A DNA stretch of 64,000 nucleotides from an uncultured archaeon (GTDB lineage: Archaea > Asgardarchaeota > Lokiarchaeia > Sigyniarchaeales > SOKP01). Below are positions 1 to 64,000 of the stretch, piece after piece. The stretch is taken from positions 1 to 64,000 of the forward strand of contig CAZWEM010000013.1 in the NCBI GenBank assembly GCA_964632315.1, given 5' to 3'. The position numbers were made by a program, and so were the translations under genes. The notes below the pieces were generated by a model, which did not search any database, was not told the DNA's origin, and was given only the letters and a program-made list of their open reading frames with translations. How positions within the stretch are numbered: position 1 is the stretch's first letter; each line of letters starts with the position of its first letter.

Positions 1-359
1 AAACAAAATTAATGGAATTTCTTAAAAATTCAATTTATTCAGTAGAAAAATTTCAAGGGTCTGATCGAGACTTAATTATTACTTCCATTGGATTATCTGA
101 CAAAGAAAAAATTAGTTCAGAAGAAGAATTTATTTATGATCTTAATCGCTTTAATGTACTCACATCTCGAGCAAAACATAAAGTGATATTCATTAGTAGT
201 GCAGAATTTTTAAGGTACATACCCGAAGATAGAAAAGTATTGGAGAATTCCTCCAAAATATATCTTTATGTGAAAGAATTTTGTAATGAAAAACTTAATC
301 TTAGATTGAAGAATGAATTTAATAAGGATGAAATTGTGGAATTTAGGTATAAAAAATGA
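1..359 (+). CDS. Superfamily 1 (Dna2/Upf1/NAM7-like) helicase, C-terminal AAA_12 domain; 5' truncated by the window edge
   Basis: Motifs V and VI are present: SVEKFQGSDRDLII and RFNVLTSRAKHKVI. The frame is open back to the window start. The stop overlaps the mre11 ATG (ATGA at 356-359). Confidence 0.8.
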   Translation, partial: TKLMEFLKNSIYSVEKFQGSDRDLIITSIGLSDKEKISSEEEFIYDLNRFNVLTSRAKHKVIFISSAEFLRYIPEDRKVLENSSKIYLYVKEFCNEKLNLRLKNEFNKDEIVEFRYKK

Positions 360-1930
360 ATTCTCTTAAGTTTATGCATATTGCGGATTTGCATCTGGGA
401 AAAAGGCAATATAATATTCCCCAAAGATATTATGACTATTTCCGAGCATTTAAAACAGTTTTAAATAAAGCAATTGATCAAGCAGTTGATTTTATTCTCA
501 TTAGTGGTGATATGATCGATAGTGATGAGCGTGTAAGTCCCACGGTTCTAAGAGAGATCATTTTATCCATTAAAGCCTTCCAAGTTCAATCTCAAAGTAA
601 ATTAGAAAGAGAAATTCCTCTGATTTGCATTGAAGGAAATCATGAAAATCCTTTTTTTACAGATCATACATGGTTAAGATTATTAGCAGATTTGGGTTTA
701 ATTATTCTCTTATCAGGGACCTATGATAACAAGAATAATTCTATCACTTTTGAAGAGTATGATTCCCATACTCACATCGGAGGCAAAATCAGAATTGATA
801 AAACTGTGATTTATGGATTGAGTTATTTTGGTAGTAGTACTTCTGAACTATTCCCATTATTATCCAATGCAATAGGAAAAAGCGAGAAGGAATTTTCTAT
901 TCTAATGATGCATTTTGGGATTAATGAGTACGATGAGAGAAAGACCGGAATTGAATTTTCACCTAAATTGCAGGAGCTCAATAAAATGGTAGATTATTTG
1001 GCTTTAGGACATTTTCACAATCAATATACTATTCCAGAGAAGAATCCATGGGTTTTCAATCCAGGTAGTTTAGAAGTCAATGATATAGTTGAGACCAAAA
1101 CAGATAGAGGAGCTTTTTTAGTGGAAGTATTCGAGAATAAAAAGGTAGAAGTAAGAAAACTATTATGTGAAAATGGAAATTCTTCCGATACCTTCTCAAT
1201 TCCCAATCGAAGGTTTTTTGTACCTAATCCAATAAATATTAGTGGAAAAAATACATTTGCAGAAGCTCAAGAATTTGTTCTTGACTATTTACAAAAGTAT
1301 GGCATACCTCTCAAATCTGATAAAAATCTTGACAGATCCAATTTAGATCTTCCCGTGATTTACATTATTATAAGAGGCATAATTGGATATTCTCAATTAG
1401 AAGTAGATTTATTAAACTTAAAGCAAAAAATTCGTGAAAAGTTTGATATTTTAGGTTTAAGAATGAGTAACAAATTAATTTCGACAATGGAATCTGATAT
1501 TGACTTAGATGATGATTTAAATATTGATCAGATTGAAAAACAAGTATTCTTAGGTACAATCGAGTCTGAAAATCATTTTGAACCATTCAAAGATAAAATA
1601 TTCAGTATCTTTTCAGATCTTAAGAATCAATTTGATACTAAAAATCCACGTTATAAAAAGGTAGCATCCTTAATTGAATCTTGGTTTAACTCTGATAAAG
1701 ATCTCTTTAACCAGTTTTTTCAAGATTTAGATCAAGAGAGAATGGTTAAAAAGAAAGTAAAACCACATAGTAAAAAGTCAAAAAAAACAATTCAGAAAAA
1801 GAAACAATTAGGTACTGAAGATGAGGCTGAACTTGATTTTAGTGAAATTGATTATAGTGATTTATTGGATGATGAAACCAATATTGATGATCTAATCGAT
1901 GATGGAGATTTAGATGATGAGGAGATTTAA
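356..1930 (+). CDS. mre11: Mre11/SbcD DNA double-strand-break repair nuclease
   Basis: Metallophosphoesterase motifs HIADLHLG, SGDMID, EGNHE, MMH, LGHFH, NPGSLE; directly upstream of rad50. Confidence 0.93.
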   Translation: MNSLKFMHIADLHLGKRQYNIPQRYYDYFRAFKTVLNKAIDQAVDFILISGDMIDSDERVSPTVLREIILSIKAFQVQSQSKLEREIPLICIEGNHENPFFTDHTWLRLLADLGLIILLSGTYDNKNNSITFEEYDSHTHIGGKIRIDKTVIYGLSYFGSSTSELFPLLSNAIGKSEKEFSILMMHFGINEYDERKTGIEFSPKLQELNKMVDYLALGHFHNQYTIPEKNPWVFNPGSLEVNDIVETKTDRGAFLVEVFENKKVEVRKLLCENGNSSDTFSIPNRRFFVPNPINISGKNTFAEAQEFVLDYLQKYGIPLKSDKNLDRSNLDLPVIYIIIRGIIGYSQLEVDLLNLKQKIREKFDILGLRMSNKLISTMESDIDLDDDLNIDQIEKQVFLGTIESENHFEPFKDKIFSIFSDLKNQFDTKNPRYKKVASLIESWFNSDKDLFNQFFQDLDQERMVKKKVKPHSKKSKKTIQKKKQLGTEDEAELDFSEIDYSDLLDDETNIDDLIDDGDLDDEEI

Positions 1931-1935
1931 CAAAA

Positions 1936-4647
1936 ATGATTCTTAAAAAAATTGAAATAGAAAACGTTAAAACCCATAAGAAAACTACTATTCCTTTTCA
2001 AAAAGGATTAAATGTTTTCTATGGAGAGAATGGAACTGGCAAATCTACAATTTTAGAGATGATTGGTTTCGTCATATTTGATTATCTTCCTGCTAGAAAG
2101 CATGATGTTTATATAAGAGAGGTTCATGGCGATAAACCAGAATTTGGAATTATCAAACTTTGGATTATCGGTTATAATAATGAACCCTATATTATTGAAC
2201 GCACTATTGGGAAACCTAATGTTATAATATATAATGCGCTAACTAATAAGGAGTTAAAGCAGATAAGTGATATCACGAAGTTCAAAAAATGGATTCGAGC
2301 GCAATTAGGAGTTACGGATAATATTGCATTAGATAAATTATTTAAAACATCTATTGGAATTCCACAGGGGACATTTATCAATCCTTTTCGAAGAGCGCCA
2401 TCAGAGCGAAAAAAGTATTTCGATCCTATTTTAAACTTGAATATCTATGAAAATATGTTTTTAAAATTAAAACAGACAATAAATAAGGTATATTTTCCGC
2501 AATTAAAAGAAATAGAAAATAGAATAAGCGAAAAATCTGGTGAAATTAAAAATAAGGCTGAGGTTTTGGAAAAAAAAAATGACCTTGCCAATGATGTTAA
2601 TGATTTAAATAAGGAATTGGACAAAATTAAAATAATTCACGAAGATCTGAAATTAAAACTTGATAAACTGAACGAATTAAAAGAAAACCTAAGATCAACT
2701 ATCGAAGAATTTGAAAAAGTTAGTCTTCAAAAAAAAAATATAAGCGATTCAATTACTGGACTTCAATTAGAACTTGATGATGCTAAAAAAGCTAATAATC
2801 AGTGCAAAAAATCTAAGTCGAATTCAAATAAATACTCGCAATTATTAAATGAACAGGGTAATCTTCAAATTAAATTGGCTAATTTGCAGTCAGAACAGAA
2901 AAAGTTGGGAGATCTTACTCAAAATTGTGTAAGATTAAATGTCCAAAGAGATATAATTTATAATAATATGAGGGAAGCAGAACAAGCAGAAATTCGTGCA
3001 AAAGAATTAGAAACATATGTTGATAAATATAATCGATTGGACGAAGATTTTAAAAGTAAAGAGGAAAAAACCAATATACTTACAAACCTCGAGCAAAGTC
3101 TGAACGATAAATTAAAACAACTTAATGATAAATCCAATGAAATTGAAAGAATTCAAGAAAAGTTGACAGAATTACCTAAATTAAAAAAAAAACATGAAGG
3201 TTTGATTCTTCTTGAAGAAGAAAAAACAAGACTAGAATTATCAGTTGTAAAATTAAATTCTGAAATAAATAGATTAATTCAAGATCAAGAAACTTTGGAA
3301 AAAGGAATTTGTCCAATCTTTGAACAAAAATGTCTTAATTTAAAGGAGAAAATAGCAAGTATCGATGGATTGATTAAAAAAGTAAAGGATCAAAAAAAAC
3401 TCTTAAAAGATAGTGAAAAAAATCTTGCTTCTATAAAAGAACAGTTGAAAATCAAGGAAGATCTATCAGGCAAAATCCAAAAATTACATGATTTGGAAAT
3501 TAGTTTAAATGAACATCAAAAATTTCTTTCCTCATTACAAAAAGAATATGATAAAGAAAAAGCCAAAACTGAAAATTTAATGCCATTAATAGAACAGAAA
3601 AAGGTGATACGTCAAGAGATTAATAGATTAGAACCCTATATTGAAGAATATAGAAAGAACAATGATAAAGCTGAGAATCTTGATTCTAATAAGGTTGAAC
3701 TAAAGGCTATCGAAAATAACTTGCAAGAAGCCGAAAAAAAGAAGCAAGAACAAGAAAATATTGTTAAGAAGTTAGAACCTATTCCAGAGAAGTTAAAAAA
3801 GATTCGGTTAGAAATGAAACCTTTAAAAGAGGATTATGAATCTTATCAATCGAACAAACTACTTGCGCAAACTTTACCTAAAAAGGAAGAAGAGGTAAAT
3901 AAAGCAACAAACAGATTAAAAAGGTTGGAAAATGAGCTAGAAATTTCTAAAAGGAAACTTGACAATTTTGCTAAGGATTATGATGAAAAGACTCATTCTA
4001 AAACTGAAACCGAGGTAAAGGAAATTGAAACTACAATTACAACACTTAAAACTAAAATAGATGCAAAAAAAGAAAGACTCAAGGATATAACAGCGGATTT
4101 AAGTAAGATAACTCAATTAGAAAAAGAGCTAGAGAATTTTAATCAAGAAAAGGATAAAATTGAAGTTCAATTGTTATTTATCAAAAAATTACGCATTTGG
4201 CTTCGCGAATTCGTTCCAAAAATGAGAAAAGCTTTAATTCATCAAATAAATATTGCTGCTTCGGATATTTATAGGAATCTTCGGGAAGAAGATGATGCAA
4301 TGCTTTTATGGCAAGAGGATTATGACATCATCATATCTAATTCGAAAAGCACAAAAAGCTTCTTCCGTCTTTCTGGCGGAGAGAAAATGTCGGCAGCGCT
4401 AGCGATTAGATTAGCCATCCTTAAAGTACTTACTAAAGCAAATTTTGCATTTTTTGATGAACCTACTACAAATCTTGATGAAGGAACTCGTAGGAACTTG
4501 AGTAAGTATATTTATAATATTAAGGGTTTTGACCAATTATTTGTGATTTCTCATGATGATTCATTTAAAAGACATAGTGAATATATCGTTAAGTTTACGA
4601 AGGACGAAAATGAGATTACCCATGTAGAGTATCTTACAAATAACTAA
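1936..4647 (+). CDS. rad50: Rad50/SbcC SMC-like ATPase
   Basis: Walker A GENGTGKST, Q-loop IPQG, long coiled coil, signature LSGGE, Walker B FFDEPT, H-loop ISH; central CPIFEQKC hook. Confidence 0.93.
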   Translation: MILKKIEIENVKTHKKTTIPFQKGLNVFYGENGTGKSTILEMIGFVIFDYLPARKHDVYIREVHGDKPEFGIIKLWIIGYNNEPYIIERTIGKPNVIIYNALTNKELKQISDITKFKKWIRAQLGVTDNIALDKLFKTSIGIPQGTFINPFRRAPSERKKYFDPILNLNIYENMFLKLKQTINKVYFPQLKEIENRISEKSGEIKNKAEVLEKKNDLANDVNDLNKELDKIKIIHEDLKLKLDKLNELKENLRSTIEEFEKVSLQKKNISDSITGLQLELDDAKKANNQCKKSKSNSNKYSQLLNEQGNLQIKLANLQSEQKKLGDLTQNCVRLNVQRDIIYNNMREAEQAEIRAKELETYVDKYNRLDEDFKSKEEKTNILTNLEQSLNDKLKQLNDKSNEIERIQEKLTELPKLKKKHEGLILLEEEKTRLELSVVKLNSEINRLIQDQETLEKGICPIFEQKCLNLKEKIASIDGLIKKVKDQKKLLKDSEKNLASIKEQLKIKEDLSGKIQKLHDLEISLNEHQKFLSSLQKEYDKEKAKTENLMPLIEQKKVIRQEINRLEPYIEEYRKNNDKAENLDSNKVELKAIENNLQEAEKKKQEQENIVKKLEPIPEKLKKIRLEMKPLKEDYESYQSNKLLAQTLPKKEEEVNKATNRLKRLENELEISKRKLDNFAKDYDEKTHSKTETEVKEIETTITTLKTKIDAKKERLKDITADLSKITQLEKELENFNQEKDKIEVQLLFIKKLRIWLREFVPKMRKALIHQINIAASDIYRNLREEDDAMLLWQEDYDIIISNSKSTKSFFRLSGGEKMSAALAIRLAILKVLTKANFAFFDEPTTNLDEGTRRNLSKYIYNIKGFDQLFVISHDDSFKRHSEYIVKFTKDENEITHVEYLTNN

Positions 4648-4708
4648 AACAAAAAAATCTAAATAGATACATTTTAATATTCCAAACACTCGCTGTCACA
4701 TAGATAGA

Positions 4709-5245
4709 ATGCAAGACATATTGCCAGGTCTAATAGTGGGCTCTATTTTAGTTATAATTATTTTAATTATTATTAAAATTGTTCAAAAGGCTTTTTATAA
4801 TAGAAGTAAAAAAGATCATCCTGATTCAAAAAGGATTAGGCGATTCAAATGTTTAGATGGCCATATTGTTAAATCGAAAGGAGAATTGATAATAGATAAC
4901 TATTTGACTATTTTAGGAATAGATCACTTGTATGAAAAAACAATTCAAATCAATGGTAATAATGTAAAATATGATTGGTATTTACCTGAAAATGATATTT
5001 ATATAGAATATTGGGGCTATACAGGTCAAAAATATAACAAACGAAAAAAGGAAAAACTAAAATTATACAAAGGAGCAAATAAAAAATTAATATCTATAGA
5101 AAATGTGATGTTTGATGATATCTACTCGAATATGGACAAAATGTTAAAAAAATTCTTTAAACCAACGGATTCAAAGAAAATAATCATTCCGAAATATTGT
5201 AATTATTGTGGAATGGAATTAGATAATAGGTATCAATTATTTTAA
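4709..5245 (+). CDS. Membrane-anchored putative PD-(D/E)xK nuclease-like protein with C-terminal Zn-knuckle
   Basis: N-terminal hydrophobic helix; GHIVKSKGELIIDNYL...YDWYL...IYIEYWG motif (HelD C-terminal-like nuclease fold); CNYCG at the C-terminus. Confidence 0.6.
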   Translation: MQDILPGLIVGSILVIIILIIIKIVQKAFYNRSKKDHPDSKRIRRFKCLDGHIVKSKGELIIDNYLTILGIDHLYEKTIQINGNNVKYDWYLPENDIYIEYWGYTGQKYNKRKKEKLKLYKGANKKLISIENVMFDDIYSNMDKMLKKFFKPTDSKKIIIPKYCNYCGMELDNRYQLF

Positions 5246-6439
5246 AAAATTTTCAATAAGATCGTAAACTTTTTCAAGAGTTTCCAGATTAGGCAAAAAG
5301 GTTAATCGCATGTGATCTTCTCCAAATTTCCCAAAACCGGAACCATAAACTGCACAAACCCCCGTTTTTTTCAGCATGTCTATTACGAATTCTTTATCAT
5401 TCCCCCATCTATTAAACTCTCTTAAATCTATTTTTGGAAAAAGATAAAATGCACCGCTTGGATTTACGCAGCTAATTCCTTCAATTTGTCTTAGTCGTTT
5501 GTATGAAAAATCTCTTCTTTCTCTTAATTTTTTAACTAATTCCTTAGTATGGTCACTTTTCTTCTTATAAACTTCGATAGCTGCATATTGGGCTACGCAA
5601 CTTGCACATAATCTTGCTCTAGCTAATTTAGCAATACCTTCCCTTAAATCATTTAACTTATTTTCTGGATCATGATAATAAAGATAACCTAATCTCCATC
5701 CAGTAATAAGATGTGCCTTCGAAAAACCATTCATGCCGATTATTGGTACGTCCTTACTTAGAGATGCTGGTGAAACATATTCCCTTTCATAAGTAATGTG
5801 TTCATAAATTTCATCAGACAATACTGGAAGATTATACTCTCCAGCAATATCAATTATTTCTTTCACCTTTTTTTCACTAAATAAACCACCAGTTGGGTTA
5901 TTTGGGGAACAAATTAAAATACCTTTAGTTTTTTTACTAATTTTTTTTCTTAGATCTTCCGTATTTGGATTCCAATCATCTTCTTCGTCTAATTCATATT
6001 CTACAGGAATTCCATCATAGAATCGTGTATTGTTAATATATAGAGGATATGTTGGTCCGGGAATTAGAAATTCATCCCCTTTTTCAATTAGCGCTGCAAG
6101 AATAAAATAAATTGCTTCAGTAACTCCAGTAGTTATTACAATGTCTTCTAATTTTAACTTTAAATTATGACGTAAATTTAGATCTTTACTAATTTCCTCT
6201 CTTAATTCGGGAACTCCAATAGAGTCAGCATAAAAGTTTTTCCCATCTAAACTAGCCTTTGCTAAAGCTTCAGAAATAAAAGTTGGTGTTTTAAAGTCAT
6301 ATATGACGGGATCTCCAATATTTAAGTTATATACTGTTTTTCCTTGTTTCTTAACTTCATTTGCGATAACAGCAATATCTCTAATAGCATATTCAATGTC
6401 ATTTACTCTTCTTGATACCATAATTAATCGCTTAATCAA
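5237..6439 (-). CDS. PLP-dependent aminotransferase class I/II (alanine aminotransferase-like); probable start ATG 6421
   Basis: LNIGDP, SPNNPTG, SDEIY, GFSK (PLP lysine), TGWRLG motifs. Confidence 0.9.
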   Translation of the reverse strand: MIKRLIMVSRRVNDIEYAIRDIAVIANEVKKQGKTVYNLNIGDPVIYDFKTPTFISEALAKASLDGKNFYADSIGVPELREEISKDLNLRHNLKLKLEDIVITTGVTEAIYFILAALIEKGDEFLIPGPTYPLYINNTRFYDGIPVEYELDEEDDWNPNTEDLRKKISKKTKGILICSPNNPTGGLFSEKKVKEIIDIAGEYNLPVLSDEIYEHITYEREYVSPASLSKDVPIIGMNGFSKAHLITGWRLGYLYYHDPENKLNDLREGIAKLARARLCASCVAQYAAIEVYKKKSDHTKELVKKLRERRDFSYKRLRQIEGISCVNPSGAFYLFPKIDLREFNRWGNDKEFVIDMLKKTGVCAVYGSGFGKFGEDHMRLTFLPNLETLEKVYDLIENFLK

Positions 6440-6537
6440 AGTTGATGAATAATATTATAATCTAATATTGAATAATTTTATCAAAAATGAATTTTCTTAT
6501 AATACAAACTTCCTATATTTTGTGTAAAATGAGAGAT

Positions 6538-6903
6538 TTAAAATTGAAATTCGTTATTTCTAAGTTTTGAAACTAAATGACCCCTAGAAAGCAATTGTAT
6601 CCCGAATTGACTGGAATAATCTCTGGAAAAGTCAGTTGCAATATTGCACACCATAATCCCACCATCAAGATGTACATCCCTACAAGCTTTATGTAACTGT
6701 CTCAGTTGAGTAATGGAGATCTCTCTTTTCCAGTCTCTTACAAATACCCCGAATCTTCCATATTTGTTGCTGTTAACGAATGCATTGAAGGTCCAAGTTT
6801 TACCACTATTTCCTCTTATTTTTTTTGGCCCTCTCTCAAATTCATACTTATCAGAAAGTACTTTTTCTGCTAAATCTACCAATGGGGTCTCTGAAATATC
6901 CAT
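6538..6903 (-). CDS. Mrr-like restriction endonuclease-fold protein with degenerate catalytic motif
   Basis: IRGNSGKTWTFN...VFVRDWKREISITQL...GIMV...GIQLL follows the Mrr_cat layout, but the D and E-x-K residues are replaced. Confidence 0.55.
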   Translation of the reverse strand: MDISETPLVDLAEKVLSDKYEFERGPKKIRGNSGKTWTFNAFVNSNKYGRFGVFVRDWKREISITQLRQLHKACRDVHLDGGIMVCNIATDFSRDYSSQFGIQLLSRGHLVSKLRNNEFQF

Positions 6904-7089
6904 CTAATCACAATTTTTTTATTTAAATATAGTTTACTTCTACTATTTAAATGTTATTTGTATTATTAAAAAAATCAATCTTAAAAATATATAATACGTA
7001 GATAATATGCAAAATTATACATTCTAAATATGACATTATTGATTTAAATTACCGACAGATTCCACTTTTAAAGGTATAATATGAACTCA

Positions 7090-7890
7090 TTAGAAAGAAT
7101 GGTTTAATAACTTATAAAGTGGAATAGATCCATCATAATCTAATTCTTCTTGCATTAATATGTGATTGATGGTATTAATAAGAATATCAACCAACTTATT
7201 AGCAATCATATCGCAAATTTCTTCACATTCAAGAAATGCCTCTGGTAAGTAATTACAATCCTCCCTATATCTCAGGCAAAATTTTTTCATTTGGAGAGAC
7301 AATCCTTCTGCTGATAAGATTTCAAGGTGACTCCATCCATCTTGGAATCCCCCAATTCTACTTGGAGCCCACTCTTTAATGCGAGAGATCAAATCTTGTC
7401 GGTTTCTCGAAATTCTAGTTCTAATACTTTTAATTTCTTTTTTTGCTTCTAGTTTACATAAAAAAATATAATATTCCAACAGCTTTTCAGCTTTTAATGT
7501 TTTTTCAAGAGACTTAATTGACCATCCCGATAATCTCTTGCATCGAATCTCTTCCTCCTCATTCCTAAAGTTAGTCGGATAGATCCAACATTGCGGAGGT
7601 TTCATGCCTGAAGAGTGTACCTTACATCCATTAATACTTTTATCATAAAGAAAGCATTTACCTGTTTTATCATCAAATCTAAGATGAAAACTAAACAAAT
7701 TACTTCTTATAAAATCTGCTTCAGTAGCATAAGATCTTTTTATATATTCCCTGGCTAATATTTTTGGTACATCTATCCTAATTGAGCAGCAATCTCCTTT
7801 ACATAAAGACGTGCAATCAGGGCCTTCTATTCCTTCCTTCATTAATTGATTAAAATTTTTAATAGTAGACCAAAAATCTAAGCTTTTCAA
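7090..7890 (-). CDS. YkgJ-family (CxxCxxCC) Fe-S/Zn cysteine-cluster protein
   Basis: CTSLCKGDCC, KCFLYD, GCKVH, KPPQCWIYP. Confidence 0.7.
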   Translation of the reverse strand: MKSLDFWSTIKNFNQLMKEGIEGPDCTSLCKGDCCSIRIDVPKILAREYIKRSYATEADFIRSNLFSFHLRFDDKTGKCFLYDKSINGCKVHSSGMKPPQCWIYPTNFRNEEEEIRCKRLSGWSIKSLEKTLKAEKLLEYYIFLCKLEAKKEIKSIRTRISRNRQDLISRIKEWAPSRIGGFQDGWSHLEILSAEGLSLQMKKFCLRYREDCNYLPEAFLECEEICDMIANKLVDILINTINHILMQEELDYDGSIPLYKLLNHSF

Positions 7891-8014
7891 GTTATGAATA
7901 TTATCCCTAAATAGTATAAAAATATGGTGAACTCTAAAAATTTAAAAACACACAGTATATTATTTATTCAATCTTTTTTTGTAAGCAAAAAATTAAAAAT
8001 TTAAGGTATAACTC

Positions 8015-10108
8015 ATGTCTGACCTAATTATTGTAGATATAACAGAAAACGAGAAAGTACATTTAAATACCAACTCTGAATTGGTTGATGTGGTTGGAAA
8101 TGGGAAGTTAATTATAAAGAATCCTTCAAAAAAAAGTAGACTGTGGAACTTAAATTGTGATTTAAAGGAAACAGTGAATACAACAATTGAAACAAGAGAC
8201 ATCAATGTTGGTATACTAAATCCAATGCAAGATTATTCTCAAGAATATGAAATACAAAATCTAAAGAATTCATCATTATTAGCCACTGAGATTTTTGACA
8301 CCAACACTAAAAATAATAATCAAGTGAATGATACTTTTCTTTTGAACTATGAAAATAAATGTAATTTGAAAATTATCCTCGAAAACCCATTAGATACCAT
8401 CATTTCAAATATTAAGGTTAATAAAAACATTCCTCCTTTTTTCCAAGAAATAGAAGTTTTAACTCCTTCTAATGGAAATGCTGGATTATTGGAAGAAGCG
8501 GGTTCTAAATTTATCACTTGGAACATAATTTCATTAGAACCTAAACAAAAAGCAGAGTTACAAGTTATGTGTACCGTTAATCCCAACGAAACTGATGAGA
8601 AATCTTTGGGAGAGTTGAATATAACATATTTAATTAATAATTACAAACGCACTTTAATTAATCCAGAAGTAAGAGGCTTAACAGATTCTATGAGTGGGAT
8701 TGATAGAGATGAAGGATCTGAACCTGGAATATGGAATTGCTCTGTTGAGTTTATTAACGAATCTGAATTTCAAATACGATTAGAAGATGTAAAAGTATCC
8801 CATAAAATCCCTACAGGAACTGAAATTGTTGTATCACAAACTCCTGGGAGACTATTGAATCCAGAACAATCATGGGATTATGGATTCAAAATTGAGGCTA
8901 AGGATGTTCCTGAATTGACTTCCACCATTGATTTTACTCCCCTTTATGTAGTTATAACGAGAGTTATAGGAGAAATCAATAAAAATTCAACAGTTTATAA
9001 TGTTTTAAGTGCGAAAATCGAAAAAGATATAAATCCCGTAGAAGTGGATGCTTATGCTAATACTGATATGCAAATTAGTAATAAAATCCTGAATGATGGG
9101 ACACAAAATATAGAAGAATTAATTCTTGTTGATCAAATCCCTGCAGATTTCATACCCCCCTCTTTGAATGACTTGAAAATTGAATTGGAAGGGATTGATA
9201 TTAGTTCAAGAACGGATTTTACACAAAAACTAGAATTACAGCCTGATGATCAAGATCCAGATAATTCACATAAGTTGCTTATTGAACTTATGAAATTATC
9301 AAATAATTTTCAACCAAATAAAACATTATTAATATCATATCCATTTAAAGCAAGAAATCCGAGACCCCCGACTGAGACAAAATATCTCTCTCCCGTTCAA
9401 TTAAAAGTCAATAGTCCAATCCAAGGTGAATATTTCATAATACAACCAAAGATTGAACCTGAAATTAAAGTCAAATATGTAGCACGGAAGTTAAAAACTT
9501 TAAAAAGCATAAAACCCGGGCTATCTGAGGGAGAATTCTCGATTTCAGTAAGAATTCAAAATAAAGGAGATGTTGAATTAGAAAATATTCTTATTAAAGA
9601 AAAACTCCCAAATGGGTTTGAATTGACAGAAATTAATATAGACTCTTACGATGTGCTAGAGATAGAAGGTTATAAAGTACTACAGATAAAATTACAAGAA
9701 TTAAAAGGAAATGATTCCAAAACATTGAATTACAACTGTTCTGGAAAAGGAGAATATCCAAGATATGAACCAGAAGTAGTTGTTTTAGGACGAAAAGACT
9801 CTGAACCAAATACGGAAGGGGAAAAAAAAGTAGTTGAAGGAGAAGTTACATCTATTTCTCCTGAAAAGAAGGCGATAGTTAATGATTTATTCATTAATAT
9901 ACAGAAAAAAATTGATGAGACAATATCAGCAATGGATTTAGGATTATATATTGAATCTATAAGAGATAAATTTCCTCCGGGTCCAGTTTTACATCAATTC
10001 ATGCAATTTTCTAATGACATCAAGTTGAAAGCTGACAAATTAATTGTAGGCTCTCTTAGGGATGAGGTTAATGCAAAATTGTCAGAATATAGAAAAAAAT
10101 ATACTTAA
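8015..10108 (+). CDS. Hypothetical cytoplasmic multi-beta-sandwich protein (mu-homology/DUF11-like domains)
   Basis: 697-aa ORF, no signal peptide. Repeated beta-sandwich motif (ENPLDTIISNIKVNKNIP; LNDGTQNIEELILVDQIP; QNKGDVELENILIKEKLP) and a helical C-terminus. Confidence 0.6.
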   Translation: MSDLIIVDITENEKVHLNTNSELVDVVGNGKLIIKNPSKKSRLWNLNCDLKETVNTTIETRDINVGILNPMQDYSQEYEIQNLKNSSLLATEIFDTNTKNNNQVNDTFLLNYENKCNLKIILENPLDTIISNIKVNKNIPPFFQEIEVLTPSNGNAGLLEEAGSKFITWNIISLEPKQKAELQVMCTVNPNETDEKSLGELNITYLINNYKRTLINPEVRGLTDSMSGIDRDEGSEPGIWNCSVEFINESEFQIRLEDVKVSHKIPTGTEIVVSQTPGRLLNPEQSWDYGFKIEAKDVPELTSTIDFTPLYVVITRVIGEINKNSTVYNVLSAKIEKDINPVEVDAYANTDMQISNKILNDGTQNIEELILVDQIPADFIPPSLNDLKIELEGIDISSRTDFTQKLELQPDDQDPDNSHKLLIELMKLSNNFQPNKTLLISYPFKARNPRPPTETKYLSPVQLKVNSPIQGEYFIIQPKIEPEIKVKYVARKLKTLKSIKPGLSEGEFSISVRIQNKGDVELENILIKEKLPNGFELTEINIDSYDVLEIEGYKVLQIKLQELKGNDSKTLNYNCSGKGEYPRYEPEVVVLGRKDSEPNTEGEKKVVEGEVTSISPEKKAIVNDLFINIQKKIDETISAMDLGLYIESIRDKFPPGPVLHQFMQFSNDIKLKADKLIVGSLRDEVNAKLSEYRKKYT

Positions 10109-10164
10109 AACATATTTTATTTTAATTTCTTTTTAGAAACTTTCATAATCAGTTATAAATTATT

Positions 10165-11256
10165 TTGCAAATAATGGATGCCAAAGAACGTTATTTAGCC
10201 GTATATGATGATTCAGAACGTTTTAAACTAGATAAAGTTCCTAGATTTGTGCAATATGTTCGAGAAGAATTTATAATTAAACACAGATCGAAATTAAACC
10301 TTAACTTAGCAAAAGATTTTTCAAATATGACTTACTTTTCTGTTCCTTTTGAATTAGGATTCGATGCGGTTTTTGCACCCTTTCCATTATGCGTGAAAGT
10401 AAAAAGCTTAAAAATCGAATTAGATAATGGTGAATTTCTTAAAATTGGAGAAGATGGACAGAAAGTTCATAAAAAAAGTGAATATTACGAAGGAGGATTC
10501 ATTCATTCAATGGAAATTTTAGATGAATTGAAAAGTAATTTGAAAATTCTTGATAAGAATGAAGATATCCAAAGAGTGGTTAATAATTATGAAAAATTCA
10601 GTGATAAAATTTTTCCAATATTGATGCTTGATGGTATTTTTGATAGAGTATGGAAGAGTATGGGCATTGTACGATTTAGCTTGCATTATAAAAATAATAG
10701 TAAACTTTATCGAGAACTCATAAAGTTCTATTCTGAAATCACGGAGTTAAACTTATCTGGATTAATAAATGCAACCCAAAATAAATCAAGAATTATTAAT
10801 ATTCTAGATGATCTCGCATTCAAAGGAAGAAGCTTTATTCCTCCCGAAAGATGGAAGCGAGACATAATGCCAAGTTATAAGAAAATTACGTCTTTAATAA
10901 AAGATTCAGGAATGATCCCTCAAATTCATTCTGATGGGGACATAACAGAACTAATATCTCTTTTAGAGGAAGCGGGATTCCAAGGATTACAAGGATGGGA
11001 GGGAGGATGTGATCCTTATTATATTAATGATAATTTTCCAAATTTCGTTGTAATTGGGTTTGGGGACGTAAGTAATATACTCCCATATGGATCTATCGAA
11101 AAAATAACCAATCATGTAAAAGATTTAATGACGGCATTAAAAGAAAACCGACACTTCGTAATTGGACCTAGTAAAGTCATTCATGAAAAAATTCCCTTGG
11201 AAAATATTCAACGTTTTATTTTAGCAGCAGATGAATTCGGTAAATATTCAAATTAA
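10165..11256 (+). CDS. Uroporphyrinogen decarboxylase (URO-D/MtaA-like) family protein; probable start ATG 10174
   Basis: KERYLA N-terminus, DDLAFKGRSFIPP, HSDGDI, GDVS, HEKIPLENI. Confidence 0.75.
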   Translation: MQIMDAKERYLAVYDDSERFKLDKVPRFVQYVREEFIIKHRSKLNLNLAKDFSNMTYFSVPFELGFDAVFAPFPLCVKVKSLKIELDNGEFLKIGEDGQKVHKKSEYYEGGFIHSMEILDELKSNLKILDKNEDIQRVVNNYEKFSDKIFPILMLDGIFDRVWKSMGIVRFSLHYKNNSKLYRELIKFYSEITELNLSGLINATQNKSRIINILDDLAFKGRSFIPPERWKRDIMPSYKKITSLIKDSGMIPQIHSDGDITELISLLEEAGFQGLQGWEGGCDPYYINDNFPNFVVIGFGDVSNILPYGSIEKITNHVKDLMTALKENRHFVIGPSKVIHEKIPLENIQRFILAADEFGKYSN

Positions 11257-11295
11257 CTTTCATTATTTCTATTACAAACAAATGAAAATAGAAAA

Positions 11296-11904
11296 TTGAT
11301 TGCCATAATTCTGATTTTGGTTATTTTTATTGGATATTTGATTGGTTACTTATGGTACATAAGAATAATATACAAGAGAGAACTCCTACAATCTTGGTTT
11401 ATTTATTTCTCAATGCTTCTCTTGTTCTCCATTTTGATTATTAATTCTAGTGTTTTTTCAGCTTTTTTTAAAGAAAATCTTAGTTATTTTGGAAATCTTT
11501 GGACATGGTTTACTGTATTAGGAATTCTTTTGCTAGTAAGCGGTGTAAGAATAATGCAACTTGCCAATCGCTTACTTGGCAAAAATAAAAAAATTTATTC
11601 TACAGAGAAGATTTTTAAGATAATGAGATTTCCTAAGTATTCAGCTCTTTTTTTAATATATTATGGTTTAGCTATCTTACTAGATTCCTTTATTGGAATT
11701 CTTTTTATCCCCTTGTTTATAGTTTTATTAGAAATCATTGTTAATCTCGAAGAGAAGAAGGTTTTATTAAAAAAATATAAAAAATCGTATGAAAATTATA
11801 TGCAAAAAACTCCAGCTAAATTATTTCCCAATCCCTACAATTATGTTATTATAATTATAACTGTACTCATATTTTATATTGGATTTTTTAAATTTTTCAT
11901 GTAA
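11296..11904 (+). CDS. Isoprenylcysteine carboxyl methyltransferase/PEMT-like membrane protein
   Basis: Multiple TM helices; RFPKYS (RHPxY variant); EEKKVL..KY..SYENYMQKTP. Confidence 0.65.
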   Translation: MIAIILILVIFIGYLIGYLWYIRIIYKRELLQSWFIYFSMLLLFSILIINSSVFSAFFKENLSYFGNLWTWFTVLGILLLVSGVRIMQLANRLLGKNKKIYSTEKIFKIMRFPKYSALFLIYYGLAILLDSFIGILFIPLFIVLLEIIVNLEEKKVLLKKYKKSYENYMQKTPAKLFPNPYNYVIIIITVLIFYIGFFKFFM

Positions 11905-11931
11905 ATTTAAATCTAACTATAAATAAGATTT

Positions 11932-13134
11932 TCAATGCCTTTCAAATATTTGAATTTCTTTTCGAATTAACTTCTGAAAGTTCTCAATCTCATCCAATCT
12001 TTTCTGGAAAACATTCAATTCTTCTATATTTGATCCTGAATGCTTACCTCGATACTTTTCTACATTGAAATTATAGGTTTTTAGTTGGTTAATTGACTTC
12101 TCCATTGACGATAAATATGATTTTGGTCCTATCTTAGAATTTTTAAATATCTTTAAAACCAGGTCAAAATTATCAACTGAATTTTTCCAGTTTTTTATCT
12201 TTTTTTCCTGCTTCAATTCTATTATTGTTTGATCAATATTCTCTAATAAAATTTTAAAGATAGTTGAGATATCGATCTTCTCTTTTAACTTAGCAGGTTT
12301 AGCCTTGCTCTCTATTTCATCGATAATCTTTTTAGTGTGTATTATTGAGATTGGTTTTTCATTATTTCTTTCTTCCTCTTCAGTTTCAATCTCATTCAGT
12401 ACTTCATAATCCGTTATCAACTTAAATTCATCAACTTCAAGTTGAGTTATGAGTGGAGTGAATCTGACTTGTAATTGAACTTCTGCATAATACTCATCAT
12501 TTTTTCTTAAAATTTGAGTATAATCTTGAACACTCTCACCACCAATTGGAGCAAATAATACACCTTGCTTTCTATCAAGTTGATTTAATAAAGTATTAAT
12601 CCTTGAAGTTTCAATTGCTCCTGTCACCAAGATTTTTTGCCAAGGACTAAATTTTGGTAATCCTTCTAATGGATTTTTAATAATCACTTCAATATGATCT
12701 TGGAGATTTAACTTTTCAATATTTCTTTGAGTGATTTTCGCAATACGTGAATTAGCTTCTAAAATCTTGATCTTCCCTTTAGGTGCCATCTTATGAGCAA
12801 GTGCAGAAATATAACCACTTTTAGCACCTAATACTAAAAGATCATCATCTTCTTTAAGTAATAAATTTTGAAGCATAATAACGATCATATGAGGTGCTGA
12901 GATTGTTCTTATGTTTTCTGGATGCTCTTTATCAAAGTAAAAGAGAGTGGGAGAATCTTCGTAAATATTTCCTATATGTAATTTTTGAATGTATTTACGG
13001 ACTCTTAAAGGAACAAATTCCATAAGGTTCAATTCCAGAAATGCTTTAAACAACCTTATGTCTGATAAATGTCCACCTGAAATCAAATAATATAACAATT
13101 GAAGTTTTCCTTGAAATGATTTTGGGTCTTCCAA
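11932..13134 (-). CDS. pcm: Protein-L-isoaspartate O-methyltransferase-like protein with C-terminal helical extension
   Basis: TISAPHM, LVLGAKSGY (SAM motif variant), ILVTGA, LFAPIG, VRFTPL. Confidence 0.7.
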   Translation of the reverse strand: MEDPKSFQGKLQLLYYLISGGHLSDIRLFKAFLELNLMEFVPLRVRKYIQKLHIGNIYEDSPTLFYFDKEHPENIRTISAPHMIVIMLQNLLLKEDDDLLVLGAKSGYISALAHKMAPKGKIKILEANSRIAKITQRNIEKLNLQDHIEVIIKNPLEGLPKFSPWQKILVTGAIETSRINTLLNQLDRKQGVLFAPIGGESVQDYTQILRKNDEYYAEVQLQVRFTPLITQLEVDEFKLITDYEVLNEIETEEEERNNEKPISIIHTKKIIDEIESKAKPAKLKEKIDISTIFKILLENIDQTIIELKQEKKIKNWKNSVDNFDLVLKIFKNSKIGPKSYLSSMEKSINQLKTYNFNVEKYRGKHSGSNIEELNVFQKRLDEIENFQKLIRKEIQIFERH

Positions 13135-13225
13135 TTTTATCAGTAAACTAAAGATAATAACAACTATTATATTTTGTTATAATAAATATTAAAATTCATT
13201 GATTAAAAACTTAGGATTTTAAAGT

Positions 13226-13810
13226 ATGTTCTTTTTAACAATTCAAAGCATTAAAGAATCGAGATTGACACTAGGCATACTTACTGTTAATGTTATTTTA
13301 TTTTTTATTTTAAATGTCTCCAATTACTCTAATCTTTTTTATTTAATGATATTAATAAATGATAATGTTATTAATCATTTTGAACTCTGGCGTTTATTTA
13401 CCTCAATGTTTGTTCATGGGGGTTATTCCCATTTATTATCAAATATGTTTGCTTTAGTCTTATTTGGCAGTTACATCGAGCATATTTTTCCAAAAGTTCA
13501 ATATTTACTTATTTATTTCATATCTGGATTAGTTGGGAATATTTTTACGTTGTTTCTCTTTCCATTGTACACGGTTAGTCTTGGTGCATCTGGTGCAATT
13601 TTCGGACTTATTGGAGCTTATTTCATCACGATTTTGTATGAAAGAGAGATTGCACTCTTATATATCGCATTTTTTTACTTATTATTTTTCATAATATCTT
13701 CACTTGCTCCAGGTATTAACCTATGGGCACATCTATTTGGGCTTTTAACGGGGTTAGGGATGAGTTACATCTTTGTAAAGTACTCATCCAATCTCTCTAA
13801 AGTTGAGTGA
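13226..13810 (+). CDS. Rhomboid intramembrane serine protease
   Basis: WRLFTSMFVH, HLLSNM, GASGAIFG (catalytic Ser), AHLFG (catalytic His). Confidence 0.92.
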   Translation: MFFLTIQSIKESRLTLGILTVNVILFFILNVSNYSNLFYLMILINDNVINHFELWRLFTSMFVHGGYSHLLSNMFALVLFGSYIEHIFPKVQYLLIYFISGLVGNIFTLFLFPLYTVSLGASGAIFGLIGAYFITILYEREIALLYIAFFYLLFFIISSLAPGINLWAHLFGLLTGLGMSYIFVKYSSNLSKVE

Positions 13811-13812
13811 AT

Positions 13813-14478
13813 TTATGGTGATCTTTTCTTACTTTTTGCTTTTAATTCCATGGAAAAATCTTTTGGGCAAATTTGATTAAGAGGACACACTTCACATCTA
13901 GGATTATTAGGAAGGCAAGTTTCTTGACCAAACCGTACGAGTAACCTATTAATTCTAATCCATTGATCCTTAGGGATTTTTGATTTCAGTTCTTCTTCAG
14001 TTTGTTCTGGTTTAGTCGTTTTTACCCACTGAAGGCGATTAGAGATTCGATGGACATGAGTATCAACTGGGATAGCCGGCACCTTAAAAGCATAAACTAA
14101 AACACAATTAGCCGTTTTTGGGCCTACTCCTGGTAACTTAATTAAATCCTTATAATCTTTTGGAACTATTCCATTGAATTTTTTCATAATTATACTAGAT
14201 ACTTCTTTTATTCTCTGAGCTTTTACTCTATAAAATCCCGCTTTACGGATTAGATCCTCTAATTTACCAAGATCTGCATTAGCAATCATATCAGGACTCT
14301 TATATTTTGAAAATAAGGAATTCGTGGCTTGACGTGTATTTTCATCACGAGTTCGCGCTGAAAGAATGGTTGATATAAGTATTTTAAAAGGGTCTTGCTT
14401 TTGAGAAGCCAGTTCATCTAAATGTGCTTCCCCTTCTAAATTTTCTTCGATCGTATTTAAAATGTCTCTATATTCCAT
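13813..14478 (-). CDS. nth: Endonuclease III (HhH-GPD, 4Fe-4S)
   Basis: [23 protein letters not shown]6-C-X2-C-X5-C cluster. Confidence 0.93.
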
Positions 14479-14487
14479 CTTAACTTG

Positions 14488-15888
14488 CTATAACTTTTCA
14501 AAAATGTATATTTTTCTTTTAATGACTTGTCCTTTTTTGGCATCAATTAATGATCTGACGCTTTTTTTTTTAAATTGGAGCCTAATATCTGATTTATTAA
14601 TAATCCTATCAGTATTTAAAACCGGAATTAACTTGAAATCTTTTTCTGCTGCTATTTTTTCTATATTTAATTGAAGATCTTCTCCTTCCAATGTTGATAT
14701 TATGGGTGCTGTAATTACTATTCTATGATTTGGTTTCAAAAGAAAGCGCGCTTGATCAAAAATCTCCGAATAAAGGGGATTTAATTGGTTTTCAATTAGT
14801 TTCATTGTGTCTTCAAAGGTAGGAGAGGTAGTATAGAAAGGTCCTAAATCGGGTTCACTACAAATTCCATCAAAAAAATTTTGGTTATAGTGTTTATGCA
14901 AATCTTTTAGTTCAATGTTTTTAATTCGTTCATTTAACAAATACGGAACAGGTTCTTCTAATTCATTTAACAACCATTTAACATTTCGAAGGGTGGATTC
15001 AACTTTTTGAGCATCTATATCAGAACCATAAACGTCAAAATCCTCTAAAACTCCAAACAGTATGATGGTTCCATTTCCAACAAACGGATCTAAAATTTTC
15101 TTCTTATTTCTCTTTTCGAATAAATTCAAGAAATTTAAAAGCATTAATGCTAATTTAGGGGATATAGCACTTTTGAATTCTTTTGAAGGCTTTTCTTCGT
15201 CAATTTTTCTTTTAAAGTTTGGATCGTCACATACAAACGTACGCCCAATATAAAGGCCTTCTTCTGTTATAGCAAAAACAATTTCCGCTCGGTCTTTATT
15301 AAATAAACCATACTTAATCAGATGATGGGGAAAAATTGGATTTAAATTACCTTTTTTAATATTTTTTTCAGGATACTTGTAATATAACGATTTCTTTGCT
15401 CCCATTTTTAAGAGTAAATTCATAATTTCAGTATTTAAGAAAGGAAGAAAATGCTTGACTAGGACATCTGTATAATAATTTTCATCATAAAAATTAGGAT
15501 AAATTGAGACTGCAAAAAATATATTTTCTCCTCTTATTTTAGGAAAAACTTTGGTTAAAATTTTTTTAATTATCTCTAAAATTTTATCTCTAGACTTAGA
15601 TACTTGTTTATATTTTTCAATAAAAAGAGGAAATGCTTCTTCTAAGATGTTAATATGAATAAAATCAAAGATTTTAACAATTTTTTGACATCCTCCCAAC
15701 ATGTATTGCAATTCCATCAATTCATTAATATAATGTTTTTCTTTGAGGATATTATCAAATTCAACTACTGCAACATTAGCAGAGTAATCAACGATCCTAC
15801 CCTTGAATTTTGAATTCTGCAATACATTATCTAATTCTGCTAATGATAGTTGGAAATTTGAGCCTAATACAAACAAGAATTTATCCAT
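14488..15888 (-). CDS. THUMP-type tRNA (guanine-N2) methyltransferase (Trm11/Trm14-like, UPF0020)
   Basis: AISPKLALML, LDPFVGNGTI, GSDID, SEPDLG. Confidence 0.75.
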   Translation of the reverse strand: MDKFLFVLGSNFQLSLAELDNVLQNSKFKGRIVDYSANVAVVEFDNILKEKHYINELMELQYMLGGCQKIVKIFDFIHINILEEAFPLFIEKYKQVSKSRDKILEIIKKILTKVFPKIRGENIFFAVSIYPNFYDENYYTDVLVKHFLPFLNTEIMNLLLKMGAKKSLYYKYPEKNIKKGNLNPIFPHHLIKYGLFNKDRAEIVFAITEEGLYIGRTFVCDDPNFKRKIDEEKPSKEFKSAISPKLALMLLNFLNLFEKRNKKKILDPFVGNGTIILFGVLEDFDVYGSDIDAQKVESTLRNVKWLLNELEEPVPYLLNERIKNIELKDLHKHYNQNFFDGICSEPDLGPFYTTSPTFEDTMKLIENQLNPLYSEIFDQARFLLKPNHRIVITAPIISTLEGEDLQLNIEKIAAEKDFKLIPVLNTDRIINKSDIRLQFKKKSVRSLIDAKKGQVIKRKIYIFEKL

Positions 15889-15943
15889 AATTCAATAATT
15901 AATAAAAAATAGCAACATTTATGGCTTTTATTATGTAAAGCTT

Positions 15944-17212
15944 TTAATCATCTAATCCTAAAACATATCTAATGATGCGAATAATATCGGCTTTCCTAGC
16001 TTGTTTAGGTAAATGTATCTCATTTCGATTAGCAAATTCTTTTAACTCTTTCACAGTTAAATCTGATAAATTTTCAGGTAAATTTTTTAAAATTTCTTCA
16101 CGGATTTCTCCTGATTCAAGAGACTCTTCATCATCCTCTAAATCTATAGAAATTTCATATTTTTCTCCCGAAACTTCTTCAATTGCTTGTATGATATCCT
16201 TTAGATCTCCTTTCTTTCGTTTTGGAATCAATTCCAGTACTTCATCATCAATTTTTTGATCGAGTTCTTCAGTTTCCCTCATTTCAAATCTTTCTTTCTG
16301 CTGTTCCTTAAATTCTTTCATTATGCTCTTATAATTATCTTTAAAGTACTTCAAGCTGACATTTATGATATCTGAAAAATTTATCCAATTATCTTCTTTA
16401 ATGATTGAATTAGCCCAGTGAAAAAGACTGCGTTGAAGGTCTATTGTTATAACTTTTCCTTCAGAGGAAATATCTAAAGTTAACCAACGTAAAATATTTG
16501 CGATAAAAATATCATTATCAAACGCGGAGAAACCATATTCTCTTCCAAGACTAGAAAATATTGATAAACTTCCAAACGCAACCACTTTTCCTTTATAGTA
16601 TTCTGCTGAAACCACTAATGGAATATTTGGTGAATCCTCTTCAATCCATTTATCATCTACGAATACTTTATGCCAACAATTTAAACCCCCTCTAACAAGG
16701 ACTTCAACATTCCTTTTCTTGTCATTATCAGAAAATTCTATGGTCTTTATAGAACAAGCACTCGATAGGACAAATTTTTTAATTTGATCTGTAATGTAAT
16801 GAGGCTTAAAATCTTCGAGAATGGGTCTCTTTTGTAAATTTACGTATTTAACTGAATCAGATATATCGTCAATGGTGAATTCAAACCCGAAATTACGTGT
16901 TAATGAATTTAAATTAGTCCTATTAATATAATCTCCTCCCCTAGTACTTACCAAGAGTAAACTCCCTCCATTTTTTACGTATTGCTCCAGATTTTCAAGC
17001 TCTTGAGGAGTAAGATTAATATTTTTTGGTGTCGAGATGATGATTGCATTATAATCTTTAAGTTTTACAGCTGAAGCAAATCCTGCCTCAATTTTCCCTA
17101 ATTTATACCCAGAAGCGAATAAAAATTGGGTAAAATCGGCGTAAGAAGACGCTTCTAATGTAAGCATGTTATTGTGAGAATAATCAAGTCCTATTGTTAT
17201 GTCGCCACTCAT
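15944..17212 (-). CDS. GIFT/IFT52-like (GATase-fold, DUF4350-like) protein with RHH-like and C-terminal Rho-N/HeH domains
   Basis: IGLDYSHN...YVKNGGSLLL...TNLNSL...GKVVAFGSLSIFS...DNDIF; C-terminal LTVKELKEFANRNEI...RKADII. Confidence 0.65.
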   Translation of the reverse strand: MSGDITIGLDYSHNNMLTLEASSYADFTQFLFASGYKLGKIEAGFASAVKLKDYNAIIISTPKNINLTPQELENLEQYVKNGGSLLLVSTRGGDYINRTNLNSLTRNFGFEFTIDDISDSVKYVNLQKRPILEDFKPHYITDQIKKFVLSSACSIKTIEFSDNDKKRNVEVLVRGGLNCWHKVFVDDKWIEEDSPNIPLVVSAEYYKGKVVAFGSLSIFSSLGREYGFSAFDNDIFIANILRWLTLDISSEGKVITIDLQRSLFHWANSIIKEDNWINFSDIINVSLKYFKDNYKSIMKEFKEQQKERFEMRETEELDQKIDDEVLELIPKRKKGDLKDIIQAIEEVSGEKYEISIDLEDDEESLESGEIREEILKNLPENLSDLTVKELKEFANRNEIHLPKQARKADIIRIIRYVLGLDD

Positions 17213-17329
17213 AAAGATTCAAATCTTTTTTCTTCTACTTTAAAGTAATAATATCTTTTCCTTATTTATATCTTATATAATCATCTAGATAATTCATATT
17301 AAAGAGTATTATAAAACAAAAAAAATAAG

Positions 17330-18433
17330 TTAGATTTTAATTTTGATATTTCTTTTTGCAAGTAAATAAGCAATGGCACCTTCAATTAAAATCGGAAGCA
17401 CACCGAAACATACCATTGTTACTATTGGGGTATTGAGAAGGAATTCTCTCGCAGAATCTACAACAGCACCTATAATAGCATCCCAAATGAAAGCAAGTAT
17501 AAATAAAAGAAGCATATTCTTACCCATTTCACTTAATAGTGGAACCTTGAAATCTAATTTATCAAATCCATAGAAAATTGTAATAAGGAACCCAGAAGCC
17601 CCAATCGCCAATAATGCTAAAGAAGTTGTAGCGTCAAGATGCTCAGCGGGTTGAATCCAATCAAAACAGTAAAAAGCGATAATTGCAATTGTCGAAGCAG
17701 GAAGGATCCTTCTCTTAAAACCAATATCAAGATTATTGGGATCCATTTTAAGCCATTGTGAAAAACTAGTTCCTGCGATTGCTATAGCAGCATGATTGAA
17801 TGCATTAAAAGGGAAGAATAGACTACCACCAGAGAGAAGGTTGAATTTATACTCAAACAAACCTGTAGCATATAGAATAGCATGAATAGTCATTATTCCA
17901 ATACTTAAATACATTCTATAGCTAGCATTCTTTCTGATTAAGTATGTAGCAAGATAAGCTGCGAACGTACCAATCGCAAGGTTTGCAAGAGTACCATACC
18001 ATAAAACCTCATCCCAAGGAATTGAACCGTCAAGTATTAGACCTCCTATAAGACCATCATCTAAAAATGCTAACCCATACAAAATTGCAACGCGGGTCAA
18101 TCCATGCTTCCAAGCAGCCAATGAACCTCTTTTCTCTAATCTACTTTTAAATGCAAGATATCCAACGAAACCTAATATAAACATGAAAATTTGCTGACCG
18201 ATATCAATAATCGTAATTAAAGCGGGATAACCGTTAAAATATTTAAATCCGTGATTTAGGAGAGGTGGTCCAATCCATGTAGACCCTGGCATGCTTGGAT
18301 CTCCACTTAAAGGCCAAGTTATCACTGAAATTATTAAAAAAATTATAATTAATCCCCGAAATTGATCCAACCACTCATATCTAACGTGTAATTTATTTTT
18401 ACTAACAGATTCTTCTTCAGAAATCTTGAACAC
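17330..18433 (-). CDS. HGSNAT/DUF1624-like membrane acyltransferase
   Basis: RYEWLDQFRGL N-terminal motif, about 10 TM helices, MGKNMLLLF. Confidence 0.7.
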   Translation of the reverse strand: MFKISEEESVSKNKLHVRYEWLDQFRGLIIIFLIISVITWPLSGDPSMPGSTWIGPPLLNHGFKYFNGYPALITIIDIGQQIFMFILGFVGYLAFKSRLEKRGSLAAWKHGLTRVAILYGLAFLDDGLIGGLILDGSIPWDEVLWYGTLANLAIGTFAAYLATYLIRKNASYRMYLSIGIMTIHAILYATGLFEYKFNLLSGGSLFFPFNAFNHAAIAIAGTSFSQWLKMDPNNLDIGFKRRILPASTIAIIAFYCFDWIQPAEHLDATTSLALLAIGASGFLITIFYGFDKLDFKVPLLSEMGKNMLLLFILAFIWDAIIGAVVDSAREFLLNTPIVTMVCFGVLPILIEGAIAYLLAKRNIKIKI

Positions 18434-18571
18434 CTACTTTTTTACCTTAATTATTAGTAACTGAAGATTTCACCTAACTTTATATAAAAATTTCGATCCG
18501 ATATAGATAAAAATTTATTAATATTGAAGTTTAAATACCTATAAATCAGAGCTTTAAATTGAAGAGTAGAG

Positions 18572-20017
18572 ATGAAAAAGAAAGCAATCTTATCTTTAAC
18601 TATATTTCTATTGCTAATTCTCATAATTATAATGGATAATGCTTTACTCCTCCCTAATGAAGTGCTAATTGCTGCAGACCTTGGAATCCTTTTTGATTCA
18701 ATAGGGATTTTGATAGGAATATACACCATCATTCACGGAGTATCAATAATCACTTTTGGATATCTTACAGATAAATATCCCCGGAAAAACCTACTAGTCC
18801 TTTCCGGTGCGATCTGGTCGATTGATGTTATGTTATATATTTTTATTACTAACTTTTGGCAATTATTATTAGCAAGGATTATTGCTGCCATAGCTACTGG
18901 CATAACTGCTCCACTTGTAATTTCTTATCTCTCAGATTTCATTTCTGCTGACTCACGATCGAAATCTTTCGCATTTTGGGGTTTATTATCTACTTTCTCG
19001 GGTTTATTTGCCGGTGTTTTAGCTTTATCATTTAATACTATTGATTTTTCAACACTTAACTCGCTTAATATCACGGAAAAAATAAATTTCATCACTCTTA
19101 ATTATCCCACAGATTTATACACGTGGAAATTACCCTACTTATATCTTGGAATTATTGCATTTATCCTAACAATCCTCAACTTCTTTTTAACGGTAGAGCC
19201 AAAAAGAGGAGGAAAAGATAAAGCATTTCAAGATCTACTTTCTAATGAAGGTCTCCAATATTCTTATAAGATTAAACTCTCAGATTTAAAGTATATTTTT
19301 AAAAGAAAATCAAATTTATTCCTAACAATTAATTTTTTTGATGTTGTCGCCTCAGGGTTACTGTTAGCATATATTTTTCCTTACATCGAGCTTGACATCG
19401 GAGTAAATGTCATTGATTTTAGAATTATTATTTTACTCGTTATAGCTATAGTTTTCGGTTTGTTTATTGGACAATTTGGATTAGCGCATTGGGGAGATAA
19501 AAAAGTAAGGAAGGGAGAGTTAAATGGGAGGGTGAAAGTTGCAACGATATGTTCAATCCTGACTTTACCATTTTTACTTGCCGCATTTGCTATGGCTCCT
19601 AATATTCCTTCTCAAACATTCTTTTTCGGGAATTTGTATGTTAATGACCTCGTTTTTTCATTCCTCTGGATTGTTTTTTCCGCTTTACTTGGAATAGGTT
19701 TAGCTTTTACGATGGGGATAGGCCCAAATTGGTATTCTTCTTTGATCGATGTTAACTTTCCTGAGAATAGAGGCACGATGATCGCAGCGGGATCTTTCAT
19801 TGATACAATTGGTCGAGCTTTAGGGGCTATGATTGGAGGTTTCATGGTGACAATCACGGAAAGCTTTTCTTCTACGATCTTTTGGTCAACCCTAATTTTT
19901 GGGATTTTATCAATATTCCTTTGGATCCCTCTCTTTTACACTTCAAAAGCTGATTATAAGGCAGTCAATAATGAAATGGAAAGACGAGCTAGAGAATTTA
20001 AAAATTCAAAATCTTAA
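18572..20017 (+). CDS. MFS transporter
   Basis: About 12 TM helices; GYLTDKYPRK motif A; DVNFPENRGT. Confidence 0.9.
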   Translation: MKKKAILSLTIFLLLILIIIMDNALLLPNEVLIAADLGILFDSIGILIGIYTIIHGVSIITFGYLTDKYPRKNLLVLSGAIWSIDVMLYIFITNFWQLLLARIIAAIATGITAPLVISYLSDFISADSRSKSFAFWGLLSTFSGLFAGVLALSFNTIDFSTLNSLNITEKINFITLNYPTDLYTWKLPYLYLGIIAFILTILNFFLTVEPKRGGKDKAFQDLLSNEGLQYSYKIKLSDLKYIFKRKSNLFLTINFFDVVASGLLLAYIFPYIELDIGVNVIDFRIIILLVIAIVFGLFIGQFGLAHWGDKKVRKGELNGRVKVATICSILTLPFLLAAFAMAPNIPSQTFFFGNLYVNDLVFSFLWIVFSALLGIGLAFTMGIGPNWYSSLIDVNFPENRGTMIAAGSFIDTIGRALGAMIGGFMVTITESFSSTIFWSTLIFGILSIFLWIPLFYTSKADYKAVNNEMERRAREFKNSKS

Positions 20018-20865
20018 GATACATAAATGTCTAACACAACGTGATAAAGATTCGGTCCATAACTTTTTACAAATCTTTTATCAACTAACTTAGATCTCAT
20101 GTGATTGTCTTCTACAACTTCTTCAAATTCTTGATATAAACTGAGATAATTATTTTTATCAACCACTCCTTCATAATGATAATATGTACCAGTCTCTTTA
20201 ATTAAAGTTAATGCTTCCCTGATATATTCTTTTGGAGCGGGAAAAACCCCCATTATGACACGATCAGCACGAACCCCACTTTCACTTAGTTTTAATACCT
20301 CTTCCTTACAATCACCATTAACTGGAGTAATTTTATCCTCCAATCGATTAAGTTTAATATTTTCACTCAGAAATTTAAAGGAAAATGGATTTAGTTCAAT
20401 ACTATAAATTTTACGAGGGTTGGCGATCTTTGCGATTGGTAAAGAAAAATACCCAATCCCCGCGAACATGTCAACAACCACCTCCCCATCCTTTACTAAA
20501 GTTGCCAAATATTTTCTCTCTGCCAAATTTCCCTGACTAAACATTATTCTAGTAAAATCAAATTTATAGGAAACACCATGTTCTTTATGAATTACTATTG
20601 AATTCTCCTTCCCCGCTAGATATTCTATGTTCTCAGGAGTTCGAAAATCACCCTTAATAATACCCTTATTTAAATAAACTGATTCAATAGCAGGTAATAA
20701 TTCCATTGACTTACGAGCAATTGCTTCTTTATGTTTGATTAAATCCGGATGGAGTTTAAGAATCATGACTTTCCCGAGAGTTTGAAAACCTCTTGGTAAT
20801 AATTCAAGCTCTTTAGAAGAAATGATTCCTTCTAATTTTGCTTTTAATTTCTCCTTGAATCCCAT
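20014..20865 (-). CDS. Met-10/Trm5-family tRNA modification enzyme (Taw2/TYW2-like)
   Basis: HKEHGVSYKFD..IMFSQGN..ER, VVDMFAGIGYF, IELNP, VKSYGP. Confidence 0.85.
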   Translation of the reverse strand: MGFKEKLKAKLEGIISSKELELLPRGFQTLGKVMILKLHPDLIKHKEAIARKSMELLPAIESVYLNKGIIKGDFRTPENIEYLAGKENSIVIHKEHGVSYKFDFTRIMFSQGNLAERKYLATLVKDGEVVVDMFAGIGYFSLPIAKIANPRKIYSIELNPFSFKFLSENIKLNRLEDKITPVNGDCKEEVLKLSESGVRADRVIMGVFPAPKEYIREALTLIKETGTYYHYEGVVDKNNYLSLYQEFEEVVEDNHMRSKLVDKRFVKSYGPNLYHVVLDIYVS

Positions 20866-21011
20866 TTATCCCATTTCCAAAAATGTATAGTAAAATTCGT
20901 TTTATCAATTATCGAGTTAAATTATTATATGATTGTAAATCATTGATAATATATTAATTGAGGAACATATTACAAATCTATAGTGAATATAAAATAAAAA
21001 GAGTGAATAAA

Positions 21012-22868
21012 ATGACAAGTCTAAACGATCCAGAATTTTTGGTGGATGAAAACAAAGTATGGTTTACTGAAGGATATTGGCCTGAAGGAGTACCTAAGCA
21101 GCTTAAAGACGTGGAAGGTATTGAGATCTCACAAATGTGGCAGAATTTCTTAAAATCAGCTGATGAAAATGATAGTTGGGATAAGGAACTCTGCATATTC
21201 GTGTATGGCCCCTATATGGAAAAAGTTAAGCTAAAAACCTTAGTTGATTATGCTAAAAAGTTTGGAACTTTTCTGCATGATCTAGGTATTGGAAAAGGAG
21301 ATGTTGTTGCTATTGATCTCCCCAATTCTATTAATTTTGTAGTAGCATATATGGGATGCATGTATATTGGTGCTGTTGCCCAAGGAATCAACCCTACTTA
21401 CAAGCCAATGGAACTATTACATTCACTTACGATGGCTAAAGCAAAAGTGCTCGTGTTGATGGATATGCTTTATATCGCAGGTCCCAGCACCATCCTACCA
21501 AAAACAAGCGTAAAATTTTTGATTCCATCGAATTTTACCGATTTCCTCACCGCAGATCAAGGTACTATCGACGCTCTTGGAATTCCAAACGCAAAAGATA
21601 AGATACCTGATGAAGCAGACGGATATAAAGTTCATTGGATGAAGGATATAATTGATAATACAGATCCAAAGGAAATCACTGTAGAGATTGATCCATGGAA
21701 GGATCCGGCAGTCTATTTGATGACAGGAGGCACAACTGGCTTACCTAAGGTTGCGATGCTCAGTCATGCAAATTTAGTCTGTAATCTGTATATGATAAAG
21801 CCATGGACCAATTTAGAACCGGGAATGTTGACAATAGGCAGTATTCCATTCTTCCATAGTTTTGGTATGACATGTGTCATGAATGGTGCATTATCCCTTG
21901 GAATGCGGATGTTATTATTCCCCAAACCACCTACAGATGAGGATCTTTCAGCAGCAATAAACAAACTTGATACTCCAGAGGGCATTATCTATGTAGGAGT
22001 AGAAATGCTTTTTAAGAGATTGACCGATTACGTGGAAGAAGTAGGTGTCGAAGAGTACAAGAAAAAATTTGACTTTTGGAAGAAGCTTCGCTACGCAACT
22101 TCAGGCGCAGGTCCTCTTCACGATTATGTCAGAATTCCCTTTGAGGAGATTTTCTGTCCTATTCGAGTTGGTTATGGACTCACAGAAACATCACCTGTAA
22201 CGAGTGTTGCTCCATTTTGGGGTCCTAATAAGAATGGTAAATTAGGATTACCCGTTCCAGGAGTAGATTGGGCTATTTTTGACGCCGAAAATTTTGAAGC
22301 TGGGCCTATTTGTGATGGTACGAAAGCACGAAATAATTTTGGAGTAGAACACACTGGAGAAATCTGCATCGCTGGACCCCACATAATGCTTGGTTACCTA
22401 GGAGAACAAAAGGAACAAGAGGATAATTTAAAATTCTGGGGTGGAAAGCGATGGCTTTTGTCTGGCGATATTGGATTTATGGATGAGCATGGTTTTTGTG
22501 AGATCAGGGATAGAAAGAAATCCTTGATTAAAGTATCTGGACATTCAGTCTTCCCTAAGGAAGTTGAGGAACTCATGGGAAACCATCCCGCTATTGATGA
22601 GGTCGCTGTAGCTGGATTACCTGATGAACAAACAGGAGAAAAAGTAAAAGCGTGGGTGACCTTGAAGAAAGGATACAAGGAAGGAAAAAATATTAGCTCA
22701 GAAGAAGTCAAAAAATGGTGCTTAGAAAACATGGCCAAATGGAAAACTCCTGTTCTAATAGAATTTGTGAGGAAGCTTCCAGTAAGTATGACGGGCAAAG
22801 TTCAGAGAAGAGAACTCCAAGAAAAAGATCTAGATAAATTGGAGAAAGGAAGAGAACTCAAGGGTTAA
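21012..22868 (+). CDS. Long-chain fatty acid--CoA ligase (AMP-binding enzyme)
   Basis: TGGTTGLPK, GYGLTETSP, SGDIG, DRKKSLIK, LPVSMTGKVQRR. The ORF track starts at 20958; ATG 21012 is more likely. Confidence 0.9.
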   Translation: MTSLNDPEFLVDENKVWFTEGYWPEGVPKQLKDVEGIEISQMWQNFLKSADENDSWDKELCIFVYGPYMEKVKLKTLVDYAKKFGTFLHDLGIGKGDVVAIDLPNSINFVVAYMGCMYIGAVAQGINPTYKPMELLHSLTMAKAKVLVLMDMLYIAGPSTILPKTSVKFLIPSNFTDFLTADQGTIDALGIPNAKDKIPDEADGYKVHWMKDIIDNTDPKEITVEIDPWKDPAVYLMTGGTTGLPKVAMLSHANLVCNLYMIKPWTNLEPGMLTIGSIPFFHSFGMTCVMNGALSLGMRMLLFPKPPTDEDLSAAINKLDTPEGIIYVGVEMLFKRLTDYVEEVGVEEYKKKFDFWKKLRYATSGAGPLHDYVRIPFEEIFCPIRVGYGLTETSPVTSVAPFWGPNKNGKLGLPVPGVDWAIFDAENFEAGPICDGTKARNNFGVEHTGEICIAGPHIMLGYLGEQKEQEDNLKFWGGKRWLLSGDIGFMDEHGFCEIRDRKKSLIKVSGHSVFPKEVEELMGNHPAIDEVAVAGLPDEQTGEKVKAWVTLKKGYKEGKNISSEEVKKWCLENMAKWKTPVLIEFVRKLPVSMTGKVQRRELQEKDLDKLEKGRELKG

Positions 22869-22997
22869 AACTTTTTACAATTTTTTTTTCTTTTAGAAGT
22901 ATACAGTTACAAATTTGGAATTGGTTTTACCAATGTATTAATTTAAATATTTTCAATATATTATTTTTGTAAAAAAAGTAAATATAGGGGAAATTTT

Positions 22998-23861
22998 TTG
23001 AGTGAACCGTTTAAAATTATTAGGCCCGCATGTCCGAAATGTGGTATAATGAAACTTCTTAAAATTCCCAGATCTGTGTTCGATCATAAAACTTATGGGT
23101 TCGTGAAAATTCAAGTTCCAAAGGGGGCGGTTTGCCAAGATCACCAGTTTCTTGTAATTGCTGATAGTCAAGCAAGAATTATTGGATATGAAGCGATTGA
23201 TAAAGCTATCTCACTTGAGGAAGAAAGAAGAGAAGAAATGCTGGTGAAAGATAGAGTCAAAGATTTCAAATTCTCCTTGAAATCTCTAATTAATAAGTTT
23301 GGCTTTAACTCTGTCGCTGGTTTTATTCATGCAAAATTGTTTAAATACGATACTTATATAGTGAGGAGCGAAGAACCGGAAATAAACCTTGCCGACTTGA
23401 ATGAATATTTTGACAAAATGATTCCTGAACCATATAGGAATTCTGTGAAAATTGACGTTATAACGTATGATAATGAAATTTATAACAGTCCTGGTTATTA
23501 TTATACATTATGTGCTAATAAAAGAACAAGGGCATACCTATTGAATCCACGTAGGCACGTGATCCAAATGCCTTGGAGAACAAGCATCGCTTATGAATCT
23601 AACATTATTAATTATGCCCTCCAGAAAGAGGATCCAAATGATCAATATAAGGTTTTAGCAGATTCTATTCAGCGCTTTATCTTAGATTCCGAAGTGACAG
23701 AGCAAAAACTTAAGGAAGTAAAAAAAATTTCGGAAAAAAACCTAATTAAAATGTTAGATAAAGAATTAACACTTTCGACAATCAATAAAGATCGCATGAG
23801 TATTATTAAGGAGTTTCTTGTTCGAAGGAAATCATCAGATGTTTTATCAAAAGTTAAGTAA
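22998..23861 (+). CDS. Hypothetical protein with N-terminal Zn-ribbon (CPKC...CQDH)
   Basis: 287-aa ORF with CxxC and CxxH pair. Confidence 0.6.
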   Translation: MSEPFKIIRPACPKCGIMKLLKIPRSVFDHKTYGFVKIQVPKGAVCQDHQFLVIADSQARIIGYEAIDKAISLEEERREEMLVKDRVKDFKFSLKSLINKFGFNSVAGFIHAKLFKYDTYIVRSEEPEINLADLNEYFDKMIPEPYRNSVKIDVITYDNEIYNSPGYYYTLCANKRTRAYLLNPRRHVIQMPWRTSIAYESNIINYALQKEDPNDQYKVLADSIQRFILDSEVTEQKLKEVKKISEKNLIKMLDKELTLSTINKDRMSIIKEFLVRRKSSDVLSKVK

Positions 23862-23912
23862 ATTACTACTTATTATTTAACTTTTTAATCTTTATTAAGC
23901 TTTAATAGACAT

Positions 23913-25541
23913 TTAATGTAATTCGTTTAAATTTTTATAGGTTTTTCCCATTACCTTGTATATCCGTAAAAATTCTTCAAAAAGCTTGTCATAGAGTTCT
24001 CGATTTGCTGGATTTGGGTCAAAAATTCGCGCAATTTCGGTATATTTAGGAATATCTTCCCATTTTACATAGCCCAAGCCTACTGAGGCGATGAAAGCAG
24101 CACCACGTGCATTTGCTTGAATGGGATTTTTGACTTGTTTTACTTTTCTATCGAGAACATCGGCAAAAATCTGACACCAAACATCGCTTTTTGCCCCTCC
24201 ACCGATGATATTAAGCTCAGGTATGATTTTGCCATCTTGAATTAATTCTGGCTTATTCTTTTGAACCCATTTTTCGATAAATTTTTCTACGTAGATTAGC
24301 AACCATTTTATGTTAAAGGCTACTCCTTCAAAAATCGCTCGGATTAAATGTTCCCTAGTTGTGTCAAGTGAGATGTTATAGATTCCTCCTCTAACGGTGT
24401 GATCATCAATTGGAGCTCGTTCTCCAAAAAGCCAAGGAGTGAATATTAGATTATGAGCTCCTGGTGGGGTGTTCTCAACAATTTTATCAAAGATTTTATA
24501 TACATCGGGTACTTGCTCTTCCTTTAACAATTCATCCTTGTGATATAAAATATTATCTCTTAAGAAACTTAATGCTCCACCTGCTATTTCTTGTTCATTT
24601 AGAAGCATGTACTTTCCGGGTATCCCTGAAGGTGCAGTCCCCATGTTGTGGAATATATCAACCTTTTTAAACGGGAATTGGCAAAGTAACCAATCAGAGG
24701 TTCCTATGCAAAAATGTGATTTATAGTCTTCAACAGCTCCAGAACCAATAGTAGCCGTATGCAAATCAGGGGCACCAGCTATTACTTTGGTATCAGGGTT
24801 AATCCCTACCGCTTCAGCAAATTCTTTAGTGACCGTGCCCAAGACATCTGTTGTCTTTACAATTTCTGGAAATTTATTTGGATCTAGTTTTAGCTTTTTT
24901 ATCAACTTCTTTGAGTACTTTACGTTATTTATATCACGGATATCAGTTATCCAATGCATGTGAATTGTGGCTTCGGAAGACGCGATTTGTCCAGATAATT
25001 TAAAATTGACCCAATCCTGGGGTTCTAAAAATTTATACGTTTTTTCATAAATCTCAGGATGATTATCTTTTATCCAGAGGACGTGAGCAATAGAATCCTT
25101 ACCTGATAATGTGGGGCCACCGCCCGTAATCTTTATCCATTTGAGCATTTTAATCATGTTGTATCCACTCACTTGAATTAATCCTTTATGCAATTTCCTC
25201 ATTTGCTTCGCTCCCCGTGTATCCATCCAAATAATGCAATTCATCAATTCTTTCCCGTTTTTATCGATAGGAACAGTTCCACTCCATTGACTTGTATTAC
25301 ATACTGCTATGATATCATTTGGATCAACTTTTCTTTTAGCAATTAGTTCTTTGGATCCTTCTACTATACCTCTCCACCAATCTTGAGGGTCTTGTTCCGC
25401 TACACCAGGCTCTGGTAAATGTAATGGTACTTCTTTAAGAACCCAGTCAATAACTTCCCCATATACAGATACTATAGCCGGTTTTGGTCCTGAAGTCCCA
25501 TGATCAATGGCTAAAATATATTTTTTTTCCGAGTTTGACAT
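23913..25541 (-). CDS. FGGY-family carbohydrate kinase (xylulokinase-like)
   Basis: LAIDHGTSGPK, IIWMDTRG, GERAP, RAIFEGVAF, IGGGAKS. Confidence 0.9.
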   Translation of the reverse strand: MSNSEKKYILAIDHGTSGPKPAIVSVYGEVIDWVLKEVPLHLPEPGVAEQDPQDWWRGIVEGSKELIAKRKVDPNDIIAVCNTSQWSGTVPIDKNGKELMNCIIWMDTRGAKQMRKLHKGLIQVSGYNMIKMLKWIKITGGGPTLSGKDSIAHVLWIKDNHPEIYEKTYKFLEPQDWVNFKLSGQIASSEATIHMHWITDIRDINNVKYSKKLIKKLKLDPNKFPEIVKTTDVLGTVTKEFAEAVGINPDTKVIAGAPDLHTATIGSGAVEDYKSHFCIGTSDWLLCQFPFKKVDIFHNMGTAPSGIPGKYMLLNEQEIAGGALSFLRDNILYHKDELLKEEQVPDVYKIFDKIVENTPPGAHNLIFTPWLFGERAPIDDHTVRGGIYNISLDTTREHLIRAIFEGVAFNIKWLLIYVEKFIEKWVQKNKPELIQDGKIIPELNIIGGGAKSDVWCQIFADVLDRKVKQVKNPIQANARGAAFIASVGLGYVKWEDIPKYTEIARIFDPNPANRELYDKLFEEFLRIYKVMGKTYKNLNELH

Positions 25542-25788
25542 GATTAATTATATTAATGCTTTTAATCTAAATAAAGCTTTTTTTACAAACGTTTTAGGAG
25601 TAGAAATAATGACTCAAGGAAGTCTCATGATTCAATATTGAATTTAAAACAGGAAACTCTGATACAAAAAAACAAAATATGAATTTATACATTAACTTAT
25701 AGTTGTATGGAATAATCTTATTTTTAATGTAATGTTATCATATTCAGAAAATAATTCAGTATTAACTAACCATAAAGGATGATTTTAA

Positions 25789-27186
25789 ATGGATTATGAA
25801 GAAAAAATTGAAAAGATTGAACGGATTGTTAGCAGTCCGATAAGTAAATTCAAACCTGATGAATTAGAAGGCATTATACAGCGATATGAAAAGAATCATA
25901 GAAAATCTAAAGAAGTATTTGAAAGAGCACGAAAAATTATACCTGGGGGCGTTGAGCATAACCTTGCCTTTAATTTTCCCTTTCCTTTAGCGAGTAAGAG
26001 AGTTTATGATTGTTATATGGAAACTGTTGATGGAGTTGTCTTTACTGATTTCTTAATGGATGGTGGTCCAATAATTTTGGGACACAATAACCCAGAATTG
26101 ACAGAGAGGATAATAAATGTTATCAAAGAGATTGGCCCTTGTCATGGGATAACTAACGAATATGAATATTTAGCTGCTGAGGAGTTGCAAAAATACTTCC
26201 CCTCTTGTGAGATAATTAGATGGTTGCAATCTGGTACTGAAGCGGACATGTTAGCTATTCGATTAGCTAGAGTTGCAACGGGACGTAAATGGATAATTAA
26301 AATTGGTGGTAGCTATCATGGTTGGTCTGACCAACTTGTGTATGACATGCACGTGCCTGGAACAAAAAGATTAGAATCACACGGTATACCTAAAGATGTA
26401 TTGAAATATACTGAATCCGTTCCACCAAATGATATCGAAGCTTTAAGAGAAATGTTTAAAGAAAAGCGAAAGGTCGCTGCTGTAATCATTGAGCCAATGG
26501 GTGGCGAATCTGGCGCGATTCCTGTGCGTGATGGATTCAACAAAGAAATAGAGGAACTCTGTCATGAGAATGGAGCATTGCTCATTTCTGATGAAGTTGT
26601 TTGTGCTTTTAGACTCGATATGGGAGGAGGTCAAGCATATTATGGATATGAACCCGATTTATCTGTTTTTGGGAAAATTGTTGGACATGGATATCCTTCA
26701 GCGGCAGCAATAGGGGGAAAAGAAGAAGTGATGCGGTATTGTGCAGCTGGAGTTGGCGGAGGAAAACGAGCATATAGTGGCGGTACTATAGCAGCAAATC
26801 CATTAACATGTGCGGCAGCCTATAACGCGATTAAACTCGTAGCTGAGACTGGAGCGACTGAGAAGGCGGGGAAGGCAGCTCAGAGGCTTTCAACTGGTCT
26901 AAACGAAGTTTTTCAAAAATATGACTTGCCATGGTTTTCTTATAATTTAGGAGGAACGGTTCATTTCCACACGAGTTGCTTATTTGGCTTAGATATGGGA
27001 AACCCTGAACAAATAGGGCAACTACCAATGCGTAAAGAATTTATGGAGCATATGGGTGCTGCATTGGTAGATCAAGAAATAATTAGTGTTGCTGGTTCAA
27101 GATTCTATACTTGTATCCTCCATACAGATGAGATCATTGATGAAACTATCAATAAGATAGATAATATCTGTCAAAAGATAGAATAA
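25789..27186 (+). CDS. Class III PLP aminotransferase (glutamate-1-semialdehyde aminomutase-like)
   Basis: SGTEA, YHGWSD, IIEP, SDEVV, FGKIVG (PLP lysine), GTIAANP. Confidence 0.88.
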   Translation: MDYEEKIEKIERIVSSPISKFKPDELEGIIQRYEKNHRKSKEVFERARKIIPGGVEHNLAFNFPFPLASKRVYDCYMETVDGVVFTDFLMDGGPIILGHNNPELTERIINVIKEIGPCHGITNEYEYLAAEELQKYFPSCEIIRWLQSGTEADMLAIRLARVATGRKWIIKIGGSYHGWSDQLVYDMHVPGTKRLESHGIPKDVLKYTESVPPNDIEALREMFKEKRKVAAVIIEPMGGESGAIPVRDGFNKEIEELCHENGALLISDEVVCAFRLDMGGGQAYYGYEPDLSVFGKIVGHGYPSAAAIGGKEEVMRYCAAGVGGGKRAYSGGTIAANPLTCAAAYNAIKLVAETGATEKAGKAAQRLSTGLNEVFQKYDLPWFSYNLGGTVHFHTSCLFGLDMGNPEQIGQLPMRKEFMEHMGAALVDQEIISVAGSRFYTCILHTDEIIDETINKIDNICQKIE

Positions 27187-27257
27187 AAAATATTTAATTT
27201 TACTTTTCACTTAATTTAATACAAAACTTACTTGAGAGCATAAAAAGGGGAACATTA

Positions 27258-28286
27258 ATGGGGACTCAAAATGAAATTACGGAACCTTCAAATTTATTTA
27301 AAAAAGATGGTTCGCTCGTTCAAAAAGGTTGGGCTCGTAAGCCAATTCTGAAGTATAATAAGGATAAGATTGGGAAGGGATGGACAAGGATTAAAGAATG
27401 GGACCATTATTCTGTTCTAAACAAGGAATTTGGGTTTCAACTCACGATTGGAGATATCGGGTATCTTACGCAAATGAGTTATGGCTTCTTAGATTTCTCT
27501 AAAAAAGAACGAGATGGACAAGCGACAATGAAATTTTTTACGAAATCAAAACTCCTACCGTTGAGTTCTTTAGAAGATAGTTTCATTGAATTTCCAACAG
27601 ATGCATTTAAAGCAACAATTGAAAAAAAAGGGAATAATAGGATCCTTACAATAGATGACCCAATATTTTCAAAGAAGGGGATCAAGGGGAGTATTTCTCT
27701 TTTTGATGATCCAGAAATGGATAACACGGTAGTGGCTACTGGATATGGACCAAAAAAACCAAAGTTGTTTTATTATAATCACAAGGTTAACTACATGCCC
27801 GCAAAAGGAACCCTCTCTATAGGTGATAAGGATTATTCCTTTGAACCTGGTACTTCCTTCGGCTTAATTGATTGGGGTCGTGGGATATGGCCTTACCATA
27901 CTCATTGGCTTTGGGGTAGCGCCTGTGGTTTAGTTGATGGAATTCCAGTTGCCTTTAACATTGGCTATGGATTTGGAGATTTAAGCACCCATACTGAAAA
28001 TATCATTTTTTATGATGGGAAGGCTCATAAAATTGATGAAGTCACCTTTCATCATGAAGATCGGGATCCAACTAAACCGTGGAAATTTACCAGCAACGAT
28101 GATCGGTTTAACATGACTTTAACACCAATCCTACCCCGCCGAGAGAAATTAAATTACGGTTTGATTTATTTAGATTCATCTCTCCTCCATGGGCTGTATT
28201 CGGGAGAATTGATTTTAGATAACGGCGAAAAGATAATGATAGATAAGATGCTTGGACATGCCGAAGATATTTATTGGCGCTGGTAA
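27258..28286 (+). CDS. DUF2804-family protein
   Basis: GWARKP, RIKEWDHY, FYYNHK, DWGRGIWPY, NIGYGFGD...TEN. Confidence 0.8.
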   Translation: MGTQNEITEPSNLFKKDGSLVQKGWARKPILKYNKDKIGKGWTRIKEWDHYSVLNKEFGFQLTIGDIGYLTQMSYGFLDFSKKERDGQATMKFFTKSKLLPLSSLEDSFIEFPTDAFKATIEKKGNNRILTIDDPIFSKKGIKGSISLFDDPEMDNTVVATGYGPKKPKLFYYNHKVNYMPAKGTLSIGDKDYSFEPGTSFGLIDWGRGIWPYHTHWLWGSACGLVDGIPVAFNIGYGFGDLSTHTENIIFYDGKAHKIDEVTFHHEDRDPTKPWKFTSNDDRFNMTLTPILPRREKLNYGLIYLDSSLLHGLYSGELILDNGEKIMIDKMLGHAEDIYWRW

Positions 28287-28404
28287 GGAAACTTTTATAC
28301 TAAAAAATTGAGATGGTCGTATTTCAAAACCAGCCAGATAAATCAAATCTCTGTATAGTAATTCTAAAATTTTTTTTAAAAATAATAAAAAATTAAAAAA
28401 AAAA

Positions 28405-29838
28405 TTATCTTAGACCTAGCTCTTCAATTTTTACCTTGTTTAAGGCAACTTTGTCAGGTGTTAATTTATAAAATTTCCAAAAAAGAAGCACGGTTACAAT
28501 GACCAAAATCGCAGGAACGATTGCTACGTGAATTCGAATGCCAAAAATTGCCAAGGGTGATTGAGTTGGAGCTCCTTCAACATATCCCGTAAAGAAATGA
28601 CTCAAAGAGATGGTAACTGCTATAAATGTCTGGCCAAACTTAATAAAGAAGGATTGAAAAGCATAATATATCGCTTGCTGACTCTTACCTGTTCTAATGG
28701 CCACATCATCTAACACGTCCCCCATGGTTGGCGGATCGACGTACCAATGACCCCCGATTCCAACTCCAAAGAATAATAAATTAATAATCCATGGAATCAA
28801 TCCCCAAATAAAAATCATTGGTATAAAAGTGGCAAATAAAACGAATCCAGCGATGACGCTTAATTTTCTGTTATCATTTGTTTTATGTGCAAAATATGTC
28901 CATAAAGGAGTTGATATCAATGCTCCTAATAACATGGCTCCTAAGAGAAATGTTATTGCATCTGCTCCCATTCCTAAAATATAAGTAGATATGTATAACG
29001 CTGATGTTTGAATCATGACTCCTCCAACTTGATACCCAAAGAAAAATACCGCTTTCATCATGAACGTCTTATCTTTAAGTACGCGTAAATAAGATTTAAA
29101 AAACGGCTCTACTTCGTGAGAATCTCGAATTGACTTTCTTTGGGCATAGAGCGCTCTAACTTTTTTATCTTCAAATATTCCAGGAAGCACTAACAGAAAC
29201 AGGAAAAATCCTACTGATACACTAAATATGGCTGCCTCCACATATGATTCTACTATAAAAGTCTGAATAAACAAGATCGAAGGGAGGATGAAAGCCATGA
29301 CGAGACCAGTAATTCCTAAAATTGTGCCAAATCCTTGTACAGTCCTTCTATCTGCTAGTCCTCGAAATTTATCTGGATAGAGTGAGATTACATTGACATC
29401 ATATAAGGTTAAAGCAGTATCATAAATACATAGGGTAAATGTATACCATAAGAATATTTCTACTTGATGAGCTGATACATCTGTGTACCATTGTGAGGGA
29501 ACCATGAATATTAAAAGATAAGATAACAACCAAGGTACAACGCCGATGATCATCCACGGAAATCTCCTAAAACCTTTTTTTTCCCAAGGCATGTGGACTT
29601 TTTCCATTATCCAACCAACCAGAGGATCATTCACAGCATTCCAAACAGAATAAATAATAAACGCTGTCATTGCTAACAATGTTGGTAATCCTATAACATT
29701 TTCATAGAAAAAGAAGACAGTAAAACCAAACGCAGCACTAATCCACTGACCGAAGAGCTCTCGTGAACCATAAGACGCCATTATTCTCTTAGGATAGTCG
29801 TACTTTCTTTTGCTTGTAATTTCTAATTTCTCGTTCAT
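28405..29838 (-). CDS. GPH-family (MFS_2) sugar/glycoside:cation symporter
   Basis: WNAVNDPLVG, RRFPW, LYPDKF, MGDVLD; 12 TM helices. Confidence 0.88.
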   Translation of the reverse strand: MNEKLEITSKRKYDYPKRIMASYGSRELFGQWISAAFGFTVFFFYENVIGLPTLLAMTAFIIYSVWNAVNDPLVGWIMEKVHMPWEKKGFRRFPWMIIGVVPWLLSYLLIFMVPSQWYTDVSAHQVEIFLWYTFTLCIYDTALTLYDVNVISLYPDKFRGLADRRTVQGFGTILGITGLVMAFILPSILFIQTFIVESYVEAAIFSVSVGFFLFLLVLPGIFEDKKVRALYAQRKSIRDSHEVEPFFKSYLRVLKDKTFMMKAVFFFGYQVGGVMIQTSALYISTYILGMGADAITFLLGAMLLGALISTPLWTYFAHKTNDNRKLSVIAGFVLFATFIPMIFIWGLIPWIINLLFFGVGIGGHWYVDPPTMGDVLDDVAIRTGKSQQAIYYAFQSFFIKFGQTFIAVTISLSHFFTGYVEGAPTQSPLAIFGIRIHVAIVPAILVIVTVLLFWKFYKLTPDKVALNKVKIEELGLR

Positions 29839-30164
29839 TTTAATCTCCTAATTAATGGAATTAAATTCCCATTTTTAATAGAATGCAATATTCAATTTTG
29901 GATTAAATAAAAACCTTCCAAGTTTTGCAAAAAAAGCTTTTTTACATAGATTGCATTCCATATGGAATATAACGTAAATTCAGGCTGACTGATTTTAGAA
30001 TTTATTTTTTGAATCGAATTCAATAGATTCCCATTTATGATAAAGTGGCACTAAAACTAGAACGGATTGATGTCTTCAGATGAACTGGGCGTTTCATTTC
30101 ATTCAAAGTTTATGTTGCTTTAAAAGTGAAAAATGAAAAAAGAAAAAATATAAGTTAGAAATAG

Positions 30165-31613
30165 TTATAATCCAAGTTCTCGCAGTTTAACTTCATTTTC
30201 TTCAACTAGTTCTGGAGTAATATCATACCATTTCCAGAAGATAAATATTGTTATTAAGACAAGTATAGCTGGTATAATCGAACCTTGAATAATAATCCCA
30301 AATACAGCTAGTTCGGGGGTTGGACTTAATGCTTGTAATTGAGCCAAACTAGATGCACCTTCTACAAAACCTGTTAATGGATGGACTATTCCAAAGACTA
30401 CAGCAGTAAAGACTCCGCTTAATCTGATAAAAAATGCATTCCAACCATAGTAAATGGAATTCTCTCTTTTCTTATTGCGTACGGTTAAATCATCAAGTAC
30501 ATCTCCCATTGTTGGAGGATCCATGTACCATTGTCCTCCGAGACCAATGCCCCATAATAACATTGCAATAGCAAGACCAATCAATCCAGTCAATTGCGAA
30601 AACATTATCGGGATAAATAAGATGAACATGGCCCATCCAGCATAAAGACTCATCTTTTTGTTATTATCAACTTTCTTTGCTAATCTTAACCAAAAATATG
30701 TTGATCCTAATGCTCCTAGTAACATTGCTCCAAGGATTAGTGTAAGGTCCAAATCCGTTCCATTTATAACAAATGTTATAAAGTAAGGTCCTGAAGCTTG
30801 AATTAAAGCTGCAGAGGCCTGATAACCAAAGAAAAAGATGACTTTTACCATAAATCTTCTATCACTAAAAACTCTCCACATTGTCTTGAAAAAACCTTCG
30901 TATTCGCTCTGTTTCATCAATTCTCTTTGGGTTGAATATTGTTGCCTTAAATCCTTATTTTCCCAAACACCTGGAATCATTAAGAAGAAAAAGATGAAAG
31001 CGATACCAAGACTAATCCATGCCATTGTTCGATAACTTGCAGGGACTCCTTGTGTCTTTAGTAAGGGAGGAATTGTCATGGCAATCACAATACCCACCAA
31101 TCCAATCATTGTACCATACCCTGTTGCCGTTCTACGCTCGTTTAAGGTCCTAAATTTATCGGGATATAATGCAGTTGCATTAATATTCCAGATAGTTAAA
31201 AAAGTATCATATAATACCAGAGAAATGAAAAACCACCAGAAAAGTAACCACTGATCACTTACCGGATTCCAATTTAGGGGCACTAAAAATATCATCAAAT
31301 AACTAAATAGCCAAGGTATTGCAAATAAAACTATCCAGGGAAATCTTTTAAAACCCCATTTTTTTTCCCAAGGCATGTGAAGTCGCTCAACAAGATAACC
31401 CATTAACGGATCATTAATCGCATTCCACACACTGAATAAGATAAAGGCCAATACGACAAGTTCCGTTGCCAAACCGATCTCTACCTCATAAAAAAACAGC
31501 ACGAAAAGTCCAAAAGCACCGGTAATCCACTGAGAAAAAAGTTGATTAGCACCATAACTTGCCATAATGAATCGAGAATTTTCATATCCTCGTTTTTCTT
31601 TCCATTTTGCCAT
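30165..31613 (-). CDS. GPH-family (MFS_2) sugar/glycoside:cation symporter, paralog of 28405-29838
   Basis: WNAINDPLMG, KRFPW, LYPDKF, DPPTMGDVLDD shared with the neighbour. Confidence 0.88.
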   Translation of the reverse strand: MAKWKEKRGYENSRFIMASYGANQLFSQWITGAFGLFVLFFYEVEIGLATELVVLAFILFSVWNAINDPLMGYLVERLHMPWEKKWGFKRFPWIVLFAIPWLFSYLMIFLVPLNWNPVSDQWLLFWWFFISLVLYDTFLTIWNINATALYPDKFRTLNERRTATGYGTMIGLVGIVIAMTIPPLLKTQGVPASYRTMAWISLGIAFIFFFLMIPGVWENKDLRQQYSTQRELMKQSEYEGFFKTMWRVFSDRRFMVKVIFFFGYQASAALIQASGPYFITFVINGTDLDLTLILGAMLLGALGSTYFWLRLAKKVDNNKKMSLYAGWAMFILFIPIMFSQLTGLIGLAIAMLLWGIGLGGQWYMDPPTMGDVLDDLTVRNKKRENSIYYGWNAFFIRLSGVFTAVVFGIVHPLTGFVEGASSLAQLQALSPTPELAVFGIIIQGSIIPAILVLITIFIFWKWYDITPELVEENEVKLRELGL

Positions 31614-32056
31614 TCTAAATACCTTTTTTTTATAAAATACAAATATTAATATCAGATTTGGTTTAAGATTTATATAAAACTTATGGAATTGAAACGATGA
31701 ATATTTTCGTTATGTAGAATAGAACTCATATTTATAGAATGAATTGAGGAACTTTATTTTTTCAACCAAAAGAATGAGATATTGAATATCTTCTTCTATT
31801 TTTTGAAAAGATGTTTTTCTGCATTATATTTAAATAATAAAATGCATGAACTTATAATGCCGAAATTGAATGGAGATATTGTATACCTCTATTATCATTC
31901 GAGCCGGGATTATCTATACTATTAAATTTTAATAGTCTGAGAATTAATATTAAGGTTCATTTAAGCATAAAATTAAAGGAATCACCTTATTTTCGGCAAT
32001 CTATGCCATAATTGATAAAGTTAATTCCCATATTTAAAAATGGAGAGTGAAAGACA

Positions 32057-33031
32057 ATGTTAAACATATTTATCGCGTTTTTAATTCTCATAGGTAGCAT
32101 TATCCTGATTATTTTTTCCAGTAGCATTGCTGTGAAGCATTCTGCTGCACTTGCCTCAAGTCTGGGGGTTTCCAGCTTGATAATTGGCATTACTTTAGTA
32201 TCTATTGGGACCGATGTATCAGAGATCTTTAATTCAATAATATCATGTGCTATGGGTCACGGAGATATCGATGTAGGTGATTCTGTAGGATCAGATTTGA
32301 CCCAATTAACACTTGTTTTTGGGCTTTTGCCTATAATCTGCGGAAGTTTCATCGTTAAAAGAAAAGAATTTCTCATAATTGGTTCATGCGAAGTTCTTTC
32401 ACTTATTTTAATATTTACTGTTGTAGAAAAGGGATATTTTACACGAGTAGACGCCCTTTTCATGATGCTTAGTTTTTTATTCTATACAATGGTGACTTAT
32501 AACGTGACGAAAAGCGATATGCTTACAAAGGTTGATCTAATGATACATGAGAATCATGATCATTCAAATCGAACAAGAATACATTTTTTACTGTTTGCCA
32601 TTATTGGATTTGCAGGCGTTACTCTAAGCTCATTTCTCATCGTTCAAAGTATTATTTATTTATCTAGTCGATTTTATGTCAATGAATTCATTCTGAGTTT
32701 TTTTCTCTTGAGTATTGGCACTTCTTTACCAGAGCTTAGCGTGGACATCACAGCATTGAGAAAAAAAGATTATAATCTTGCGATTGGAGATATAATTGGT
32801 AGTTGTATTGTTGATTCTACTATTTCAATTGCGATCGGGCAATTTCTATTCCCTCAATCTGTATCGGCTCATTTAGCAATACCCACTATCCTCTATACTG
32901 TTTGTGTTTCATTGATCGTTATTATCGTGGTTTCGAAACGACAAATTATGGATTGGAAATCTGGAATTGTATTCATTTCGATTTACGTTTTAGGATTTCC
33001 TCTTCTGCTTGCTATATTTTTTAATTCTTAA
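32057..33031 (+). CDS. Sodium/calcium exchanger (CaCA family)
   Basis: Two alpha repeats: SIGTDVSE...GDSVGSD and SIGTSLPE...GDIIGS. Confidence 0.88.
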   Translation: MLNIFIAFLILIGSIILIIFSSSIAVKHSAALASSLGVSSLIIGITLVSIGTDVSEIFNSIISCAMGHGDIDVGDSVGSDLTQLTLVFGLLPIICGSFIVKRKEFLIIGSCEVLSLILIFTVVEKGYFTRVDALFMMLSFLFYTMVTYNVTKSDMLTKVDLMIHENHDHSNRTRIHFLLFAIIGFAGVTLSSFLIVQSIIYLSSRFYVNEFILSFFLLSIGTSLPELSVDITALRKKDYNLAIGDIIGSCIVDSTISIAIGQFLFPQSVSAHLAIPTILYTVCVSLIVIIVVSKRQIMDWKSGIVFISIYVLGFPLLLAIFFNS

Positions 33032-33138
33032 AAAAAATAGCTTATTCTTTTGAAATAAAACAAAATATTTACATTTTTTAATAATTTTTTATAACTTGCT
33101 TAGAGAACATTATTAATAATTATATTGAGTTATGTAAA

Positions 33139-33819
33139 ATGAAAATTTATATATTTGAGCCGCATCCAGACGATTTACTATTCGGACCAGGTCCGATATT
33201 ACTCGATTGGATAGAGGATAAAAATGAGATTTATATTATAACAGTCACGGATGGAAGAGCCTGTTATCGTTCTGGAGAGGATAAGTATTCTGATGACGTT
33301 GCTAATATGACAGAAGATGATGTAGCGGAAATGAGAATAAGTGAAGCAAAACGCGCGACAGATTTTTTAGGATTACCACATGAGAATCATCATCTATTAA
33401 GATTTCATGACGCAGATGGGGATAAATATGTTCCGGAAGCTATTGAAAAAGTGAAAATGCTTATTAAGGATGCTGACCGATTAGTTATGCCTAGTGATAA
33501 TAATCTGCACGTAGACCATCAAGCAACTCATGATATTGCTATAGGTGCTGCGAAAGAGCTAGAATTGAAGGATGCCGAATATTTTGTCTACTTTATTTCT
33601 TCATATGGAAAATTCCACGAAGATTCAAAAGACAAGCAATTTGAATATACAATTGATGAACAAAAAGCTATGATTTTGAATGATTGGCTTGACATTTACC
33701 AGTCACAAGCAAAACTCAAATGGACGTGGAAAATGTATAAGAGATATATTAAAAAAGTACGAGATTGGACTTATGCAGTTTTCAGATACGATGATATTGG
33801 AAAGTATTTCAACTTCTAA
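33139..33819 (+). CDS. PIG-L/LmbE-family deacetylase
   Basis: PHPDD, VTDG, R..EA, HVDH motifs. Confidence 0.85.
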   Translation: MKIYIFEPHPDDLLFGPGPILLDWIEDKNEIYIITVTDGRACYRSGEDKYSDDVANMTEDDVAEMRISEAKRATDFLGLPHENHHLLRFHDADGDKYVPEAIEKVKMLIKDADRLVMPSDNNLHVDHQATHDIAIGAAKELELKDAEYFVYFISSYGKFHEDSKDKQFEYTIDEQKAMILNDWLDIYQSQAKLKWTWKMYKRYIKKVRDWTYAVFRYDDIGKYFNF

Positions 33820-33886
33820 GCAATTAAAACTCCTTTTTACTAAAAATTTTTAGATTGAGATTATGCAATGGAATTATTCTAAATTT

Positions 33887-34234
33887 CTATTCTGGTAAGT
33901 AAAATTTACACACGCTACATTGTTTTGCTTTTAAACGTCTATCTGGACCTAAAATAATGTATTTCGTGTTCATTTCACCGCCACATTTTGGACAATTCTT
34001 AACAAAGTTTTCTCTGATTGACTCTAAAACTTTTTGGATATTTTTTTCTAATTTGAGTAATTCATTAGCATTTTCGATGATGTTAGCTGCTGAAATGATC
34101 CCAATCCCTTTAATCCATGCCAGTTCTTCTGGTGTAGCATTCGCTATTTCCTGTACCGTTTTAACACCTGCTTTTTCAAGATTTAATGCAGCAGCAGGGC
34201 CAATTCCTCTTATTCTCTGTAACTCATTCGACAT
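33887..34234 (-). CDS. Helix-hairpin-helix DNA-binding protein with C-terminal Zn ribbon
   Basis: IRGIGP...IKGIG HhH repeats; CPKC...CSVC. Confidence 0.75.
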   Translation of the reverse strand: MSNELQRIRGIGPAAALNLEKAGVKTVQEIANATPEELAWIKGIGIISAANIIENANELLKLEKNIQKVLESIRENFVKNCPKCGGEMNTKYIILGPDRRLKAKQCSVCKFYLPE

Positions 34235-34382
34235 TGTCCCATTTGAACCATAAAATGAGGGTTTTAATTTTAATAAAGCAATTTGGAGTTAATTCAATCC
34301 AGAAATTGATATTTTAAATATATTATGTGATTTCTACAAGATAAAATTTGAGATGATAAAAAAATAAAATTAAAATAGTTAA

Positions 34383-35096
34383 TTATTTTTCCAATTGCCT
34401 TCCCACACCTCTGTAAATTAGGAAGGCAGAGATTATTGCCAGAATTATCCCTGTGAGTCCCATTCCAATCCGAAAGGTCGGATTATTTAGTGTATTTGAT
34501 AGGAATACGCCATACATGAACACAGTTAAGCATAAGAATCCGTAAATAAAGGATTTCCATTTCTGTTTTAAAGTCTCATCTTGAAATTTCTTGTATATTA
34601 AGAGAGATAAGTAAAATATTGTAATCGTTACTATTAGTTCAGCACCAGTTAAATACCAGAAAAATGGTAAAGACCACACTGGAGATAAATTCTCATCTAA
34701 GGTGACTCCATATCCTGGTGTGATAATGAAGAATATCATGCAAAACATTACAACTCCAAATACCACTAAGATTAAAGCTTGTTTGGCTGTATTAATTACT
34801 TTTTCAGATTTTAATAATATTAAATCAAAGACAACAAGAAAAATTGGAGAGTAAAATATTCCAAAATTTGTGAGGTAATTCAGAAACAGAATTAGTGGTA
34901 CATATGTCATAGGACCGTATAAAAAATTAATAAAAAAGCCAATAACTGGGGAAATATAAAATCCAGCGAATATAATATTTAACCTTTTTTTGTCTCGTCT
35001 TAATATCTTTATTGCGAGGTAAAGAAATACCGCGAAAACTATTCCTTGTGCTATGTAAATGGTGAAAAATCGAGTTATAGACATCTGATATAACAT
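34383..35096 (-). CDS. Stand-alone 7-TM membrane protein (HisKA_7TM-like)
   Basis: Seven hydrophobic segments; paralog of 35203-35916. Confidence 0.7.
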   Translation of the reverse strand: MLYQMSITRFFTIYIAQGIVFAVFLYLAIKILRRDKKRLNIIFAGFYISPVIGFFINFLYGPMTYVPLILFLNYLTNFGIFYSPIFLVVFDLILLKSEKVINTAKQALILVVFGVVMFCMIFFIITPGYGVTLDENLSPVWSLPFFWYLTGAELIVTITIFYLSLLIYKKFQDETLKQKWKSFIYGFLCLTVFMYGVFLSNTLNNPTFRIGMGLTGIILAIISAFLIYRGVGRQLEK

Positions 35097-35202
35097 GATT
35101 TAATAGTTACCTTCTTTTGTTTTTTTTAGAAATTTTGTATTTAATATTGTAATTCAATAATATAAATGCATTTAACAGTAAAAGAATTTTAAAGAATTTT
35201 TG

Positions 35203-35916
35203 TCACAATTGTTTAGCAACGCCGTAATAAATGAAATATAAAGATGCTAAACAAGGTAAAGATAGAAATGACCATATTAATCTGAACGTAGGATCAGCTA
35301 ATGTGTTCGAAAGAGATGTTCCATAATAAAGAAAGAAATAACCAGCAATACCTATAAGAAAATATCTCCATTTCCTCTTTAAGTTCCTAAATTTAAAGCT
35401 CTTATCAATTTTTAAAGAATAATAAATGGTAGGACCTATTGCAAAGACACTACATACAATAATGCTATACAAAAAGAAAAACCAACTCCATTCAGGTTTC
35501 CATGATGTTGAAGGCCCGATAGTAATGCCATTAGGAATGAACCATAGACCCAAAATCAAGATACTAAATATAAAAATGAGAAGGAGTTGTTTTTGAACGG
35601 TGACTACATTTTCGGATTTTAATAACACTAACACGAAAATGAGTAGGAATATGAGTGAGAGACAAAGTAAATAGTATGTAATGAAATGTAAAATATGAAC
35701 GATATACTCATCAAATATATTAATGTAAATCATGTTTAATATGACACCTGCTGCAACAAATAAATAAAAGTTACTTAAAATCAAGTTTAAACCACGTGCT
35801 TCCCTTTTTAGGATTTTAAGCCATACAAATAAATAAAATAACCCTGCAAAACCTTGCACAATGAAGACTTGTATGAATCTTGCTAAATCCATTCCTTGTA
35901 CTATTATCAAGATCAA
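35203..35916 (-). CDS. Stand-alone 7-TM membrane protein (HisKA_7TM-like); probable start ATG 35892
   Basis: Seven hydrophobic segments; shares LLKSE, P.WS, KW..F..G, SNTL..PTFR, IY.GV..QL with its neighbour. Confidence 0.7.
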   Translation of the reverse strand: MILIIVQGMDLARFIQVFIVQGFAGLFYLFVWLKILKREARGLNLILSNFYLFVAAGVILNMIYINIFDEYIVHILHFITYYLLCLSLIFLLIFVLVLLKSENVVTVQKQLLLIFIFSILILGLWFIPNGITIGPSTSWKPEWSWFFFLYSIIVCSVFAIGPTIYYSLKIDKSFKFRNLKRKWRYFLIGIAGYFFLYYGTSLSNTLADPTFRLIWSFLSLPCLASLYFIYYGVAKQL

Positions 35917-36084
35917 ACCTAATCCCCTTATAAAAACATTTTCTTGTCTTGATTAAAATATTATTTTAATTCTTTTTAATTTTTGATTTTTCAATTATTT
36001 TTTTAGGATATAGAATCAGATTCAAAAATTATTATACTTATAAATTTAGGGATTATGATTTAATAAAGACCCAAGTAAGGAAAT

Positions 36085-36279
36085 TTATTGCTCTCTCCAC
36101 TCAACGCCACATTTACCACATCGATACTTTTTACCGTATACTCGAGGATAATCACTTATTATGTGGCCTTTATCAACACTCTCGTGAATCATATTTTTAT
36201 TTTCTTCACCACATTTGGGGCATTTCCGACGACCTTCAGATTTTTCAATAGTCAATAATCCATCAGGGTTTTCATCCAT
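36085..36279 (-). CDS. Small Zn-ribbon protein (TFIIS/Rpb9 C-ribbon-like spacing)
   Basis: CPKC-X~29-CGKCG.EWR. Confidence 0.65.
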   Translation of the reverse strand: MDENPDGLLTIEKSEGRRKCPKCGEENKNMIHESVDKGHIISDYPRVYGKKYRCGKCGVEWREQ

Positions 36280-36349
36280 TTTTATTTTTCATCTCTCATT
36301 CAATTTTTTGTTATTGGTAAAAACAAATATATAATGCGATTAAGCGTTA

Positions 36350-36952
36350 TTAAATTTTTTCAACTTTTTCAGATGAATTCAATCCAAATCCTTTTACTTT
36401 TTCATAGAGTTCTGGATTTGAAATTTTAAATTTAGTCACGCTATCTTCAAGAATTTTCTTAAATAAATCGTATAAATCTTTATTAGGATCTTTAATCTCA
36501 AAACAATATTCTAAACCTAATTCATTACATTTCCGAATCAATCGATGGCGACTAATTCTTACTTCATTGATTGAGGAATCATTTTTTGTAGATTTCAAAT
36601 CAAATGCTATTAAAACCGATGACCCTCTAAAATTAATTTCATTACATAATTCCTTATAGAGGTGTTTTTCATAATCATTAAGCGAATCATCATCGTAAAT
36701 ATTTAATACAAGAAAAAGAAAATCAAAACCATTTACATAATCTAAATCTGATAACACCCCATTCATAGTATCATACTGCTTTACATGAATTTTAATTGGA
36801 ATGTATTTGTGTATGATTTGAAATACTAAACTTTCAAGGGCTCCTTCTTGTCTATTGATCGCGAGTTTTTTTAAACATCTCAAAATCAACTCATTTCCAG
36901 TGGGTTCTTTTCCGATAATTGCAATTTTAAGTTTATAGTTAATTTTCCTCAT
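36350..36952 (-). CDS. Degenerate small-GTPase-like protein
   Basis: YKLKIAIIG N-terminus, FLFLVLNIYD, SVLIA.D.K, YCFEI...DLFKKI follow the Ras fold, but GxxxxGK[ST] and DxxG are lost. Confidence 0.5.
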   Translation of the reverse strand: MRKINYKLKIAIIGKEPTGNELILRCLKKLAINRQEGALESLVFQIIHKYIPIKIHVKQYDTMNGVLSDLDYVNGFDFLFLVLNIYDDDSLNDYEKHLYKELCNEINFRGSSVLIAFDLKSTKNDSSINEVRISRHRLIRKCNELGLEYCFEIKDPNKDLYDLFKKILEDSVTKFKISNPELYEKVKGFGLNSSEKVEKI

Positions 36953-36993
36953 TCTTATGAATTACAAAAAAGTAATATGCTTTTACATTTTAT

Positions 36994-37959
36994 ATGATAA
37001 GTAAAGATTTTTACTATAAATTCTTGATTAAATTAATGTTTAGGAGATATTTACTTCTTTTTTTAATGATTTGTATTTGGGGTTTTTCTTTTGTATTAGT
37101 AGATATTGCCATACAAATTATCCCTCCTTTATCGATTGCCTTATATCGATTTGTAATTGCATCACTTACATATATAGTAATTGATATTGTTTTATTTATT
37201 AGAAAGCATTTCTTTAAAAAAGAACAGCACTCTGAAACAAAAAGCAAGTATTCTAAAAAGGAGATTATTCTATTAATTTTATCTAGCTTTTTCGGAGTTT
37301 CCTTATTCTTTTTAATTCAATATACTTCTATTGAGTTAGTTGGACCTACTTTACCAGCACTCTTTGTATGTTTATTGTCCCCTTTATTTATAACTTTATT
37401 AGCACTCCTTTTTTTCAATGAAAAATTAACGAAGTTACGAATGTTAGGATTTATAATTTCATCAATTGGGGCATTTCTTTTAATTACGGGAGGGAATTTA
37501 AAGAATTTGATTTTAGGATCACCAAATTTTCTTGGATATTTTTTAGCATTACTCACTCCATTTTTATGGTCGCTTTATTCAACATTTACAAAGAAAATCT
37601 CGAAAAAACGATCAACTATGATTTTAAATAAATATATTAGCTACTTTGGCACTTTAGAGCTTTTAATATTTGTTTTAATAACTAATGAAATCAAGATTTT
37701 CCTTGAGAACATTTTTAACGTGGTCATTATCACTTCTGGATTGTATTTGGGCGTAGGGTGTTATGTTTTAGGGTATTATATATGGCAAAACTCCCAACAT
37801 ACATTGAAATCATTTAAAGTTGCATCATTTCTATATGTAGAACCCTTTATTACGTTGCTATTTTCAATTATTCTTCAAAGAACCGATATTTTAGTGATTT
37901 GGAATATAGTAGGGGGTGTAATAGTATTATTGGGAGTTTTATTAATAGATTATCGCTAA
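36994..37959 (+). CDS. DMT/EamA-family transporter
   Basis: IWGFSF, YRFVIA, LSPLF...EKL, FLYVEP; about 10 TM helices. Confidence 0.88.
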   Translation: MISKDFYYKFLIKLMFRRYLLLFLMICIWGFSFVLVDIAIQIIPPLSIALYRFVIASLTYIVIDIVLFIRKHFFKKEQHSETKSKYSKKEIILLILSSFFGVSLFFLIQYTSIELVGPTLPALFVCLLSPLFITLLALLFFNEKLTKLRMLGFIISSIGAFLLITGGNLKNLILGSPNFLGYFLALLTPFLWSLYSTFTKKISKKRSTMILNKYISYFGTLELLIFVLITNEIKIFLENIFNVVIITSGLYLGVGCYVLGYYIWQNSQHTLKSFKVASFLYVEPFITLLFSIILQRTDILVIWNIVGGVIVLLGVLLIDYR

Positions 37960-37992
37960 ACTCAATACGTCTTTCCAATATATTTTTAAAAT

Positions 37993-39417
37993 TTACAAAT
38001 TCTTTTTTACTATTGAATCAAACTCATTTTTTAGAGTTCCATCAACTGGATATTTCGGGCTATTAGTGCTTAATTTATTTGCTAAATCAATCGCCCTTTT
38101 GCGAGTCGATTTAGAGCCTGCAGATTTCCATGCTTCTCTTGACATCCTGTCAATTATAGGTCCAGTGATGAATAATTCTTTTCTAAAAAGATTTAGAGTA
38201 GTAGAATGTGATAATAATTCTTCGTTTTCGCTATAATCCTTGAGTATATCAAGGGCAAAAGGAGAGCCGTAATCTTCAACACCTCGTATCAATCTTTTTA
38301 CCATACCGACTATCTCATTATCGATTATTAATTTCTCAATACTCTGTGTAGATTCAAAATCTAGCATCCCTGGTCCAGAAATCATGTTTATTCCCGCTAA
38401 TCCTGCGAGCATTGCACCCATTCCACCTTCAAATCCTGCTTGTGCATCTGGGACTTTTGAATCACTCAAACTCATGTAGGCATGAGTCGGTAGATTTAGA
38501 AATTTCCCCATCTCGACATCGCCCAAATTGATCATCATGGTTTCTATGGCTCCCATAGGAGTTGTTCCCGCTTTCATATCTAAAATCGCGGGAGAACCTC
38601 CCCAAATAAGGGGGGCACCTTTATTTGCTAACTGTACTATCACAACTCCAGCTAAACATTCTGCACAATGTTGAGTTATTGAACCAATTAATGTAATTGG
38701 AGCACTCGCGCCGGATAATGGCATAGATACAAATTCAGAGGGGATATTATATCTTGCAGCGTCTATTAGGGATTGAGATGTTAAATCTGACCACTTTAAT
38801 GGAGGACTTGGACAAGCATCAAAAATAGCGAGAGGTTTTTTAGCAAGATCGTCTTCTGATAATCTACATGCTAAAAGCAAATCTTTCATTATTTTGAAAC
38901 TTTCTTTCCTAAATGTACCAGTTACCACGGGTTTATGGCAATGAAGTAGTGCTAAATAAAGGCGATGCCAATCTTGAGCACTTTTTGGGACATCTTGATA
39001 TACTAATGCCGTGCTTTGGGCATCAATATTTTTAAGTTGAGAGACAATCTTCGAAAAGCGAATGAAATCGCTGGATTGTGCCTCTCTGATCTTTCCAGAT
39101 TGTTCATCCAAAATTAATATTGCTGCAGAACCAGGATCAAAATGAATTTCATCACCCTTTAATTCTAAACTTTCACTCCCCTCTCTGTCATAAAGCTTAA
39201 TTTCAGAAGGAGTAGTATTTAAAGAGGCATCCACTAAATCCGAAGGAATAAAAAATCGTTCTCCCTCATTAGGAACTCCTTTCTTTTTTAATAATTCTTT
39301 AGCTTCAGCATTTTCGATGTAAACGCCAAGCTTTTCGAGGATTAGTTTTGCTTCGTTATGAATTAACTCTTTATGGTTTTCATCTAAAACTTTAATTTTA
39401 GGCCTAAGAATTGTCAT
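37993..39417 (-). CDS. MttB-superfamily methylamine/quaternary amine:corrinoid methyltransferase, non-pyrrolysine (MtgB-like)
   Basis: SPPLKW, GASAPITLIG, AECLAG, SDSKVPDAQAG, GMLD..IDNEI. No in-frame TAG; Leu (TTG, 38467-38469) at the Pyl-equivalent position. Confidence 0.9.
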   Translation of the reverse strand: MTILRPKIKVLDENHKELIHNEAKLILEKLGVYIENAEAKELLKKKGVPNEGERFFIPSDLVDASLNTTPSEIKLYDREGSESLELKGDEIHFDPGSAAILILDEQSGKIREAQSSDFIRFSKIVSQLKNIDAQSTALVYQDVPKSAQDWHRLYLALLHCHKPVVTGTFRKESFKIMKDLLLACRLSEDDLAKKPLAIFDACPSPPLKWSDLTSQSLIDAARYNIPSEFVSMPLSGASAPITLIGSITQHCAECLAGVVIVQLANKGAPLIWGGSPAILDMKAGTTPMGAIETMMINLGDVEMGKFLNLPTHAYMSLSDSKVPDAQAGFEGGMGAMLAGLAGINMISGPGMLDFESTQSIEKLIIDNEIVGMVKRLIRGVEDYGSPFALDILKDYSENEELLSHSTTLNLFRKELFITGPIIDRMSREAWKSAGSKSTRKRAIDLANKLSTNSPKYPVDGTLKNEFDSIVKKNL

Positions 39418-39436
39418 CTAATTTTCATTTCCTTAT

Positions 39437-40333
39437 TTAATTTCTATTTTCTAATCTGCTTCTTATTTCTTTTATCGTTTGAGGAGATGTACCACAACAT
39501 CCTCCCACAATCTTCGCTCCTTCATCAATAATTTTCATGATATCACTTGCGAATTCTTGAACTGATTGGTCATACACGGTCTTAGTTCCACCTTCAAGAC
39601 GTGGCTTACCTGCATTAGGTTTGATTGATATTGGCTTTTTGGTTAACTTTGAAATTTCAGTTGTTAATTCGATCATTTCGTGGGAACCTAATGTACAATT
39701 TGATCCAATTACATCCACTCCCTCATTGGATTGAATATCTACGCACTTTTCAAGGGAATCTCCCATGATTGTAAAAAAGCCTCTTTTAGTTCGTTTATAA
39801 GTCATTGAACTTATTATTGGTTTTGAAGAGACTTCCTTAACAGCTCGAATTGCTGCTTGCATTTCAATAATATCGGAGATTGTCTCTATGTGCCATAGAT
39901 CGACTCCATTTTCTAAAATCTCGACTTGTTTTTTATAGCTTACCTGCCATATCTCAAGACTAGCTTTACCAATAGGAGGTCTAAAAACTCCAGAAGGACC
40001 AATATCTCCCACTATGAGGGCTGTTGAAGGTTTACTCTTTTTAATATTTTCTAGTGCTTTTAAATTGATAAGTATAATTTTATCTTCACTTTTATGATTT
40101 TGTAAATTGAGATAATTGGCGCCAAATGTATTTGTCTGACACATATTCGATCCCGCTTCAAAATAAGCCTTATGGATCTCTGCTATTACTTCTGGTTCTT
40201 CAATGTTTAATATATCCGGAAGTTTTCCGGGTTTTAGCCCTCGTTTGATCACTTCTGACCCCATTCCCCCATCGAATAAAATCGTTTTTGAAGGATCGTT
40301 CAGCCAATCTTGAAATCTCATTACAGTTCCCAC
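39437..40333 (-). CDS. Homocysteine S-methyltransferase domain protein (MetH Hcy-binding module)
   Basis: FDGGMG, H..Y..AG, TNTFGAN, IETI, GSNC, PNAG.P, IVGGCCGT (Zn ligands intact). Confidence 0.9.
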   Translation of the reverse strand: MGTVMRFQDWLNDPSKTILFDGGMGSEVIKRGLKPGKLPDILNIEEPEVIAEIHKAYFEAGSNMCQTNTFGANYLNLQNHKSEDKIILINLKALENIKKSKPSTALIVGDIGPSGVFRPPIGKASLEIWQVSYKKQVEILENGVDLWHIETISDIIEMQAAIRAVKEVSSKPIISSMTYKRTKRGFFTIMGDSLEKCVDIQSNEGVDVIGSNCTLGSHEMIELTTEISKLTKKPISIKPNAGKPRLEGGTKTVYDQSVQEFASDIMKIIDEGAKIVGGCCGTSPQTIKEIRSRLENRN

Positions 40334-40981
40334 CTATTTATTCAAAAAACTTTTAAATAATGCAGCTGCACTTACAGCATTATCTGCATATCCATCAGCT
40401 CCACATTCTTCCACCCAACTTCTTGATACAGGGGCTCCTCCTAATATCACCTTAAATTTATCACGAATATTTTTCTCAAGTAAGATATCGACCACTCTTT
40501 TTTGTCCCGTCATGGTTGTGGTGAGTAATGCGGAAACACCTATGAATTGCGCTCCGCTTTTAAGAGCCTCATCAACAATTCTTTCTGCCGGTACATCTGC
40601 TCCAAGATCATGCACGTCAAATCCATTTGCTGATAACATTGTTGCTACAATTGTCTTTCCAATAGAATGGATATCGCCTTCAATAGTGGCGATTACAACA
40701 GTACCAAGTGAAATTTTTTGTGATTGTTCTTTTAGGTGGGGTATTAAAATTTTCATCGCATCTTGCATGATGTTACCCCCTAGCATTAATTCTGGGAGGA
40801 AAATTTCACCTTCATCCCATAAATCTCCAATTTTACGGATACCCTCTCCAAATCCTTTTTCCACAACTTCAAGTAAGTCCATTTGCTCATTAACCGCACG
40901 ATTAGCTAAATCTAATGCTTTATCTTTATCAAGGCTTACTATAGCATCTGAAATTTCATTAAGCATTTTCTCTGTCGACAT
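40334..40981 (-). CDS. Methyltransferase cognate corrinoid (B12-binding) protein
   Basis: Cap domain IFLPEL plus DIHSIGK, DLG.DV, SALLT, GGAP motifs. Confidence 0.92.
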   Translation of the reverse strand: MSTEKMLNEISDAIVSLDKDKALDLANRAVNEQMDLLEVVEKGFGEGIRKIGDLWDEGEIFLPELMLGGNIMQDAMKILIPHLKEQSQKISLGTVVIATIEGDIHSIGKTIVATMLSANGFDVHDLGADVPAERIVDEALKSGAQFIGVSALLTTTMTGQKRVVDILLEKNIRDKFKVILGGAPVSRSWVEECGADGYADNAVSAAALFKSFLNK

Positions 40982-41087
40982 GAAATCATTTTTCCAAAAC
41001 TGATAAGTATATAATTTTATTTATTTTGTATGTAATTAACATTTCGAAAATAACTAGTAAGCATTTATATTATTACGTGAAAAACTC

Positions 41088-41285
41088 TTGCCTAAAGTTT
41101 GTAAATGGTATTCTTATTGTCCGATAAAATATTATGTGGAACAAGGAAAACTCGAAAGAAAATGGATTGAGAACTATTGTTTAGTTGGAAATAAGGAGTG
41201 TGTTAGATATAAAATGGAAGAAAATGGGGATTATCATCCAGATAATTTACTTCCAAATGGAAAACTCAGAAAAAATTTAAATTAG
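41088..41285 (+). CDS. Small Cys-rich conserved hypothetical protein
   Basis: CKWY..CP...NYC....CVRY...HPDNLLPNG; four conserved-looking Cys. Confidence 0.6.
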   Translation: MPKVCKWYSYCPIKYYVEQGKLERKWIENYCLVGNKECVRYKMEENGDYHPDNLLPNGKLRKNLN

Positions 41286-41544
41286 ACAAGCTAAGTCGAA
41301 TTATTAATATATCAATCTTTGGCTGATTTTCTTATTTAACAAAATTCATGCAGAATCACTTATGATAAATATAGATACATTTTTCAGTTTTAGGGATTAA
41401 TAAACTTCTTCCTAAATATTTAAATCTCTATCTTTATATATTCATTTTTTTTTCATAAATTGACAAATAAGAAACATCAATTTCTTAAGATCTAAGTACA
41501 GAATTATAGAATAAAGAAGTCGCATTTCAAAATTAATTTGAAAT

Positions 41545-41742
41545 TTGGGAGAACATATGAATGCTTGGAAATTAAGACTTTTGCTTATCGGTGCTATTAA
41601 TGCAATTATAGGCATAATTTTAGGGATTAATAGAGGGTTTTCAATCTTAATTATTGTCTATATTGCTGTTGCATTAGGAGTGTGTTTGATTGGATTAATT
41701 TGGAAACCAAAAGAGAAGAAAAAAGTCAATAACGTCAATTAA
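41545..41742 (+). CDS. Small 2-TM membrane protein; probable start ATG 41557
   Basis: Two hydrophobic helices then GLIWKPKEK; paralogous to 41822-42022. Confidence 0.55.
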   Translation: MGEHMNAWKLRLLLIGAINAIIGIILGINRGFSILIIVYIAVALGVCLIGLIWKPKEKKKVNNVN

Positions 41743-41821
41743 TATTGATAATTTAGAAAATAAAAAAAAATAAAACATATCAAACCTAAAATGTATAAAA
41801 ATAACAAAAGAGGTACAAAAT

Positions 41822-42022
41822 ATGCCATGGTTCTGGAATTTAAAATATAGGTTCATGATAGCGGGATGTATTGTTGGAATTATAGGCGTAATACTTCTCA
41901 TTATACGCCCTGATTTGTTCATTTCTTATGTACTAATAATTGTGGGAATAATTGCATTAGTGATCGGGTTAATTTGGAAATCTAAACCTAAAGTGAAACC
42001 AGAGAACAATCGTACTAACTGA
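41822..42022 (+). CDS. Small 2-TM membrane protein
   Basis: Two hydrophobic helices then GLIWKSKPK; GAGGT SD-like motif upstream. Confidence 0.6.
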   Translation: MPWFWNLKYRFMIAGCIVGIIGVILLIIRPDLFISYVLIIVGIIALVIGLIWKSKPKVKPENNRTN

Positions 42023-42082
42023 TAAAATTTATAATAACTTAACTTGAAAAAAATACAATAAAAATCGAAAATGAGCTAAATT

Positions 42083-43003
42083 ATGATTAGAATTGAAAAT
42101 TTGACCAAGAAGTATGGAGAACTGATCGCTGTTGATAACATTTCGTTACAAATTGAAGAAGGGGAAGTATTTGGTTTGCTTGGCCCTAATGGAGCCGGTA
42201 AGACAACTACTATTCGGGTGCTTTGTGGTCTCATCTCTAAAACAAGCGGGAATGCAGTATTGAATAACTTATCCATTGATGATAAAAAAAGTAGGATTGA
42301 AATTCGTAAAATGATTGGATTATTACCAGAAAATGTTGGGCTTTATGAAAGCTTGTCTGCTTATAAGAATTTAGATTTCTATGCAAAACTTTACCAAGTT
42401 ACTGAAAGCCATCGGAAAGAACGAATTGAATATTATCTAAAAATGTTTGATCTCTGGGATAAAAAAAATGTGGCTGCGGGAACATTTTCCAAAGGAATGA
42501 AACAAAAGTTGGCATTAGCTCGAGTTTTAGTTCACGATCCAAAAATCCTATTTTTAGATGAGCCAACGGCAAATCTGGATCCAGAAGCTACTAAAATGGT
42601 AAGGGATTATATCCTTGAATTGAAAAAAGAAAAGCGGACCATTTTCTTGAACACGCACATGCTCGATGAGGCGGAACGGATCTGCGACCGAGTTGGAATT
42701 TTAAAAACCCAATTATTGGACATTGGATCCCCCGAAAAATTACGGGAGTCCTTGTTGGGAAAGAAATCTGTTGTTGAGGTGGATGCAGTTACTGATGACA
42801 TCCTCAAAAGTATAAAATCACTTGGATTTGAACAGATTTTGGTAGATAACAATAAAATGACTATCGACGTTAATGACCCTCGCAAGGATAATCCTTCCAT
42901 CATACGGGCAATTCAGGATGCTGGAGGGCTAGTTCAATCTATTTCCGAACTCCTTCCAAGCTTAGAAGATATTTATTTAAAAAAAGTACGGAGGAGAGAG
43001 TAA
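42083..43003 (+). CDS. ABC-2 type exporter ATP-binding protein
   Basis: GPNGAGKTT, FSKGMKQK, LFLDEPT, NTH, C-terminal SLEDIYL. Confidence 0.93.
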   Translation: MIRIENLTKKYGELIAVDNISLQIEEGEVFGLLGPNGAGKTTTIRVLCGLISKTSGNAVLNNLSIDDKKSRIEIRKMIGLLPENVGLYESLSAYKNLDFYAKLYQVTESHRKERIEYYLKMFDLWDKKNVAAGTFSKGMKQKLALARVLVHDPKILFLDEPTANLDPEATKMVRDYILELKKEKRTIFLNTHMLDEAERICDRVGILKTQLLDIGSPEKLRESLLGKKSVVEVDAVTDDILKSIKSLGFEQILVDNNKMTIDVNDPRKDNPSIIRAIQDAGGLVQSISELLPSLEDIYLKKVRRRE

Positions 43004-43004
43004 A

Positions 43005-43739
43005 ATGAATCGTAAAAATGTTTGGACGATAACCGCTAAGGATCTTTGGCTTTTTCGTAAAAAGAAAACGATCCTGTATTCTGCATTGATTTTACCGTTA
43101 GGTCTCTCAATTGGACTACCTATGATAGCCTGGTATGTTGTAAACAACAGAAATGTGCCAATACAAGTCCTGTTTCCAATTTTTGATGCGTTTAGTTTCT
43201 TCTTCCTCGTCCTTGCCGCCATAATTCCAACGGTCATTGGATCTTACAGTTTCGTGGGGGAAAAAACTGAAAAAACTCTTGAACCCTTATTGGCAACTCC
43301 AACGACTGACGATGAAATCTTACTCGGGAAGAGTTTAGCGGCATTCCTGCCTGTAATAGTCATGATATTTATTGGTGCTGTTGTATTTACGGTACTCATG
43401 GATATTTTTACTTTCGCGAAAGTTGGTTATCTATACTTCCCAAATTGGAACTTCATTATTATAGTTCTCTTGAATTCTCCATTAGCAAGCATCATGAGTA
43501 TAGAATTCAGCGTCTTAGTTTCTTCTCGCGTGAATGATATTCGATCCGCCCAACAATTAGCAGCCCTCATTATTATTCCATTCTTCGCACTATATTTACT
43601 TACTGAAATTAGTGTAATTACACTCGATACTAACACATTGCTACTGATTGGGGGAATTATTGCTTTAATCGATATAGGTCTGTTTTTTGCTAACCGAGTT
43701 ATATTTCAACGAGAAGAGATCTTAACGAAGTGGAAATAG
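43005..43739 (+). CDS. ABC-2 type exporter permease
   Basis: SFVGEKTEKTLEPLLATP...ILLGK motif; 6 TM helices; coupled to the ATPase gene. Confidence 0.9.
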   Translation: MNRKNVWTITAKDLWLFRKKKTILYSALILPLGLSIGLPMIAWYVVNNRNVPIQVLFPIFDAFSFFFLVLAAIIPTVIGSYSFVGEKTEKTLEPLLATPTTDDEILLGKSLAAFLPVIVMIFIGAVVFTVLMDIFTFAKVGYLYFPNWNFIIIVLLNSPLASIMSIEFSVLVSSRVNDIRSAQQLAALIIIPFFALYLLTEISVITLDTNTLLLIGGIIALIDIGLFFANRVIFQREEILTKWK

Positions 43740-43946
43740 ATACAAAAATATTTCATTTTTTTCTAAATTTTTAAGAGAAAGTAAGAAAAAAGAAAGATGT
43801 TCTTGATCATAAGTGATTATGTTAAAGATCACGATCAGAGCTTTTTATAAAAAAATCCTATTAATCCTATGTTACAAATTTTTTTAAACCTACAATCTAT
43901 CTTTATTGTAATGAAAGCGTTTAGAATTGAAAAAGAGTGATGATTT

Positions 43947-44435
43947 GTGAGCCGTAGATATTACGCTAAGGGAAAAAAAACGTATGCTAAGGACCAGAAC
44001 TTTGATCAGGATCAAGTTGGCGAAGAAAAGGAGCGTTACTTGATTAATATATCCCTAATGAGCTTGAAGACGTTGAAGGACTATGATTTATTTGGTTGGC
44101 GGGGTGAATTTTATTTTAAATCCGATGGCGAAAAACTCTTTAAAGCCCGCTGGCCAAATAAAGGAACAATCAAATTGCAGAAAAATCAAGAATTTACTTC
44201 TAAAGCAGATATGTCTTTATGGAGTCAATTTAAAACCGTGCGTGCTGATGAAAGCATTGTTGTACCTGTAAAAGTTGAATTAAGGGAAAAAGATCACTTA
44301 AAGAAAGATTCCGTAATTGCTGAACAAACGTTTGAAATACGATTACCTCAGAAAACAGAATACGTAATCCTTCAGGATGATAAAGAAAGAACTAAAGCGA
44401 AACTTCGAATTCAAGCAACCAGAACTAGATATTAA
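43947..44435 (+). CDS. Hypothetical beta-rich protein (possible C2-like domain)
   Basis: Beta-strand pattern with DYDLFG..GEFYF and VELREKD..KDSVI loops reminiscent of C2 domains. Confidence 0.5.
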   Translation: MSRRYYAKGKKTYAKDQNFDQDQVGEEKERYLINISLMSLKTLKDYDLFGWRGEFYFKSDGEKLFKARWPNKGTIKLQKNQEFTSKADMSLWSQFKTVRADESIVVPVKVELREKDHLKKDSVIAEQTFEIRLPQKTEYVILQDDKERTKAKLRIQATRTRY

Positions 44436-44619
44436 AGAACTACTTTTTACCTTTTATTTTATATTTCATTTCTACATTTTATTCACAAGTGAGATTGCTT
44501 AATTCATTATTTGATGAGATTATAAACTTTAAATTCAAATTTTAAAGAATAATGTATTCATATTGGGACCCTTAATCCCGAAAACAAGAGAGAAATGAGA
44601 GTTCTAATAGCTATAGTAA

Positions 44620-44799
44620 CTATTCTTTTGAGTATTCGTTACTTAAATCTTCTGCTAATTTAAAGCCAAACTCAAAAAAATCTTTCATAGATTTATAAAA
44701 TAAGTCACCAACGACTTCTCCTACTCCTTCACTCAGTTCTTCTTTTTTATTCACCAAAAATTCATCAATTTTGGGCAAATCTTTTGTTAAATCTTCCAT
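44620..44799 (-). CDS. Small acidic amphipathic protein, 59 aa (not in ORF track)
   Basis: Manual translation MEDLTKDLPKIDEFLVNKKEELSEGVGEVVGDLFYKSMKDFFEFGFKLAEDLSNEYSKE; AAGGTGA SD upstream; lies 23 nt downstream of the pseudo-acyltransferase gene. Confidence 0.6.
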   Translation of the reverse strand: MEDLTKDLPKIDEFLVNKKEELSEGVGEVVGDLFYKSMKDFFEFGFKLAEDLSNEYSKE

Positions 44800-44822
44800 C
44801 TTTCCATTTTCACCTTCTTTAA

Positions 44823-45518
44823 TTATTCTTCTTTTTTTGGCTTAAGAGAGTTGATAATCTTTATTATATCTTCAGCCAATTCATATCTTTGGTCTCGATA
44901 TTTTTCACGTGTAAGTCTTTTTTCTACCTTCAATGGGGTCCCAACTTTTACTCTCAAACCTGGACTATCAAATGTTCCAAATATTTTGCTTTTTTCAGTA
45001 TAGATAGCTAAGGGGATAATTGGGGCATCTCCAGCAACCGCAAACTTTAAAATCCCTGCCATGGCTTTTATTTGGATATCGGGTTCTAATTTAGATTCAG
45101 GTGTCATTGCTACTAAATCTCCTTCTTCATTAAGGTATTGAAACACCTTATCTATCGGTTCGGTATCGTCTTTATCTATTGTACTACGGAACATCCCTAA
45201 AGATTTCAATACAGGTCCATATATTTGATGTTTCATAAGTTTATGATGAACCATGAAGTGAATTCTCCTTCCTGAGACTTGGCTGATTATCGCCATATCT
45301 CGTAAGGCATTATCGCTAATGGTAGTTAAAATAGCTTTCCCTCTCAATGGGATGTTCTGTTTTCCTTCAATCTTAAGATCAGAAAATATGGTAAGTCCTA
45401 AACCGCTAATACCTTTCACTGCACCATACAAGACATCAAGCATGGTATCTTGATCGATTACTTTTTCCTTGCCTTCCGTTTCCGGAGTTTCTTGATTTCC
45501 AGACGCTGTGCCACTCAT
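44823..45518 (-). CDS. PlsC-like lysophospholipid acyltransferase-fold protein with degenerate catalytic motif
   Basis: IEGKQNIP.RG, RRIHFM, APIIPLAI, VKVGTPL give the PlsC fold; HX4D is replaced by TISDNALRD and FPEGT by TPES. Confidence 0.7.
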   Translation of the reverse strand: MSGTASGNQETPETEGKEKVIDQDTMLDVLYGAVKGISGLGLTIFSDLKIEGKQNIPLRGKAILTTISDNALRDMAIISQVSGRRIHFMVHHKLMKHQIYGPVLKSLGMFRSTIDKDDTEPIDKVFQYLNEEGDLVAMTPESKLEPDIQIKAMAGILKFAVAGDAPIIPLAIYTEKSKIFGTFDSPGLRVKVGTPLKVEKRLTREKYRDQRYELAEDIIKIINSLKPKKEE

Positions 45519-45662
45519 GAGTGATCATCCAAAAATATCGAGTTACTTTCCTAATTTATTTTAATTAAATGCTTATTTTTTTAATTAAATAAAAATCTAA
45601 TCATACAAAAGACACACAGAATAGTGTTATTATGCAAACATAAGAATTTTAATAATAATTAT

Positions 45663-45993
45663 CTATCTATTAACCTCAATTACGTCAACGATCCACTCTG
45701 GATCATTGATTCTCAAAATTAAGTCTTGTTATTTTAAAAAATAGATGGATTTCACAGAAATTTCCCCCTTAAAGTACTTCTTTTCGCCTTCCTTATTAAA
45801 TCCTACGGATACTTTGGTTTAGTTGTATATTTTTTCTTAGCATTAAGAAAAAAACCGTCCAAACTATTAAGAGATAAAAGTATCTAAAGATAAGTAAAAA
45901 AGCAAATGAGATCGTTAAAAACCCTTCTAGTTGAAACTTCATGCATGTTTCACTGGTTTTACTTAATTAACTATTTTCTAAAGAAAAAGGCAT
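45663..45993 (-). pseudogene. Possible decayed gene coupled to the deaminase (immunity-like remnant?)
   Basis: ATG overlaps the deaminase stop (TAATG) but is followed by a stop after 8 codons. Protein-like fragments (VGFNKEGEKKYFKGEISVKSIYFLK*QDLILRINDPEWIVDVIEVNR) lie in another frame. Confidence 0.25.
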
Positions 45994-46538
45994 TACTCTC
46001 GTACTTTTTCTCTAATTGATAATTTTCTAATATTCGGGTATTCTTCTTCAAATTTATGTAAGATCTCTTTACATGATTTGCATATTGATCCTTCTGATAC
46101 TATTAGTACTTCTCCATCTAAGAGTTTTTCCAACTCCCACAAATCTGCCATGGTAACAATCAATTTTCTTACTGCATGATACCATTCTTTATCTCCTGCT
46201 ACATTCTTTACCTTAAACACTTTAGAAACAGGCGATATTGGATCGATGATTATGTCTTTTTTTCCATTTTTTGTTTCTATTATTGCAGTCCCCGGTATGA
46301 ATTGCTTACCTTCGATTGCCATGATATACCCTTTATGGACTACATTTTCAGGAAATGTGTAATTGAATTTAACATAAGCTATATTCCCACTATCTTTATG
46401 CCACCCTTGTACTTTTCTCACATTTTCAATGATGATTTGGTCAGAGAAATTCGAACTTTTTTCAATGTTTAGTTTCTGTTTTATAGCGTCAATGAGCTCT
46501 TGATCGGATAAATTTTCTGATGATACTACCCAAGTCAT
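45993..46538 (-). CDS. Polymorphic-toxin-type nucleic acid deaminase domain protein
   Basis: GNIAYV...HAVRKL...GEVLIVSEGSICKSC..IL.KF...YPNI matches the toxin-deaminase layout (HAE/DSE...PCxxC...F...YPNI). The frame is open about 24 codons further upstream. Confidence 0.65.
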   Translation of the reverse strand: MTWVVSSENLSDQELIDAIKQKLNIEKSSNFSDQIIIENVRKVQGWHKDSGNIAYVKFNYTFPENVVHKGYIMAIEGKQFIPGTAIIETKNGKKDIIIDPISPVSKVFKVKNVAGDKEWYHAVRKLIVTMADLWELEKLLDGEVLIVSEGSICKSCKEILHKFEEEYPNIRKLSIREKVRE

Positions 46539-46742
46539 CCTATTTTGATATTTTTCTAATTCCGCAGTGGATAGAAATTCAATTTTATTCTTCTCATCAT
46601 TCAGAATGGATTAGCACCTAAAATTTCGTTTTATTTTTAATCAATGAATATAATCCTTATAAACGTTTCAGATCTTCATTTCATAATTTTATTTTATCAA
46701 CAAATAACCAAAAAAGTGAATAAAAAAATTATAATTGATATT

Positions 46743-48416
46743 TTATACGTCTTTCACATCATACATGAGTAAACTCTTTAATTGAGCCATCATGTTATCC
46801 GTTAAACGTTTTAATTCGTCATATTCGGGCATTGTTTTTCCCCAATATTGCTTATGTTCCATGAAGGGAGGTCCGGCTTTTAAGATACTTCCCTTATAAA
46901 AATTTAACATTTTAGCATGTTTAGGATAAGTATCTTCTGTACCCGTAATACCAATTAAACAAATCGGGACTTGTTTTTCAATTGCTAATCGTACTGCTCC
47001 TGTATGGCCTTCTAGTATCTGACCCCCTCCAAGATTAGTGGTTCCTTCGGGATATATGCATACCAACTGTCCTTTATCTAAGAGATCTCTTGCAAAGTTA
47101 AAAGAATCGACATCATGCTGACCTCGCTTCAAAGGAAACGCATGATGATTTCTAATCCAGGCATTTACGATTGGAATCTTGAATAAGGATTGCTTGGACA
47201 TTTGATAGATAACCCGGCGTGGTTCATTGTAAATGATGCTCGTAGCTAAAAGAATGACATCCCATTCGGAATTATGGGTTGTGCATAATACGGCTGAACC
47301 TGTTTTTGGAAGGTATTTATCAAAATCAATCGCCTTATAGGGGATCATTACTTGATTCCAGTTATGCACGATTTCACCGGATATAGTGTAAACTACTTTT
47401 TGGAATTGTTCCCTCAAACCAAATTCTTCTAAAGATCGTAAGAATCCATACCAGATGTCGTCGATGGACCATAATGCCCCCATCGTAAAATCTTTAAACC
47501 ACTTTTTAATATTAAATGACTCTTTCTTTTCAGGTTGTTGCGCTGATTCTGCTAATTCTTCTTCGGTCTTTCCATAGGTCCCCTCACGGAGCTCAAATAC
47601 AATAGTGCGAAGCTCTTCGGTAAGTTTTCGTATGTCTTCATAACTTACTTTATTGGTATCATATTTATCATAATAGAGAGGATCACCAACCCTAGCAAAA
47701 ACGTGAGTCGGCTTCATCATGAGGCCTCCTTTTGGTAATGCTTTATCTGAACCTATGATTGCCATTGGTACTATTGGTACTCCCGTCTCAATTGCTAATC
47801 TCACTGCACCAGTTTTGAACTGGCCCAATTCTCCTTCTGTTGAACGAGTACCCTCTGGAAAAATTCCAACCCACTCACCTTGATCTAATATCTCTTTTGC
47901 TTTCTTCCATCCTAACGCGGGATTATCTCGATCTAGTTTGAAAGCACCAAGATTCGTGAATAAACTTCTCACTATTGGGGTTTTAAAATTGTCTAATTTA
48001 CTCATAAAACGGATTTTCCTATGGCAAGCCATACCACAGAAAAATGGGTCAATGTGGCTCTGATGATTGCTGACAACGATACCTGGGCCATAATCAGGAA
48101 ACATATTTCCTTTAGGATAATAATATTTGAAATTCCACAGTACACGCCCAATAAATTTTATATAAAACGTGGCTAGCCACCATTGAAGCCTCTGCTCCGT
48201 GAATTCAACATCTAATCGTCGAATAACTTCACGATATTGGTCATTCAAGAAATCTATAGGATTATTCTTTAGTAATTTATAGAGAAAATTTTCATGACCT
48301 TTTTCATATTGCAGGTCTTCTTTCATTTTTTCCTCGAGGATCTTCTCGTGGTTGACTTCCCCGTAGGATTCATACGCCTCATAATCGCGTTTTTCGAGTT
48401 CTACCATTTTTAGCAC
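46743..48416 (-). CDS. Tandem two-domain PlsC-like (lyso)phospholipid acyltransferase; probable start ATG 48407
   Basis: Domain 1: NHQSHID, RFMSK, FPEGTRS, PIVP. Domain 2: THNSEWD, YQMSK, YPEGTT, PICL. Confidence 0.9.
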   Translation of the reverse strand: MLKMVELEKRDYEAYESYGEVNHEKILEEKMKEDLQYEKGHENFLYKLLKNNPIDFLNDQYREVIRRLDVEFTEQRLQWWLATFYIKFIGRVLWNFKYYYPKGNMFPDYGPGIVVSNHQSHIDPFFCGMACHRKIRFMSKLDNFKTPIVRSLFTNLGAFKLDRDNPALGWKKAKEILDQGEWVGIFPEGTRSTEGELGQFKTGAVRLAIETGVPIVPMAIIGSDKALPKGGLMMKPTHVFARVGDPLYYDKYDTNKVSYEDIRKLTEELRTIVFELREGTYGKTEEELAESAQQPEKKESFNIKKWFKDFTMGALWSIDDIWYGFLRSLEEFGLREQFQKVVYTISGEIVHNWNQVMIPYKAIDFDKYLPKTGSAVLCTTHNSEWDVILLATSIIYNEPRRVIYQMSKQSLFKIPIVNAWIRNHHAFPLKRGQHDVDSFNFARDLLDKGQLVCIYPEGTTNLGGGQILEGHTGAVRLAIEKQVPICLIGITGTEDTYPKHAKMLNFYKGSILKAGPPFMEHKQYWGKTMPEYDELKRLTDNMMAQLKSLLMYDVKDV

Positions 48417-48658
48417 TTTTAAAATATTAAAATAAGGGATAAAAATTAATAATACACGTGAAATAACGTTATTTTTTACTATTAAATTTACTAAAATACC
48501 CTTTTATATAAAAAGCTATTGACTACTGTAATATGCGATCGAGTATGAAACATGAAAAAAGACCTAGATTACTTTTAAAAGAGATTGATCATTTAGGAAT
48601 GAAATTTCTAATTCAATAATTATTAAAGGCTTACTTCAGCTTTTTCACCAAAATGAAT

Positions 48659-49441
48659 TTAGGAATTTACTTTCATGCTCTCTTGAGAATTAGGATCTTC
48701 GACTATTCTTTTTTCAATAATATCGATAAGCTGATTGAGATTATCAATTATCATGTTAGGCTCGAAATTTGAAAGTATTTCCCTACTACTTACACCAGTC
48801 ATAACCGCAATAGTCCAAATTCCTGCTTCATTCCCGGCTTCTATATCGGAGGGCATATCTCCAATCATTATGAATTCATTTGCTTTTTTTGATCTATAGT
48901 TTTCAAAAATTGGATTTAATGATTCAGGATCTGGCTTTAAGGCGGGAAGCAAATCAGTTCCATATATACCTTTAAAAAAACCTTTTATCTTATGTTTTTC
49001 AAGATGTTCCATGATGTTTTTAGTTTGATTGTGAGACACGATAAAAAGATCAAACGACTTTTTCAGTTTTTTTAATATATTAACCGTATCAGGAAAAAGA
49101 GGTGCTTCTTTGGCATAGGTTAGATAACGCGAGAAAATTTTCGTCGCTATTTCCAACTTTTTCATAAAGGAAAGTGATTGAAGAGACGTGATATGTTTGA
49201 ACATCTCATGAGATTGAAGTATGATTTTTGGTAATGGATACCCTTGAATTGTTTCCATGAGTGCGCCAATTTCTTGAATAGTTGAATCAATTTCCGCATT
49301 AATTTTATTATCACTATAAATTTCATCAATGGAATTTCTTAATGGTTCGCTGATATCTAAAAGTGTCCCATCAAAATCGAAAATGATCCCTTTAATATCT
49401 CCATTTTGCAGTCGTTTAATTAACTGTTTATCTGAAACCAT
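48659..49441 (-). CDS. HAD-superfamily phosphatase (Gph-like)
   Basis: IFDFDGTL, VSHN, KPDP, IGDMPSDIEAG. Confidence 0.88.
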   Translation of the reverse strand: MVSDKQLIKRLQNGDIKGIIFDFDGTLLDISEPLRNSIDEIYSDNKINAEIDSTIQEIGALMETIQGYPLPKIILQSHEMFKHITSLQSLSFMKKLEIATKIFSRYLTYAKEAPLFPDTVNILKKLKKSFDLFIVSHNQTKNIMEHLEKHKIKGFFKGIYGTDLLPALKPDPESLNPIFENYRSKKANEFIMIGDMPSDIEAGNEAGIWTIAVMTGVSSREILSNFEPNMIIDNLNQLIDIIEKRIVEDPNSQESMKVNS

Positions 49442-49640
49442 GATTCAGCACTATTGATATGCTTAAGTATCTTTATTTAAAGCTTGCTTCTATAAAAACC
49501 TAATCATACTAAAAAGTGTATTATATTCAGTAAATTTTATTCATTAGTGCAATTTCCAATGATTTGTGCAAGCACGATAATTTAAAATTTCAATGCTCAT
49601 TTTACCCACCATATTTATTTGGAAAGTGGGGAGGTTTGGC

Positions 49641-51053
49641 ATGGAAGAAGTCGATCTTTTGAAACCGAAAGGACGGATCAGATTTAATAAGATTTTATGG
49701 CCAATTTACTTTCTTAATGGATTTCAAAGTGTCTTATGGGGCGGGATTACTTTTCTTATTGTTCCACTCGCAAGAATCATATGGGGGGATCCCGAACATG
49801 CATTAGAAATGGGCATTATCATAACCTCACTTTCATGGTCTGCGTCTATTTCAGGATTACTATTTGGTCATTTTATTGATAGATATTCTCGCAAATTAAT
49901 AATCATTATATTATCAGTGTTTAGGGGATTTTCTGCATTAATGCTGGGATTTGGAATAGAACAAGGTGGTACTGAAACATGGTTGTTCTTTCTTACATTT
50001 GTTTCTATTTTTGGAGTATTTGCGGGCTTATCTTGGCCAGCCGTAATTTCATTGACTAACGATATTGTTCCCAAGGGTCAGAGATCCCGATTTTTTGGAA
50101 TGTATGAACTTATTAGGTCTTTAACCATGACTTTAGGATTTCTCTTTGGAGCATTACTAGTTCAAATTGGATTTTGGAGACAATTCTTCTGGAGTGTAGG
50201 AGCAGGGATATTAATCTTTGGCGTTGTCTTTGCTATTCGTGTTGATGAACCCCCAAGAGGCGCTCAACAAGAGGAACTAGGGCATATAATGCAAGAGAAT
50301 GTTATATACGACTTCAAAATTAATCGAGAAATGATGAAAAGAACGATGTTAAGCAAGACCAACATGGCGGCTCTGATTGAAGGTATATTTACATGGATTT
50401 TAATGGGATCCATAAATTTTTTGATACTCAATTTAATTCAAAACGATCCTCATAACATTTCTGAATTTTCAACGAGCATATTCATGATTTGTTTCGGGTT
50501 AACAGGAGGAATAGTTGGCCAACTGGGCTTAGCGAGATTGAGTGATAAGTTAGCAATGAATAATTCAAAAATGAGAATATATATGATAATCGTTGCCATC
50601 ATTGGAGGAATAGTGAGTTTCGCACTTTTTTTCTTTATCCCTTGGCCCCATTTAACTGTTGAGCAAGGAAAAGATGTTTTATATTTGATGACATTACCAA
50701 TAATTTGGCTTATGGGTTCCATGTTTTTCTTTTCAAGATCTATTTTTTCATTATATATCGTAAACCAAAGTCCTGTTCTCCAACAAATCAACCTTCCAGA
50801 AGCTCAAGGTCAAATTGTTTCTTGGAACCAATTTTTAGAGAATTTTGGTCGTGGTATTGGTCCAACATTGAGTGGATTCATCCTCGTGTTCACTTTCTAT
50901 GATTATCGCCTTACAATTTTAATTTTGATTGCTTGTATTTTACCAGGGGCAATTTTGTGGTCTTTGGCAATAAAATGGTTCCCCCAAGATAGCCAGCAAA
51001 TAAAAGATATCTTAAATGAAAGAGCAATAATGTTAAAGGAAAGAAATAAATAA
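49641..51053 (+). CDS. MFS transporter
   Basis: GHFIDRYSRK motif A; INLPEAQG; GGAGG SD before ATG 49641; distant paralog of 18572-20017. Confidence 0.88.
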   Translation: MEEVDLLKPKGRIRFNKILWPIYFLNGFQSVLWGGITFLIVPLARIIWGDPEHALEMGIIITSLSWSASISGLLFGHFIDRYSRKLIIIILSVFRGFSALMLGFGIEQGGTETWLFFLTFVSIFGVFAGLSWPAVISLTNDIVPKGQRSRFFGMYELIRSLTMTLGFLFGALLVQIGFWRQFFWSVGAGILIFGVVFAIRVDEPPRGAQQEELGHIMQENVIYDFKINREMMKRTMLSKTNMAALIEGIFTWILMGSINFLILNLIQNDPHNISEFSTSIFMICFGLTGGIVGQLGLARLSDKLAMNNSKMRIYMIIVAIIGGIVSFALFFFIPWPHLTVEQGKDVLYLMTLPIIWLMGSMFFFSRSIFSLYIVNQSPVLQQINLPEAQGQIVSWNQFLENFGRGIGPTLSGFILVFTFYDYRLTILILIACILPGAILWSLAIKWFPQDSQQIKDILNERAIMLKERNK

Positions 51054-51192
51054 TTTTTAAGAAATTCTTTTGATTTTTAAACATTATTTAAATAACTGTA
51101 CTTATAATAAAGATTTAAATTCATAATCTTTCATGATATAGCTAGGTTTATCATTTTCATATATTAATTCAATATAACGTACTTTTATTATT

Positions 51193-51735
51193 ATGAATGA
51201 ATATAAATTCAAATTGTGCATAATCGGAGACGGAGGTGTAGGAAAAACCTCTCTTACACGCAGATATCTAGAAGGCGTATTTAAAGCTAATTGGAAAATG
51301 ACGATCGGAGTCGATTTTTATCTTAAAAAGCTAAATTTTAATGATCAAAAAGTATCGCTTCAAGTGTGGGATTTCGCTGGAGAAGAAAAATTTAGGTTCC
51401 TATTACCTGGTATTTTAATGGGTGCAAATGGGACTATTTTCATGTATGATATTACTAGATATTCTACGTTCAATAACTTAGATCATTGGTTAGAGGTATT
51501 TAATGATACAAATAAAGAACACGGACAAGTTATCTCTAAAATTTTAGTCGGAAGTAAAACCGATTTAAATGATAATAGAGTAGTTTCTAAAGATGATGCG
51601 ATAAGATATGCCGAAAATGCGAACTTTTCAAACTATTTCGAATGTTCTTCTAAGAGCGGTGATAACGTAGAGGAAGTATTTGATAGAATCGCCAGAATAA
51701 TGCTTGAACATGCAACTCAACTAAAAGTGAAATAA
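51193..51735 (+). CDS. Rab-like small GTPase
   Basis: GDGGVGKTS, TIGVDF, WDFAGEE, GSKTD, ECSSK. Confidence 0.9.
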   Translation: MNEYKFKLCIIGDGGVGKTSLTRRYLEGVFKANWKMTIGVDFYLKKLNFNDQKVSLQVWDFAGEEKFRFLLPGILMGANGTIFMYDITRYSTFNNLDHWLEVFNDTNKEHGQVISKILVGSKTDLNDNRVVSKDDAIRYAENANFSNYFECSSKSGDNVEEVFDRIARIMLEHATQLKVK

Positions 51736-51941
51736 AACTATTTTTATTAAAATTTTAAATGAACTATTTTTCCAGCTTTTATTCCCTCGATTTCACCCTA
51801 CTAAGCTGAGATCGAATTAAAGTACTTAATCAATTGGAAAACACTTAATTTTAGCGAGCTGTAAAACTTTAATATCTTAAGTGCTTTTACAGAGTATAAA
51901 CAATATAATCTCTTTTTTATTATATTACTGAGTAAAGAATT

Positions 51942-53555
51942 ATGAAGTCAATGCACGAGTTAGGAACTCCAGTTCCCTCTAAACGCTCTTTAGTTGTAAG
52001 AAATATTAAGGATGTCACGAAGGAACAGCGTGAAATTGCCTTAAGAAAAACTGAGTATAGTATGTTCTCATTTCCCGCTGACTTATTAGTCCTTGACTTT
52101 CTATCTGATAGTGGAACTACAACAATGACAGATTTGCAGTGGTCAGCGTTATTTCATGGTGATGAATCTTATGGTAGAAATAAAGGGTATTACGTTCTTC
52201 TTGATGCTATTAGAGATACTTTTGAACGAGGAAATCATCCAAAGAAATCTGTAGATCTCATATTATCTGGAGAAACAAATGTAAACAGACTAATGGATGA
52301 GTTATACCTCACTTCATATAAAGGAGGCTTTGTAAATGGAGGAATTTATCAGCTTGAACGACCAAATAGTTTTATCGTACCTCAAGGGCGGTGTGCAGAA
52401 AATTTACTATTTTCTACACTCCAACAAATAAAAAAAGAATTAAAAATAAAACAAGATTGGTACATCCCTAACAATGGACATTTTGATACAACTGAAGCCA
52501 ATATCGCTGCTGCTGGCATGAATCCCGTTAATATGTTCTCAGATAGTTTATTTGAAGAATTTAATCTTGATGATATGGATAAGACTAATCCATTTAAAGG
52601 AAACATGGAAGTAACGGATTTAGAAGATTTCCTCAATGATAGAGGTGTGGACTGCATTCCATTAATATATTTAACGGTTACAAACAATACAGCAGCGGGA
52701 CAACCTGTTTCAATGAAAAATATTAAAGAGGTATATGATATAGCTAAAAATAATGAGATTCCCTTGTTTTTTGATGCTTGTAGATTTGCAGAAAACGCTA
52801 TTTTTATCAAGAAATTTGAAAAAGGTTATAATAAAATCTCAATCCCCGAAATTGTAAAGGAGATTTTCTCATATGCCGATGGCTTTACCATTAGCTTCAA
52901 AAAAGATGGATTGGCAAATATGGGGGGAGGATTATTTTTCAAAGATAAAGGATTGTTTCATAGAAAGTTTTCTGAGAATAAAGACGTAGGGATCAGATTA
53001 AAAGAACGCCAAATTCTTGCTTATGGGAATGATTCTTATGGCGGTTTATCAGGAAGGGATATTATGGCACTTGCAGTAGGCCTTTATGAAGTAATGCGAG
53101 AATCTTATTTAAATGACCGGATTAGACTTGTTAGAGAATTCGCTTATAAATTAGCAAAAAATGGTGTTCCTGTAGTGTTACCCGCTGGAGGTCATGCGGT
53201 CTATCTAAATATGAATAAGTTTTTTGAAGGTACGAAAATGAGCCTTGATGAATTTGGGGGAGTTGGTTTTACCATAGAATTAGTAAGACATTATGGAATC
53301 AGAGGAGCTGAATTGGGACCTTTTGCATTTGAATGGGATAATAAAACCGAAGAGGAACGAAAAGGCATTTTAAACTTAGTTCGATTCGCAGTCCCACGAA
53401 ATGTCTATGAATCCTCCCACATTGATTATGCTGTAGCTGCGATTACTGAGCTATATAAAAATAAAGAACAAATTCCTAAAGTAAAGATTTCGCGTGGAGT
53501 AAAGTTAAGATTGCGACATTTTCAATCAGGTCTTGAGCCAGTATATGGTAAATAA
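51942..53555 (+). CDS. tnaA: Tryptophanase (beta-eliminating lyase family; tyrosine phenol-lyase not excluded)
   Basis: DFLSDSGT, GDESY, QGR.AE, HFDTT, TNN.AAGQPVS, DACRFAENA, SFKKD (PLP lysine), YGGLSGRD, GGHAV, LRHF. Confidence 0.85.
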   Translation: MKSMHELGTPVPSKRSLVVRNIKDVTKEQREIALRKTEYSMFSFPADLLVLDFLSDSGTTTMTDLQWSALFHGDESYGRNKGYYVLLDAIRDTFERGNHPKKSVDLILSGETNVNRLMDELYLTSYKGGFVNGGIYQLERPNSFIVPQGRCAENLLFSTLQQIKKELKIKQDWYIPNNGHFDTTEANIAAAGMNPVNMFSDSLFEEFNLDDMDKTNPFKGNMEVTDLEDFLNDRGVDCIPLIYLTVTNNTAAGQPVSMKNIKEVYDIAKNNEIPLFFDACRFAENAIFIKKFEKGYNKISIPEIVKEIFSYADGFTISFKKDGLANMGGGLFFKDKGLFHRKFSENKDVGIRLKERQILAYGNDSYGGLSGRDIMALAVGLYEVMRESYLNDRIRLVREFAYKLAKNGVPVVLPAGGHAVYLNMNKFFEGTKMSLDEFGGVGFTIELVRHYGIRGAELGPFAFEWDNKTEEERKGILNLVRFAVPRNVYESSHIDYAVAAITELYKNKEQIPKVKISRGVKLRLRHFQSGLEPVYGK

Positions 53556-53636
53556 TTTCTATTTTCAAACAAAATTTCTCGAATCAATTATGAACTATCT
53601 CAATTGATTAAAAATAAGATAATAATTGAAATCTAA

Positions 53637-53954
53637 TTAAATATCCAGGGTTCTTAATCTTTGGGACATGTTCTTTCTTCTAAGGATTTTTATGAAATCG
53701 TTTTCCCTCTGTTTTAAGCGACTCAAAAAGCTATCAAGTTTATCAAAATTATTAAAGAAATGCTCTTTTCCATTCACAATTATTTTAACTCCTTTATGCT
53801 CACTGGTTAATATCGCATAAATCCCTCCTATTTCTGAATCGTGTTTAATAAATACTTTCATATCTTCATTCTCTCCCTTTTCATTCCCTTTCTTAGCCCA
53901 AAACTGATTTTTTAAAAGATAACTTCTATACATGCTCATTTTTTTCACACACAA
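53637..53954 (-). CDS. Hypothetical protein
   Basis: 105-aa ORF filling the gap; no recognisable motif. Confidence 0.45.
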   Translation of the reverse strand: MCVKKMSMYRSYLLKNQFWAKKGNEKGENEDMKVFIKHDSEIGGIYAILTSEHKGVKIIVNGKEHFFNNFDKLDSFLSRLKQRENDFIKILRRKNMSQRLRTLDI

Positions 53955-54248
53955 CCTTTATTTTTTTCACGGATTATCGTGATATATGTAATACCAACCC
54001 ATGAAATAGTATCCTAGTATTATAGGGTAAAGTACTTTTTTAGAACCATATGTTATGGGTATATAATCCACGTATTATGCTGTTTTTTTACCCTATATTA
54101 TATCACAAAACCTAGCTATAGTATATAAGTTACAAAGTAAAATCTTCGATACCAGTTAGTACAAGACAGTTTGGTACCGTCGATTTCCAATGGAAATTAA
54201 AATTCGGTAGACCCCCCAGAGTTAAATAATAGGATGTGATCTCGCAAC

Positions 54249-54545
54249 TTGTCTGAAATGATGATGGAATCCACTTTTTATATCGATATATTTGACGAAT
54301 ATCTACATACCGAGGATGATCCTCAAAAAAAGTTTATGTGGGTGCTCAAATCGATCATAGATCTTATGCAGAAAGCAAAAGGGTTAGATGATGATTTTTG
54401 CGAAAATGGATTAAGGATGATATTAACTCTTTTTAATGACTATAAGATTGAACCCTGGGAAATCCTCGTAAATGAAGAACAAAATGAAAAAAGTTTATTT
54501 GATGATTCTGATCTTGTGAATATTCTATTCGAAGAAGTGAGTTAA
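54249..54545 (+). CDS. Hypothetical acidic helical protein
   Basis: 98-aa ORF; no recognisable motif. Confidence 0.5.
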   Translation: MSEMMMESTFYIDIFDEYLHTEDDPQKKFMWVLKSIIDLMQKAKGLDDDFCENGLRMILTLFNDYKIEPWEILVNEEQNEKSLFDDSDLVNILFEEVS

Positions 54546-54549
54546 TCCC

Positions 54550-55056
54550 TCAAGAAAAAGATTTTTCGAATTTCCAAACGTCATCTTGAATCGTGTGAAG
54601 ATTTTTTACCACTTTCCCTGATTTCTTTGCTTCCATTTCTTTTGCATCATATAATGCTTTTCCTACTGCTATTGAACGATCATGTGTCTCGTCTACTATG
54701 TCAATGATATCACCCTTTTTTATTAAGGGGTCAATATTTGTAATTCCTGGCCTCATTATGTCAGCAGCATTCGCAATAAATCGAATGGCCCCCATATCTA
54801 CGACTACTTTCTTTAACTTTACTTTATTCTCTAAGAGTAACGTCAATACAGGTATGATACCCTCTTCTGACTTCCATAGCTTTAAATCATCATTTATCGC
54901 ATATAGAACATCTCCCGCTTCTGTTTCTATGAATTCTATCTTCGCTTTATCTGGAATAATCTGAGCAAGAAAATCTTCGTCATATTGGCTTAAAATTTCC
55001 TCTTTTAAGTCTTTTATTTGTGATTTCTGAATGAAATGCCTTTGTTTAATATTCAT
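54550..55056 (-). CDS. DUF1947/PUA-domain RNA-binding protein (MCT-1/Tma20 homolog)
   Basis: VVVDMGAIRFIANAADIMRPGI, IAVG, GKVVKNLH..D.VW. Confidence 0.88.
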   Translation of the reverse strand: MNIKQRHFIQKSQIKDLKEEILSQYDEDFLAQIIPDKAKIEFIETEAGDVLYAINDDLKLWKSEEGIIPVLTLLLENKVKLKKVVVDMGAIRFIANAADIMRPGITNIDPLIKKGDIIDIVDETHDRSIAVGKALYDAKEMEAKKSGKVVKNLHTIQDDVWKFEKSFS

Positions 55057-55203
55057 ATCATTATGTTAATACCCATTATTGAATAAAAATCTTATACCTC
55101 AAATTTTGAATGACGTTTTTAATTTAAAACCATAAAGAACTAATAAGAATCGAAATGAATATTCAACAAAAGTGAGTACTTTAAGAAAAACTAACTTGAT
55201 ATT

Positions 55204-55746
55204 ATGAGTAAAGTTTATACTTCTGCAGTCGTGATTATTCCTCCAGAAGATGAATGGATTTTAATCCAACAAATTAGAAAGTTATATGATTGGCAAATAA
55301 ACAGATGGATGCCACATATCACCCTCCTATATCCATTTAGACCAGAACATCTTTTTAATAAAATCTTAGGCAATTTTAAAAACACGTGTAAAAATATTAC
55401 CTCATTTAATATCACCTTGAAAGAGATCAAATCTTTCACTCATGGAAAAAGTAGTCATACAATCTGGTTATCTCCAGAACCTATCGAACTAATAAAAGAA
55501 CTTCAAGAAAAACTACTGAAAATAGTACCAGATTGCGATGATGTGAATAAACACGTGAAAGAATATACTCCTCATCTAAGTATTGGACAATTAAAAAGCT
55601 CTAAAGACGATCTAAGTAAAATTATCAATCAAATTCAGGAAAATTGGAAGCCAATCGTCTTTTTGATAGAAAAAATTGCTTTTATCTCGCGTGAAAAAGA
55701 AAAAAAGAGTAGATTTCAAATAAAAAAGGAAATATTTTTAAAATGA
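55204..55746 (+). CDS. 2H phosphoesterase (2'-5' RNA ligase family)
   Basis: PHITLLYPF and PHLSIG motifs. Confidence 0.85.
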   Translation: MSKVYTSAVVIIPPEDEWILIQQIRKLYDWQINRWMPHITLLYPFRPEHLFNKILGNFKNTCKNITSFNITLKEIKSFTHGKSSHTIWLSPEPIELIKELQEKLLKIVPDCDDVNKHVKEYTPHLSIGQLKSSKDDLSKIINQIQENWKPIVFLIEKIAFISREKEKKSRFQIKKEIFLK

Positions 55747-55915
55747 TTCACAATACAAATTTTTAAAGCTGGGTTTTCGTTAATGGAATATTAACACTAT
55801 TGTATTAAACCAATGCAAAATTAAGATGAACTCAAAGATTCGCTGCTAATATGATGACGCAAATAGTAGATTGGTTACTATTTTAGATATTCAATTGGTT
55901 AGAGGTTTCTATTAA

Positions 55916-56992
55916 ATGGTATTTAGTAACCCGATAAAAAACAAGAAAATAAAGGTTGGTATCCCCAGAGCACTCCATTTCTATCGTTACTACCCTTTTT
56001 GGAAAAAATTACTCGAAGAATTAGATGTTGATATCATTGTAAGTTCTCCAACAAATAAAACAATAGTAAATCTAGGGGTCACCCATGGTTTTGGTGAACT
56101 TTGTATCCCTGTAAAAATATATTATGGACAAGTCATAAATTTAATCGAGAAATATTCTGATTTAGATTTTCTTTTTGTCCCAAGATATGTATCTGAAGAT
56201 CCTGATTCCTATTTTTGTCCTAAATTTATTTCACTCCCTGATGTAATTAAAATTCTACCTAAAATGCCAAAGATACTAAATTTTGAGGTAAATGCAAAAG
56301 AATTTCCCATTGCAATTTCTGCCATAGAACTTGGAAAACAACTTGGTAAAAATCCCATTGTATCTCTTAAGGCGTATAGGAAAGCACAATCATACTTCTA
56401 TGAATATCACAGATTTCTCCGTGAAGGAGGTTCAGTAAATTATGCTTTACGTTTAGTTCAGCGTAATTTACCTTTTAAACTCCCGAAAAAGCAACTTAAG
56501 GGGGAAATTCGATTTCTCTTATTAGGTCACGCCTATAACCTATTTGATACTTTTATTAATTTAGATTTTATTAAAAAATTACAAGATCAAAATGTAGAAG
56601 TACTCACTATTGAAAACCTCCCAGAATATATCTTCAAAAAACCAGTTATAGTAAATCCAAACGGAGGGAAATTAAGGAATTATTGGCGTCATGAAGAAGA
56701 AATAATGCAAGCCATTCGATTTTTTCTTACTAAGGGTCGAAATGAAATAGATGGTGTCATTTTTTTAATTAGCTTTGCATGTGGTCCAGATAGTCTTATC
56801 TCTGAATTAATAATGCGCGATATGAAAGTAGTTGGATTACCATTTCTGGAGATAATAATGGATGAACATTCGGGAGAAGCAGGAATGATGACTCGAATAG
56901 AGAGTTTTGTTGAAATGGTCCGTCGAAAAAGAAAGAAACTTGGTTTAGAACCGAGATGGAAATCAAAAACTAACTTTTCAGAAGATGTTTAA
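55916..56992 (+). CDS. DUF2229 / acyl-CoA dehydratase activase-related Fe-S protein (PlsA reductase-domain-like)
   Basis: VGIPRAL..Y.YYPFW, LCIPVK, YFCPKF, GHAYN, SFACGPD, DEHSGEAG..TRIESF. Confidence 0.85.
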   Translation: MVFSNPIKNKKIKVGIPRALHFYRYYPFWKKLLEELDVDIIVSSPTNKTIVNLGVTHGFGELCIPVKIYYGQVINLIEKYSDLDFLFVPRYVSEDPDSYFCPKFISLPDVIKILPKMPKILNFEVNAKEFPIAISAIELGKQLGKNPIVSLKAYRKAQSYFYEYHRFLREGGSVNYALRLVQRNLPFKLPKKQLKGEIRFLLLGHAYNLFDTFINLDFIKKLQDQNVEVLTIENLPEYIFKKPVIVNPNGGKLRNYWRHEEEIMQAIRFFLTKGRNEIDGVIFLISFACGPDSLISELIMRDMKVVGLPFLEIIMDEHSGEAGMMTRIESFVEMVRRKRKKLGLEPRWKSKTNFSEDV

Positions 56993-57335
56993 GAAAGATT
57001 TGATTTCAATTATTTAAAGGAGATAACTATTAATACAAGGATTATATTTCAATTTTGTTCTTAATAGACTTAACTTACATCAAATTAGTTATTCCTTTTT
57101 CAAGACTTTTTGATGTTTTCCATTAAATAATCAAAAAGTAATTTCTCTAAATTTTACCAATAATTATAGTCTAAAATCTACATAAAAATTAATTATTCTT
57201 ATGCATTTCGTTCATTTTACAAAAATAATGAGAAAATGTATAGTTTTCTTAAAAAAAAACCCATAATAATACTACTAAAAATATCAATTGTTTGAAGTTT
57301 TAAAGTTAAAGGATAATTTATTTATTTAAGGCTAT

Positions 57336-57376
57336 GATATTAAATCAAAGATCCAATTAATTAAGATATTAAATCA
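57336..57376. promoter_or_regulatory. Tandem 12-bp direct repeat GATATTAAATCA, putative transcription-factor sites
   Basis: Exact copies at 57336-57347 and 57365-57376, 20 nt before ATG 57397; the first copy forms TGAT-N5-ATCA. Confidence 0.4.
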
Positions 57377-57396
57377 CTTTAAAAAATAAAAAAACT

Positions 57397-58584
57397 ATGC
57401 TTATATCCTTTCCGAATTTAGGTAATTCATGGCCTGCCTTTAAAACGTTGTTTACGGCGTTGGACCTAGATGTAATCCTTCCCGATCCCACAAATCGAGA
57501 GGCAATCAAAATTGGGGTTAAATATAGCCCTGAGTTTGTATGTTTTCCCTTTAAAGCAACACTTGGCGATTTTGTTAGTGCTATTAAGAAAGGAGCAGAT
57601 ACTTTGGTAATGGCAATCGATTGTGGACCTTGTCGCTTTGGGTTTTATGCAAGTGTTCAAGAACGGATTTTAAAGGACATGGGATATGAGAACATACATG
57701 TAATTCCCTTAGATCAAGCTGATCTTTTGGAATTTCATTGGGTCAAGACGCTTCAAGACTTAAATGGTCGAAAAGACTTGTTTATGTACTCGAAATTTGT
57801 TAAAGCAGTAATGTATTTCTTGAAAAAAACAAAATTAATACAAGATATTCAAACAGCAGAAGGATTATTCCGTGCTTATGAACGTAATTTAGGAGCTACG
57901 ACTCAAGTCGTCAACAATTTATTACAGAAGTTAGATGAAGCTAACTCTTTACCAGAACTACGGAATTTTAAAAATGTGATCAAAAAAAATTTTAATACCA
58001 TTGATGTTGATAAGACACGAACACCCTTAAGGGTTGGACTTTCAGGTGAGATTCATATTAGCCTTGAGCCATATGTAAATTTAGATATTAGGCGAAAATT
58101 AGGGGAGATGGGTGTTGAAATTCATCAGAATTTAAGTCTTTATGATTGGGTTATTCATAAATTTCATCTTAATTTTCACCGAAAATGGCTTGAACATTTA
58201 GCAAAACCTTATGTACCAATGGATATTGGCGGTGAATGTGTTTGGGTTATTGGAGAATACATAGATAAAGCAAATGCGGGGTTTGACGGGTTCGTTCATT
58301 CCTATCCTTTTACGTGCATGCCTGAAGTGACTGCTCGGACAATTATAACCAATAAGCTTAAGAAAATTTACGATCTTCCAATAATTTATTTCTCTTTTGA
58401 CGAGCAAAGTGGTCAAGAGGGTTTTCGAACACGATTAGAGGCCTTTTATGATTTAATGCAAGCCAGGCGTGACCAAGAAATTAAGAATACTCCAGAATTT
58501 ATGGCAAATAGCAAACAGAAGATTTATCCATATTTTGGAGATAATTTTTATAATGAGATAGCTCAATTAATCCAAACAGAGTGA
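57397..58584 (+). CDS. 2-hydroxyacyl-CoA dehydratase-related Fe-S protein (PlsR-like)
   Basis: ISFP..G, VCFPFK, GPCRFGFY, GEIHI, PFTCMPE, DEQSG..G..TRLEAF. Confidence 0.82.
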   Translation: MLISFPNLGNSWPAFKTLFTALDLDVILPDPTNREAIKIGVKYSPEFVCFPFKATLGDFVSAIKKGADTLVMAIDCGPCRFGFYASVQERILKDMGYENIHVIPLDQADLLEFHWVKTLQDLNGRKDLFMYSKFVKAVMYFLKKTKLIQDIQTAEGLFRAYERNLGATTQVVNNLLQKLDEANSLPELRNFKNVIKKNFNTIDVDKTRTPLRVGLSGEIHISLEPYVNLDIRRKLGEMGVEIHQNLSLYDWVIHKFHLNFHRKWLEHLAKPYVPMDIGGECVWVIGEYIDKANAGFDGFVHSYPFTCMPEVTARTIITNKLKKIYDLPIIYFSFDEQSGQEGFRTRLEAFYDLMQARRDQEIKNTPEFMANSKQKIYPYFGDNFYNEIAQLIQTE

Positions 58585-58592
58585 AAATGTAA

Positions 58593-59618
58593 ATGGTTGA
58601 AGTTTCAGATAAAGTAAAAAGTGATGAGAGGAAAAAAGAAGCTTTTTTAGGCATTGATATTGGTTCAGTTTCCTGTAAATTTGTACTCATGAATATAAAT
58701 GGGGAAGTTTTGACAAGTGTGTTTTTACGAAATCGAGGTTCTCCGATAGATTCAGCAAAAGCGGGGATGTCAGAATTGAGAACAAAAATACAAGAAAATG
58801 AAGAATTCCAAGATTATGTCATAAAGTGTTGCGGAACCACGGGTTCGGCACGTTATTTAACTAAAGCGGTCGTTGGTGGTGATTTAGCGAAAACAGAGAT
58901 AATTGCTCATGCTGTTGCTACTCAATCAATGTATCCCGAGGTGCGCACAATTTTAGAGATCGGTGGGCAAGATTCGAAAATTATCATTTTGCGGGATGGA
59001 ATAATAGTTGATTTCGCAATGAATTCGGTTTGTGCCGCAGGTACAGGTTCATTTCTTGATCACCAAGCAGGTAGGTTATGTATACCAATAGAAGAATTTG
59101 GAGATTATGCTATTCGATCAACAAATCCGGTTAGCATTGCCGGAAGATGCACTGTATTTGCTGAATCAGACATGATCCATAAACAAAACGCGGGTTATTC
59201 CAAGGAAGATATTATTGCTGGCTTATGCGATTCCTTAGTACGTAATTATATGAATAATCTTGGAAAAGGAAAAGAACTGGAAGAACCTGTTGTATTTCAA
59301 GGAGGCGTTTCATATAATAAAGGAATTGTTGAGGCTTTTGAGCGCCATTTAGGCTGTAGGGTAATTGTACCGAAATATAATGTTTTTATGGGGGCATTAG
59401 GGATGGCAATATTGGTAAGGGATTATTATCTAGAAAATGGGAATGAAACTATATTTCGAGGTTTAGAAGTATCTGATATTGAATTTAAAACTTCTGCTTT
59501 TCACTGTGGGGATTGTCCTAATAATTGTGAAATTGTACAAGTCCAAATTCCCGAACAAGGTAATAAAATAATTGCTAGATGGGGATCAAGATGTGGAAAG
59601 TGGGATCAGTTAACATGA
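58593..59618 (+). CDS. ATP-dependent acyl-CoA dehydratase activase (HgdC/BadF/BcrAD family)
   Basis: LGIDIGSVS, TTGS.R, EI.AH, EIGGQDSK, MNSVCAAGTGSFL, RCTVFAESD, QGGV; C-terminal CGDCPNNC...RCGKW. Confidence 0.92.
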   Translation: MVEVSDKVKSDERKKEAFLGIDIGSVSCKFVLMNINGEVLTSVFLRNRGSPIDSAKAGMSELRTKIQENEEFQDYVIKCCGTTGSARYLTKAVVGGDLAKTEIIAHAVATQSMYPEVRTILEIGGQDSKIIILRDGIIVDFAMNSVCAAGTGSFLDHQAGRLCIPIEEFGDYAIRSTNPVSIAGRCTVFAESDMIHKQNAGYSKEDIIAGLCDSLVRNYMNNLGKGKELEEPVVFQGGVSYNKGIVEAFERHLGCRVIVPKYNVFMGALGMAILVRDYYLENGNETIFRGLEVSDIEFKTSAFHCGDCPNNCEIVQVQIPEQGNKIIARWGSRCGKWDQLT

Positions 59619-59645
59619 TTGTAAATACTTAGAGGTATATGTGAT

Positions 59646-59840
59646 ATGGCAGAATTTTTGAAGCAATTGATGGAATTGGGAGAAGAATTTTTCGAAACCA
59701 TCAAACACAAGACTAAATTATCTACCTTTTTTGATATGTACACCGAAAAAGTTATTCCTACATTTGTTTCTGAGAAAGATTTAAAAGAGTATTACGAGAA
59801 GCGGATGGAGGATGTAAATAAACTTATTGATAAATTATAA
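59646..59840 (+). CDS. Small amphipathic helical protein
   Basis: 64-aa ORF 27 nt after the activase gene, GAGGT SD-like motif upstream. Confidence 0.55.
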   Translation: MAEFLKQLMELGEEFFETIKHKTKLSTFFDMYTEKVIPTFVSEKDLKEYYEKRMEDVNKLIDKL

Positions 59841-60184
59841 ACTAACTCAAAATTTACGATATAAAATACTGCACAAAAAGGACCAGAAGTTATGGGAATA
59901 GACAATATCTTTAATAGGGTTTTAATGGGAAACATTCTCTTTTTGGATTTAATTATGCAATAATAATCATACATTTTGGTTGGTTCCCGAACTTGTTAAA
60001 CTAATGAAGGATCTTAAAGAAAATTATTTTATTTAGTATCAGATTTTGACGATGTGAATAAATTCACCATTGAAAATTTAATTTTACTTATAACCATATG
60101 AAAAGCTTTCAAAGATAAATCTTTTATTAGATACTATCTCAAATTATAGTAAGACAAAAAGATTAATTTTAGATTTTAGATAAA

Positions 60185-61078
60185 GTGGAAGTTATGTCGA
60201 AAAAAGATGAGGAATTTCGTGATGTATTGGAGGGAATAAAGGAAGATAATACATTAAATTCAAAGATTTCGCTATTAATTAAGCTATTAGAGAAAATGAG
60301 TAATAATGTGGATAAAGCGGAAGCTTTTAGGGAATTATTGATAGCAATGCGGCAGGGAGATTTACTGAAGCGATATTTTTCGAAGGCTTTAAGTTTAGCG
60401 GAAGATATCAGATATGACGATGATTATTTCCGTACATTTGCTGATCTATTAGATGTGATTCATAACACGGAATTGTTAAAGAATAATTTTCAAGTCATTT
60501 TAAATACTGTAGAAAATATGGAAAACGATTATGATAGAATATATGCCTTTGCAGAAGTACTAAGAGTTATTCACGGATCTGAACTAATGAATAATTTCTA
60601 CCTTCGAATTGAGACAATATGTGCTAAAGTTGTAGACACACTAGAAAAAATTGATTTTCCATTTCAGATGCATACCGGAGGAGTAATCTATTATTATAGG
60701 GAGAGGGCTTGCAAAGTTTTATTAGAAGTAATAAAAGGCAGTAGACTTGAGGAAAAATTCGGCAGTCGAATTGAAAGGATATGTATGGTAAAGCTTCATC
60801 TGAAATATCAAGAATTCAAGAAAAAATTACCATTTACGACCTCACAAATTTATGAAGCCTATATTTTTAATAATGAAGAAAATTGTATTCACGAGTTTAA
60901 CCAATATGAGGATGATGTCTTCTTTGATGATGCTGGATCAGAAATGTATTTAAGCGGTAAAATGTTAATGAATTTTTTTATTCAACATCTCTCCGATGGC
61001 CATTATATTGAAGTTTATCTCGATTCTAATAAACTTGTTGGCCTACATCCCAATCATTTTCCTTTTCTATATGATTAA
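60185..61078 (+). CDS. Hypothetical helical-repeat protein
   Basis: About 37-aa repeats: D.AEAFRELL...DLLKRYF; DYFRTFADLL..I...ELLKNNF; DRIYAFAEVL..I...ELMNNF. Confidence 0.55.
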   Translation: MEVMSKKDEEFRDVLEGIKEDNTLNSKISLLIKLLEKMSNNVDKAEAFRELLIAMRQGDLLKRYFSKALSLAEDIRYDDDYFRTFADLLDVIHNTELLKNNFQVILNTVENMENDYDRIYAFAEVLRVIHGSELMNNFYLRIETICAKVVDTLEKIDFPFQMHTGGVIYYYRERACKVLLEVIKGSRLEEKFGSRIERICMVKLHLKYQEFKKKLPFTTSQIYEAYIFNNEENCIHEFNQYEDDVFFDDAGSEMYLSGKMLMNFFIQHLSDGHYIEVYLDSNKLVGLHPNHFPFLYD

Positions 61079-61404
61079 GGAATTTGATAATCTGTCCAAC
61101 TTGATAGACAATATAAGTTAAAAGGAGTCTGATAGTTAGGGGAGTACTTCCCGCTGACATAAAATGTATGTCTCTCTCTGGAGTGATAAAATTTGGTTCA
61201 TTTCTCACAATAACGATTAAACCTCTAAGTTTCAAATTAAATGTTAATCAAACTAAAATTATCTCTTTAAGGACTAATTAATTTTTTGTTTGTTAGTAAA
61301 TTAGTTAAATAAGCCACTCTTTTAATAAGGTATAAACCAATTGATTTAAAAAAAGCGAATATATAATATAAATAATCGAGATTAATATTTCAACACTGAT
61401 TATA

Positions 61405-61965
61405 ATGAGTAAAGACTCTAGTGATATTGTTTTCCAAGGTCGAACTGAGGCAATATTTAAAGTAATTGTTATTGGAGATCCCGCCGTGGGGAAAACTAGC
61501 TTACTTACCAAGTTTTCTACTAATAAGTTTGAGGAGCGTTACGTGGCAACGGTTGGGGTAAATATAGTTAAAGAACCAATCTCCTTAGAAACGCAGAACG
61601 TCACGGTGAACTTGATGTTTTGGGACGTTGCTGGACAACCCCAATTTTACATGCTTCATCGACCATATTTCAATGGAGCGGACGGTATGATTTTAGTATT
61701 TGATGTCACGCGTTCTAGCACGTTCAGTAATGTAAATAATTGGTATACTACAGCAGTCAAGTATGGATTAAGCCATATTCCTCGCATTTTAATAGGAAAT
61801 AAAATTGATCTTAACGATGAAAGAAAAATCATTCTACCAATGGCTGAACATTTAAGTGAAAAACTAAACGCTCCATATTTAGAGACTTCGGCATTAACTG
61901 GTGAGAACGTGAAATTCGTGTTCAATAAAATCGCGCAATTGGTATATGAGTCAAAAGCTTCATAA
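61405..61965 (+). CDS. Rab-like small GTPase
   Basis: GDPAVGKTS, TVGVN, WDVAGQ, GNKID, ETSAL. Confidence 0.9.
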   Translation: MSKDSSDIVFQGRTEAIFKVIVIGDPAVGKTSLLTKFSTNKFEERYVATVGVNIVKEPISLETQNVTVNLMFWDVAGQPQFYMLHRPYFNGADGMILVFDVTRSSTFSNVNNWYTTAVKYGLSHIPRILIGNKIDLNDERKIILPMAEHLSEKLNAPYLETSALTGENVKFVFNKIAQLVYESKAS

Positions 61966-62087
61966 ATTTCATTTTTCTCTCTAAATTTTTTCTGAATGAT
62001 TATTCAAAACACTTAAAAGAGAATCTTCTTTTGTTTGCATACTTATTTAATTTTATTCAATAGTAATTAAGACAATATGGTATTGAT

Positions 62088-62240
62088 ATGACAGAAATTA
62101 AATTACAAATAAATGACAAAGAAATTCGATTAAATGAAATAATGAGCACAGTTCTTACTAACATTAATATGGGCTTTATTAATGCATTAAATGACATTCC
62201 AGAGGAAAAAAAGAAGCTAACTCTCGAAATTTCTTTTTAA
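62088..62240 (+). CDS. Small 50-aa protein resembling the C-terminal domain of archaeal MobB (not in ORF track)
   Basis: Manual translation MTEIKLQINDKEIRLNEIMSTVLTNINMGFINALNDIPEEKKKLTLEISF. Confidence 0.5.
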   Translation: MTEIKLQINDKEIRLNEIMSTVLTNINMGFINALNDIPEEKKKLTLEISF

Positions 62241-62389
62241 ATCTCATTAATGCATTGAAAAAGAAGAAAATCTTTGTGTCTAATCCAACAACTTATAGAC
62301 TTTGTTGATGAAGATTTTTAGATTTTGATGATAAATTAAACAATTCTACGAGCTTTCTTCTCATTTTTACAATTAGACAAGGATTAGTA

Positions 62390-63016
62390 CTAATCTTTCA
62401 CATCTAACTTGTTTATCCAGAAAGTAATTCGTTCTTGCAAGTATTTATCAAAAGCAGTTGAATCTGGATCATTTTTATCAAAAGGATCAGAGAATGACTT
62501 AATGCTATTTAACCTGTTAATAACTTGAGATATCTCATAATTTATCCTGTGTCCTCCTGTAAATTCAAAAATCTCTTCCTTAATCTTTCCTAGCGGCTTT
62601 ACGAGAGTTTGTGGATCACTAATTGAACTTATTTGGTCCTTCAAATCGTTAAATTGCTTGATGATTCCTAATTTAACATCTGTAGCAACTTTTTCTCTTT
62701 TTATTGTTCCCAATTCTTTATCATCATCTTTAGAAATAGTCTTTACATTTTGTACAAGGTTTTGAATAAGCTCTAAGTCTTTTCGAAGTTGCCTTTGGCT
62801 TTCTATTACTGTGTTGAGTTGAGGCTTCATGCTTTTTATATCCAGGGTTGCTTGACTTAAATCATTAACCTTATCGGTAAGTTTGTTAAGTTTTAAATTA
62901 GTTTGACCCAACTTTGTAATTAAATCAAGTCCAAATTTTTCTAAAATTGAAGAAAATTGAGAAAGTTTTTCCTCAAGTTCTCTAAACTTGTCATCAATAT
63001 AGTTTTTATCCACCAT
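62390..63016 (-). CDS. Coiled-coil hypothetical protein
   Basis: Heptad-rich N-terminal half. The ORF track starts at 63085; ATG 63016 is more likely. Confidence 0.6.
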   Translation of the reverse strand: MVDKNYIDDKFRELEEKLSQFSSILEKFGLDLITKLGQTNLKLNKLTDKVNDLSQATLDIKSMKPQLNTVIESQRQLRKDLELIQNLVQNVKTISKDDDKELGTIKREKVATDVKLGIIKQFNDLKDQISSISDPQTLVKPLGKIKEEIFEFTGGHRINYEISQVINRLNSIKSFSDPFDKNDPDSTAFDKYLQERITFWINKLDVKD

Positions 63017-63181
63017 GCGAACTTTTTCACTTTTATTTTGTAAGATTACCTGAGAGAAAATTATAAACTGGGTGGAAAATAACAATTTTTTTATTATTCT
63101 TCTTTATTTATTAATATAATATTCAAATTTAAATTCAAGCTTTATTGAGAAAAGAAAGTAAGTACAAATCTTAACGATTGC

Positions 63182-64000
63182 GTGATTACAATTATACAAT
63201 ATTTAAACCTCTTAACTAAGGACGGAAAGAGTCTCATTTTTAGGAACTATGGGAGCTCGGACGTAGATAGAGATTTATTAGCTGGTTTTCTAAGTGCGTT
63301 TTCAGGGTTTATGAAAGAGATAAGTCAACAAGAGATAAGATCTACAGCTACAGACGAATTTAAATACTATTATACCATAATTGATGACATAATTATTGTC
63401 GTGTGTGCTGATTTGGATGATGACGATACAACAATTAATTCAAAAATCACCACCATAAAAAATAAATTCATAGAAAATTATGGTGAGATTATATCTGATG
63501 GGTCATGGGCAGGAAATCGCTCTGTTTTCAATTCTTTTGAGAAAGTAATCGATGATACCATTTTAGGTGCAATAAAAGTTTCAATCATCGGAATGGGTGG
63601 CGTAGGTAAAACAACTTTACTTCATCTAATTTGTGGAACTGATGTTGATCTAGAATATATTCCAACGATTAATGTCGACATCACGAATTATGATGGTTCA
63701 GAATTAGGGTTGAATCGTAGTATAGTTCTATGGGACTTTGCAGGCCAAGAAAATTTTCGATCCTTATGGAAAAGCCTTTTAGATTCTACGGATATTGCGT
63801 TATTGGTATTAGATTCAAGCTTCGAAAATGTTAATTCCAGTAAAGATATCATTGCCGATATATTGGATAAATATTATAAAGATGTTCTTGTAATCGGAAT
63901 AGCAAACAAACAAGATCTGCCTAATCGATTAACATCCGATTTCTGTGAAAAAATCATTGCAAAAGCAGACAGACACCCCCCTATTAAAGTTCATGGGATG
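63182..64000 (+). CDS. Longin domain-small GTPase (Arf/Rag-like) fusion; 3' truncated by the window edge (not in ORF track)
   Basis: Manual translation from GTG 63182: longin-like LLTKDGKSLIFRNYG...DLLAGFLSAFSGFMKEI, then KVSIIGMGGVGKTT, YIPTI, WDFAGQ, IANKQD. Confidence 0.85.
   Translation, partial: MITIIQYLNLLTKDGKSLIFRNYGSSDVDRDLLAGFLSAFSGFMKEISQQEIRSTATDEFKYYYTIIDDIIIVVCADLDDDDTTINSKITTIKNKFIENYGEIISDGSWAGNRSVFNSFEKVIDDTILGAIKVSIIGMGGVGKTTLLHLICGTDVDLEYIPTINVDITNYDGSELGLNRSIVLWDFAGQENFRSLWKSLLDSTDIALLVLDSSFENVNSSKDIIADILDKYYKDVLVIGIANKQDLPNRLTSDFCEKIIAKADRHPPIKVHGM

Follow-up and report, generated by a model that had tools for sequence, protein, structure and literature searches.

A three-gene relative of the PlsA and Ger ester reductases and its conserved linkage to PlsC-family acyltransferases in Lokiarchaeia

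The closest described systems include PlsA/PlsR of Clostridium perfringens (CPE1194/1195), with single-gene PlsA forms in Enterococcus, Lactococcus and Listeria, and Ger, known from Thermotoga maritima (Tmari_0479) and Desulfatibacillum alkenivorans. The DUF2229 proteins characterized so far all have glycerolipid esters as substrates (PMC13159169, PMC12838417). The BBD start of Ger (two PF01869 domains plus PF09989) has been found in all alkyl-ether makers (PMC13159169), and a single activation domain has been linked with plasmalogens (PMC13274423). A further arrangement is the three-gene operon of Bacillota and other anaerobes, annotated as 'acyl-CoA dehydratase activase-related / 2-hydroxyacyl-CoA dehydratase / activase' and found, for example, in Monoglobus (WP_102365312/311/310), Moorella and Fervidicola. 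Among Asgard archaea, both Lokiarchaeota (P. syntrophicum being one of them) and Heimdallarchaeota were reported to have Ger homologs, and bacterial-type ether lipids were already proposed for Asgard archaea (Sahonero-Canavesi et al. 2022, PMC13159169), so that the route, taken in the initial annotation as undescribed in archaea, had in fact been hypothesized. Archaea are stated to lack plasmalogens (PMC13012113), and no published description of the Lokiarchaeia operon presented here was found in the literature.

The window analyzed in this work is a stretch of 64,000 nucleotides from a genome whose nearest matches place it in Promethearchaeota (Lokiarchaeia), in which the following features were considered:

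20958-22868, acyl-CoA ligase-like gene, 33 kb from ABCD
44823..45518, minus strand, His-less PlsC-family protein, catalytic His missing in aligned orthologs
45993..46538, minus strand, toxin-deaminase-like ORF (PF14424, E 1.5e-6, just under the cut-off)
46743..48416, minus strand, double PlsC-family acyltransferase, HX4D and PEGT motifs intact in both domains
48659..49441, minus strand, HAD-family phosphatase, at the head of the ancestral cluster
55916..56992, plus strand, gene A, 358 aa, DUF2229/HGD-D reductase subunit, counterpart of PlsA module Red1
57397..58584, plus strand, gene B, 395 aa, second reductase/dehydratase subunit, counterpart of PlsA module Red2 / PlsR
58593..59618, plus strand, gene C, 341 aa, single-domain ATP-dependent activase
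59646..59840, plus strand, gene D, 64 aa, outside known families

The three co-oriented genes and the microprotein noticed at first inspection are present as four plus-strand ORFs, separated by 404, 8 and 27 nt (A-B, B-C and C-D, respectively), with all four frames intact and every invariant Cys kept; promoter and terminator scans gave results at or below chance. Pfam and motif searches agreed with the original description of a DUF2229 Fe-S protein, a second Fe-S reductase-like protein and an activase with a Cys tail. The A product matched DUF2229 (E 2e-42) and weakly HGD-D, and its invariant Cys 63, 101 and 289 are probable [4Fe-4S] ligands. B presented a partial DUF2229 match (E 2e-11) and a weak HGD-D match, invariant Cys 49, 79 and 307, and both the GPCRFGFY and PFTCMPE motifs. 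C carries one BcrAD_BadFG domain (E 9e-47; TIGR00241, E 3e-57), the activase cysteines Cys147 and Cys186, and a C305-C308-C312...C334 tail with the CxxCxxxC...C pattern of PlsA module Act2. Homology marks C as a predicted ATP-driven Fe-S electron donor, presumed to act as a homodimer, and A and B as two predicted three-Cys Fe-S modules with the HadBC/BCR fold. The best fold matches were DCCP, BCR and HadBC (TM 0.44-0.55), and a PDB sequence search with B returned no match.

The comparison with PlsA/PlsR, made through Listeria, Fusobacterium and clostridial homologs, revealed the same activase with a Cys tail, Red1/DUF2229 and Red2, with conserved Fe-S Cys in each module. The A profile matched residues ~670-990 and the B profile residues ~1040-1260 of a Listeria PlsA-like protein (E 4e-30 and 3e-11, respectively), and the Cys motifs of A, B and C correspond one to one with those of the PlsA modules, at 34% identity between C and PlsA-type Act2 and only 21-26% for A and B. 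In PlsA/PlsR, however, two tandem activase domains are fused to Red1, whereas the Lokiarchaeia system has one stand-alone activase, the three-gene order Red1-Red2-activase, the extra gene D and clustering with acyltransferases. With Ger it shares the PF01869, PF09989 and PF06050 domains, but Ger is a single polypeptide and the Lokiarchaeia system lacks the BBD, being set apart by the published architecture. HgdABC/HadBCI, benzoyl-CoA reductase and DCCP have the same fold and ATP-dependent activase family, but at 11-15% identity, without DUF2229 and with activases devoid of the Cys tail. An amphipathic-helix scan found a strong window in 33% of Lokiarchaeia B proteins, 23% of Red2 and 0/5 HgdAB, and did not separate these families.

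In the phylogenies, A grouped with Red1 (SH-aLRT 95) and B with Red2 (SH-aLRT 97), with HgdAB/YjiM outside these groups (support 99), while C joined the DUF2229-linked activases apart from HgdC/BcrA/YjiL (support 100, in a quick version of the activase tree); both the reductase and the activase trees had long outgroup branches and no bootstrap. The genome's own classical HgdABC set, on contig C28, branched far from A, B and C. The proposed homology to PlsA/Ger, distinct from HgdAB, was thus upheld by module-by-module profile matches, Cys motifs and trees; the expected phylogenetic placement was recovered as far as the separation from HgdABC and the grouping with Red1/Red2 are concerned, but the proteins lie sister to the PlsA clade, represented by Listeria, Fusobacterium and clostridial homologs, and not inside it. 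A broken-up PlsA was rejected, since A, B and C fall in a separate, sister three-gene clade. The proteins of this three-gene subfamily (~330-400 aa) keep the A-B-C order and form one clade, and the Lokiarchaeia locus fits all of these features, its copies constituting a clade of their own within the subfamily (support 98-100). Identity to the Monoglobus proteins, from an operon of the same order, sizes and clade, was 32% for A, 31% for B and 54% for C. The trees put A, B and C in a widespread three-gene subfamily that is sister to the fused PlsA-type proteins and separate from HgdABC.

The evidence for a connection to lipids is stronger than was recognized in the initial annotation. In relatives, the gene order on a single strand is HAD, double PlsC, A-B-C-D and His-less PlsC, with the double PlsC directly upstream of A and the His-less PlsC directly after D. 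In 20 of the 21 informative loci, the double PlsC ends ≤200 nt from A; the His-less PlsC is located downstream of B-C in 56/61 loci, and a PlsC precedes A in 10 of the 11 Promethearchaeaceae genomes examined, the related genomes in these counts being non-independent samples. This PlsC-A adjacency is common to three Lokiarchaeia families, which comprise the cultured P. syntrophicum and L. ossiferum, and persists while other flanking genes turn over. The genes lie at about 336.3-341.0 kb of the MK-D1 chromosome and at about 3421.4-3427.1 kb in L. ossiferum. Among 65 His-less PlsC orthologs, the catalytic His is missing, the Asp is kept and PEGT is changed to PES/PEA. Gene D, directly after C, is kept in 63/80 relatives, is absent from the bacterial and other Asgard three-gene loci compared and is known only in Lokiarchaeia; neither family searches nor the ESM Atlas gave a match. 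Its candidacy as a split-off PlsC anchor was dropped, the D profile having no match to acyltransferases.

In the genome studied here, ABCD is split from the cluster and the PlsC adjacency is lost: the block lies inverted, on the strand opposite to the double PlsC, which starts 7.5 kb away (48416). The linkage to PlsC recognized at the outset stands through the cluster conserved in relatives, but the distance of about 6.5 kb corresponds to the HAD gene (49441). The remaining cluster genes, on the same contig, are still in their ancestral order, and the toxin-deaminase-like ORF occupies the place that ABCD has in relatives, which makes it a marker of the rearrangement site, outside the pathway; no repeats were found at the rearrangement ends. 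The acyl-CoA ligase-like gene, formerly counted as lipid evidence, was rejected as such because of its 33-kb distance and because it is one of ~17 related tblastn matches in the genome. A separate Asgard clade presents DegV/FakB and PlsY just upstream of A-B-C, a second lipid setting that differs from the first, and most A-B-C copies in this other three-gene clade are without lipid-gene neighbours.

At the genome level, A and B are the sole DUF2229 genes, the cluster PlsC genes are the sole members of the PlsC family apart from those on a contig of 68% GC, and no fused PlsA/Ger-like form was found. Contamination of the bin is 8.6%. GpsA, EgsA, DegV and an over-cut-off GlpK were not found in this genome, which encodes archaeal GGGP/DGGGP synthases and CarS. 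Four Fe-ADH matches resemble alcohol dehydrogenases, and an AraM-type G1PDH was not identified, although one may be present. The suggested co-occurrence with PlsC was examined across 251 Asgard genomes, in which every family carrying DUF2229 has PlsC or PlsY and a 59-genome family without PlsC is also without DUF2229.

From these comparisons we infer, with a slight leaning in its favour, that the A, B and C proteins together constitute a radical ester reductase of the PlsA type, performing ester-to-ether reduction on membrane glycerolipids; the low identity of the reductases and a three-gene subfamily devoid of characterized members speak against this assignment. So do the GpsA, EgsA, DegV and GlpK genes not found here, the lost PlsC adjacency in this genome and, as described below, the bacterial loci free of acyltransferases, the lipids of Caldanaerobacter and MK-D1 and the gene context of the fused MK-D1 relative. 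The cluster PlsC-family acyltransferases would esterify fatty acyl chains onto glycerol phosphate or a lyso-lipid, and a C homodimer would spend ATP to feed single low-potential electrons into A-B, where the ester carbonyl would be converted to a ketyl radical and a hemiacetal, followed by removal of water. Within this ester-reductase reading, a vinyl ether (plasmalogen) would be the somewhat likelier product, and an alkyl ether, formed after further reduction, the somewhat less likely one. As a guess, D and the His-less PlsC would have accessory roles in the membrane or in lipid handling, and the HAD would be a lipid-phosphate phosphatase. More tentatively, and somewhat short of an even chance, the ancestral cluster of Lokiarchaeia might be dedicated to building fatty-acyl glycerolipids and converting them to plasmalogens or n-alkyl ethers, with an ester reductase that represents a third class, split into separate genes.

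The synteny would be explained equally well if ABC worked on the acyl chain together with the acyltransferases and no ether were formed. In this case ABC would either turn acyl-CoA or a lipid ester into fatty aldehyde or alcohol, or dehydrate or reduce hydroxy- or enoyl-acyl chains before their transfer by PlsC, for which an isoprenoid lyso-ether is a possible acceptor. The CoA thioesters used by solved members of the fold and the GGGP/DGGGP synthases and CarS of this genome favour such a role, as does Caldanaerobacter subterraneus, with two split DUF2229 sets as its only such systems and with alcohols (1-OH), wax esters and no DMA among its lipids, in a strain other than that of the genome (PMC13274423 Table S1). 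We nevertheless consider it rather unlikely, given the restriction of characterized DUF2229 proteins to glycerolipid esters and given that Fervidicola ferrireducens and Moorella thermoacetica, which must have some plasmalogen synthase as they yield plasmalogen-derived DMAs (PMC13274423 Table S1), carry only split DUF2229 genes (318-407 aa). This support for vinyl-ether formation is correlative.

It is improbable that ABC serves the fermentation of amino acids or fatty acids as a soluble radical dehydratase or reductase, with Hgd/Had/BCR-like chemistry on a CoA ester, beside PlsC genes that are inherited in order but share no function with it. The fold matches, the split of the cluster here and in many relatives, and the absence of lipid neighbours around bacterial orthologs and most copies of the other Asgard clade agree with this role, and the family may also use soluble CoA esters as substrates because a fused MK-D1 relative of 1419 aa, the likelier published Ger homolog, lies among thiolase, acyl-CoA dehydrogenase and CoA-transferase genes. 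The PlsC-A adjacency that outlasts other neighbours across three families, the DegV and PlsY neighbours of the second Asgard clade and the distant HgdABC set on C28 argue against it. It is highly improbable that ABCD is displaced, mis-assembled or decaying in this genome and no longer works with the acyltransferases: inversion, distance and bin contamination would fit, but the frames and invariant Cys are intact, B shares 80-97% identity with the closest related proteins, and the other cluster genes keep their order on the same contig.

If the ancestral cluster does make such ether lipids, plasmalogens would be known for the first time in archaea, namely in Lokiarchaeia, P. syntrophicum and L. 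ossiferum among them. Whether Asgard archaea have fatty-acid-based or mixed membranes bears on the origin of eukaryotic membranes. The published lipids of MK-D1 are phytane and biphytanes only, after ether cleavage, although, according to a 2026 paper, ester lipids may have escaped this method. Earlier reports of PlsC/PlsY genes and of Ger homologs in Asgard archaea were separate; here the two are physically linked, and the conserved linkage defines a cassette of four to seven genes, along with a class of products (DMA-yielding plasmalogens and n-alkyl glycerol ethers) for the two cultures.

With confirmation, a three-gene operon widespread in bacteria would gain a function as well, and this form would account for plasmalogens in bacteria without fused PlsA. 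The bacterial copies differ from the Lokiarchaeia locus in lacking D and acyltransferase neighbours, none of 80 loci having PlsC, PlsY or DegV in flanks of up to 6 kb, and often follow sigF-spoVA, 17/80 being beside spoVA and 14/80 beside a sigF-like gene.

The candidate reductase system comprises four intact genes on the plus strand of the window, whose clustering is a real feature:

55916-56992, plus strand, gene A: DUF2229 (E 2e-42) and weak HGD-D
57397-58584, plus strand, gene B: partial DUF2229 and weak HGD-D
58593-59618, plus strand, gene C: one BcrAD_BadFG domain
59646-59840, plus strand, gene D: no match in the domain search

The sequence motifs reported in the initial annotation were found in the proteins, and A and B were the only DUF2229 genes in the 4.45-Mb bin (completeness 99.5%, contamination 8.6%). 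The bin contigs at 54-70% GC (C36, C74, C80, C82, C87, C90 and others) are probably contamination. The closest relatives were nearly all labelled Promethearchaeota, with 67-88% identity for B; some public records with Loki-type sequence (loci L011 and L165), labelled Nanopelagicaceae, Nitrosopumilaceae, Thor-, Odin- or Hodarchaeota, are probably mislabelled or mis-binned.

Alignments revealed invariant cysteines at positions 63, 101 and 289 of A and 49, 79 and 307 of B, in the motifs of the two reductase modules (Red1 and Red2) of Listeria and Fusobacterium PlsA-like proteins, while C carried both activase cysteines and the CxxCxxxC...C tail as in the second activase domain (Act2). Profiles of A and B retrieved Red1 and Red2, respectively, in the fused proteins, with the reductases 21-26% identical pairwise and C about 34%, and the modelled B (pLDDT 85) presented the DCCP/BCR/HadBC fold (TM 0.44-0.55, identity 11-15%). 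In quick trees with long outgroup branches, in which Listeria, Fusobacterium and clostridial stand-in homologs represented PlsA, A grouped with Red1 (SH-aLRT 95) and B with Red2 (97), HgdAB/YjiM falling outside (99); all stand-alone C proteins formed a single clade (95) separate from fused Act2, with HgdC/BcrA/YjiL outside (100). The classical HgdABC of the same genome (contig C28) grouped with the outgroup. The Lokiarchaeia copies were a single clade (98-100) among bacterial three-gene systems, and D was confined to that clade. Profiles, cysteine motifs and tree groupings thus agreed with the proposed module-for-module likeness to PlsA, and both trees upheld the distinctness from HgdAB dehydratases; the phylogeny proposed as a check placed A and B with their counterparts and Hgd outside, but the clade was sister to the PlsA-type proteins, not inside them.

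Because of these module matches and both trees, A-B-C belongs to a widespread three-gene subfamily sister to the fused PlsA-type proteins. It differed from PlsA in architecture and, with stand-in homologs, in clade, and from Ger in architecture, and was therefore assigned to neither, although it plausibly works like them. According to PMC13274423, PlsA and Ger are indistinguishable by sequence, and plasmalogens correlate with the presence of just one activation domain; the function of single-activase forms was called unclear in a 2022 preprint.

Among 80 bacterial three-gene loci, PlsC, PlsY and DegV were absent within up to 6 kb; 17 adjoined spoVA and 14 a sigF-like gene. In Bacillota (loci L339, L340, L347, L373, L412 and others) the operon often lay directly after spoIIA-sigF-spoVA-gerA-like genes, which suggests a forespore role for one paralog. 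The draft genomes of Fervidicola ferrireducens and Moorella thermoacetica (the latter a different strain from the lipid-analysed one) carried DUF2229 genes only as split sets, two each, and both species give plasmalogen-derived DMAs (PMC13274423 Table S1). For Caldanaerobacter subterraneus, also with two split sets, the listed lipids include alcohols and wax esters but no DMA (PMC13274423).

In 80 relatives, the typical single-strand order was HAD, an acyltransferase with two PlsC domains (double PlsC), A, B, C, D and a short PlsC-family protein lacking the catalytic histidine (His-less PlsC). Of 21 informative loci, 20 had the double PlsC ending within 200 nt of A; the His-less PlsC lay downstream in 56/61; where clusters were split, A tended to remain with the former and B-C-D with the latter. 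One or two PlsC genes preceded A in 10 of the 11 Promethearchaeaceae genomes examined, including Ca. Harpocratesius repetitus, P. syntrophicum MK-D1 and Ca. L. ossiferum, and in a third family A-B-C was preceded by a triple acyltransferase and by LarA-like and HAD genes. The remaining flanking genes varied from family to family; the PlsC link is deep within Lokiarchaeia. In a separate Asgard three-gene clade, DegV and PlsY lay directly upstream in two related genomes, and most copies had no lipid-gene neighbours. One Promethearchaeaceae genome carried a PEMT/ICMT-family methyltransferase gene between the PlsC genes and A (L227:4114-4890).

Paralogous forms also occur nearby. Many Lokiarchaeia, this genome excepted, harbor inside the cluster an 812-aa FAD_binding_4-DUF2229 fusion together with a dedicated activase of 343 aa and a B paralog of 444 aa (L011:3387-8181, L010:4965-9825, L144); alkyl-DHAP synthase and GlcD belong to the FAD_binding_4 fold class. 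In some relatives a two-gene PlsA/PlsR-like pair (977 and 469 aa; L010:271-4631, L146:11960-16328) lies near the cluster; it branches with the fused forms of Asgard archaea and away from bacterial PlsA.

In the window, ABCD has been relocated out of the cluster, and a deaminase-like ORF stands in the resulting gap:

48659-49441, minus strand, HAD: ancestral order kept relative to the PlsC genes
46743-48416, minus strand, double PlsC: HX4D and PEGT kept in both domains
45993-46538, minus strand, toxin-deaminase-like ORF of 181 aa: PF14424, E 1.5e-6
44823-45518, minus strand, His-less PlsC: histidine missing throughout its alignment

The deaminase-like ORF, single-copy in the genome and with apparently altered motifs, occupies the ABCD position of relatives. 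The claimed PlsC linkage stood, but the distance of 6.5 kb is that to HAD, the double PlsC lying 7.5 kb away on the opposite strand. The acyl-CoA ligase invoked as support was an AMP-binding gene 33 kb off, one of about 17 related matches in the genome, and lends none. On Loki-type contigs, PlsC-family genes were restricted to this cluster, a fourth match lying on a 68%-GC contig. After the His-less PlsC, two small genes without Pfam match (43947-44435, plus; 44620-44799, minus) are conserved in 42 and 25 loci, and a cluster of MttB-family methyltransferase, S-methyltransferase and corrinoid protein genes (37993-40981, minus) is a conserved neighbor on the downstream side of the lipid genes, shared by 12 relatives.

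What is established of the mechanism is the identity of the modules, their cofactor ligands, the fold and the linkage of the genes. PlsA is proposed to act by two one-electron reductions, protonation and dehydration. By analogy with that proposal, PlsC enzymes would make the acyl esters that serve as substrate, a C dimer would supply ATP-driven electrons, and A-B would reduce the ester to a vinyl ether, or further to an alkyl ether; this reduction of PlsC-made esters is somewhat favored. Lipid-linked acyl-chain chemistry forming no ether has perhaps one chance in four. Only isoprenoid lipids have been published for MK-D1, and the method used there may overlook ester lipids.

Soluble CoA-ester chemistry is rather unlikely. 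It draws on MK-D1, which additionally carries a fused 1419-aa Ger-like form (L424:3013-12989) placed after thiolase-domain and acyl-CoA dehydrogenase genes and facing CoA-transferase-like genes, a setting which hints that some published Ger homologs may use a soluble acyl-CoA substrate. That ABCD is a displaced block no longer working with the acyltransferases, or a decaying one, is very improbable.

The route had been considered undescribed in archaea; this does not hold, since a 2022 paper (PMC13159169) reported Ger homologs from Lokiarchaeota, P. syntrophicum among them, and put forward bacterial-type ether lipids for Asgard archaea. Lokiarchaeota had been shown to carry PlsC and PlsY genes in a 2019 report (PMC6737245). 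The fused MK-D1 form better fits the search filter of PMC13159169 than the three-gene form, whose linkage to PlsC was not found described in the literature searched, of incomplete coverage. The concept is already published, and the question is directly testable because the acyltransferase linkage is conserved in both cultured Lokiarchaeia.

DUF2229 was present in 93 of 251 Asgard genomes. The proposed PlsC co-occurrence was borne out in that every DUF2229-bearing family also carried PlsC or PlsY, which is consistency only, because related genomes are not independent; families without PlsC and nearly or wholly without PlsY, including those of 59 and 19 genomes, lacked DUF2229, and across the 251 genomes PlsC/PlsY presence did not entail DUF2229. 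Searches of this genome returned no GpsA, EgsA, DegV or glycerol kinase above the cut-off. GGGP synthase and CarS are encoded in it, as are a candidate DGGGP synthase of the UbiA family and three proteins with PlsY domains. The latter, with an extra C-terminal half without Pfam match at E 0.001, are arranged in tandem on contig C3 (L237:6918-10766) and measure about 400-410 aa.
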